A stretch of 32,000 nt of DNA from Candidatus Omnitrophota bacterium (GTDB lineage: Bacteria > Omnitrophota > Gorgyraeia > Duberdicusellales > 4484-171), in the NCBI GenBank assembly GCA_021735045.1, contig JAIPHU010000004.1:30001-62000 (forward strand), written 5' to 3'. A program made the translations under genes and the position numbers. This document shows positions 1 to 32,000 of the stretch, piece after piece. The notes under the pieces were generated by a model. That model did no database searches, was not told the DNA's origin, and saw only the letters and a list, made by a program, of their open reading frames with translations. Within the stretch, counting starts at the first letter, position 1. Every line of letters starts with the position of its first letter.

Positions 1-1
1 T

Positions 2-406
2 AAAATTGCTATTCCTATTGATATTTTAAATCGTCCGGGAAAACTTTCTGATCTTGAATACAGCCTAATAAAAGAACATTCACACAGTTGCTATGAGTTA
101 ATGAAAGATTTTGCTTTCCCTTTTCCTTTGGCTAAAGCGGTTTATCAACACCATGAAAGAATTGATGGTTCCGGTTATCCGCAAGGTCTAACCTCAAAAG
201 AAATTATTACCGAAGCCAAGGTTTTAGCAGTAAGCGATGTATTAGAAGCTATGACCAGCCATCGGCCTTACCGGGAAGCTTTGGGGATTGAAAACGCCAA
301 GGCAGAGCTAAAATCAGGAAGAGGTTCTAAATATGATCCCGAAATTGTTGATATTGCAATAGATTTAATCGAGAAAAACGATAACAAGATTTTTTGGAAA
401 AATTAA
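2..406 (+). CDS. HD-GYP domain protein, C-terminal part (5' end lies outside the window)
   Basis: The frame is open from nt 2. The translation contains HHERIDGSGYPQGL, matching the HHExxDGxGYP signature of HD-GYP domains. Stop at 404-406. Confidence 0.8.
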   Translation, partial: KIAIPIDILNRPGKLSDLEYSLIKEHSHSCYELMKDFAFPFPLAKAVYQHHERIDGSGYPQGLTSKEIITEAKVLAVSDVLEAMTSHRPYREALGIENAKAELKSGRGSKYDPEIVDIAIDLIEKNDNKIFWKN

Positions 407-416
407 TAAAATTTAC

Positions 417-445
417 TTGCACTTTTTTTAAATTCGTGATATAAA
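417..445 (+). promoter_or_regulatory. Putative sigma70-type promoter of the oxidoreductase operon
   Basis: TTGCAC (417-422), 17-nt spacer, TG-extended TATAAA (440-445), about 55 nt upstream of the ATG at 502. Confidence 0.35.
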
Positions 446-501
446 CTTTCCTTACATCGTACAGATAAAATAAACTATTGACTTAAATTAACTAAAACAA
501 A

Positions 502-1038
502 ATGAAAGAAATAAAAATTTTTGCCAGAGCCGGACAAGGAGCGATCACTACAGCCGCAATATTGGGCGAGGCTCTTTTCTATGAAGATAAGTTTTCTTAT
601 GCATTTCCGCATTTTGGTGCAGCCCGGATGGGGGCTCCGATGAATGCTTTTTTGCGTTTTGACCAAAAGCCAATCCGGCTGCGTTCTCAAATTTATAACC
701 CAGACTATATTATTGTGATTGATCCAACTCTAATTGAATCAGAAAAATGTTTTAATAATCTAAAAGATCAAGGTAAAGCCGTGGTTGCAGTGCGTAAAAA
801 CACACAAATTCCGGATAAAAAAGATATAACTATCTCCAGCTTGGAGGCAGAAAAAATTGCCAAAGATATCATCGGCCGGCCCTTTGCAAATACGGTCCTC
901 TTAGGAGCATTCGCCAAGGCAACCGAGGAAGTAAAACTGGATTCAATTTTAAAATCAGTGGAAGCAAGATTTAAAAGCAAGCCGGCAGTTTTAGATAAAA
1001 ATTTAGCTGCAGTAAAAAAAGGATACGCCAGTGTTTAG
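502..1038 (+). CDS. porG: 2-oxoacid (pyruvate/ketoisovalerate):ferredoxin oxidoreductase, gamma subunit
   Basis: 178-aa product with an N-terminus typical of the gamma subunit (IFARAGQGAITTA). It is first in a gamma-delta-alpha-beta gene order with overlapping stops and starts. Substrate specificity (por vs vor) cannot be resolved from sequence. Confidence 0.8.
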   Translation: MKEIKIFARAGQGAITTAAILGEALFYEDKFSYAFPHFGAARMGAPMNAFLRFDQKPIRLRSQIYNPDYIIVIDPTLIESEKCFNNLKDQGKAVVAVRKNTQIPDKKDITISSLEAEKIAKDIIGRPFANTVLLGAFAKATEEVKLDSILKSVEARFKSKPAVLDKNLAAVKKGYASV

Positions 1039-1306
1039 TATATTAGCTGCAAAACCAAAATCATCACAGAGAAATAAAACCGGTTCTTGGCGTTCAACCA
1101 AGATGCCTCGTTTTAATGGTAAAGAATGTATAAACTGCGGGCTTTGTAAATTTATCTGTCCTGAAGGTTGTATTGTCGGAAAAGAAAAAAACCAATATTC
1201 AGTAGATTTTGATTATTGTAAGGGTTGCGGCCTTTGTGCTTATATTTGCCCTAAAAATGATATAGAAATGGTAGAAAACAAACAAGAGGAGAACAAAGAG
1301 AAATGA
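1031..1306 (+). CDS. porD: 2-oxoacid:ferredoxin oxidoreductase, delta subunit (2x[4Fe-4S])
   Basis: Two CxxCxxCxxxCP clusters (CINCGLCKFICP, CKGCGLCAYICP) and a GSWR motif. GTG start overlaps the gamma-subunit stop. Confidence 0.8.
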   Translation: MFSILAAKPKSSQRNKTGSWRSTKMPRFNGKECINCGLCKFICPEGCIVGKEKNQYSVDFDYCKGCGLCAYICPKNDIEMVENKQEENKEK

Positions 1307-2478
1307 AAAAATTTCTTGAAGGTTCATTTGCAATGGCTCAGGCGGCAAAATTATGCCGGCCCGGAGTAATTGCTGCCTACCCGATTACTCCTCAAACTCA
1401 TATTGTAGAAAACTTAGCTCAATTTATTGCCGACGGAAAATTAGATGCTAAATCCGTCAATGTCGAAAGCGAACATTCGGCTGCATCTTGTGTGTTAGGC
1501 TCTCAAGCTGCCGGGGTAAGAAGTTTTACTTGTTCTAGCTCACAAGGTTTAATCTTGATGTCCGAGGTCTTATTTTGTATCGCCGGGATGCGTCTTCCGG
1601 TAATGTTGGTTTGTGCCAACCGGGCTCTTTCGGCGCCGATAAACATCTGGAACGACCAACAAGATTCGATTGCAGTAAGAGATGCCGGCTGGATGCAATT
1701 TTATGCCGAAAACAATCAAGAAGCAGTGGACTTAATCATTGCCAGCCATAAAATAGCCGAAAACTCTAAAGTAATGCTTCCGGCGATGGTTTGTGTTGAT
1801 GGTTTTATCTTAACTCACGGTATGGAAGTAGTAGATATTCCCGATCAAAAGGATGTCGATAATTTTCTTCCCTCATATAATCCGCCTTATAAGCTCGATC
1901 CTGAAAATCCAATGAGTTTTGGCTTGTTAGGTACTCCTGATGTATATCAAGAAACTCGTTATGCAATTCAAAAAACATTAGAAGATGTTTTAGGGATGGT
2001 TCCAAAAGTAGGTAAAGAATATAAAGATAAATTTGGGCGAGACAGCCTAAGGTTGGTAGAAGAGTACAAAACATCTGATGCTGAAACTGTTTTGGTTGCT
2101 ATGGGCTCAGTTTGCGGAACTATAAAAGATATAGTTGACACAGAAAGAGAAAAAGGCAAAAAGATTGGATTGTTAAAAATAGTAAGCTACCGTCCTTTCC
2201 CCAAAGAAGCTATTATAAAAGCACTAAAGCCAGCAAAAAATATAGGAGTTGTCGATAAAGATATCTCCTTAGGTTCAGACGGTGCTCTATATTCTGAAAT
2301 TAATTCGTTGCTTCCATCTGATAAAAAAGTAAGTGGTTTTGTCGCTGGCCTAGGTGGCCGGGATATAAAACCTACTACCGTCAAAGAGATTATTGAACTA
2401 ACTGAAAAAGAACAAAATAGTTGTAAATTTGTTGATTTAAATAAAGACATACTCTGGGAGAAGTTTAAAACCATTTAA
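1303..2478 (+). CDS. porA: 2-oxoacid:ferredoxin oxidoreductase, alpha subunit
   Basis: 391-aa product with GSFAMAQAAKLCRPGVIAAYPITPQT, a typical alpha-subunit N-terminus. ATGA overlap with the delta gene. Confidence 0.85.
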   Translation: MKKFLEGSFAMAQAAKLCRPGVIAAYPITPQTHIVENLAQFIADGKLDAKSVNVESEHSAASCVLGSQAAGVRSFTCSSSQGLILMSEVLFCIAGMRLPVMLVCANRALSAPINIWNDQQDSIAVRDAGWMQFYAENNQEAVDLIIASHKIAENSKVMLPAMVCVDGFILTHGMEVVDIPDQKDVDNFLPSYNPPYKLDPENPMSFGLLGTPDVYQETRYAIQKTLEDVLGMVPKVGKEYKDKFGRDSLRLVEEYKTSDAETVLVAMGSVCGTIKDIVDTEREKGKKIGLLKIVSYRPFPKEAIIKALKPAKNIGVVDKDISLGSDGALYSEINSLLPSDKKVSGFVAGLGGRDIKPTTVKEIIELTEKEQNSCKFVDLNKDILWEKFKTI

Positions 2479-2482
2479 AACT

Positions 2483-3367
2483 ATGAACAAAGAACACTTT
2501 CAAGAAAATTGTTATGTTTCCGGCCATACCGCCTGTGCAGGTTGCGGACAATCGATGGCAGTAAGAATTGTGATTAATGCTGCCGGCGAAAATACTATTG
2601 CTTCAAATGCAACTGGTTGTTTAGAAGTTTTCTCCAGTAAAGCACCAGAATCTGCCTTTGGCGTGCCTTGGATTCATTCCTTGTTTGAAAATTCTGCAGC
2701 TGTAGCAAGCGGGGTTGAAACCGCCCTAGTTCATCAAGGCAAAAAAGAGAATATCAACATTATAGCCCAAGCTGGAGACGGAGGAACTGCTGATATCGGC
2801 CTGCAGGCTTTATCCGGGATGCTAGAACGGGGCCATGACATACTATTTGTTTGTTATGACAATGAAGCTTATATGAATACCGGAATTCAGCGTAGTGGCT
2901 CAACTCCGTTTAATGCAAGTACTACAACTTCACCGGCCGGGAAACAATCAACTGGAAATCCACGGCCGAAAAAACCAATGGTAGAAATTTGTGCCGCCCA
3001 TCATATCCCGTATTCAGCCACAAGCTCTGTTGCAAACCCTAAAGATATTGAAATTAAAGTTAAAAAAGCCTTAAAGATTAAGGGGCCAAAATATCTACAA
3101 ATTCACGTTCCCTGTCCTTTGGGATGGAGAATAGATTCTTCTCAAACTATTGAGGTTGCAAAACTTGCAGTTAATACCGGGCTTTATCCTTTAGTTGAAT
3201 ATGAGTACGGTAGGTTGACTAAAACTCGTAAAATAAGCTCACCTAAGCCTGTATCTGAATATTTAAAAACACAAGGCCGCTTTCGTCATCTTCTAAAAGA
3301 CCAAGAAGCTTTAGCCGCAGTTCAGAAAGTTGCTGATAAAAATATTGACTACTACGGCTTAAAATAA
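2483..3367 (+). CDS. porB: 2-oxoacid:ferredoxin oxidoreductase, beta subunit (TPP-binding)
   Basis: 294 aa. CAGCG cluster ligands near the N-terminus and a GDGGTADIG...YDNEAYMNTG TPP-binding motif. Confidence 0.85.
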   Translation: MNKEHFQENCYVSGHTACAGCGQSMAVRIVINAAGENTIASNATGCLEVFSSKAPESAFGVPWIHSLFENSAAVASGVETALVHQGKKENINIIAQAGDGGTADIGLQALSGMLERGHDILFVCYDNEAYMNTGIQRSGSTPFNASTTTSPAGKQSTGNPRPKKPMVEICAAHHIPYSATSSVANPKDIEIKVKKALKIKGPKYLQIHVPCPLGWRIDSSQTIEVAKLAVNTGLYPLVEYEYGRLTKTRKISSPKPVSEYLKTQGRFRHLLKDQEALAAVQKVADKNIDYYGLK

Positions 3368-3378
3368 AACAATAAACT

Positions 3379-3561
3379 ATGAAAATTATAATTGACGAAA
3401 ACGCTTGTATCGGCTGTGGTTTATGCATAAATCTTTGCCCAGAGATTTTTGTTCTCCAAGATAATAATATTGCCAAGGTAAAGTCAAAAGAGCCTTGCGA
3501 TAAAAACCTTCACAAAATCGCTTCCCAATGTCCGGTCAACGCGATCTTAATTAAAGACTAA
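3379..3561 (+). CDS. Small [4Fe-4S] ferredoxin
   Basis: 60 aa with CIGCGLCINLCP plus a distal CP motif. Lies immediately downstream of the oxidoreductase genes. Confidence 0.75.
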   Translation: MKIIIDENACIGCGLCINLCPEIFVLQDNNIAKVKSKEPCDKNLHKIASQCPVNAILIKD

Positions 3562-3563
3562 TA

Positions 3564-4973
3564 TTATTGAGGAACTTCTAACTGGAAGGATAATTTATTG
3601 CGTAAGTTATTTAGGTATTCAACTCTTTTTTCTATTTCTTTGTTGGCCTTGAGATCTTGATAGTAGTTTTCTTTTTCTGCCTTAAACTTATCCGGATCAA
3701 TATCAGTTTTTTCTAACAATTTTACAACATAAACTCCGTTTTTTCTAACTAACGGTTTGCTATATAGTTGGCCTTCTTCTAGGTCAAAAAACACCAGGTC
3801 ACTTATCTTTTTGCTTAAACCAAAACCCGGAATATAATTTAGGTATTTAAACGGCTCTGTTTTAGTATATTCAATTTCTTTTCTTTTGGCATACCCTTTT
3901 AACTTATTATTTCCGGTTGCCTTAACCTCTTTTATAATATTTTCTGCCATTTTTTCGGCTAGACTTTCTGCTTGATCTTTAAGATAAACTTTTTTAACTT
4001 CATCCTGAATTTGAGAAAATGCCGGGACAGACGCTTCTTGTTCATCTATCTTTTGAAAGACAAACACTTGTTCTTTTATCTTAAACGGAGGACTGGTTTC
4101 TCCTTTTTCTAAATTAAAAAGAGGTTGATTGATCTGCGGTGCAAATCCAATATCCGCAATTGGTTGGTTTACTCCAAAAAAATCAGTTTCTTCTACATCC
4201 AGTTCTTTTAAGTCGTCGAGGTTATTACCTGCTTCTAAATAGGTTATCGTATTTTCTATCTCTTTTGAACCTGGATCAAGGCTAATGTATTTTACTTTAA
4301 TCTTTTTTTCTCGCCGAAAAAGGCTTTTATTTTCCTGGTAAAAATCTTTCAGCGTAGAAGAGGGAACATTTGCATCTATCTCCAGCAAATCGTAGGGAAT
4401 CAGTAGATAAGCTATTTTTGCTTCCTGGATTTTTATTTTATAAGCTTTTTTAACCTCTTGGTCGGTAACCTTGATGGTAACATGCTTGTTAAATAGTTTT
4501 TCTCTTTTTAAGACACTCCGTACATATTCTTCAAAGTTACGGGCCAAAAAACGCCGGTTCATTTGTCTACCCAAGTATTTTATAAACTGCTGGTATTTGC
4601 TGGGCATAAATTCATTGTCCGGGGAAAAATAAGGGATTTTCTGGATATGATCGATAACTTCCTGGTCGCTTACTTTAACACTTTCTTTATCGGCTTGATA
4701 AAGCAAAAGATAAAAGTTGGCCGCTAGGCTGTAGATATCTTCAGTGTTGATCGTCTGTTCTTTATCGGCATTCATTAAAAAATAGATTTGTGCTAGTTCA
4801 AGATAGGGCAGGAAATCATCTCTGGTTATTGGTTTTTCTTTGATTTTTCCGATTATGTTTTCTTTGTTGCCGCGCATAGCCGAACTGCCCCAGAGAACAA
4901 AAGCAGGCACGATAATAACTACCATCGCCCAAAGAATCAGTTTTTTGTGTTTGTCGGTAAGTCGAATAAACAT
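3564..4973 (-). CDS. PpiD/SurA_N-like periplasmic chaperone (peptidyl-prolyl isomerase family), membrane-anchored
   Basis: 469 aa. The N-terminal TM anchor (ILWAMVVIIVPAFVLWG) followed by a long lysine-rich soluble region resembles PpiD-type proteins. I could not clearly see the parvulin signature. Confidence 0.55.
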   Translation of the reverse strand: MFIRLTDKHKKLILWAMVVIIVPAFVLWGSSAMRGNKENIIGKIKEKPITRDDFLPYLELAQIYFLMNADKEQTINTEDIYSLAANFYLLLYQADKESVKVSDQEVIDHIQKIPYFSPDNEFMPSKYQQFIKYLGRQMNRRFLARNFEEYVRSVLKREKLFNKHVTIKVTDQEVKKAYKIKIQEAKIAYLLIPYDLLEIDANVPSSTLKDFYQENKSLFRREKKIKVKYISLDPGSKEIENTITYLEAGNNLDDLKELDVEETDFFGVNQPIADIGFAPQINQPLFNLEKGETSPPFKIKEQVFVFQKIDEQEASVPAFSQIQDEVKKVYLKDQAESLAEKMAENIIKEVKATGNNKLKGYAKRKEIEYTKTEPFKYLNYIPGFGLSKKISDLVFFDLEEGQLYSKPLVRKNGVYVVKLLEKTDIDPDKFKAEKENYYQDLKANKEIEKRVEYLNNLRNKLSFQLEVPQ

Positions 4974-5051
4974 ATTGTTAATATATTAACTAGAATTTAA
5001 AAATCTTCAAGCTTTTTCTGTTACACTGATTACACAGATAAAATATAGAAA

Positions 5052-5080
5052 TTGAAAAAATAAGATATATATGTTATAAA
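5052..5080 (+). promoter_or_regulatory. Putative promoter of ssrA
   Basis: TTGAAA (5052-5057), 17-nt spacer, TG-extended TATAAA (5075-5080), about 20 nt upstream of the mature tmRNA 5' end. Confidence 0.35.
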
Positions 5081-5101
5081 AGAGGTGCTGTTTGATAATT
5101 C

Positions 5102-5460
5102 GGGGGTGAATGGACTCGACCTAAAAGGCGATGCGAAAAGGAGCATGCCGAGGATGTGAGTTGCCTGCGATAGTGGTACTTGCAAAAAATTAAATGCAGA
5201 AAACACATTTAATACCACTCCTGCTTACGCTGTAAGTTAAGGAGGCTCTTCTACTTTTCTGCCTCGGAAAGTATAAGAGTTCATTTATGAGGCTCGGAGT
5301 AAGCTTTTGCTTTTCGGGTTTACTCTTAAAACTAAGGAAAGCTGCTTCCTGGTAAATCCTGCCTTTTGGAGCTATCAGGAAAAAGATAAACAAAAGGCTA
5401 AGCATGTAGAATCTTTTTGCTGAAATTTTAGGGACGCGGGTTCGATTCCCGCCACCTCCA
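5102..5460 (+). ncRNA. ssrA: tmRNA (transfer-messenger RNA)
   Basis: The 5' GGGGGUGAAUGGACUCGAC and 3' GGACGCGGGUUCGAUUCCCGCCACCUCCA match conserved tmRNA termini. The acceptor stem 5102-5108/5453-5459 includes the G3:U70 alanine identity pair. An internal tag ORF runs 5196-5240 (GCA resume codon, TAA stop). CCA is not encoded. The track ORFs 5030-5218(-) and 5190-5513(-) are artefacts over this RNA. Confidence 0.9.
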
Positions 5461-5501
5461 TTTTTTCGACCTATCCGAAAAATCAGTAAACCCGAAACAC
5501 A

Positions 5502-5525
5502 TTCGGGGGACACAATACTTAATTA
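5502..5525 (+). repeat. Left inverted repeat flanking the RAYT gene
   Basis: GGGGACACAATACTTAATTA (5506-5525) is the exact reverse complement of 6229-6248. With one mismatch the match extends to 5502. Confidence 0.85.
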
Positions 5526-5526
5526 G

Positions 5527-5554
5527 TTGACACTGTATTAAGGAAAAGTATAAT
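5527..5554 (+). promoter_or_regulatory. Consensus promoter of the RAYT gene (probably a leaderless mRNA)
   Basis: TTGACA (5527-5532), 16-nt spacer, TATAAT (5549-5554). The ATG at 5561 is only 6 nt past the -10 box and has no Shine-Dalgarno sequence. Confidence 0.55.
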
Positions 5555-5560
5555 ACAGGT

Positions 5561-6235
5561 ATGCCAAGAATAGCACGAATTATAGCCGAAGGCTACCCAC
5601 ATCACATAATACAGAGAGGAAACCGCCGCCAAAAAGTATTCTTTCAAAATAGAGACTATCAAGAATATCTAAAACTTTTAAGCCAACATTCAGCCAAAAA
5701 CAACCTTTCTATAGCTGCCTATTGTTTAATGCCTAATCATGTCCATATTATAGCTATACCAAACAACAAACAAGGCCTAGCCAAGGCAATAGGAGAAACC
5801 CACAGAAATTACACCCGAATGGTAAATTTCAGAAAAAACTGGCGCGGATACCTTTGGCAAGGAAGGTTTAGTTCATATATTATGGATGAAAAACATTTGT
5901 ATGCAGCGGTAAAGTATATCCTCAATAATCCAACAAATGCAAAGGGAAAAATAACAGAAAATGTCCTAGATTACCGCTGGTCAAGCATTCATCATCATAC
6001 TGGAAAAGAGAATATACCTTGGCTAAAAGATGATATATTGCAAAACATGATAGATGATTGGAGTCAATATCTAAATGAAGGCCAAGACAATAAACAGATA
6101 GAGCTTTTAAAAAAACATGAACGCACCGGCCGCCCATTAGGAGATAATAATTTTATAGAAATACTTGAGAAGAAATTAGGAATAAGCTTAAAAAAGAAAA
6201 AACCAGGGCCAAAGAAAAGAAGGGGAGATAATTAA
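5561..6235 (+). CDS. REP-associated tyrosine transposase-like protein (IS200/Y1 HUH transposase family, COG1943 type)
   Basis: 224 aa. HUH motif in LMPNHVHIIA. Catalytic-Tyr region AAVKYILNNP...DYRWSS, typical of this family. C-terminal ERTGRPLGDNNFIE tail. Confidence 0.8.
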   Translation: MPRIARIIAEGYPHHIIQRGNRRQKVFFQNRDYQEYLKLLSQHSAKNNLSIAAYCLMPNHVHIIAIPNNKQGLAKAIGETHRNYTRMVNFRKNWRGYLWQGRFSSYIMDEKHLYAAVKYILNNPTNAKGKITENVLDYRWSSIHHHTGKENIPWLKDDILQNMIDDWSQYLNEGQDNKQIELLKKHERTGRPLGDNNFIEILEKKLGISLKKKKPGPKKRRGDN

Positions 6236-6252
6236 GTATTGTGTCCCCGGAA
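6229..6252 (-). repeat. Right inverted repeat flanking the RAYT gene
   Basis: TAATTAAGTATTGTGTCCCC (6229-6248) is the reverse complement of 5506-5525. The transposase stop codon (6233-6235) lies inside it. Confidence 0.85.
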
Positions 6253-6418
6253 TTATTGATTAAGCCTCTTTTTTATAATTACGTTATTTTTTTTATCTTT
6301 TCATCTTTATGCTTCGACATCTCCCATCCAATTAGATACAATTGATTATTCAAGCGCCCAAAGACAAGGTTATCCGACCGATGAAGAACTTATAAGTTTA
6401 GCTACTGAGAAAGGACTA

Positions 6419-6859
6419 TTGCCTGAATCTAATTCTGATTTTGATTTGAAAAAGCATGTGAGAAAAGGGAATACCTTAATTATTTGGCTTGTATCTCCCA
6501 GGCAATACAAAATAGATTTAGTTGACCAGCTCAAAGAAATGAATTTTAATAAAGAAGGTGCTACCATAAGTAATCCTTCTGCTTACTATGTAGACCAAAT
6601 AAATAATGTTATTTATATTTCATTAAAAAATAATCAAATCAAAGGCTATAACAAAAAAGGGATAGGAGAAATATTTAAAACAATAGCAATACAAGAGGGT
6701 AATTTTAATACTAATGATGGCAGAAACGCTATGGAGATAATGAGAGATTATTGGGGAGAAGAAGAAATTGAATGGTACAAGAAGGCTTATCCGGAGAAGT
6801 TTAAGGCTTTGATAGAAATAAATAAAAGAAAAAGAAATACATACCATGTGCCAAAATAA
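6419..6859 (+). CDS. Hypothetical protein (start uncertain; the frame is open from 6260)
   Basis: 146-aa ORF from a TTG codon. The same frame is open upstream to 6260 and there encodes a signal-peptide-like hydrophobic stretch without a canonical start. I recognise no family. Confidence 0.45.
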   Translation: MPESNSDFDLKKHVRKGNTLIIWLVSPRQYKIDLVDQLKEMNFNKEGATISNPSAYYVDQINNVIYISLKNNQIKGYNKKGIGEIFKTIAIQEGNFNTNDGRNAMEIMRDYWGEEEIEWYKKAYPEKFKALIEINKRKRNTYHVPK

Positions 6860-6888
6860 GAATAGGAGATCAAACCTTCAAACTTAAC

Positions 6889-6916
6889 TTGATTTTATTG
6901 TTAGTGGATATATAAT
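6889..6916 (+). promoter_or_regulatory. Putative promoter of the 6964-7621 gene pair
   Basis: TTGATT (6889-6894), 16-nt spacer, TATAAT (6911-6916). Confidence 0.4.
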
Positions 6917-6963
6917 GACACATAGGTTTATATAAATTAAAAAATATATAAAAAGAAATAAGC

Positions 6964-7341
6964 ATGCCTACAGAGCAAAACAACAAATCTAATAAGATTT
7001 CAATTTCATCCTCTAATAAGGAAGTATTACATTCAGGAGCTGTTCATACCTTTAGTGCTAACGATCTCCAATTCAAGCTAGAGGGTTTAACTTTCATTTT
7101 TAGTTTTATAGATGATGGGGGTAAACAACGGATAGAAGGATCTACTTCTTCTGATAAACAGTTGAATATAAAGCTTTTCAATTTCACAAACCCATTAGGA
7201 ACTGGTTTAATTAAACCGAAAAGGATAGGTTCGTATAAGCATAGAGAGCTTTTTATTGCTTTCACTGTCTATGCACTTAATAAAAAATCTACCAAGTTGT
7301 TTAATTATACTTTTTTTGTAGGAGATGAAATAGATGACTGA
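6964..7341 (+). CDS. Hypothetical small soluble protein
   Basis: 125-aa ORF with non-repetitive composition. It overlaps the next ORF by 8 nt, which suggests translational coupling. No recognised family. Confidence 0.5.
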   Translation: MPTEQNNKSNKISISSSNKEVLHSGAVHTFSANDLQFKLEGLTFIFSFIDDGGKQRIEGSTSSDKQLNIKLFNFTNPLGTGLIKPKRIGSYKHRELFIAFTVYALNKKSTKLFNYTFFVGDEIDD

Positions 7342-7621
7342 AGAAAAGAAAAAAGAGGAAAAAAGTCAAAAATCTAATGTTACGGAATCAGGATTGACAG
7401 GAAAAATTTCTGAAACTATAGGGACGGGGCCGCATGCTCAGACAGCTATAACATGGCTTGTGATAAAATGGAGTTTTATCGTAGGTTCTGCTTTAACGAT
7501 TATTATTCTAATAGCTGCAAAGTACGACATATGTGAATTTATATTTGCAAATATCTGGTCTGTGTTTGGGTCAATAATTATGCTTGCCCTAGGTTACTTA
7601 TTTGGAAAAGGAAAGGAGTAA
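7334..7621 (+). CDS. Hypothetical small membrane protein (two predicted TM helices)
   Basis: 95 aa. A charged N-terminus (EEKKKEEKSQK) is followed by two hydrophobic segments (ITWLVIKWSFIVGSALTIIILIA; IWSVFGSIIMLALGYLF). Confidence 0.5.
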   Translation: MTEEKKKEEKSQKSNVTESGLTGKISETIGTGPHAQTAITWLVIKWSFIVGSALTIIILIAAKYDICEFIFANIWSVFGSIIMLALGYLFGKGKE

Positions 7622-7803
7622 TGCATATATTTACGGGGAACTATTTTTATGCGATGATCTTTTTATTGGCGAAACATAGTTTATAAAAATAAGTCACCCA
7701 ATCGAACTTTCTTTAGCATAAACCTTAAAAACATCCTTCTTTGGCCTTATCTTAGGAGACAAGAATAACATGTCTCCATATTTGACAATACCCACAAAAC
7801 AAC

Positions 7804-8025
7804 CTACCTCAATCGTTCAGAACCTCTCACTTCTCCCCACAAATCGTTGAATTCTTGATAAGCAGAGGAGTCGGCTGGGTTATATTCGAAGATCAGATCA
7901 CCTGAATAATGCTCGTAGATTAAAATTTCATCGTTTTCTTTTACAATATCCACGGCTACACTGTTTGTAACCAATTCCCACCTCCGAGGTGGGAATTTTT
8001 TTGTTGAGAGCGTTTGGAAAACCAT
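7804..8025 (-). CDS. Questionable hypothetical ORF (73 aa from the internal ATG)
   Basis: The track ORF 7804-8277(-) overlaps both the + strand promoter at 8038-8065 and the + strand gene at 8118. Only the part from the ATG at 8025 is plausible. Codons 9-19 (KKFPPRRWELV) are encoded by the 34-bp repeated hairpin, so this ORF may be an artefact. Confidence 0.3.
   Translation of the reverse strand: MVFQTLSTKKFPPRRWELVTNSVAVDIVKENDEILIYEHYSGDLIFEYNPADSSAYQEFNDLWGEVRGSERLR
7968..8001 (+). repeat. 34-bp direct repeat, copy 1 (terminator-like hairpin plus T-tract)
   Basis: TAACCAATTCCCACCTCCGAGGTGGGAATTTTTT is identical to 10284-10317. The stem is 7973-7983/7987-7997 (11 bp, 3-nt loop) and is followed by Ts. 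Confidence 0.9.
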
Positions 8026-8037
8026 GGTTTTTTTGCT

Positions 8038-8065
8038 TTGCCTCAGCTTAAGCATGCGATATAAT
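8038..8065 (+). promoter_or_regulatory. Putative promoter of the HEPN-like gene
   Basis: TTGCCT (8038-8043), 16-nt spacer, TATAAT (8060-8065), 53 nt upstream of the ATG at 8118. Confidence 0.45.
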
Positions 8066-8117
8066 TTAATTAATGAATATTCCAGAAAATGCGGGTTCCG
8101 TATATTAATCACTGTAC

Positions 8118-8786
8118 ATGAAAAAAACAAGACAGGAACAAAAATTTGAAAAATATAGAGAATATCTAAATTCGGAAACGCAACTTCTCTGGCAATATAT
8201 ATCATTATATAAACATCTTCATAAAAAAGTACAGGATAGGCTAGACGAAATAAACATAGCTCCTGCTTTTTTCTCAACAGTTCAGAGTGCCCTCTTTACA
8301 TGCATTGTTCTATGGATACATAATCTTTTTTCTGAAGAATCACAACGTGGCCTTCATGATTTTTTAAACTTTATTGAAAGTAATCTTAGCACTTTTAAAC
8401 TTAGTGAATTAAAAAGGCGAAGAGAATTTTCTGATAATCATTGGTTCCTAAAAAAAATAACGGAGTTAACAAAATCAGACATAAGTGGACATCGAGCTAT
8501 GCTTAAATCTATAAAATTATTGAATTCTATAAAAACACGACGGGACAAATATCATGCACATTTTGACAAGAAGTATTTTTTCAACAGAGAAAAGATAAAT
8601 AAAGAAAAACCTATTTTGTGGAAGGATCTTGATGAAATAAAAGAGCCAATGGAAAAAATTATAAACACTTATTCTGTGGCTTATGACGGAAGCTCATTTA
8701 GTATACAATTTGTTAATGCTTATGATGTTGATAGGATTTTAGATATCTTGCATGAATATAGAGAAAAAAGAAAAAGGCGCACCTAA
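8118..8786 (+). CDS. HEPN-superfamily protein, AbiU2-like (putative abortive-infection RNase)
   Basis: 222 aa, predicted all-helical. It carries an Rx4-6H motif in IKTRRDKYHAHFD (nt 8538-8561). The N-terminal APAFFSTVQSALFTCIVLWIHNLFS helix resembles AbiU2-type HEPN domains as I recall them. Not verified by HMM. Confidence 0.5.
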   Translation: MKKTRQEQKFEKYREYLNSETQLLWQYISLYKHLHKKVQDRLDEINIAPAFFSTVQSALFTCIVLWIHNLFSEESQRGLHDFLNFIESNLSTFKLSELKRRREFSDNHWFLKKITELTKSDISGHRAMLKSIKLLNSIKTRRDKYHAHFDKKYFFNREKINKEKPILWKDLDEIKEPMEKIINTYSVAYDGSSFSIQFVNAYDVDRILDILHEYREKRKRRT

Positions 8787-8983
8787 TTGTTTTTAAATCA
8801 TCCACGGCCAACCAACACCACCAGATCCTTCAGATAGGAAGGCGAATGTTTATAAGATACTGCCGTTGAGTGAAGCGGTAAGAAGGTAGAAGTTAGAGGG
8901 GAGAAGTTAGAAAGAATTTAAACAATTGGAGGTCACAAATTGTGATGTCCAATAGATAAAAGCTAAAAAGGTAATTAAAATTT

Positions 8984-9646
8984 ATGTTGTATCTTTATTT
9001 AGATGAAAGCGGTGATTTAGGTTTTGATTTTGTTAACAAAAGGCCTTCTAAGTTTTTTACTATATCTATTTTAGTTATAAGAGGCGCAAAGAAAAGAAGA
9101 CAGGTAGCTAAAAGTGTAGAAAGAACCATTAGAAAAAAATTAAATCCGAAAAGCAAGCGGAGGAGAATGGTTCAAGAATTAAAAGGCACATCAACAACGT
9201 TAGAAATCAAAGAGTATCTATATAAAAGAATAAAGAAGATAGATTTTTCTATTTATAGCATAACCTTAAATAAAAGGCGAGCTTATAGCTATTTAATTAA
9301 AGATAAATCAAGAATTTATAATTTTATAGCACGCAGTATTCTAGATAAAGTTGATTTTTCTGATACCAAAAATAGAGTTATTTTGACAATTGATAAGAGC
9401 AAGAGTAAGCCTCAGATTAAAGAATTTAATGATTATATTTATAACCAATTGGAAGCTAAGATAGATCCTAAAGTTTCTTTATATATAGAGCATGCAGATT
9501 CTTGTGCAGATAAATGTTTAAACGTGGCGGATTTATTTAGCTGGGGAGTTTTTAGAAAACATGAGAGAAAGGATTCTCTATGGTATGATTTATTTGCAGA
9601 AAAAGTTGAATTTGATCAAATATATTTGCTCCAAAATAAAAAATGA
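8984..9646 (+). CDS. DUF3800 family protein
   Basis: The N-terminus MLYLYLDESGD matches the YxDESG signature. The C-terminal HADSCADKCLNVADLFSWGVF matches the DS...Q/N.AD motif of DUF3800. Confidence 0.75.
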   Translation: MLYLYLDESGDLGFDFVNKRPSKFFTISILVIRGAKKRRQVAKSVERTIRKKLNPKSKRRRMVQELKGTSTTLEIKEYLYKRIKKIDFSIYSITLNKRRAYSYLIKDKSRIYNFIARSILDKVDFSDTKNRVILTIDKSKSKPQIKEFNDYIYNQLEAKIDPKVSLYIEHADSCADKCLNVADLFSWGVFRKHERKDSLWYDLFAEKVEFDQIYLLQNKK

Positions 9647-9731
9647 GCGGACCCTGCGAGTTGAGCGTTAAAGCTTTTGCCAACCAGATGGAAGGGAACA
9701 CTTTAACAACTCGCAACGGAATTACCGCTCA
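9644..9731 (+). other. 88-nt long imperfect hairpin (possible structured RNA or DNA hairpin)
   Basis: Three stacked helices: 9644-9650/9725-9731 (7 bp), 9655-9663/9707-9715 (9 bp) and 9668-9673/9701-9706 (6 bp). There is a 27-nt apical loop. It begins exactly at the DUF3800 stop codon. No T-tract follows. Confidence 0.6.
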
Positions 9732-9779
9732 AGTTAAATATACAATATGGGGATGACAAAGTCAAGTTATTTTTGAACT

Positions 9780-10286
9780 ATGAAACCCGGCGACATTCTA
9801 CTATTCAAAGCAGAGCGTGATTTTGTTTCTCGGCTGATTGCTTGGGGGACTGGAAGCAAATATTCCCACGTGGCAATTTGTGTATCTCCGAAGATGCATC
9901 TAGCAATTGAGGCGATTGCCAGAGGCGGGATCAGAGCTAGGGATATTAGAAAGATCCCCAGAGATTATGATCTTTATAGGGTAAAGGAAGATTATTCTTA
10001 TAATCTAGATGGTGTTATTTCTTATCTAGTTGATAAGCTCAACGAAAGATATGATTATCCCGGTGTTCTCTGGTTAGGATTTATAAAGTTACTTGCAAAG
10101 ACCGGCCTTCCGTTTAAAGTTACAGCTAACAATTGGCAGAAGCGGCGAGATCATTTTTGTTCAGAGCTTTGCTCTGAAGCATTCTTCTATGGCGGAGGGC
10201 TAGATATTGTGCCAGAACAACCAGCAGCGAACATAACTTCCCCGGCCGATATTGCGAATAGCTCAGTCATAGAAACTGTACAATAA
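9780..10286 (+). CDS. Permuted papain-like cysteine peptidase/amidase (YaeF/YiiX, C92; NlpC/P60 superfamily)
   Basis: 168 aa. An N-terminal PGDILLF...SKYSHVAICV segment (His region) precedes a C-terminal HFCSELCSEAF segment (catalytic Cys). This is the circularly permuted order typical of the family. Confidence 0.65.
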   Translation: MKPGDILLFKAERDFVSRLIAWGTGSKYSHVAICVSPKMHLAIEAIARGGIRARDIRKIPRDYDLYRVKEDYSYNLDGVISYLVDKLNERYDYPGVLWLGFIKLLAKTGLPFKVTANNWQKRRDHFCSELCSEAFFYGGGLDIVPEQPAANITSPADIANSSVIETVQ

Positions 10287-10317
10287 CCAATTCCCACCTC
10301 CGAGGTGGGAATTTTTT
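10284..10317 (+). terminator. 34-bp direct repeat, copy 2; intrinsic terminator of the 9780-10286 gene
   Basis: Identical to 7968-8001. The 11-bp stem (10289-10299/10303-10313) is followed by T6. The repeat starts with the TAA stop codon of the upstream gene. Confidence 0.75.
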
Positions 10318-10344
10318 GCCCCAATCCAAAGCAGGTGGTATAAT
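10316..10344 (+). promoter_or_regulatory. Putative promoter of the 10496-11422 gene
   Basis: TTGCCC (10316-10321), 17-nt spacer, TG-extended TATAAT (10339-10344). This leaves a leader of about 150 nt. Confidence 0.4.
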
Positions 10345-10495
10345 TATAAAAACAACAACAGACACCTTTTTAATAAAGTAAATCCTGATAAAAGTCATCT
10401 GCGGAAAGAAACAGAAGAGGGGCCTTCTCGCTGAAAGTTAAGTAGTACGTGTCACGGATTTTTTTAAACAAGTTTATAAGAAGGAGGAAGAGTTA

Positions 10496-11422
10496 ATGGA
10501 TAGAGCTAAAAGTTACACTATTATATCTGCATTATTTCTTGGTATAGCAAATATTTTATACTGGTTTATTCTTCCGCTAATCTTTGCGTTGAAATACCCT
10601 GGTGGTCTACGAGGACCGATTATGCGTTGTATGGTTTCGCCTTCGTTAGAAATAAAAGTAATTATTTATATCATATCAGGGTTGGTGATTTTAGGGATGA
10701 TCTTGTTTATTACCGGTATTATAATTTCTTTTACGAAGAAAAACTGGAGTAAACTGTTAATAATTATTACTACGATTTTAGTATTTATGTCTATTCCTTT
10801 TATGTTTCATTTAGTAAAATTTTTTGTTGGTTCAGTAAAAAATTTTCGATATTCAATCAGTTCTTATATTGGTCCCGCATCGATTTCCAGAGATATGTCA
10901 TCATGGAAGATGTTTAAAAGCCAGAGCGATAAGTATAAAATTCAATATCCACCAGAGATGGTAAAAACTCGATTTTATTACCGTAATCCTGAAGAGACCA
11001 AAGGTTTAAAGAAGGGTCGCCCTTATGATTTCACATCATTCGTTTTAAAGGAGAATAATTATTCTGGAAAAAAGTATTACCCGTTTGAAGTTTATATAGG
11101 CGTACATCTAAATGAGGAAGGCTTATCGCCTTTAGCATTTGAAATAAACAAAGTTAAACAGAACCAAAGAGAAATAAGTAATTACCAGGTGCTGTCAAAA
11201 TCAAAAATTAACATTGCTGGAGTAGAAGGTGTAGTAGATCATACATTAGTAAAAAAAGGAAATGATGCCAAACGATTTGTAAGGTATTTTATTCCTTACA
11301 AGAATGAGATGATAATAATTGTTGGTTTAATTGGCAAGGAAAAAGAATATATCCCCGAATACCATAAGACCTTTATGGACATGCTTTCGACTTTTAAATT
11401 TATGCCAAAAAAAAGAAAATAG
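10496..11422 (+). CDS. Hypothetical membrane protein (about 4 N-terminal TM helices plus a C-terminal soluble domain)
   Basis: 308 aa. Strong RBS (AAGGAGGAAG) 7-8 nt upstream. Hydrophobic segments fill the first ~110 aa. No recognised family. Confidence 0.6.
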   Translation: MDRAKSYTIISALFLGIANILYWFILPLIFALKYPGGLRGPIMRCMVSPSLEIKVIIYIISGLVILGMILFITGIIISFTKKNWSKLLIIITTILVFMSIPFMFHLVKFFVGSVKNFRYSISSYIGPASISRDMSSWKMFKSQSDKYKIQYPPEMVKTRFYYRNPEETKGLKKGRPYDFTSFVLKENNYSGKKYYPFEVYIGVHLNEEGLSPLAFEINKVKQNQREISNYQVLSKSKINIAGVEGVVDHTLVKKGNDAKRFVRYFIPYKNEMIIIVGLIGKEKEYIPEYHKTFMDMLSTFKFMPKKRK

Positions 11423-11444
11423 GGGCAGCAATCCAATTAACTCC

Positions 11445-11472
11445 TTACACAATCCTGCCTTTTTGTTATAAT
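11445..11472 (+). promoter_or_regulatory. Putative promoter of the ABC-F gene
   Basis: TTACAC (11445-11450), 16-nt spacer, TG-extended TATAAT (11467-11472). This leaves a leader of about 90 nt. Confidence 0.4.
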
Positions 11473-11564
11473 ACTGCTTAGATAAAACAAGGACAAGATA
11501 AAACAGAAACAGACATCTTTTATATCGCAGAGCGCAAAGCGCTTAGCGCAGAGCAAATTAGAAA

Positions 11565-13484
11565 ATGATTAGGTTAAATAATATTTCTAAAAGTTACGGA
11601 GTAAGGACCCTGTTTGACGGGATCAACCTTACAATCAATCGGGGCCTCAAGTGTGGCCTAGTGGGGCCAAATGGTGCCGGAAAAAGTACTCTCTTTTCGC
11701 TGATTCTTGGCTCACAAGAACCAACTTCCGGGCAGGTGCAGATAAAAAAGCAGGTCTCGATTGGATACTTGCCTCAGGAGATGTCTTTTGAGTCTAACGA
11801 TTCGGTCTTATCCGAAGCTACCAAAGGGGATCACTCGATGCGGCGGATGGTTAAGGAGAAGAAAAAGCTGGAAGATGCCGGTAAGGCTGGCTCAAAAAAG
11901 TATGGCGACATATTACATAAGTTAGAGTTTAAGGGGTATTTTCAGTTAGAGCATAAAGCGGAGAAGATCCTCACCGGCTTAGGCTTTACCGAAAAGATGC
12001 TGGCACAACCGGTAAACGAACTTTCCGGCGGCTGGGGAATGAGGATCTATTTAGCCCGGCTTTTAACTTCCCATTACGATATCTTGCTTCTTGATGAACC
12101 GATGAACCATCTTGATTTAGCGGCGGCGTTATGGTTTAAAGACTATCTGTTAAAATTTAACGGAACCTTTATTATGATCTCCCACGATAAGGATTTCTTA
12201 GAACAAGTAACCGATCATATCTTAGTATTGGAAAATGAAACGATCACTAAAGTTAAAGGTAACTATCAGAATTATGAGAAGATACAAAGCCAAAAAGCAA
12301 GCCATCTGTTAAAGCAAGCAGCAGAACAAGCCAAGAAACGCAAACAACTGCAAGATTTTATCGCTCGTTTTCACGGCCAGCCGACTAAAGCTGCCCAGGT
12401 CCGGGCAAAGAGAAAGATGATTGAGAAGATGGAAAAGATTGACCTGCCTTTCCGACGCAGGGAAAGTGTGAGAAACTTCCAATTTCCCGGTACTAAAAAT
12501 AGCGGCTATCAAGTTATTCGTTTAGAAGATGCCTCTAAATCCTATGGCGATCTAAAAGTATACCAAAATCTTGATTTTGAGATTGTCCGTCAGGAAAAAG
12601 CAGTCTTAGCCGGTATTAATGGGGCCGGCAAGTCTACTTTGTTAAAAATATTAGCCGGAGAAATTGATCTTGATTCTGGCCGGCGCCGGGTAGGCAGTAA
12701 TGTCGGTATCGGCTATTTTTCCCAGAGGAGAATGGAGATGCTCAGCGCCTCAAATACAGTCTTTGATGAAGTCTATTCTGCTGCGGAGGGAAATTGTTCG
12801 GAACAAAGAATCAGGACAATCTTAAGTTTATTCTTGTTTACCGGCGATGATGTTAGCAAAAAGGTAGAAATTTTATCCGGCGGAGAAAAGAGCCGTCTTA
12901 TTTTAGCCAAACTATTGATTAATCCACCTAATTTTCTGTTACTGGATGAGCCGACCATTCATTTAGATATTGATGCTACCGAGGCTTTGATCCGCGCCCT
13001 TAAGGTTTATCAGGGAACTTTAGTCTTTATTAGCCACGATATCCATTTTGTCCGTTCGGTAGCTAATGTCGTTTATGAGGTTCGCAATGGTAAAATCAGA
13101 AAATTTCCCGGCAATTTTGATTACTATTGGCAAAGAGCCAAGGAGAAAGGTTTTGTGGAAGACGCAAATTACAAACAGCCGAAACCGGCTAAAAAAGTAA
13201 AGTCAGCTCGAGATATTGCGAAAGAAGAAAAAAAATTAGAAAGGCAAAAAATTAAACAGCAGCAAAAGCAGAATGCGGCTCTTTCAAAAAAGATAAAAGC
13301 TTTACGCAAAGAAAAAGAAAAAATAGAAATCGACCGGAATGTAAAAGCACGAATTTTATCTAACCCCCGTAGTTACCATAATAAGAAGATGGTTATTGAT
13401 TATGGAGCTAAACTGAAAGTAATCGAGCAAAGGCTTAAAGCCATAGATGCTGAAATAGCGAAGCTGGAAGGTTCTTTTCTGTAG
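11565..13484 (+). CDS. ABC-F family ATPase (Uup/YheS-like translation factor type; no transmembrane domain)
   Basis: 639 aa. Two ABC cassettes (GPNGAGKST / LSGGW; GINGAGKST / LSGGEKSR) are joined by a basic linker. A lysine-rich coiled-coil forms the C-terminal extension. Confidence 0.85.
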   Translation: MIRLNNISKSYGVRTLFDGINLTINRGLKCGLVGPNGAGKSTLFSLILGSQEPTSGQVQIKKQVSIGYLPQEMSFESNDSVLSEATKGDHSMRRMVKEKKKLEDAGKAGSKKYGDILHKLEFKGYFQLEHKAEKILTGLGFTEKMLAQPVNELSGGWGMRIYLARLLTSHYDILLLDEPMNHLDLAAALWFKDYLLKFNGTFIMISHDKDFLEQVTDHILVLENETITKVKGNYQNYEKIQSQKASHLLKQAAEQAKKRKQLQDFIARFHGQPTKAAQVRAKRKMIEKMEKIDLPFRRRESVRNFQFPGTKNSGYQVIRLEDASKSYGDLKVYQNLDFEIVRQEKAVLAGINGAGKSTLLKILAGEIDLDSGRRRVGSNVGIGYFSQRRMEMLSASNTVFDEVYSAAEGNCSEQRIRTILSLFLFTGDDVSKKVEILSGGEKSRLILAKLLINPPNFLLLDEPTIHLDIDATEALIRALKVYQGTLVFISHDIHFVRSVANVVYEVRNGKIRKFPGNFDYYWQRAKEKGFVEDANYKQPKPAKKVKSARDIAKEEKKLERQKIKQQQKQNAALSKKIKALRKEKEKIEIDRNVKARILSNPRSYHNKKMVIDYGAKLKVIEQRLKAIDAEIAKLEGSFL

Positions 13485-13560
13485 TGAGCTTGCCAAAATA
13501 TCTTTTAATTAATAGTTGTTTTGGTATAATTAAGCAAAAGAATAGATTATAAAAAAACCT

Positions 13561-14418
13561 ATGAAAATAAGTCAAATACTAAACAGTACCGAGCGTGGTG
13601 TGGCTTTTGAATTTTTCCCTCCCCGAAGCCAGAAATCAGCAGCAGCACTTAAAAACACCCTGAAAGCATTAAAAAAATATAACCCCTTATATGTTTCGAT
13701 GACCTGCGGAGCCGGCGGGAGTAGTTATGAAACTACCCAGGATGCGGTAAATATTTTACTGGAGGAGAAAGATTTAACGGTAATGCCCCATCTTACTTGT
13801 CTGAGCACCGAACCTTCCGCAGTTCGCGAGATACTTCAAAATTATAAAGATTTAGGAATTGCCAATATTATGGCTTTGCGGGGTGATATCTTACCCGAAT
13901 CTGAGGAAGCTAATCTAGCCGGTGAGTTTAAATTCGCTAAAGATCTAATCAAGCTAATTAAAGAGGATGGCCATTTTGATATCGGGGCTGCGGTTTATCC
14001 CGAGGGCCATATTGAAATGAGATCCTTAGATCAAGATCTAAAATATACCAAAGAAAAGATAGATTGCGGAGTCGATTTTGCCGTAACCCAGATGTTTTTT
14101 GATAATCAATATTATTATCAGTTTTTAGAAAGAGCCCGCAGTAACGGAATCAATATCCCGATTTTACCGGGAATTTTACCGCTAACCAATATCGCAAAAG
14201 TCAAAGAATTTGCTTCAATTTGTCGAGCTACTATCCCTGCACAGATCGAAGAGAAATTAAGTCGTTTTTCAAAAAACCCTAAAGACATGCAAAAGGCGGG
14301 AATCGAGTTAACGATTAAACAATGCAAAGATTTGATTGACCATGGCCACCAGCGTTTGCACTTTTTTACATTGAATAAAGCCAGCGTAATGCAAGAGATA
14401 ATCGATGCCTTATTTTAA
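13561..14418 (+). CDS. metF: Methylenetetrahydrofolate reductase
   Basis: 285 aa. FEFFPPR, MTCGAGGS, PHLTC and ALRGD motifs are typical of MetF. Confidence 0.85.
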   Translation: MKISQILNSTERGVAFEFFPPRSQKSAAALKNTLKALKKYNPLYVSMTCGAGGSSYETTQDAVNILLEEKDLTVMPHLTCLSTEPSAVREILQNYKDLGIANIMALRGDILPESEEANLAGEFKFAKDLIKLIKEDGHFDIGAAVYPEGHIEMRSLDQDLKYTKEKIDCGVDFAVTQMFFDNQYYYQFLERARSNGINIPILPGILPLTNIAKVKEFASICRATIPAQIEEKLSRFSKNPKDMQKAGIELTIKQCKDLIDHGHQRLHFFTLNKASVMQEIIDALF

Positions 14419-14425
14419 GAATATC

Positions 14426-14653
14426 ATGAAAAAAACCGCCTTATTTATTTTAATTGTTTTTTTGCTAGCAGGATGCGGAAGACGACGGGAATCGCTGCGC
14501 TACGATCGGAGAGAAACTGCCTTGATAGCAAAAGAGCAGAGGATAAATAGCCAGACAGAAATCCTGATCGACGGAGCAATTATCGGCGGCGGCCTGGTGC
14601 TCTTAATTAGCCTAATCGGCTTTGCCGTCTTCTACTCTCTAGGAAAAAAATGA
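14426..14653 (+). CDS. Small lipoprotein/membrane protein
   Basis: From the internal ATG at 14426 the product begins MKKTALFILIVFLLAGCG, a lipoprotein signal with a lipobox Cys. It also has a C-terminal TM helix. The track start at 14405 overlaps the end of metF and seems less likely. Confidence 0.55.
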   Translation: MKKTALFILIVFLLAGCGRRRESLRYDRRETALIAKEQRINSQTEILIDGAIIGGGLVLLISLIGFAVFYSLGKK

Positions 14654-15156
14654 AAAAGAAAGTAACAGTTAATGACAAGATGCAACGGGGTTATAGCTAT
14701 TATTTGACTGAACCAATAGGAAAGAACTTTGATCCTGAATTTCAGCCAGAACTTACACCAAAAGAAATGTTAGAGTTGGGGGTTTTTGGGGGTAAATACA
14801 TGACCGATTGCCAGAAAGAGTTTCCCAGCTCTTGGTATAAAAAAGCTAAACTCTGTGCCGAAGAACACGATCCACAGCTAAACTATTTTGGCGTAAATGC
14901 CAGCCAGCCGCTTGCTGTATGGCGCAAAAAAGGCTGGATTTATAAAGATGACCCGCGGGGGTGGTTTCAGTGGTATTGCCGTTATTATATGGGAAGGCGG
15001 ATTCAGGAAGAAGACAGGCGCCAGATAAAAAGACAGAAAGCAATTAAAAGACACATCGCCCAAATTAAAAAGAACTGTAAAAAAGGTGACCTTAACTGCC
15101 GGCCCAAACAGCGCCAAGCAGTCTTAAACTGGGCCTATGATAGCAGGAAACTATAA
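14650..15156 (+). CDS. Conserved-looking hypothetical protein (W/C/R-rich; family not recognised)
   Basis: 168-aa ORF with an ATGA overlap to the upstream gene. Complex composition (GWFQWYCRYYMGRR). Confidence 0.6.
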   Translation: MKKKVTVNDKMQRGYSYYLTEPIGKNFDPEFQPELTPKEMLELGVFGGKYMTDCQKEFPSSWYKKAKLCAEEHDPQLNYFGVNASQPLAVWRKKGWIYKDDPRGWFQWYCRYYMGRRIQEEDRRQIKRQKAIKRHIAQIKKNCKKGDLNCRPKQRQAVLNWAYDSRKL

Positions 15157-15225
15157 GTTATAACAAAAGAGGCTGATGATTTGCCTGTATCGAGATAATA
15201 TCGGCACAGAATTAGGGGGAAAACG

Positions 15226-15969
15226 ATGAAAAATAAATGGAGATGGCAGTTGTTTTTAGGTTTAGGACTAATTTTTTTATCGGCTTTTGTTTATTTTATC
15301 CATTATCTTATTTTTAGGGATATGCATCACATTTTTATCTACCTGATCGGAGATATTGGGTTTGTTTTTCTAGAAGTTCTACTGGTGACGTTAATCATCC
15401 ACCAGCTGCTTGTTCAGCAGGAAAAACAAATGTTAATTAAAAAGCTGAATATGGTGATTGGTGTTTTTTTTAGTGAAGTAGGCACAAGTTTATTAAAACA
15501 AATTGCCGTTTTTGATAAAAAAGTTAAAGATATTTCTGGCCACTTAGGAGTTAACAGTGATTGGACTAACAAAGAGTTTAGTAGTCTTAAAAAATATTTA
15601 TACCGCTATGATAGTGATATTGCTATAAGCAGAGCTGGTTTAGAACAATTACGAGATACTTTAGTTGCAAAACGCACTTTTTTAGTTAACTTGTTAGAAA
15701 ATCCTAATTTATTAGAACATGATTCCTTTACAGACACTCTTTGGGCTGTTTTCCATTTAGCAGAAGAGCTATCTAAGAGAGAGGGCTTTGCTAACTTACC
15801 CCAGGCAGATTTAGAGCATTTAGCTAAAGATATCAAGAGATCTTATCAAAACTTAATCGGCGAATGGATTGATTACATCCAACACTTAAAACAAAGTTAT
15901 CCTTATCTTTTCTCTTTAGCAATCCGCACCAATCCTTTTAACGAATCCGCCTCAGTGGTAATTAATTGA
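15226..15969 (+). CDS. Hypothetical membrane-anchored protein
   Basis: 247 aa. Two N-terminal TM helices precede a helical soluble domain. RBS-like GGGGGA lies upstream. Confidence 0.6.
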   Translation: MKNKWRWQLFLGLGLIFLSAFVYFIHYLIFRDMHHIFIYLIGDIGFVFLEVLLVTLIIHQLLVQQEKQMLIKKLNMVIGVFFSEVGTSLLKQIAVFDKKVKDISGHLGVNSDWTNKEFSSLKKYLYRYDSDIAISRAGLEQLRDTLVAKRTFLVNLLENPNLLEHDSFTDTLWAVFHLAEELSKREGFANLPQADLEHLAKDIKRSYQNLIGEWIDYIQHLKQSYPYLFSLAIRTNPFNESASVVIN

Positions 15970-15999
15970 AACAAAATTTGTTTCCCTAAGTTGCATAAC

Positions 16000-16028
16000 T
16001 TGACCCTTAAAACTGCCGGCGTTATAAT
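16000..16028 (+). promoter_or_regulatory. Putative promoter of the K+ channel gene
   Basis: TTGACC (16000-16005), 17-nt spacer, TATAAT (16023-16028). Confidence 0.45.
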
Positions 16029-16097
16029 AGTTGTAAATTATTTTTTTTAGCTCAAGAAGAAAGGGGAAAGTTTAGCAGGAAAAGTTGTTTTAATTAT

Positions 16098-16787
16098 ATG
16101 AAAAAATTAAAGTTCAACATCTTAAAGAAAATACTTGGGTTTAAAACAAGCGAACAAAGTTTTGCGTTTCTGATCCTTATTCTCATCACATTCATATTAA
16201 TTGAACCAATCGTTAAAGATTTAGGTTTTTTGGCAAATATCATCACCAGCATTGTTATTTCCTTTGTTCCTTTTGCAATTATCCGTGCTGCCGGAAAAAA
16301 TAAAAAAGAACGCAGAAGGGCTTTTATGATCGGTATTATTTTTTTGATCCTTGTTTGGCTGAATGTTTTGGTAGAAGCCCACTTTATGAGAATTCTTTTC
16401 TCGCTTTATTTAATAGTGTTTTATGTTTATCCTTTAAGAATAATAGTTAGACATCTTCTTACTTCAAGAAAAATAACTTTAAACACGATTTATGCTGCGA
16501 TTGCCGGTTATCTTCTGATTGGGTTGGCATGGGCTTCAATTTATACTGCGATAAATATTTTAAAACCGGGATCTTTTTTAAATATTGAAGGGGTAAATGA
16601 CAGTATCTATTACAGCTTCTTAACTCTTACTACTTTAGGCTATGGAGATATAGTACCCCTTACAGCTTTGGCTAAAAGAGTAGCAGTTTTAGAAAGTATG
16701 GTCGGCGTTCTTTATAATGCGATAGTTATTGCTTTTATAGTGGGAATATATATAAGCGAAAGGCTTGCAAAAAAAGAAAGCGAATAA
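16098..16787 (+). CDS. Potassium channel family protein (ion_trans_2 type pore)
   Basis: 229 aa. Contains the K+ selectivity filter TLTTLGYGD between hydrophobic helices. Confidence 0.8.
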   Translation: MKKLKFNILKKILGFKTSEQSFAFLILILITFILIEPIVKDLGFLANIITSIVISFVPFAIIRAAGKNKKERRRAFMIGIIFLILVWLNVLVEAHFMRILFSLYLIVFYVYPLRIIVRHLLTSRKITLNTIYAAIAGYLLIGLAWASIYTAINILKPGSFLNIEGVNDSIYYSFLTLTTLGYGDIVPLTALAKRVAVLESMVGVLYNAIVIAFIVGIYISERLAKKESE

Positions 16788-16812
16788 TTAAAAAAGGGGA
16801 GGGTAAACAGTT

Positions 16813-17067
16813 ATGGATTTTACCATTGATCCAATTAGTCTGGTTAACTTAATACTTTGCGTGATCATTGTAATTTTAGCTTCGCTTCGCTTTAGAAAAA
16901 ACAAAAACACAACTGCCTTTTTTATCGGATTTGCCTTTGGCTTATTTGGTATCTCCCACCTTTTGATCTTTTTTGGGTTAAAGTCGTCCTTGGAAAGTTT
17001 TTTGATTACAATCAGGATAATTGCCTATCTTTCAGTTATTGCGGCGGTTTATAAAATTGCGAAGTAA
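16813..17067 (+). CDS. Small hypothetical membrane protein (3 TM helices)
   Basis: 84 aa, almost entirely hydrophobic. GGGGAGGG RBS-like purine run upstream. Confidence 0.5.
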   Translation: MDFTIDPISLVNLILCVIIVILASLRFRKNKNTTAFFIGFAFGLFGISHLLIFFGLKSSLESFLITIRIIAYLSVIAAVYKIAK

Positions 17068-17386
17068 TACTTTATGAGCAAAAGAAGACAGCAATCTAAA
17101 AAATCAGATAAACGATAGCCGTCCAGAAAAAAACTCAATAAATTTAGATAAAATCACTGTTAAAGCAGAAGCCGCGGGAGCAGATTACGCCCAATTTGTT
17201 AAACACAACCTGGATGAAATGTCCTGGCTTTATCCGTTTGACTTAACTGGCAACTAACCAAGGAGTTGCAAATCTAATGCAAGCTCGTTACAATACACTA
17301 AGCCTTGTTGAACTAATTGATTTTGTAAAATTAATTAAAAAATAAAATAGAAGCTGAGCTTAATAAGGTAGAGAGTGAGGTAAAGT

Positions 17387-17902
17387 ATGAGTGATAAATT
17401 TTCTTTAGATAAATATAAAAACAAAAGAAATTTTAAAGAAAGCCCGGAGCCAAAAGCAGAAAAAGCAGCAAGAAAAAATAAGCAGCCGTTATTTGTAGTC
17501 CAAAAACATGCGGCTAGCCGGCTTCATTATGATTTTCGCTTAGAGATTAAAGGAGTGCTTAAATCTTGGGCGGTACCGAAAGGCCCCTCCCTTAATCCTG
17601 CCGACAAACGCCTGGCAGTTGAGACCGAGGATCATCCGCTTGCTTATGCAAACTTTGAAGGAACAATTCCTAAGGGCCATTACGGAGCTGGTACGGTAGT
17701 GATTTGGGATAAAGGCACTTATCAAAACATAAAAAAGGATAAAACGGGAAAGGAAATAAAAATTGAAAAAAGTTATCAAAAAGGGCAAATGGAATTTAAA
17801 CTTCAAGGTAAAAAATTAAAAGGTAATTTTGCTTTAATTAGATTTAAGCCAAAAAAACAATGGCTTTTAATTAAAATGAAAAATAAAAATATATCTTCTT
17901 GA
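17387..17902 (+). CDS. Stand-alone LigD-type 3'-phosphoesterase domain protein (DNA ligase D N-terminal PE domain)
   Basis: 171 aa with FVVQKHAASRLHYDFRLE, GVLKSWAVPKGPS and EDHPLAYANFEGTIPKGHYGAG, the hallmark motifs of the LigD PE domain. Confidence 0.85.
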   Translation: MSDKFSLDKYKNKRNFKESPEPKAEKAARKNKQPLFVVQKHAASRLHYDFRLEIKGVLKSWAVPKGPSLNPADKRLAVETEDHPLAYANFEGTIPKGHYGAGTVVIWDKGTYQNIKKDKTGKEIKIEKSYQKGQMEFKLQGKKLKGNFALIRFKPKKQWLLIKMKNKNISS

Positions 17903-17908
17903 ACTACT

Positions 17909-17961
17909 TAGCCTATAATCTAGTAAAGTAGTCTTATAAAATTATAGGGCTACTTTTTTTT
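17909..17961 (+). terminator. Possible intrinsic terminator
   Basis: TAGCCTATAAT (17909-17919) pairs with ATTATAGGGCTA (17941-17952, one bulge) and is followed by T8 (17954-17961). The loop is long (21 nt), so confidence is modest. Confidence 0.4.
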
Positions 17962-17977
17962 ATTAACTTACTTTCGA

Positions 17978-18250
17978 TTAGTTTTTTGGGGAGAACTTTT
18001 TTTGGCGGTAGTAAAGGATTACTGCTATCACCAGGCTGAATAAAGCTAAATTTACAATATTAAAGGTTTTCCAAACCAAGTCGCTGGATTTAAAAGCTTC
18101 CGGGGCCATCAAGATAAAGCAAATCCAAACTCCTAAAGCCCAATGTAGGCTGATATCAGCAGATGATCTACGTTTTATCATTCTGGCAATTAGAGGGATA
18201 TTCCAAAAAGGTAAAGCTATGGCTGCAATTAAAGCTATTTTTTCTGTCAT
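17978..18250 (-). CDS. PQ-loop/SemiSWEET-like small membrane protein (3 TM helices)
   Basis: 90 aa. The TM1 segment PFWNIPLIARMIKRRSSADISL resembles the PQ-loop motif region of SemiSWEETs. Assignment is tentative. Confidence 0.45.
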   Translation of the reverse strand: MTEKIALIAAIALPFWNIPLIARMIKRRSSADISLHWALGVWICFILMAPEAFKSSDLVWKTFNIVNLALFSLVIAVILYYRQKKFSPKN

Positions 18251-18317
18251 TTTTTCTCCTTTAATTTAAGAAATAATATACCATAAATTATTGTAAAGTT
18301 AAAACTTATTTTTAACT

Positions 18318-18346
18318 TTGACCTTACAAAACCCAAGAGCTATAAT
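18318..18346 (+). promoter_or_regulatory. Putative promoter of the small ORF at 18389
   Basis: TTGACC (18318-18323), 17-nt spacer, TATAAT (18341-18346). Confidence 0.45.
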
Positions 18347-18388
18347 ACTTTAAATTCATCTAAAACAAAAATAATTAAGGAGGCAAAA

Positions 18389-18553
18389 ATGGATAAATTT
18401 AAAACAACCTTACAAGTTTCAAGATCGAAAGAAAATCCTGATATCTTTATTTTTACAATCTCTACACCGACCTTACGGACTCAATTTAAACTTCCTAAAA
18501 AAACTGTAAATCAACTCCGGGTTGATCTAGAAAGGCTTATTGTGGGAAAATAA
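18389..18553 (+). CDS. Small hypothetical protein (54 aa; below the ORF-track cutoff)
   Basis: ATG preceded by AAGGAGG at the ideal distance and by a near-consensus promoter. Translation: MDKFKTTLQVSRSKENPDIFIFTISTPTLRTQFKLPKKTVNQLRVDLERLIVGK. Confidence 0.5.
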   Translation: MDKFKTTLQVSRSKENPDIFIFTISTPTLRTQFKLPKKTVNQLRVDLERLIVGK

Positions 18554-18651
18554 TAAATTTACTTTTTAAAATAGATAGTTTGAAAATAAATCAAGCTGTG
18601 GTAGAATATTTTTTCGTATAAATAAAATTAATATTATTTAGGGAGGTGGTG

Positions 18652-18966
18652 ATGGCAAAGAAAAAAGATTTTTTCCAAGAAGTGAAGACAAAACATTGGC
18701 CTAAGGCAAGAAAAGAGCTTGAAAAGGGTATTGATAATGCTAAAAAAATGCTTTCAGCCGGAGAAAAACAGATAAGACAATTTTCTGAAAAAAGCGCTGA
18801 ACGAACTCGAAAGATCTCTCTTCAAGTAAGGAAAGAAAAACTAATCTATGAACTAGGTAAAACTATTGCCCGTACAGCTAAAAACAAATGGGGCACAACT
18901 AAAAAAGTAGATAAGTTGCGCAAAGAAATTAAAGGTTTAGAAAAAGAAATAAAAAAGATTAAATAA
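18652..18966 (+). CDS. Hypothetical lysine-rich coiled-coil protein
   Basis: The track ORF starts at GTG 18646. The ATG at 18652 lies 7 nt after GGGAGG and is preferred. Charged helical composition. Confidence 0.55.
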   Translation: MAKKKDFFQEVKTKHWPKARKELEKGIDNAKKMLSAGEKQIRQFSEKSAERTRKISLQVRKEKLIYELGKTIARTAKNKWGTTKKVDKLRKEIKGLEKEIKKIK

Positions 18967-18988
18967 CTAAATATAAAGGAGATTTTCT

Positions 18989-19306
18989 ATGGCAGTTGAA
19001 GTAACTAATGCAAATTTTGATAGTGAAGTTTTACAATCAGAAATTCCGGTCTTAATTGATTTTTGGGCTCCTTGGTGTGGGCCATGTAAGGCAGTAGAGC
19101 CGGTTTTAGAAGAAATTGAAAATGAAGTAGGCGAAAAAATAAAAATTTGTAGAATTAATTTAGATGAAGCACCGGAAATTGCAACAAAGTATTCAATAAT
19201 GAGTATTCCTACCTTAATGGTCGTAAAGGATGGAAATATTATGGATACCAAAGTTGGTGCTTTACCTAAAGATAGTCTGATGAGCATTATTCAGCCTTAT
19301 CTTTAG
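18989..19306 (+). CDS. trxA: Thioredoxin
   Basis: 105 aa with the WAPWCGPCK active site and a typical thioredoxin length. AAGGAG RBS upstream. Confidence 0.9.
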   Translation: MAVEVTNANFDSEVLQSEIPVLIDFWAPWCGPCKAVEPVLEEIENEVGEKIKICRINLDEAPEIATKYSIMSIPTLMVVKDGNIMDTKVGALPKDSLMSIIQPYL

Positions 19307-19329
19307 ATAAGTTTTTGACAACAAAGACC

Positions 19330-19358
19330 TTGCTTTTCTAGAGATAAGTTGCTATAAT
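19330..19358 (+). promoter_or_regulatory. Putative promoter driving the tRNA-fragment/GIY-YIG/tRNA-Met unit
   Basis: TTGCTT (19330-19335), 17-nt spacer, TATAAT (19353-19358), about 22 nt upstream of 19381. Confidence 0.4.
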
Positions 19359-19380
19359 TTTATGCTTTTTTGAATAGAAT

Positions 19381-19495
19381 GGGCCTGTAGCTCAGCCTGG
19401 TTAGAGCAGTCCCGACGTTCGCATTTCATGCTCAGTTGGGATTCCGACTTCTGGCCTACAGTTTAACGGCAGCCAGAACGTCGGAACTGACTCAT
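19381..19495 (+). pseudogene. Partial copy of tRNA-Met (first 38 nt, through the anticodon CAT), interrupted by a 77-nt insertion
   Basis: 19381-19409 is identical to 19776-19804 (29 nt). 19487-19495 (CTGACTCAT) is identical to 19805-19813. No T-arm or 3' acceptor strand follows. Confidence 0.8.
19410..19486 (+). repeat. 77-bp element with 11-bp terminal inverted repeats, inserted in the tRNA fragment
   Basis: The 5' end TCCCGACGTTC and the reverse complement of the 3' end, TTCCGACGTTC, match at 10 of 11 positions. An internal 13-bp hairpin forms between 19442-19454 and 19473-86 (one bulge). The insertion removes or duplicates no tRNA nucleotide. Confidence 0.65.
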
Positions 19496-19515
19496 TTCGG
19501 TTTTAGGTAAGTTGA

Positions 19516-19785
19516 ATGGCTTATGTTTATATCTTGCAAGATAAGCAAAACGGAAAATTTTATATCGGCAGTACTAATAATGTTGAATCTAGATTCAAGC
19601 AACACAAAAGTAAAAAACACCATTCAAGTAAATGCTTAACAGATCCTGAAATTGTGTTTAAGCAAAAGTTTGATAGTTTAAAAATCGCAAGAAAAATAGA
19701 GCTAAGGTTAAAGAAATATAAACATAAAGATTTCATTGAAAAAATAATTAGGGACGGTATTATAAAGAAAATGCAGGGCCTGTAG
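19516..19785 (+). CDS. Small GIY-YIG nuclease family protein (YhbQ/UPF0213-like)
   Basis: 89 aa. YVYILQDKQNGKFYIGSTNNVESRFKQH is a canonical GIY-YIG N-terminal motif. The last 10 nt, including the TAG stop (19783-19785), lie inside the tRNA gene. Confidence 0.8.
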   Translation: MAYVYILQDKQNGKFYIGSTNNVESRFKQHKSKKHHSSKCLTDPEIVFKQKFDSLKIARKIELRLKKYKHKDFIEKIIRDGIIKKMQGL

Positions 19786-19850
19786 CTCAGCCTGGTTAGA
19801 GCAGCTGACTCATAATCAGTTGGTCGGAGGTTCAAATCCTCCCGGGCCCA
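19776..19850 (+). tRNA. tRNA-Met (anticodon CAT; elongator-type, or a tRNA-Ile2 lysidine substrate)
   Basis: Folded by hand into a cloverleaf. Acceptor 19776-82/19843-49, D-arm GCTC/GAGC, anticodon stem GCTGA/TCAGT. The loop CTCATAA places CAT at 19811-13. T-arm GGAGG-TTCAAAT-CCTCC, discriminator A. The G1:C72 pair argues against an initiator tRNA. CCA is not encoded. Confidence 0.9.
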
Positions 19851-19872
19851 CGTTAAAAAAAATAGGAAATTA

Positions 19873-20598
19873 ATGAATTTAAAAGATGAGATAAAAAAGC
19901 TGATAAAGCTACAAGAGATAGATAAACAAGTTTACAAACTTAACCTTCAAAAAAGCAACAATATACCTGCAAAGATTGATGAGTTAAAAGAATCTATTGA
20001 TCAAAAACAAAAAGAGTTTGCCGCATTTAAAGACAAGGTAAATCGACTTGAGCTAGAAAAAAAGAATAAGGAAGGGGAACTTACCCAAAAAGAAGAAAAT
20101 TTAAAAAAAGCAAAGTCACAGCTTTATCAGTTAAAATCGAATAAAGAATATCAAGTAAAACTGAATGAAATTAGTTCTATAGAGGCAGATATCTCCTGTG
20201 CCGAAGAAGAAGTTATAAAGTTTTTAGATAATATTGAACAAGAAAAAGCAGAGGTAAAAAAAGAAAAAGAAAAAGTTGAATCTGAAACTAACAAGATGAA
20301 GCAAGAAATCGCTGACTTAGAAAAAGAGACCAAAGAAATTGATCAAAAAATTAACGAGCTAGAAAATAAACGAAAAAGTTTTACTTCTGATGTCGATAAA
20401 AAGATTCTTAATCAATATCAAGACCTTTTAAAAAAGCGAAATGGCCTTGCCATTGTTCCGGTTGTAAATAATAACTGTGGGGCTTGCCATATTTCATTAA
20501 CTCGACAAAAAGTCAATGAAATAAAGATGTATGATAAGCTGATTTTATGTGAAAGTTGTGTACGTATTCTTTATATCCCAGAGGACCTAGAGTTATGA
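19873..20598 (+). CDS. Coiled-coil protein with C-terminal C4 zinc ribbon (COG1579 family)
   Basis: 241 aa. A long coiled coil precedes CGACH...CESC. As in many bacteria, the gene lies directly upstream of an RNase H gene. Confidence 0.75.
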   Translation: MNLKDEIKKLIKLQEIDKQVYKLNLQKSNNIPAKIDELKESIDQKQKEFAAFKDKVNRLELEKKNKEGELTQKEENLKKAKSQLYQLKSNKEYQVKLNEISSIEADISCAEEEVIKFLDNIEQEKAEVKKEKEKVESETNKMKQEIADLEKETKEIDQKINELENKRKSFTSDVDKKILNQYQDLLKKRNGLAIVPVVNNNCGACHISLTRQKVNEIKMYDKLILCESCVRILYIPEDLEL

Positions 20599-20990
20599 TT
20601 ACTGTCTATATTGATGGGTCTTCAATAGGAAATCCCGGTAAAGCCGGGATCGGTTATTTAATCTATAAAGACAAAAAGCTGGTTCAAGAAGAAAGTGTCT
20701 ACCTAGGAGTTCAATCTAACAACTTTGCCGAATATATGGGGTTAATCTTTTCTCTAGCTGATGTTGTTGCAAGAGGAGAGAGAAAGTGCCTAGTTTATAC
20801 TGACAGCAAATTGGTTTGCGAGCAAATTAACGGCAACTTTAAAGTTAAACACCAAAATATATTACCACTTTATACTTTAGCGAAAAAAATGATCTCAAAG
20901 ATAGATGAGTTTACCATAAAGCATATCTTGCGGGAAAAAAATAAAGAAGCAGACAAATTAGCAAAAAAAGCTACTGGGTTTTTAACCTAG
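20595..20990 (+). CDS. rnhA: Ribonuclease HI
   Basis: MITVYIDGSSIGNPGKAGIGY...NNFAEY...YTDSKLV...NKEADKLA supplies the DEDD-type RNase H residues. The ATG at 20595 overlaps the upstream stop (ATGA). The track start at TTG 20556 is less likely. Confidence 0.8.
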   Translation: MITVYIDGSSIGNPGKAGIGYLIYKDKKLVQEESVYLGVQSNNFAEYMGLIFSLADVVARGERKCLVYTDSKLVCEQINGNFKVKHQNILPLYTLAKKMISKIDEFTIKHILREKNKEADKLAKKATGFLT

Positions 20991-21040
20991 TAAGTGGTTA
21001 ATCGGGAAGTGATAATTAACCAATTATCAGGAGGTAAAAT

Positions 21041-21796
21041 ATGAGTGGGCATTCGAAATGGGCAAGTATTAAACATAAAAAAGGTGCAGCTGACGCTAAA
21101 AGAGGTAAACTATTTACTAAACTAATTCGAGAAATAACTGTGGCTGCAAAAGATAGTGGTGGAGACCCGGATATAAATCCCGCCCTACGTACAGCAATAT
21201 CTCGGGCAAATGATGCGAATATGCCCAAGGACAATATCGAAAAAGCAATCAAAAAGGGAACCGGAGAATTACCGGGAGTAAGTTATGAAAGTTGTATGTT
21301 TGAGGGTTATGGGCCGGGAGGAGTTGCAATCCTAGTTGAAGCATTAACGGACAACAAAAACAGGTCTTCAGCCGAAATTAGAAACATTTTCTCAAAAAAA
21401 GGTGGAAATATGGCTGGAGCTGGAAGTGTTTCTTGGATTTTTACTCCTAAAGGATACATTTTAATTGATCAATCTCAGATAGACGAAGAAGAACTATTTT
21501 CAATAACTGTTGATGCCGGTGCAGAAGATATCAAATCTAGCGATAAAAATTACGAGATATTCTGTGAACCAAAAGATTTAGAGGCAATTAAAGAAGCTTT
21601 ATCGGCAAAAAACATAAAATGGGAAGATGCTGAACTTACTAAAATTCCTAATTCAACTATTAAACTATCAGGGAGTCAAGCAAAACAAGTGCTATCTTTA
21701 GTTGAAACTTTAGAAGACCATGACGATGCACAAAAAGTTTATGCAAACTTTGATATTCCGGACGAAGTATTAGAAGAAATTGCTCAAGAAATTTAA
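21041..21796 (+). CDS. yebC: YebC/PmpR family DNA-binding transcriptional regulator
   Basis: 251 aa beginning MSGHSKWASIKHKKGAADAKRGKLFTKL, the invariant YebC N-terminus. Confidence 0.9.
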   Translation: MSGHSKWASIKHKKGAADAKRGKLFTKLIREITVAAKDSGGDPDINPALRTAISRANDANMPKDNIEKAIKKGTGELPGVSYESCMFEGYGPGGVAILVEALTDNKNRSSAEIRNIFSKKGGNMAGAGSVSWIFTPKGYILIDQSQIDEEELFSITVDAGAEDIKSSDKNYEIFCEPKDLEAIKEALSAKNIKWEDAELTKIPNSTIKLSGSQAKQVLSLVETLEDHDDAQKVYANFDIPDEVLEEIAQEI

Positions 21797-21799
21797 AAA

Positions 21800-22300
21800 A
21801 TGGATGTTTTGGCGATAGATTTAGGTCTGCGCACCTGTGGTTATGTTATCTGTGGTGTTTCTGGGCGTAAAATCAACTTGATAAAAGAAGGCCAGATAAA
21901 GCCTGATCCGAAAAAAAACCTACCTGAGAAGTTACACTTGATCTATGCCGAGCTGAAAAAGGAAATCATAGACTATAGCCTAAAAGCAATAATCGTCGAA
22001 AAATTATATTCTCATTATCGCCATCCAACAACATTAGGAGTTTTAGCCCAAGTAAAAGGAATAATTGCTCTATTAGCTTATCAATCAGAGCTTGATTATT
22101 TCCAATATCCACCGACTCGGGCCAGAAAAGCAATGTTAGGCAAAGGTAATGTAGATTCAAAACAAGTTAAAAAGATGGCAGAAAATATGACCGGAAAAAA
22201 ATTTAAGTCAGTACATACTGCTGATGCATTTTCTTTAGTGTTTGCTTTTTCACATACGAATAGCTTTAAAAATAAACTTTTTATACAAAAAAATCGATAA
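21800..22300 (+). CDS. ruvC: Holliday junction resolvase RuvC
   Basis: 166 aa. VLAIDLGLRTCGY (catalytic Asp), VEKLY (Glu) and HTADAFSLV (Asp) match RuvC catalytic positions. Lies between yebC and ruvA, as is common. Confidence 0.8.
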   Translation: MDVLAIDLGLRTCGYVICGVSGRKINLIKEGQIKPDPKKNLPEKLHLIYAELKKEIIDYSLKAIIVEKLYSHYRHPTTLGVLAQVKGIIALLAYQSELDYFQYPPTRARKAMLGKGNVDSKQVKKMAENMTGKKFKSVHTADAFSLVFAFSHTNSFKNKLFIQKNR

Positions 22301-22302
22301 AA

Positions 22303-22932
22303 ATGATCTGTAAAATCAAGGGAGTCTTATCAGAAAAAAATAAACAATCAGTTGTGATTGAAAAAGAAGGTATTTTTTATCGGATTGATACCCCTGAAAC
22401 CGTTTCGCTTCGGCTTAAAGAAGTTGGCCAAACAGTGGAACTGGTTATCTACCATTATTTCAATTTAACAAAAAATAAAGGAATACCTGTTTTAATTGGC
22501 TTTATCGATGAACTAGAAAAAGAGTTTTTTGAAAAATTTATAAGTGTATCCGGGGTCGGCCCTAAAGCCGCTCTACGCGCTTTTGATAAACCAATTCCAT
22601 TTATCGCAAAAGCAATTGAAGAAGCTGATATGAACTTTTTAACTGATTTAGCCGGAGTAGGCAAGCAACGGGCTAGGCAGATAGTTGCTCACCTACAAGG
22701 TAAGGTTGGCAGGTTTGCTTTAATTAAAGAAGAGTTGGAAGAAAAAAAACAGGAAGATTTAGTCAAAAAAGAAATTTCTCAAGAAGCCAAGCAAATATTA
22801 AAACGCCTTCAGTACAGGCCTCAGGAAATAGATAATATGGTTAAAAAAGCACTAGCTGCTAATCCAGAGGTTCAAGCAGTAGAGAATTTACTAAATGAAA
22901 TCTATAAACAGAAGAAAAAAAACGCTGATTAA
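22303..22932 (+). CDS. ruvA: Holliday junction DNA helicase subunit RuvA
   Basis: 209 aa. Opens with MICKIKGVL. HhH motifs ISVSGVGPKAAL and LAGVGKQRARQI are present. Confidence 0.85.
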   Translation: MICKIKGVLSEKNKQSVVIEKEGIFYRIDTPETVSLRLKEVGQTVELVIYHYFNLTKNKGIPVLIGFIDELEKEFFEKFISVSGVGPKAALRAFDKPIPFIAKAIEEADMNFLTDLAGVGKQRARQIVAHLQGKVGRFALIKEELEEKKQEDLVKKEISQEAKQILKRLQYRPQEIDNMVKKALAANPEVQAVENLLNEIYKQKKKNAD

Positions 22933-22934
22933 CC

Positions 22935-23558
22935 ATGGAAAAAGAAAATATAAAATCAATTTTGGAATCACTATTATTTGTAAATGAAAAACCAATTCAA
23001 CTTTCAGATATATCCAGAATACTTGAGATAAAAAGTAAAGATATAAAGCAAGCTGTCGAAGAGCTAAAAACTGAATACAGCAACCGAAACTCTGGAATTT
23101 CAATTGTTCCGGTTGCCGGTGGTTATCAAATGTGTTCGGCTCCATTTAATGAACCATGGGTTAAGAAGATGTATAGCCATCAAAACAAGCAAAAGCTCTC
23201 CACTGCATCTTTAGAAACTTTGGCGATAATTGCTTACAAACAACCTATAACTCGAGTTGAAATTGAACAAATCCGTGGGGTTAACGTTGATGGAGTAGTT
23301 AGAAAATTAGGAGAGTTGGGGTTGATAAAAACGGCAGGAAAAAAAGAAGTTGTAGGCAGGCCGTTTTTATATATCACCACCCGTAAATTTTTAGAATACT
23401 TTGGGATCAATACTCTAAAAGATCTACCGAATTTAGAAGAATTTGTTAATTTAGCCGAAAAAGAAAATATAGTTTCTCAAGAAGAAAGCCAAGATCAACA
23501 AAATAAAATCAAAGAAAATAAAGAACAGGAAAAAAATAAAGAAGAAAAGGAGGAATGA
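22935..23558 (+). CDS. scpB: Segregation and condensation protein B
   Basis: 207 aa. [40 protein letters not shown] and [17 protein letters not shown] are typical ScpB winged-helix motifs. Confidence 0.85.
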
Positions 23559-23563
23559 AAGCG

Positions 23564-24700
23564 ATGAAAAACTATTTTACTTCTGAGTCTGTAACTGAAG
23601 GTCATCCAGATAAAGTGTGTGATTTGATTTCAGACACTATTTTAGATGCTGTTTTATCTTGTGATGTAAACGGCCGCGTTGCTTGTGAAGCTTTAACTAG
23701 CCGTGGCTTGGTTATGGTAGCAGGAGAAATCTCTACAAACTGTTATATCGAAATACCCAGATTGGTGAGAAACTTATTAAAAGATATAGGTTATGATGAC
23801 CCTTCGATTGGATTCGACTATGAAAGTTGCGGGGTTATAACCGCTATCCAAGAACAATCTCCAGATATTGCTTTAGGGGTTGATACCGGCGGGGCTGGCG
23901 ACCAGGGGTTAATGTTTGGTTTTGCCTGTGACGAGACCAAAGAGCTAATGCCGCTTCCGATAATGCTAGCCCATAAACTGGCTCGGCGTTTAACTCAAGT
24001 AAGAAAAGAACGGATGTTAACTTATCTTTGGCCAGATGGTAAGTCACAAGTTTCAGTTGAATACGAAGGCCAAAAACCTAAAAGAGTTGATGCTGTAATT
24101 ATCGGCGCCCATCACGCAAAATCTGTTGATACAAAAAAGTTACAAAAAGATATCAAAAAGTTAGTTATTGATTATATCGTGCCCAAAGAGCTGATGGATG
24201 AAAATACAAAGATATTCATTAATGCAACGGGACGATTTGAAGTAGGAGGGCCTGTTTCAGACACTGGAGTGACAGGGCGAAAGATCATTGTAGATACCTA
24301 CGGTGGATACGGCCATCACGGTGGTGGAGCATTCTCTGGAAAAGACCCTTCAAAAGTAGACCGGTCGGCATCATATATGGGCCGATACATCGCTAAAAAT
24401 ATAGTTGCCGCAGGAATTGCTAGCCAATGTGAAGTTCAACTTTCATATTGTATCGGTGTTGCAGAACCAGTATCGGTTAGTATTAATACTTTTGGCAGCT
24501 CAAAATTCGATGAAGAAAAGATCGCCAAAGCAGTTAGAGACATCTTCCCACTTACCCCCAAAGAAATAAGCCAAGAGTTAAATCTTTTGCGTCCAATTTA
24601 TAGAAAAACAGCTGCCTATGGGCATTTTGGCCGTGAAGAAGAAGGTTTTCGTTGGGAAGACACAGACAAAGTTGATAAAATAAAAAGTATTTTAAAATAA
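23564..24700 (+). CDS. metK: S-adenosylmethionine synthetase
   Basis: [23 protein letters not shown] and GGGAFSGKD motifs. The ATG at 23564 is better spaced from AAGGAGGA than the track start at 23555. Confidence 0.92.
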
Positions 24701-24712
24701 AGGAGTTAAAAG

Positions 24713-25978
24713 ATGGTTAAATCTGATATTCGCAGTAAACATTTAAGAAAAGAAGGTAAAAAAAGAATTCAATGGGCTCTAAACCGAATGCCGGTTTTAG
24801 AGATTATTAGAAACAGGTTCAAAAAACAAAAACCCCTTAAAAATTTAAATATTGGAGCTTGCCTGCACATCACCACTGAAACTGCTGCTTTAGCTATAAC
24901 CTTAAAAGCAGCTGGAGCAAATGCTTCATTTTGTGCTTCAAATCCTTTATCTACCCAAGATGATGTTGCAGCATCTTTAGTCTATGACTATGGAATTGAA
25001 GTTTTTGCCATCAATAACGAAAAACGGAATGTTTACTATAATCACATAAACTCTGTTTTAGCAAAAAAACCAAAAATTACTTTAGATGATGGGGCTGATT
25101 TAATTTCAACTATTCACAAAAAAAACAAACAGTCTAACTACAAAGATCTCCCCTGGGCCAGCACAGAAGAAACAACCACCGGAGTTATCCGTCTAAAGGC
25201 TTTAGAAAAAGAAGGAAATTTGCTTTATCCGATTGTTGCCGTAAATGATGCCTTTACTAAACACCTTTTTGACAACCGCTACGGAACCGGACAATCTACC
25301 TTAGACGGAATACTGCGGGCAACCAATAAACTCATAGCCGGTGAAACTTTTGTGGTCGGTGGTTACGGCTGGTGCGGCAGGGGTGTAGCCCAAAAAGCAA
25401 GAGGTATGGGAGCTAAGGTAATAGTTTGTGAGGTTGACCCGCTAAAAGGACTTGAGGCCACTATGGACGGCTTTTTAGTTATGCCTATGGAAAAAGCTGC
25501 AAAATTAGGCAATATTTTTGTTACTACAACCGGTGATATAGACGTAATTGCGAAAAAACATTTTAATAAACTAAAAGATAAAGCCATACTCTCTAATGCT
25601 GGCCACTTTGATGTCGAAATCGATACAAAATCTTTAAAGAAAATAGCAAAATCAAGCAAAAAAGTAAAGCCATTAGTTACAGAGTATACCTTAAAAAACA
25701 ACAAAAGGATCTATCTTTTAGCTGAAGGACGATTAGTAAACTTAGCTTGCGCAGAAGGCCATCCGGCTGAAGTTATGGATTTAAGTTTTGCCAATCAAGC
25801 TTTATCATGCGAACATATTGCTAGAAATCATAATAAGCTAGAAAATAAAGTCTATAAAGTTCCTGACCGAATAGATGAAAAAGTTGCTAAGTTAAAGTTA
25901 AAGTCTATGGGGGTAAAGATTGATACACTTACTCCAAAACAAAAAAAATATTTAGCTAGCTGGCAACAAGGCACTTAA
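24713..25978 (+). CDS. ahcY: Adenosylhomocysteinase
   Basis: 421 aa. TTTGV, DNRYGTGQS and the NAD-binding GYGWCGRG motif are present. Adjacent to metK (methyl cycle). Confidence 0.9.
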   Translation: MVKSDIRSKHLRKEGKKRIQWALNRMPVLEIIRNRFKKQKPLKNLNIGACLHITTETAALAITLKAAGANASFCASNPLSTQDDVAASLVYDYGIEVFAINNEKRNVYYNHINSVLAKKPKITLDDGADLISTIHKKNKQSNYKDLPWASTEETTTGVIRLKALEKEGNLLYPIVAVNDAFTKHLFDNRYGTGQSTLDGILRATNKLIAGETFVVGGYGWCGRGVAQKARGMGAKVIVCEVDPLKGLEATMDGFLVMPMEKAAKLGNIFVTTTGDIDVIAKKHFNKLKDKAILSNAGHFDVEIDTKSLKKIAKSSKKVKPLVTEYTLKNNKRIYLLAEGRLVNLACAEGHPAEVMDLSFANQALSCEHIARNHNKLENKVYKVPDRIDEKVAKLKLKSMGVKIDTLTPKQKKYLASWQQGT

Positions 25979-25980
25979 AA

Positions 25981-26946
25981 ATGAAGAAAAAGATTAAAAG
26001 AATTGGGATTCTTACCCGCGACTGTGCCGGGATTAATGCAGCTATCCGAGCAGTAGTAAGAACCGCTTACTCATCAGGAATTAAAACTACTGGGATAATC
26101 AGAGGATATGAAGGCTTAATCGAAGATAATACTATTGAGCTAACCCCTCGTTCTGTCTCCGGGATCATAAACTACGGAGGAACAGTTTTAAAAACTGCAC
26201 GCGCTAAACGATTTCGGTCGGTAGAAGGCCAAAAACAGGCAATTAAGACAATAAAATCAAACAATATTGATGCTTTAGTAGCTATCGGAGGAAATGGTTC
26301 GTTAACCGGAGCTTCAATTCTTTCCTCTAAATATTCGATACCGGTAGTCGGTGTTCCGGCAACTATCGACAATGATATCAATGGAGTTGCAATGTCAATT
26401 GGCTCAGATACCTCGGTGAATGTAGCCTTAGATGCCTTAGATAAAATACGTGACACCGCGACTTCTTTGGAAAGAATATTTTTAGTAGAAGTAATGGGCC
26501 GTGATTGTGGTTACATTGCACTTAGAGTAGGACTGGCTGGTGGCTGTGAAGATGTAATCTTGCCTGAGAAAAATTTTAAGATTAAAGAAATATCACAAGA
26601 GATAGTTGAAGGCAGTATTAGAGGAAAAATGAGCTGGATAATCGTAGTAGCTGAAGGAAAAGCTAAAGCTGCTGATCTTGGCAAAAAAATTACTAAGATT
26701 ACTGGACTAGAAACCCGTGAGGTTGTCTTAGGCCATATCCAACGCGGCGGAAGGCCTACTGCTTACGATCGAATGTTAGCTGCCCGTTATGGCTACTATG
26801 CCCTAGAGCTAATAAAAAAAGGACAAACCGGCCGCTGTGTAACTTTGCGAAACGATAAACTATCTGCTATACCCTTATCAAAAGCAATTAAGAAAAAAGA
26901 TATGGAAGTAAAAGATTACTATAAATTGATAAAACTATTAACTTAA
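25981..26946 (+). CDS. pfkA: ATP-dependent 6-phosphofructokinase
   Basis: 321 aa. IGILTRDCAGINAAIRAV, IGGNGSL, PATIDNDI, MGRDCG and GHIQRGG motifs are present. Confidence 0.9.
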   Translation: MKKKIKRIGILTRDCAGINAAIRAVVRTAYSSGIKTTGIIRGYEGLIEDNTIELTPRSVSGIINYGGTVLKTARAKRFRSVEGQKQAIKTIKSNNIDALVAIGGNGSLTGASILSSKYSIPVVGVPATIDNDINGVAMSIGSDTSVNVALDALDKIRDTATSLERIFLVEVMGRDCGYIALRVGLAGGCEDVILPEKNFKIKEISQEIVEGSIRGKMSWIIVVAEGKAKAADLGKKITKITGLETREVVLGHIQRGGRPTAYDRMLAARYGYYALELIKKGQTGRCVTLRNDKLSAIPLSKAIKKKDMEVKDYYKLIKLLT

Positions 26947-26953
26947 AGATAAG

Positions 26954-28291
26954 ATGATTTATAAAAGCAAAAAACAGATCTTAGATAGCAAAAAAATAGA
27001 AGCCAAAGGTAAAACTTTTGAGGTAAAAGATATTGCTTATTTTAAAAACAATATCTTACCTAACTTAGTTGATACAATTATCTTAAGTGAATCAAAGAAT
27101 CTTAAAAATTTTTGTTATCAACTCGCTTATAGCTGCGGGCTATCTTTGGGGATATATCCAGCTTCTATTCAAGCCTTATATCGGGCTTGCGGAAAAAAAG
27201 AAACAGGTGGCTTTTGTGTACCAGCTATAAATTTGCGAACTTTGACTTTTGAACTAGCTCAAACTATATTTGAAATTGCAAAAAAAATAAATTCTAATCT
27301 CTTTATCTTTGAAATAGCCGAATCAGAGATTGGTTATACTTGGCAGTCACCGCAAGAATATTCTGCCTTGGTTACCCTGGCTGCGATTAAACAAGATTAT
27401 TCTGGGCCGCTTTTTTTCCAAGGCGACCACTTTCAAGTTGAAGTATCAAAATACAAAAAAGACCCTAAACAACATATAAAAAATCTAAAAAAGCTTATCA
27501 AGCAGTCTATTGACGCTGGTTTTTATAATATTGATATTGACTCATCAACTTTAGTTGATCTGTCAAAAAAAGAATTAGACGCCCAGCAAAAATTAAATTA
27601 TAAACTTTGTGCATATTTTACAAAATATTTACGCAAAATTCAGCCTAAAGGAGTAGAAATCTCGATTGGCGGAGAGATCGGCGAGGTAGGAGGTGTTAAC
27701 TCTGAGCCTAAAGACCTTAATGCATTTATGCAGGGCTATTTAAAAGAAATTGCTAAACTAGAAGGGATATCTAAGATCAGTGTACAAACGGGGACAAAAC
27801 ACGGAGGAGTTGTTCTTCCGGACGGCTCTATTGCCAAGGCAAAGATAGATTTAAATACATTGGATAAACTTTCAAAACTTGCCAAAGACAACTATCAACT
27901 AGCCGGTGCTGTCCAGCATGGAGCTTCAACTCTACCCAACGAAGCTTTTCATCACTTTCCTAAACGTGGCTGCATAGAGGTCCACCTTGCAACCCAGTTT
28001 CAAAACATCATCTATGATTATATGCCCCTGCCTTTAAAAGAAAAAATATATTCTTGGCTAGATAAAAACTGCTATCAAGAAAGAAAAAAAGAGTGGACCG
28101 ATGATCAATTTATCTACAGGTTAAGAAAAAAAGCTTTAGGTCCATTTAAAAAAGAGATCTATCAGCTGCCTACAGAACTTAAAGACAAAATCAAGGCTAT
28201 TTTAAGCCAAGAATTTTCTTTTTTATTCGATAAGTTAAATTTAAAAAATAAAAAAAATATTGTTGATAAATATATCAGGAGGTTAACATGA
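26954..28291 (+). CDS. Class II aldolase-family protein (long form; probable fructose-bisphosphate aldolase)
   Basis: 445 aa. QGDH, TKHGG and QHGAS resemble the metal-binding His motifs of class II ketose-bisphosphate aldolases. Lies directly downstream of pfkA. The assignment is a motif-level inference. Confidence 0.55.
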
Positions 28292-29949
28292 ACTCGGATA
28301 AAGCAAAAAAAGGCCTAGAAAGAATGCCCAATCGCTCTCTTCTTTATGGAACTGGTATCCACTCTGATCATATGAGACGCCCCTTTATCGGCATAGCTTC
28401 AAGTTTTACCGACATAATCCCCGGCCATATTAATATGAGAACTTTAGAAAGATATATCGAACGAGGCGTAGAAAATGGAAATGGTACACCATTTATCTTT
28501 GGAGTCCCTGGTATCTGTGATGGAATTGCCATGGGGCATCACGGCATGAAATATTCATTGCCTTCTCGCGAACTTATCGCTGATACAATTGAAACGGTTG
28601 CTAGCGCTCATAGCTTAGATGGTTTAATACTTTTAACTAACTGCGACAAAATTACCCCCGGAATGATTATGGGTGCATTACGCATAAATATTCCTACAAT
28701 AGTAGTTACTGCCGGGCCGATGCTTGCCGGACATTCTGGTAAAAAAAGGTTATCTTTGGTCCGAGATACTTTTGAAGCAGTAGGTAAATTCAAAGCAGGC
28801 CAGCTCAAAGAAGAAGAAAGAAAAAAACTAGAAATATCTGCTTGTCCTTCTTGTGGGTCTTGCCAAGGGCTTTACACTGCAAATACTATGGCCTGTCTTA
28901 CCGAAACCATGGGGCTTTCTTTGCCATATTGCGGAACGGCTCCAGCTGTTTTAAACGAAAAGATAAGAATAGCCTATGAAAGTGGCCAGAGGATAATGAA
29001 ACTAGTTAAACAAAAAATAACTGCAAAAAAAATTGTTACTAAACGTTCCTTAGAAAATGCAATTCGCCTGGATATGGCTTTAGGTGGTTCAACCAACACT
29101 GTCTTACACCTTATGGCTATTGCAGCTGAAGCCGGAGTTAACTTAACTTTAACTGATTTTGATAAAATTAGTCAAAAAACACCGCATATCTCTAATCTTC
29201 GTCCTGGTGGAGAAAGTTTTATCGAAGACTTACATTTTGCCGGAGGAATTCCCGCTGTTTTAAAAAGGTTAGCCACAAAGATAAACAGCACTAGAACTGT
29301 ATCGGGAAAAACTACTTTAAAGATAGCAGAAGAAGCTACTATCTTTGACCACGATATAATCCGGCCGTTAAATAAACCCTATCATAAAAAAGGTGGAATA
29401 GCTATCTTAAAGGGAAATTTGGCACCTCAAGGAGCTGTAGTAAAACAATCAGCTGTCGATGCAGATATGCTCACCTTTACCGGATGCGCAAAGATATTTA
29501 ACTCCGAAGAAGAGGCAATGAAAGCAATTACTGGCAAAAAAATAAAAAAAGGCGATGTAGTTGTTATTAGGTATGAAGGCCCAAGCGGAGGCCCAGGAAT
29601 GCGAGAAATGCTTTCGCCTACCTCAAGTATTGTGGGCATGGGGCTTCATAAACATGTTGCTTTAATTACTGACGGCCGTTTTTCCGGTGGCACCCGCGGC
29701 CCTTGTATTGGACATATATCACCAGAGGCAGCATCAGGAGGTTTAATTGGTTATTTAATCAATGGCGATAAAATTACAATTGATATTCCTAAACGTAAAA
29801 TAAATGTTGATTTAACAACTAAACAAATCAAAGAACGAAAAAAGAAAATAAAATTATTAGCTTCAAAAGTTAAAACAGGCTATCTCTATCGCTATTCTAG
29901 ATCAACAAGTTCAGCTTCGACTGGAGCAGTTTATAAGGATAATCAATAA
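28288..29949 (+). CDS. ilvD: Dihydroxy-acid dehydratase
   Basis: 553 aa. [35 protein letters not shown] and TDGRFSGGT motifs are present. Confidence 0.92.
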
Positions 29950-29974
29950 AGATACGATTTATTCTAAAAGTTAG

Positions 29975-30003
29975 TTGACAAGCTGATTAGGCTCTGCTAT
30001 TAT
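29975..30003 (+). promoter_or_regulatory. Putative promoter of the mreBCD operon
   Basis: TTGACA (29975-29980), 17-nt spacer, TATTAT (29998-30003). Confidence 0.45.
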
Positions 30004-30032
30004 TTGCTATATAGTTTAAACCAATAAATAAA

Positions 30033-31091
30033 ATGCAATTTATTTCAAATAGTTTAAAAAAATTAAGTTACTTATTTGATTCTTTTTCTTCCGATATTGG
30101 GATTGATCTAGGTACTGCTACCACCTTAGTCTATCTACGCGGCGAAGGAATTGTTCTTTGTGAGCCATCGGTAGTAGCTATCTATAAAAATACTGGCACT
30201 CCTATGGCTGTTGGCGAAGAAGCTAAACAAATGCTTGGCAGGACTCCCGGCAGTATTATTGCAATCCGACCTTTAAAAGACGGAGTTATTGCTGATTTTG
30301 ATATTACCGAAGAGATGCTTCGCTATTTTATAAAAAAAGCTCACCCAAGAAAAATATCTATTGGCCCAAGAATTGTAGTTGCTGTTCCTTCTGGAATTAC
30401 CGAAGTAGAAAAAAGGGCTGTTAAAGATTCTGCAAACCGCGCCGGAGCCAGAGAAGTAATACCGGTTGAAGAACCAATTGTTGCTGCAATTGGGGTAGGC
30501 TTGCCTATCGCAGAACCTCAAGGAAATATGATAATTGATATTGGCGGAGGAACAACTGAAATTGCAGTTATCTCTTTGGGAGGAATTGTTCATTCTCGTT
30601 CAATACGAACCGGCGGAGATGAAATGGATTCATCGATCATTGATTATATGAAGAAAAATTATAATCTAATGGTTGGTGAAAGAACTGCTGAAGAAATAAA
30701 GATTAAACTCGGTTCTGCTTGGCCACTTAAAAATGAAACAGAGCTTGAAGTAAGAGGAAGAGATTTAATTACCGGCCTTCCTAAATTCATAAAGACTAGC
30801 TCTCAAGAAATTAGAGAGGCCTTACAAAATCCATTAAAAGAAATAATTGAGACCACAAAAGTTACCTTAGAAAGAACCCCGCCAGAGCTAGCAGCAGATT
30901 TAATTGAACGGGGCATAGTTTTATGTGGCGGAGGTGCACTGCTGAGAGGAATTGACAAGTTAATTTCTGAAGAAACTGGACTTGCTTGTTTTGTAGCTGA
31001 TGACCCTTTAACTGCAGTAGCACTGGGAACAGGAAAAATATTAGAGTCACCAAAATTCTTAAAGAAGCTTTCCCTTGTATCTACCTTCTAA
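30033..31091 (+). CDS. mreB: Rod shape-determining protein MreB
   Basis: 352 aa. [25 protein letters not shown] and [10 protein letters not shown] actin-fold motifs are present. Confidence 0.92.
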
Positions 31092-31800
31092 AAAAATTAA
31101 ATATGGTGTTTTCGTTGTTGTAGTAGCCATCCTGGCCTTCAACGTATTTCGGAAACCTTCCCAGATCCTTATGCTTTCTTTATCCGAAAGTTTTTCTTCT
31201 CTTTCGAAATCATCTTACCAAAACAAGCTAGATCAACTACGTAAGAAAAACTTAAAATATCAACTTAAGCTGAAACAATTTAAGAACTTATCTGAAGAAA
31301 ACAAGCTGTTACGGGAAGCACTTAATTTTAAAAATAAAGATGACCTTGGCTTAATTGGTGCAGAAATTATAGCTTTTGCGCCTTCAAGTTGGCATAAGTA
31401 TATTTTTTTAAATCTAGGTAAAAATAAAAAGGTAAAAAAAAATATGCTTGTAGTAGATAAAGATGGCAATTTAATTGGAAAAATAGAAGAAGTTTATCCA
31501 CAACGCTGTAAAGTTATTTTGATTAAAAATCCAGACTTTCAAACTCCAGTTTCAATTAACAATCGAGTCCTTGGCTTACTCCAGGGAACTCTTTCGGGAG
31601 TAGAGGTTCTTTATATAGAAAAATCAAACCAAATAAATATTTCTGAACCAATTTATGCTGCTTTTTCTCCTTTTAATTCTGTAGTAAAAGTAGGGGAAAT
31701 TTCTAAAATTAAAACAAATAAAAGTGATCTTTTTTACGAGGTTCAAGTTGATACTTCTGCAAAAGACAAGTTACCTCAAGTTGTTTTTATCTTAAAATGA
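31075..31800 (+). CDS. mreC: Rod shape-determining protein MreC
   Basis: 241 aa. The layout is TM anchor, then coiled coil with [12 protein letters not shown], then a beta-rich domain. Position after mreB supports the call. The TTG start overlapping mreB is uncertain. Confidence 0.75.
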
Positions 31801-32000
31801 GTAAAAAAAATTTAAAAATTATAGGTATTATCTTATTAGCTCTTTTAATAGATATTCTTAGGCCCTTTGATTATTTTTTTTTAGTCAACCTTACCTTTTT
31901 GACTATAATTATTTTATCTTTTCACAATAATTTGTTTTTTAGCCTCTTTACTTCTCTATTTGCCGGTTTTGCCCAAGATACTTTAGTTTTTTCATCAAAT
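31797..32000 (+). CDS. mreD: Rod shape-determining protein MreD (N-terminal part; continues beyond the window)
   Basis: The ATG at 31797 overlaps the mreC stop (ATGA). The translation is very hydrophobic (IIGIILLALLIDILRP...). Position after mreC supports the call. The ORF is absent from the track because it is truncated. Confidence 0.6.
   Translation, partial: MSKKNLKIIGIILLALLIDILRPFDYFFLVNLTFLTIIILSFHNNLFFSLFTSLFAGFAQDTLVFSSN

Follow-up and report, generated by a model that had tools for sequence, protein, structure and literature searches.

The locus

The window, by which we mean the whole stretch of 32,000 nucleotides that was analysed (positions 30,001 to 62,000 of contig JAIPHU010000004.1 of a Candidatus Omnitrophota bacterium), has two copies of a 34-nt hairpin downstream of its tmRNA gene. 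The gene that comes next after the tmRNA encodes a Y1 transposase, and the features of the region are as follows.

5102–5463, plus strand: tmRNA gene; synteny with relatives is kept upstream of it and lost downstream
5501–6253, plus strand: RAYT-like Y1 gene (gene 5561–6235), bounded by terminal inverted repeats of its own (25 nt, at 5501–5525 and 6229–6253)
7804–7965, minus strand: remnant of a 5'-truncated gene for a small membrane protein; the homologues are 90–97 aa long and have a TM helix at the N-terminus, which is absent here
7968–8001, plus strand: hairpin copy 1, at the point where the remnant of the truncated minus-strand gene meets the foreign AbiU2 segment
8038–8065, plus strand: promoter-like site (TTGCCT-16-TATAAT) that lies behind copy 1 and ahead of AbiU2; a consensus match only
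8118–8786, plus strand: HEPN_AbiU2 gene, foreign
8984–9646, plus strand: DUF3800 gene, common to the relative G004 (97% aa identity)
9640–9736, minus strand: DUF3800-V RNA motif (Rfam RF02964, 68.6 bits)
9780–10286, plus strand: gene for a permuted papain-like (C92/YaeF-like) protein, common to G004 (95% aa identity); weak family match
10284–10317, plus strand: hairpin copy 2, which overlaps the C92-like gene at its TAA stop and is fused to a promoter-like segment
10316–10370, plus strand: promoter-like segment, TTGCCC-17-TATAAT with TG, contiguous with copy 2
10496–11422, plus strand: gene for a 308-aa accessory membrane protein, behind copy 2 and its promoter

The minus-strand ORF 7804–8025 was called dubious in the initial annotation, which is not simply so, as its C-terminal 55 residues are what remains of a real, 5'-truncated gene. 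The DNA homology of the remnant to an intact homologue stops at 7962, and the missing half was found neither after copy 2 nor anywhere else in the assembly. The AbiU2 gene is considered foreign, because none of the order's 84 other genomes has a homologue and the closest public relatives, which are found in unrelated contexts, are 56–58% identical. The assignment of ORF 9780–10286 to C92 has a score of 21.8 bits against a cut-off of 27. A search of the six congeners did not turn up the 308-aa gene, and the closest relative, G004, has a different gene of 351 aa at this locus. PADLOC gave nothing significant for the module proteins and no known defence system. The similarity between 7939–7956 and 8791–8808 (17/19) was considered as a target duplication, but the frame is broken and it was judged to be a chance match. 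Look-ups of the exact proteins for strain variants gave only short Logan contigs of SRR12088347, and these break at the repeat.

The 34-nt repeat

The sequence TAACCAATTCCCACCTCCGAGGTGGGAATTTTTT is found on the plus strand at 7968–8001 and 10284–10317, and our search confirmed that these exact copies in the same orientation are the only two in the window. There is no third site in the window at up to 3 mismatches, none was seen in 100 shuffles, and the identity between the two copies ends precisely at the borders of the 34-mer. The repeat consists of a TAACC flank, an 11-bp stem, a CCG loop and a T-tract. The computed fold has the 11-bp stem and following T-tract that had been described for each copy, the stem being perfect, with a 3-nt loop, an energy of −16 kcal/mol (z = −2.65) and T6–T7 behind it. 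Stem and loop together make up a perfect 25-nt palindrome, and the extended palindrome has an AAC...GTT base.

Copy 2 does start with the TAA stop of ORF 9780–10286, as annotated, even if the C92 label of that gene is itself weak, and its sequence looks like an intrinsic terminator. Both copies have the GC-rich stem-loop and T-tract by which such terminators are recognized. It also holds that no plus-strand gene ends at copy 1, the nearest one upstream ending 347 nt away, and that the copy reads KKFPPRRWELV within the minus-strand ORF. At the RNA level, each of the copies is probably an intrinsic terminator or an insulator against read-through, judging by sequence. The two copies match at 34/34 positions and are mutually nearest relatives, and the orthologue of copy 2 in G004, which is the single hairpin of that genome, differs in loop and flank. 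We therefore infer that they are the result of a recent, local duplication of the 34-nt unit after speciation. It appears, too, that each copy heads a promoter-plus-gene unit at its 5' end.

The hairpin family

The host genome (0.98 Mb) has nine hairpin copies with the exact core and two degenerate ones, about 11 in all, as compared to none in the reversed control, and this is the largest family among its only 57 GC-rich perfect hairpins. The copies are spread across eight contigs, 10 of the 11 are intergenic, and their pairing is non-random (P = 0.004). They have a common 5' end (TAACC) and extend to 34, about 58 or 61 nt at the 3' side. The flank is (T)AACC(A/T)TT, the stem is perfect, and there is no GTAG (or CGTC) tetranucleotide. 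Individual copies persist vertically, with orthologous copies at the C6, C21 and C5 sites.

The hairpin is present in five of six congeners and in none of the 18 other genera of the family. A more distant genome, G034, which belongs to a different family, has 33 hairpins at 17 loci, and 13 of these loci are back-to-back inverted doublets with 21–22 nt from start to start; tandem arrays of the hairpin also occur there. Inverted doublets were seen in G001, G003 and G005 as well, and none in the host genome, where there are only singlets and pairs spaced by kilobases. Multi-copy occurrences in the genome collection were all in Omnitrophota MAGs, and scans of metagenome contigs gave no match to the exact 34-mer and one to the family pattern. 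Hairpins of Berkelbacteria and Acidimicrobiia with a CCCACC...GGTGGG core were rejected as members of the family, as their flanks differ. A DNA-uptake sequence was also rejected; the half-site is only about 2-fold over the control, and the hairpins themselves supply that excess.

The 34-mer is one subfamily of REP-type hairpins, with a fused T-tract, and the hairpin family is limited to one Omnitrophota genus and one more distant lineage. The earlier suggestion of a REP-like dispersed hairpin tied to variable content is borne out. With about 11 host copies the hairpin falls short of a common terminator that would be seen behind dozens of genes, and the pair of copies in the window is not shared by the relatives, G004 having the orthologue of copy 2 only.

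It is conceivable, but improbable, that the hairpin is just a favoured intrinsic terminator and that its identical copies came about through selection or gene conversion with no transposase involved. Six of the host copies have a T-tract and are placed after gene ends, all seven of the hairpins between two co-oriented genes are oriented along transcription, and in the G001 variant the stem changes are compensated. However, about five copies lack the T-tract, and those at C3 and C12 and copy 1 are in divergent promoter regions, where there is no gene to terminate. It is moreover the sequence, and not the structure alone, that is kept across species and in G034, with its doublets and tandem arrays, and C12 is a clean filled/empty site which shows the gain or loss of a unit of about 25–28 nt. 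Three genomes, moreover, have a Y1 gene with the hairpin at its flanks, and paralogues of this gene have private hairpins.

The associated transposase

This RAYT-like Y1 gene, of about 220 aa, has the hairpin on both sides in G005:C26 and G034:C106, and on the upstream side in G001:C9, where the contig ends. It is located between ComM and YraN in the relatives. Seven paralogous or orthologous Y1 loci have their own private hairpin on each side. The only match of the hairpin-flanked protein among solved structures was E. coli TnpA-REP (4ER8, E = 1.7e-5), and the HUH and Tyr motifs align, PTH(I/V)H and RY(I/V)HLNPV as compared to PEHMH and DYIYINPV of 4ER8. The scores against the NCBIfam model REP_Tyr_transpos (NF047646) are 59–75 bits and do not reach the cut-off of 80. 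The predicted cognate of the hairpin is thus this subfamily of RAYT-like Y1 (HUH) single-stranded DNA transposases. Neither the cognate gene nor ComM or YraN was found in the host assembly, which is 91% complete, and searches for the gene in G003, G004 and G006, which all have the hairpin, gave nothing; for this reason current activity in the host is uncertain.

The initial annotation proposed that the hairpin could be the REP substrate of the RAYT at 5561–6235, encoded 1.7 kb upstream. This gene is physically near and its product is RAYT-like (54.9 bits to Pfam Y1_Tnp and 57.7 bits to NCBIfam REP_Tyr_transpos), but the 25-nt inverted repeats that border it are unrelated to the hairpin. Terminal inverted repeats of their own, 17–25 nt long, are a feature of the gene and its orthologues, and the CCCACC hairpin was not found in the flanks of four orthologues or paralogues in other genomes, which have analogous private repeats. 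The protein is, furthermore, only 26–33% identical to the subfamily that the hairpin does flank in G001, G005 and G034, and it is very unlikely to be the enzyme of the hairpin.

Junctions in related genomes

The DUF3800 and C92-like genes are found in G004 at 94% nucleotide identity, without flanking hairpins and without AbiU2, and the breakpoint between G004 and the window is at ATAAC. It may be that the copy 2 junction arose through nothing more than a deletion at the ATAAC microhomology. In every testable case the homology breaks at, or at most 6 nt from, the foot (TAAC|C) on the 5' side of the hairpin, these cases being only three to five and some of them based on alignments at 75–80% identity. 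At C16 a hairpin pair brackets the genes MNT/HepT, and G001 has the empty site, with the breakpoint TTAA|CC. Another pair brackets YefM/YoeB at C6; here the site is empty in G001 except for one compensated hairpin, and G003 has the same YefM/YoeB pair without hairpins. The bracketed cassettes were not found as units elsewhere, and their genes are hairpin-free in relatives. The composite of hairpin and promoter seen at copy 2 occurs twice more in the host genome, at C16, and once in G004. These comparisons show that the accessory or defence genes downstream of the tmRNA were acquired independently of one another and make up a mosaic, not one cassette, and that the hairpins sit at its junctions.

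It had been suggested that the 2.3 kb between the copies was inserted or duplicated as one cassette. The 34-mers would then be similar to attL and attR, and the whole AbiU2-DUF3800-C92 cassette would have been inserted by site-specific or Campbell-type recombination at one pre-existing hairpin. The genes are indeed bracketed by exact direct repeats, the paired copies are mutually nearest relatives, and there is a like architecture at C16 and C6, with empty sites in G001. Nevertheless, a single insertion is largely refuted and we give it very little probability, since DUF3800 and C92 have a hairpin on neither side in G004, AbiU2 is a separate foreign gene missing there, YefM/YoeB is hairpin-free in G003, and the gene truncated at copy 1 never resumes past copy 2 or elsewhere in the assembly. 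There is also no recombinase nearby, the three tyrosine recombinases being at C19, C20 and C5:70356, and the tmRNA end is not repeated. An IS200/IS605-type element, or a PATE, that moves with its cargo as a whole does not agree with the hairpin-free genes of G004 and G003 and the unrestored truncated gene either. An integrase-made island at the tmRNA was rejected as well, as the 22-nt tmRNA end has no second copy in the window at up to 3 mismatches and the gene that follows it is a Y1 gene and not an integrase. An integron-type cassette array in which the hairpins serve as attC-like sites is hardly credible at all: the units are cassette-like, in a single orientation and each with a palindrome based on AAC...GTT, but there is no integron integrase or attI nearby, the 25-nt palindrome is perfect with no extrahelical bases, the copies lie on eight contigs, a Y1 gene is flanked by the hairpin, and the cassette arrays of G003 and G004 have no such hairpins between the cassettes.

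We find it fairly probable, taking the parts together, that the 34-mer is a REP-type hairpin with a Y1 cognate in relatives, that its copies lie at the junctions of the mosaic, and that the joins were formed via hairpin breakage. Breakage and joining would have occurred at or beside the hairpin, and the cause may be either Y1-type nicking at the hairpin foot or deletion and recombination promoted by the hairpin and by microhomology. A bolder reading, which is rather unlikely as a whole, is that the TAAC|C foot is the Y1 nick site and that strand transfer takes place there, so that the REP system would be a one-ended, integron-like shuffler of toxin-antitoxin and defence cassettes at hot-spots adjacent to tRNA and tmRNA genes in Omnitrophota. 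Strand transfer at the foot would give the hairpin new left flanks, and hairpin-led segments would be copied, 34–61 nt here and possibly whole promoter-gene units.

The hairpin and its Y1 gene are a variant of the known REP/RAYT kind. Such systems are known chiefly from Proteobacteria. This case adds a REP family that is untagged, perfectly palindromic and low in copy number, in an uncultured phylum with ultra-small genomes. The paralogous Y1 genes with their private hairpins constitute a natural specificity series for hairpin recognition, and the base-level junctions show that defence and toxin-antitoxin genes have their borders at the 5' foot of the hairpin. Should an enzyme have made these junctions, REP systems would be a route of defence-cassette exchange for streamlined genomes; if not, this would be a clean case of REPs gathering at accessory islets, which confuses their reading.

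Comparison with known systems

The E. coli REP/BIME-TnpA-REP system (REPtrons) is similar in that the palindrome is short, intergenic and multi-copy and, in the relatives, borders a Y1 HUH gene. The HUH and catalytic Tyr region is kept, and the gene is at a fixed chromosomal locus. The differences are the AACC(A/T)TT flank with no GTAG, the perfect stem, the number of copies, about 10 as compared to hundreds, and the fusion of a T-tract and a promoter to one subfamily of the copies; the protein, of about 220 aa, has an extra N-terminal region and falls below the NCBIfam cut-off. REPs of E. coli carry a GTAG tag, and perfect palindromes are refractory to the enzyme, which needs a mismatch (Ton-Hoang 2012, PMC3333891). 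That our hairpin is a perfect palindrome without GTAG, and that the host genome has no inverted doublets, counts against the REP/RAYT reading. In some E. coli strains the tnpA-REP locus is replaced by the toxin-antitoxin pair hicAB (PMC3333891). A family of about 11 copies fits the known RAYT groups, since Groups 1 and 4 are low-copy families with 12–14 occurrences (Bertels 2017, PMC5581495). The inverted doublets of G034 and some congeners, and the vertical persistence of copies, are reminiscent of the REPIN-RAYT systems of Pseudomonas (Bertels and Rainey 2011, PMC3116915; PMC5581495), from which the host genome differs in its singlets and kilobase-spaced pairs.

As in IS200/IS605 elements and PATEs, the Y1 gene has a subterminal hairpin at each end, both in the same orientation, and as in IS200/IS605 the junction falls on a short, fixed sequence that lies 5' of the left hairpin, with no clear target duplication. 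Unlike in these elements, the Y1 gene keeps a conserved syntenic position and does not occur in multiple copies. The fixed 5' end (TAACC) and variable 3' extent resemble, as an analogy only, the one-ended (rolling-circle) HUH elements IS91/ISCR, but these have a Y2 and not a Y1 protein, and long read-through captures are not in evidence here. Insertion sequences have hot-spots at REPs, ISPpu9 in P. putida being one case (PMC12288879), and palindromic repeats at join-points and insertion hot-spots are what our hairpins have in common with REP-mediated rearrangement. The breakpoints described here differ from those cases in being specifically at the 5' foot, and in that the cargo consists of toxin-antitoxin and defence genes.

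The repeat and its surroundings

Searching the window with the 34-mer TAACCAATTCCCACCTCCGAGGTGGGAATTTTTT gave exactly two matches, both on the + strand, at 7968-8001 (copy 1) and 10284-10317 (copy 2). Near-matches were absent, and shuffled sequence gave no match. When the two contexts were aligned pairwise, the borders of identity were exactly the borders of the 34-mer. The predicted fold is a perfect 11-bp stem with a 3-nt loop (-16 kcal/mol, z = -2.65) followed by 6-7 T, so the two identical hairpins with T-tracts described in the initial annotation are confirmed, as is the TAA stop codon of ORF 9780-10286 being the start of copy 2. The (-) ORF at copy 1 does read KKFPPRRWELV there, but it is not simply dubious; it is the remnant of a real gene with homologues of 90 and 97 aa. 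The source assembly is 0.98 Mb, 34% GC and 91% complete, and the window (C5:30001-62000) has the following order.

Features around the two hairpin copies
5102-5463: tmRNA gene
5561-6235: RAYT-like Y1 gene, with its own 25-nt inverted repeats at 5501-5525 and 6229-6253
Between the RAYT-like gene and HEPN_AbiU2: small genes of unknown kind, then the (-) ORF and copy 1
8118-8786: HEPN_AbiU2, 3' of copy 1
8984-9646: DUF3800
9640-9736, (-) strand: DUF3800-V RNA motif (Rfam, 68.6 bits)
9780-10286: C92/YaeF-like gene, weak match
3' of copy 2: promoter-like segment, then the gene of a 308-aa membrane protein

Upstream of the tmRNA gene, synteny is kept in four congeners (46-94% aa identity). It is lost at the tmRNA, which the RAYT-like gene directly follows (5102-6253). 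None of the genes 3' of the tmRNA was found in the sole relative whose contig continues, the contigs of three relatives stop at the tmRNA, and the 308-aa gene had no match in the six congeners searched. The DUF3800-V motif lies on the strand opposite to both its neighbours, in a region 94% conserved in the closest relative. The 5' arm and loop of the hairpin (7973-7990, ATTCCCACCTCC) resemble the 3' end of the tmRNA (5439-5460, ATTCCCGCCACCTCC) except for a 3-nt gap, which is probably chance. A 17/19 similarity between 7939-7956, left of copy 1, and 8791-8808, right of the AbiU2 stop, was also judged to be chance, and its frame is broken.

A dispersed hairpin family

The suggestion of a REP-like dispersed hairpin held up in a genome-wide search, which found 11 copies on eight contigs. 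Nine have the core CCCACC-N5-GGTGGG, always flanked by (T)AACC(A/T)TT (a reversed-pattern control gave 0), and two are degenerate. The whole genome has just 57 perfect GC-rich hairpins, among which this family is the largest. It occurs in five of six other species of the genus, with 2-8 copies each, and in none of 18 other genera of the same family that were searched. A more distant genome from another family of the order (G034) has it amplified, 33 hairpins at 17 loci, with 13 back-to-back inverted doublets (21-22 nt start-to-start) and tandem arrays. When one genome was scanned for every prokaryotic species (18 specified bases over 596 Gb), multi-copy occurrences were confined to Omnitrophota assemblies; singletons elsewhere were about as many as expected by chance, and in the few cases of several copies in other phyla the flanks differ and the family is not the same.

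Six copies in the genome have the full 34-nt unit including the T-tract, five at bracketed cassettes and one on contig C4. Just three hairpin-promoter composites exist in this genome and one in the closest relative; the copies thus have a fixed 5' end (TAACC) and reach 34, ~58 or 61 nt. Beside a tRNA-Ser gene on C12, the genome reads ATTT[TAACCAATTCCCACCTACGCGGTGGGAA]TAAG where the congener G001 has TTTC joined directly to TAAG, a clean gain or loss of ~25-28 nt. On C21 the orthologous copy in G006 has decayed, and on C3 the closest relative lacks the core and retains the outer AACCATTT…AAGGTT. The copies are thus old, some of them vertically inherited, and the unit coming and going is the hairpin alone. 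The duplication giving copies 1 and 2 would be recent, since they are identical and each other's nearest relatives, and the orthologue of copy 2 in the closest relative differs in loop and flank. Hairpin loci are over-represented near tRNA-type genes, with three of eight lying within 600 nt (P = 0.002; the null was uniform and thus a generous one).

One degenerate copy (C20:104972-104988) is in frame within a TonB-receptor-like ORF, directly after the signal peptide. The genome also has a second hairpin family of five copies, GGAGAGGT-NNN-ACCTCTCC, at C8:58072, C16:15549, C20:185, C24:4272 and C25:32668.

The probable partner enzyme

In the relatives, the hairpin borders genes of one Y1_Tnp subfamily of ~220-228 aa (…GSIYHVFNRSIANFKIF…), on both sides in G005:C26 and G034:C106; in G001:C9 it does so upstream, and the contig ends there. 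The neighbourhood is common to all three, with ComM/YifB (Mg-chelatase-like) on one side and YraN on the other, and identity is 95% between G001 and G005 and 69% to G034. Among solved structures the subfamily matches only E. coli TnpA-REP (4ER8, E = 1.7e-5), in an alignment that brings together the HUH motifs and the tyrosine regions; NCBIfam REP_Tyr_transpos scores 59-75 bits, below its cut-off of 80. Other members of the subfamily, ~50% identical, sit at other conserved loci such as the CoaB/CoaC gap, each between two copies of a different, private hairpin, and seven different hairpins were seen among the loci examined. These paralogues, each with its own hairpin, are a natural specificity series. 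Paralogues of ~220 aa with private pairs are found at L162, L163, L164, L036, L032 and L042 (e.g. TTTTCCACCGGCCCGGTGGAAAA and TTGCACCTCCGAGGTGCAA).

The RAYT-like gene of the window, which had been proposed as the enzyme acting on the hairpin, is only 26-33% identical to this subfamily. With four relatives it has its own, unrelated terminal inverted repeats of 17-25 nt with a GGGGACA core, and the CCCACC hairpin was never seen at any of the five. The REP-like reading therefore holds, but with a partner other than the nearby RAYT. In the source assembly (91% complete) the cognate Y1 gene, ComM and YraN are all missing; this locus has thus been lost or was left out of the assembly. The Y1 gene was not found in G003, G004 and G006 either, which does not equal absence in assemblies that are 76-93% complete.

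The family shares with REP/RAYT systems its repetition, the flanked Y1 gene and the catalytic motifs, and private hairpins on either side of a Y1 gene are also the layout of a REPtron. It differs in having neither GTAG tag nor imperfect stem, both of which the E. coli enzyme needs (PMC3333891). Low copy numbers are known in RAYT Groups 1 and 4 (PMC5581495). We consider a REP/RAYT identity very probable. Among the papers searched, none pairs repetitive extragenic palindromes with Omnitrophota. GTAG-tagged hairpins, GTAGGGGCACATTGCAATGTGCCCCTAC, occur in this genome at C20:107320, C21:53050 and C25:27746, the first within a 187-aa RAYT-like ORF at a contig end.

The module is a mosaic

The closest relative (G004, 93% aa identity in the ABC-F gene) has part of the module in another arrangement.

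Order on G004:C25, in the orientation of the window
1: 3' end of the same RAYT gene, 96% nt identity to 6042-6255
2: genes differing from those of the window
3: DUF3800 and C92, 94% nt identity to 8951-10287, without AbiU2 and without a hairpin on either side
4: other genes, 4.6 kb
5: single hairpin and promoter-like segment as in the window, 89% identity to 10283-10370
6-7: a different 351-aa gene, then the ABC-F gene

The homology on the left stops at …AATAAC and that on the right begins at …TATAAC, which places the breakpoint at the 5' foot of copy 2 (between TAAC and C). In the homologues of the (-) ORF at copy 1, an N-terminal transmembrane helix precedes …SVTVDIVKENDEILIYEH…. The conserved part starts two codons off the hairpin in the window, the DNA homology (81% over 7805-7962) ends 6 nt short of it, and the assembly has no sequence for the lacking 5' half. 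Copy 1 therefore marks a junction, formed by deletion or replacement, of an old truncated gene with a foreign AbiU2 segment (7968 to ~8950), and copy 2 marks another. Across 84 other genomes of the order no homologue of AbiU2 was found, and its nearest public relatives (56-58% identical) are stand-alone genes in unrelated contexts. With DUF3800 and C92 in the relative lacking hairpins and AbiU2, and the gene at copy 1 truncated, the 2.3-kb module was not inserted as one unit, as had been suggested; judged from these alignments it is a mosaic. No strain variants were obtained from public contigs.

In the intergenic DNA of the islet, shared modules form a patchwork. Solo copies of the terminal-repeat motif of the window's RAYT (…TCGCTGAAA(A/G)TTAAGTA…GTC.C.GGA…) occupy the 5' leaders of unrelated cassettes, at ~10420-10466 in the window and, in G004:C25 (locus L072, reverse complement), at ~6118-6165 and ~10640-10662, where two flank 4.6 kb absent from the window. 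Short leader/promoter modules at 11426-11483 and 11500-11564 recur before different genes in G004 and at C21:53123-53151 of the own genome.

Other bracketed cassettes and the origin of the junctions

In three pairs the two hairpins lie within 2.5 kb of each other, as against 0.27 pairs expected (P = 0.004). On C16 the order is a conserved tRNA-Met and terminator, hairpin and promoter, MNT/HepT, a slightly degenerate hairpin with the same promoter, and a conserved 219-aa gene. In G001 the tRNA is directly beside the 219-aa gene, cassette and hairpin both missing; homology stops at …TATTAA, where the own genome goes on with CCAATTCCCACC. On C6 a pair surrounds YefM/YoeB, with a ComEC-like gene on one side and a 316-aa gene on the other. 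This site is empty in G001 except for one hairpin, a compensated variant (TTCACACC…GGTGTGAA), and G003 has the same YefM/YoeB (91% nt, flanks ~81%) with two further TA-like pairs and without any hairpin; other inserts are present in G004, G005 and G006. Despite the non-random pairing of copies, cassettes and hairpins are separable.

An integron and an integrase-made tmRNA island were both rejected as the identity of the bracketed region. An IS200/IS605-type unit was rejected as well, given the gene truncated at copy 1 without its missing half in the assembly, and the YefM/YoeB of G003 without hairpins. The explanation we favour, and hold to be likely as a whole, is a REP-type hairpin that has a Y1 partner and sits at the junctions of a mosaic islet. 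Membership of the family, the link with the enzyme in relatives, the mosaic make-up of the module and the location of breakpoints at the 5' foot are shown by the comparisons above. Sequence features and orientation fit each copy being a terminator or insulator before a promoter-gene unit, and the few junction cases suggest breakage and joining at the hairpin. The link made by Y1 enzymes is a 5'-phosphotyrosine. With a nick placed 5' of the hairpin, the side that has the hairpin would therefore stay protected and new left flanks could be joined, which fits the one-sided junctions observed. Single junction cases are explained equally well by hairpin-stalled replication or by deletion at microhomology (ATAAC), and that the enzyme made the junctions seems to us rather unlikely.

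The spacer between the ComEC-like and 316-aa genes (C6:38040-39010 and the orthologous sites L175-L179) is a toxin-antitoxin hot-spot; the insert of G004 consists of two nucleotidyltransferase-type pairs, and those of G005 and G006 of other genes.

Follow-up and report, generated by a model that had tools for sequence, protein, structure and literature searches.

How does a nuclease gene come to lie between a partial 5′ copy of a tRNA gene and the intact tRNA, with its last codons inside the tRNA itself? The question is posed by positions 19381-19851 of the window, the 32,000-nt stretch of Omnitrophota DNA analyzed here. We propose, at a probability of roughly one half, that this segment may be one copy of a widespread selfish DNA module, made of a GIY-YIG gene and a double hairpin (H) and nested in the 5′ part of the tRNA gene.

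The tRNA(CAT) locus and its nuclease gene

An intact tRNA with anticodon CAT occupies 19776-19851 of the forward strand (ARAGORN, tRNA-Met(cat); Rfam tRNA model, 72.3 bits over 19776-19850). On sequence reading it has a G1-C72 pair and an anticodon stem without a GGG/CCC run, and it is classed here as predicted elongator-type or tRNA-Ile2-like, not initiator-like. Its first 38 nt recur upstream on the same strand in two pieces: nt 1-29 at 19381-19409, comprising the acceptor 5′ strand, the whole D arm and the start of the anticodon stem at 100% identity to the intact gene, and nt 30-38 (CTGACTCAT) at 19487-19495. Exactly two copies of the 29-mer GGGCCTGTAGCTCAGCCTGGTTAGAGCAG are present (19381-19409 and 19776-19804), and it was matched in 0 of 100 shuffles with 3 mismatches tolerated; CTGACTCAT is found at 19487-19495 and again at 19805-19813. 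Past CAT the copies diverge, with TTC in one and AAT in the other. A preliminary description of the locus had reported the intact tRNA, both upstream pieces, the end of homology after CAT and an 89-aa GIY-YIG ORF ending on tRNA nt 1-10, all of which we recovered. It had also raised the possibility that the duplicated 29-mer is an assembly artefact, which is excluded, since independent assemblies from JGI, Logan and NCBI show this layout too, as does a complete genome.

Downstream of the partial copy, a 20-nt spacer (19496-19515, forward strand) carries, on sequence reading, a Shine-Dalgarno-like AGGTAAG at 19505-19511; the spacer is weakly conserved, except that AGGTAA is retained in the related locus L004. 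The ORF follows at 19516-19785 on the forward strand, and its closing codons, CAG GGC CTG TAG, run over tRNA nt 1-10, so that the stop codon at 19783-19785 is tRNA nt 8-10. Upstream, a candidate native tRNA promoter lies at 19330-19358 (forward strand; -35 TTGCTT at 19330-19335, extended -10 TGcTATAAT at 19350-19358), 22 nt from the partial copy by sequence reading. Its extended -10 is perfect and its -35 matches at 3 of 6 positions, under the -35 threshold of our promoter scan. In locus comparisons it is kept in relatives L001, L009 and L004, and L096, a relative with an empty site, has a promoter-like TATAAT 12 nt 5′ of the tRNA +1. This site is likely to be the tRNA gene's own promoter. It had been described as the only good promoter, but it is not strictly the sole candidate, since the scan listed instead a 10/12 match within the ORF 3′ end, TTGAAA-16-TATTAT at 19736-19763 (forward strand), which ends 12 nt 5′ of the tRNA +1. 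Promoter pairs are properly placed in the ORF 3′ end in 21 of 66 family loci versus 0 of 66 control windows, and the Ile codon that forms the TTG of the internal promoter is ATT in 79% of cases versus 46% elsewhere. A built-in tRNA promoter at 19736-19763 is suggestive only.

The ORF product matches Pfam GIY-YIG (PF01541) over residues 1-69 (E=3.7e-13; 50 bits against a cut-off of 22.6). It has the catalytic residues of the superfamily, namely the Tyr of the GIY motif and that of the YIG motif, with Arg, His and Glu: Y5, Y16, R26 and E62 are invariant over 29 family members, as is G18, and H30 is conserved in at least 90%; at position 70 it has His where at least 90% of the family has Arg. An AlphaFold2 model (pLDDT 86, pTM 0.77) has the alpha/beta GIY-YIG fold, and the best Foldseek matches, with weak E-values of 0.016-0.4, are 1zg2, Slx1, the I-TevI catalytic domain and UvrC-N. 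By profile (E=3.7e-10 to PDB 1zg2, UPF0213) and by fold, the closest known proteins are UPF0213/YhbQ-like (PDB 1zg2, 1ywl) and the nuclease domain of Slx1, which share its single-domain size. No separate DNA-binding domain is present in the single-domain, 89-aa protein, and NCBIfam group I intron endonuclease and PHROG homing-endonuclease models cover residues 1-40 only; known homing enzymes have a separate DNA-binding domain that gives long target sites. The ORF has a dN/dS of about 0.14 (0.13-0.15, window clade) and is under purifying selection, and it is taken to be still functional; we infer the nuclease activity and the target of the protein. The family is large, with about 1,560 protein clusters (50% identity) matching at E<=1e-10. 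Two other affiliations were rejected. For a phage origin, matches in viral contigs consisted of the N-terminal motif (27-38 residues) plus three weak ones at 34-37% identity, and full-length relatives were not found in viral contigs. For membership in anti-phage defense, PADLOC matches were to the generic N-terminal GIY-YIG motif, at E 7e-6 or weaker.

A conserved double hairpin

The 77 nt that separate the two upstream tRNA pieces (19410-19486) constitute H, two directly abutting hairpins with 7-bp stems and CCGAC/GTCGG cores. Hairpin 1 (19410-19441, no strand assigned) reads TCCCGAC-G ... GTTGGGA, with one G-T pair and an inner stem GCAT/ATGC; hairpin 2 (19442-19486, no strand assigned) reads TTCCGAC ... 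C-GTCGGAA, with an inner stem CTGGC/GCCAG. Folded as DNA, 19404-19492 gives -18.6 kcal/mol (z = -3.8). Pairing is maintained where sequences differ: hairpin 1 has compensatory changes in L004 (GTAC/GTAC) and L008, the hairpin 2 core of L004 is CCGAT/ATCGG where the window has CCGAC/GTCGG, and the outer stem covaries as CC/GG, AG/CT, CT/AG, TC/GA and TT/AA.

H is found 10-41 nt 5′ of the ORF in 59 of 75 related loci, with constant geometry. Among these 59 copies, CCGAC of hairpin 1 is followed by G in 58, GTCGG of hairpin 2 is directly preceded by C in 55, and the cores are spaced exactly 4 nt apart in 57. H behaves as a clean insert in tRNA-derived sequence, the offset being 0 in 22 of the roughly 30 cases that can be mapped, and the insertion is without target duplication. 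The tRNA piece between H and the ORF measures 5-14 nt at any insertion position from tRNA nt 10 to 33 (r=0.11), and H copies located downstream mirror this, having 3-12 nt on their ORF side. The sense strand is the more stable in 43 cases and the less stable in 44, G-U pairs account for 25 of 1938 (1.3%), and the consensus is reverse-complement symmetric. Because of this symmetry, the near-pure Watson-Crick pairing and the lack of target duplication, H fits an element that acts at the level of DNA rather than an intron or leader RNA.

The distribution of H extends beyond the ORF. Sampled loci totaling about 240 kb contain 92 copies; of these, 59 lie just 5′ of the ORF, 3 separate the ORF from the tRNA, and 17 follow the tRNA at a distance of up to 400 nt. 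H flanks the nuclease gene on one side or both. The 32-kb window and its close relatives have H once only, at the ORF. The complete CPR genome CP066687.1 has at least 6 copies in 20 kb. Two ORFs there, one of them the L7/L12 gene, carry H in frame; H also lies within the 23S rRNA gene and at an intergenic site, and its mobility would thus not need tRNA homology. In L094 and L033, partial tRNA copies are interrupted by double hairpins that lack an ORF and have CCGCC/GGCGG, a compensated variant of the core, and in L089 a partial tRNA-Met copy is followed by other hairpins and no ORF.

Recurrence, acquisition and descent

A survey of species-representative genomes yielded 129 relatives. Whether such adjacency with a duplicated tRNA 5′ part recurs had been raised in the preliminary description, and it does: in about 70 of the best 80 loci a tRNA on the same strand starts between -40 and +160 nt relative to where the ORF ends, the others fit on inspection, and the neighboring tRNAs represent 21 anticodons from 11 amino acids. 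The recurrent order is a tRNA 5′ piece, H, 5-14 more tRNA nt, the ORF and the intact tRNA, and the hosts are Omnitrophota and CPR bacteria (Patescibacteria). The ORF stop falls inside the tRNA in 39 of 75 loci, and in 32 of these 39 (32/75 loci) it is TAG at tRNA nt 8-10, where one third would be expected (p=5e-10). Several MAGs have two ORF copies at different tRNAs. This recurrent design of nuclease, H and tRNA, across at least 21 tRNA species, points to a family of tRNA-dwelling selfish elements.

Sites without the ORF, which the preliminary description had suggested looking for in related genomes, are present in Omnitrophota relatives, all of them distant. Five loci (L091-L093, L095 and L096) have a tRNA-Met-tRNA-Val-CT398 cluster in which no ORF, H or partial tRNA copy was seen, and other lineages have the ORF at the Met or at the Val gene of this cluster. 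The CT398 proteins of the empty-site loci are 37-51% identical, and filled/empty polymorphism was not seen among close relatives. Judged from these comparisons, the module is acquired, not ancestral. From the recurrence, the ORF-less sites and the position of the partial copy behind a conserved promoter, it would follow that an element entered a tRNA gene and left an intact tRNA. That much of the earlier interpretation, an element in a tRNA gene that spares the tRNA, is supported by the recurrence and the empty sites; the unit it proposed, which lacks H, is not.

The upstream piece does not behave as a relic. Between the window and L004 all 38 of 38 nt of the partial copy are unchanged at an ORF dS of 0.65, against a neutral expectation of 3e-10. 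A C-to-T change in the D loop of L001 is common to the partial copy and the intact tRNA, and the partial copies of L008 and L011 agree with their own, differing tRNAs. On this evidence the upstream copy co-evolves with its own tRNA, staying identical to it where tRNAs differ from lineage to lineage, and is not an old 5′ part that was passively displaced. In L078 an outer 3′ tRNA fragment has the T stem GTAGG/CCTAC versus CCAGG/CCTGG, fully compensated, and by this comparison the fragment is imported DNA. With proteins 62-97% identical, the ORF at the same locus has passed down vertically through a deep divergence.

A model for the module, its rivals and known systems

We suggest that the nuclease acts like a free-standing homing endonuclease. 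It would cut a copy of the tRNA gene that lacks H, at a distance of probably about one helical turn from the position of H, and repair would copy H and the ORF from the module-bearing copy, with the tRNA-derived flanks as homology arms. Clean H copies at matching positions and concerted evolution are indirect signs of such cutting and copying. The intact tRNA would always stay beside the ORF, so that the host keeps its tRNA, with the 5′ fragment remaining split by H. The structure that the nuclease recognizes is most likely H, which would also break up the spare copy. Break and repair could both keep the partial copy identical to the tRNA and scatter additional H-interrupted tRNA fragments near some loci. 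Expression of the ORF would probably be from the tRNA promoter, with RNase P parting the mRNA from the tRNA, and the conserved U8-A9-G10 of the tRNA would supply the stop codon.

Several considerations weigh against this model. An enzyme reading tRNA sequence alone would also cut the adjacent intact tRNA; the 89-aa protein is without the DNA-binding domain typical of known homing enzymes; vertical inheritance and purifying selection also fit a domesticated gene; the empty sites are in distant relatives, close ones showing no filled/empty polymorphism; H occurs outside tRNA contexts in CP066687.1; and the colonization of new tRNA species with a matched acceptor stem falls outside its account. 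The copy in the window, too, has R70H and the G-T pair in hairpin 1. A bolder formulation, which we advance tentatively, is that the GIY-YIG protein and H are a new DNA mobility system. A single-domain nuclease would read the two-fold-symmetric double hairpin, as a cruciform, cut about one helical turn from its foot and mobilize H free of duplication into tRNA, rRNA and protein genes; the nuclease gene would be retained between an H-killed copy and the sole intact copy of the tRNA, using the tRNA promoter and stop and possibly supplying a promoter from its 3′ coding end. On that reading H would be the first palindromic element of its sort with an identified enzyme of the minimal GIY-YIG type.

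It is also possible, although we think it unlikely, that H is the actual mobile element, a dispersed palindrome of the RPE/REPIN kind, served in trans by the GIY-YIG protein as a nuclease that has been largely domesticated, much as RAYT serves REPINs; the gene would be placed directly 5′ of tRNAs mainly for expression, with the tRNA fragments as collateral damage from H insertion and local repair. The copies in L7/L12, another ORF, the 23S rRNA gene and intergenic sequence of CP066687.1, the ORF-less hairpins of L094, L033 and L089, and insertion without target duplication would all be expected of such an element, and purifying selection on an ORF held at the same locus over deep divergence suits a domesticated enzyme. 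H also flanks the nuclease gene as REPs flank RAYT genes. Set against this are the single H, at the ORF, in the window and close relatives, and the presence of the ORF in multiple copies in some MAGs and at 21 tRNA species, which is the behavior of a mobile element; moreover, an expression benefit alone leaves the fixed ORF/tRNA frame junction and the partial duplication unaccounted for.

The unit envisaged in the preliminary description, an ORF with a replacement tRNA 5′ portion (19496-19813) inserted 3′ of CAT, would make the 77 nt an unrelated later insertion, and we consider this improbable. CAT is indeed the last point of upstream homology in the window and in L004, L009 and L011, and L008 departs from this by no more than 2 nt; some homing endonuclease gene insertions in fungal mitochondria duplicate part of their target gene. 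That unit nevertheless omits H, the most conserved non-coding part of the module, whose sequence and geometry are kept in 59 of 75 loci. Nor does the anticodon mark the insertion point: the partial copy ends 5-14 nt past H wherever H is located, in most loci at nt 21-27. The upstream copy, finally, is maintained instead of decaying.

A regulatory RNA is quite improbable. Here the upstream tRNA 5′ part and H would form a structured leader whose acceptor strand vies with the 5′ strand of the real tRNA for pairing to the 3′ acceptor strand, splitting transcripts between an mRNA mode with the stop kept and a tRNA mode in which RNase P cleavage yields an mRNA lacking a stop, to be dealt with by tmRNA. 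In the minimum-energy fold of 19360-19860 the 3′ acceptor strand of the downstream tRNA is paired with the upstream 5′ strand, the stop lies 3′ of the RNase P site in 39 of 75 loci, and upstream nt 1-29 co-evolve with the tRNA; the window also holds a tmRNA gene. H as an RNA structure was rejected, however, for its lack of strand asymmetry, near absence of G-U pairs and reverse-complement symmetric consensus. H is present in protein-coding and rRNA genes and 3′ of tRNAs, Rfam gives no match besides the tRNA, and identity through the D arm exceeds what acceptor pairing needs. To an intron-containing or split tRNA gene, whether a group I intron with a homing gene in the anticodon loop or H as a small intron, we give almost no credence: the position after CAU, with U before the putative 5′ splice site, recalls the group I introns of cyanobacterial tRNA-fMet genes, and H is a clean insertion in tRNA sequence, but 19100-20000 has no match to a group I intron or any Rfam family other than tRNA at E up to 10, what follows the ORF is a complete tRNA with no interruption and not a 3′ exon, and removal of H leaves a detectable, complete tRNA in only 2 of 92 cases.

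Other element types fared no better. An integrase-type element at a tRNA was rejected in that the duplicated part is the 5′ end and not the 3′ end, and no recombinase gene was seen among the Pfam annotations of module neighbors in relatives or the scanned neighbors in the window. Transposon-like readings (tRNA nt 1-a duplicated as a target site, the short tRNA piece as a 9-bp duplication, Campbell-type circle integration through H, or a composite element with an H copy at either end) fit some loci each, such as L009, L016 and L078, and none is singled out by sequence.

The proposed module has partial counterparts in several known systems. In collaborative homing at the cyanophage psbA gene, a free-standing endonuclease, F-CphI, acts with an ORF-less self-splicing intron. 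The likeness lies in a free-standing nuclease gene beside a gene with a small insertion, distinct from the nuclease gene, where the cut presumably falls; the interrupted psbA gene still works because its insertion is a self-splicing intron, whereas H is unspliced and H-interrupted copies are truncated pseudogenes. Homing endonuclease genes that invade mitochondrial protein-coding genes regenerate a functional copy and leave a displaced fragment, usually duplicating the 3′ end, and Allomyces mitochondrial DNA contains small mobile double-hairpin elements. Shared with the module are the nuclease ORF in a host gene, with functional copy and fragment, and two-hairpin elements in the same genomes; we know of no fixed physical coupling of hairpin element and ORF in the mitochondrial cases. 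Rickettsia palindromic elements and REP/REPIN sequences are short palindromic DNA found in frame in protein genes or in RNA genes. H likewise is palindromic, lies within protein and RNA genes in CP066687.1, and as a repeat flanks an enzyme gene. The many copies in unrelated contexts that typify such repeats are seen in CP066687.1 (at least 6 in 20 kb) and not in the window (one in 32 kb). RAYT transposases, however, are HUH enzymes, not GIY-YIG nucleases, and to our knowledge Rickettsia palindromic elements have no known enzyme and neither they nor REP/RAYT systems are tied to tRNA genes.

SegB of phage T4 is phage-borne, larger than 89 aa and equipped with a DNA-binding part. It is a free-standing GIY-YIG homing endonuclease encoded in a tRNA gene cluster; within its target is the T-psi-C stem-loop, a motif that tRNAs conserve, and it spreads with neighboring tRNA genes through break repair (PMC2330249), which makes it a precedent for the proposed model. 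In both systems a GIY-YIG gene lies between or beside tRNA genes, but the hairpin element, partial tRNA duplication and ORF/tRNA overlap of the window module are not known for SegB. Prokaryotic Slx1-like proteins are a minimal GIY-YIG form (PMC1564403), for which that source reports neither tRNA linkage nor a hairpin partner, whereas the window family has both. The C-terminal helix KRKDFIEKII-DG-IK, a conserved feature of the window family's own, further sets it apart from UPF0213/Slx1-like proteins. Insertions in CPR rRNA genes include GIY-YIG ORFs that belong to neither group I nor group II introns, and many short (<200 bp) uncharacterized insertions at stem-loop tips or bases (PMC11270868). 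H in the 23S gene fits the latter, with the host group shared, and tRNA genes, hairpins and palindromes have 0 occurrences in that paper. We found no published description of the nuclease-hairpin-tRNA arrangement in the literature covered, which lay largely outside subscription journals.

If the model is correct, the module would represent a compact class of selfish element that lives inside the tRNA genes of CPR bacteria and Omnitrophota, whose genomes are reduced, and does not destroy these genes. It would account for many genes annotated "GIY-YIG nuclease family protein" beside tRNAs, as well as for tRNA fragments and short insertions in CPR tRNA and rRNA genes. The natural pairing of an 89-aa nuclease with a small, defined DNA structure is attractive for studies of structure-directed cleavage and may be of use as a tool. 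Where an ORF ends on tRNA U8-A9-G10, RNase P cleavage would remove its stop codon, which raises a question of expression. For annotation, such modules yield false or partial tRNA calls and artificially extended ORFs. A further 14-nt likeness, of 19426-19439 to tRNA nt 35-48, we take as chance, since it consists mostly of the GTTGG arm of hairpin 1 and is weaker in L004.

Architecture of the tRNA-nested module

All of the features named in a preliminary description of this locus are present in the window sequence. The region yields a single ARAGORN call, tRNA-Met(cat) at 19776-19851 (Rfam tRNA, 72.3 bits, 19776-19850), and nucleotides 1-29 of this tRNA are repeated perfectly upstream, at 19381-19409, a repeat for which shuffles of the window gave zero matches with 3 mismatches allowed. 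The following 9 tRNA nucleotides, CTGACTCAT, recur at 19487-19495, where homology stops. One substantial ORF separates the tRNA copies (19516-19785). A GIY-YIG domain is clearly recognisable in its 89-aa product (E=3.7e-13), and the final codons and TAG stop of the ORF coincide with tRNA nucleotides 1-10. The Met assignment comes from the CAT anticodon. The tRNA is not initiator-like and may be either tRNA-Met or tRNA-Ile2, since it is similar to E. coli tRNA-Ile2 (lysidine) in the D arm, the anticodon loop and the variable region. A candidate promoter at 19330-19358, originally regarded as the only good one, has a perfect extended -10, but its -35 is weak and it is absent from our consensus-scan list, which does include a 10/12 match inside the 3′ end of the ORF (19736-19763). 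A 16-nt palindrome occurs twice in the window, as CTTATCTTTAGATAAG and CTTTTCTAGAGATAAG (19296-19311 and 19333-19348); one copy overlaps the trxA stop codon, and the other, which is kept in relatives, sits within the candidate promoter, between its -35 and -10. The palindrome may serve as an operator or as a weak terminator.

The 77 nt between the upstream tRNA pieces (19410-19486), overlooked in the preliminary description, are not filler. By folding they form two directly abutting hairpins, TCCCGAC-G...GTTGGGA followed by TTCCGAC...C-GTCGGAA, with a z-score of -3.8 when folded as DNA, and a CCGAC/GTCGG motif cluster of this type occurs only once in the 32-kb window. We refer to this double hairpin as H, and to the tRNA 5′ piece, H, short tRNA piece, ORF and intact tRNA together as the module.

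The ORF product is predicted to be a single-domain, minimal GIY-YIG enzyme with conserved catalytic residues and a confident fold (pLDDT 86). Its nearest solved relatives are UPF0213 proteins, Slx1, the I-TevI catalytic domain and UvrC-N, and the DNA-binding extension of known homing enzymes is absent from it. The protein family comprises ~1,560 clusters at 50% identity (E<=1e-10), and a scan of viral contigs gave no full-length member. Database entries for many family members give lengths of 110-165 aa and place the domain C-terminally; these are probably ORFs that gene callers extended upstream, through H and the tRNA fragment.

Recurrence, acquisition and maintenance

A scan with the protein alignment, taking one genome per species, returned 129 relatives, of which the best 80 loci were analysed; these come from Omnitrophota and many Patescibacteria/CPR lineages. 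A same-strand tRNA starts -40 to +160 nt from the ORF end in ~70 of the best 80 loci. On closer inspection the seeming exceptions fit too: they involve a tRNA-His missed by tRNA calling, H-interrupted fragments arranged in tandem ahead of the tRNA, or masked bases, and they include a variant order of intact tRNA, ORF and then an H-interrupted, 5′-truncated copy. The association of a duplicated tRNA 5′ part with a GIY-YIG ORF adjoining the tRNA recurs across the family, with partner tRNAs representing 21 anticodons and 11 amino acids. Clustering by tRNA type in a neighbour-joining protein tree is only partial, which suggests mostly site-faithful descent with occasional tRNA switches. The ORF lacks its own stop before the tRNA in 39 of 75 non-redundant loci, and in 32 of these 39 the stop is TAG at tRNA nucleotides 8-10 (expected 1/3, p=5e-10); these and the other family counts and p-values are not phylogenetically independent.

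When metagenomes were scanned with the CT398-like neighbour protein, more distant Omnitrophota loci came to light (37-51% identity). Comparison with related loci did uncover empty sites, albeit at this distance: five loci (L091, L092, L093, L095 and L096) have the order tRNA-Met-tRNA-Val-CT398, with no ORF, H or partial tRNA copy seen. Two relic loci, L089 and L094, carry partial tRNA copies and hairpin pairs without the ORF. ORF-less pairs interrupt partial tRNA-Val or tRNA-Met copies in L094 (~2348-2500, and 5′ of its tRNA-Met) and in locus L033 (1300-1395), both of which have a compensated core variant, CCGCC/GGCGG, in the same architecture; upstream of tRNA-Met in L089, a partial tRNA-Met copy is followed by other hairpins. 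In some other lineages the ORF resides at the Val gene of the same tRNA cluster. Together, the empty sites, relics and Val-associated ORFs indicate that the module is acquired and entered this cluster more than once. The tRNA-Met-tRNA-Val-CT398 order, found in relatives L008, L011 and L089-L096, was also compared with window positions 19852-19872; tRNA-Val is absent at this locus in the window clade, and the 32-kb window holds no other tRNA.

Omnitrophota assemblies of independent origin (JGI, Logan and NCBI) encode proteins 97%, 88%, 80%, 62% and 53% identical at the same place, just 5′ of tRNA(CAT) and the CT398-like gene, in the common order tRNA 5′ copy, H, ~9-12 tRNA nt, ORF, intact tRNA. 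The module is maintained and not decaying, since H undergoes compensatory changes (inner stem GCAT/ATGC to GTAC/GTAC; in relative L004, core CCGAC/GTCGG to CCGAT/ATCGG), the partial copy evolves in concert with its own tRNA, and the ORF is under purifying selection (dN/dS 0.13-0.15). In L008 and L011 the tRNA sequence differs (GGGCCCATAGCTCAG...) and is matched by their own upstream copies, a D-loop C-to-T change in L001 is found in both tRNA copies, and all 38 nt of the partial copy are unchanged between the window and L004 at an ORF dS of 0.65 (neutral expectation 3e-10). Hairpin 1 of the window has GTTGG where relatives have GTCGG, and ORF codon 70 (19721-19723) encodes His in place of the Arg (KRKDF motif) shared by at least 90% of the family, the 97%-identical L001 protein included; with these two changes the window copy may be slightly impaired.

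Geometry of the hairpin pair

H lies 10-41 nt 5′ of the ORF in 59 of 75 loci, and its geometry is strict. Stems consist of NN+CCGAC with covarying outer NN pairs, a G follows the first CCGAC (58/59), a C precedes the last GTCGG (55/59), and the two cores are separated by exactly 4 nt in 57 of 59. In 22 of ~30 mappable cases H has inserted cleanly, neither duplicating nor removing any of the tRNA-derived sequence; it mostly follows tRNA nucleotide 15 in the D loop and, in the window clade, nucleotide 29. The distance from H to the end of tRNA homology is short and fixed: the ORF-side tRNA stretch is always 5-14 nt (mode 9), independent of H position (r=0.11). H copies 3′ of the intact tRNA are mirror images, in which the inner tRNA stretch measures 3-12 nt and the long homology extends outward. 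In some loci (L009, L016, L078, L036 and L051) the outer pieces read as a single tRNA that is interrupted, at one shared position, by an insert made up in order of H, a short piece, the ORF, the intact tRNA, a second short piece and H′. The T stem of the outer 3′ piece in L078 differs but is fully compensated, and two tRNA alleles therefore met at that locus.

In L004 (2753-2871), the conserved promoter is separated from the partial tRNA copy by an extra ~115 nt, which begin with CTGACTCA, equal to tRNA nucleotides 30-37. Upstream of the partial tRNA copy in locus L046 (1380-1405), 37 nt survive from the 3′ end of another GIY-YIG ORF, differing from the resident ORF at 3 positions; the repeat unit there, ORF tail plus tRNA 1-15, resembles the product of a tandem or rolling duplication.

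The module as a putative homing element

Most likely, the module works like a free-standing homing endonuclease. The putative nuclease would break a tRNA gene copy lacking H, and repair from a module-bearing template, using the tRNA-derived arms, would copy H and the ORF and leave the intact tRNA next to the ORF. H would be the structure recognised, with the break about one helical turn from its foot, and the tRNA promoter would drive transcription, RNase P separating mRNA from tRNA. Mitochondrial elements, Rickettsia palindromic elements, REPIN/RAYT and cyanophage collaborative homing offer points of comparison. T4 SegB in its tRNA cluster (PMC2330249) is the nearest precedent, although a DNA-binding domain is a defining feature of free-standing homing endonucleases and the module has none.

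The principal alternative, in which H itself is what moves and the nuclease serves as its largely domesticated helper, is possible but much less probable. It is favoured by long vertical inheritance and by dispersed H copies: within 20 kb of the complete Giovannonibacteria genome CP066687.1 (L134), H-type double hairpins occur outside a tRNA context at 8966-9010, 9446-9484, 11041-11082 and 12194-12234. Two are in frame, as 15 codons in the hinge of the L7/L12 gene and 13 codons in a hypothetical gene; the other two are in an intergenic region and in the interior of a 23S rRNA gene (12061-16306) that is ~1,300 nt longer than the Rfam model. The model first put forward, in which the ORF and a replacement tRNA 5′ part (19496-19813) inserted 3′ of the anticodon CAT, makes no use of H; contradicted by the constancy of H, it appears improbable. 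Slightly more doubtful is an RNA switch between mRNA and tRNA modes. Over 92 H copies, the sense strand has no folding advantage over the antisense (43 versus 44), G-U pairs number 25/1938, the consensus is identical read on either strand, deletion of H restores a detectable tRNA in just 2 of 92 cases, and there is no Rfam match, so that H behaves as a DNA palindrome pair and neither as an intron nor as leader RNA; the symmetry disfavours the switch. The last two observations lead us to reject an intron as exceedingly improbable.

For CPR rRNA genes, a 2024 survey of insertions (PMC11270868) reports that GIY-YIG ORFs occur in insertions other than introns and that short, uncharacterised inserts are numerous; tRNA and hairpins go unmentioned in it. 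In another study, Patescibacteria are inferred to have been donors in horizontal transfers of GIY-YIG genes. Full-text searches, incomplete in their coverage of the literature, found no description of the tRNA-nested arrangement.

The module may also carry its own promoter for the tRNA. The conserved codons for the protein's C-terminus (..F-I-E-K-I-I-x-D-G-x-I-K..) contain a sigma-70-like TTGAAA-16-TATTAT/TATATT, and the pairs at 19736-19763 in the window and in the ORF 3′ ends of L009-L088 end 5-14 nt before tRNA +1. Such pairs are present in 21 of 66 loci versus 0 of 66 control windows, and ATT is used for the TTG-forming Ile in 79% of cases, compared with 46% for Ile elsewhere (Fisher p=2e-7). 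The window also contains a tmRNA gene (5102-5460, tag peptide AENTFNTTPAYAVS), relevant solely to the idea that RNase P cleavage would leave the nuclease mRNA without a stop codon.
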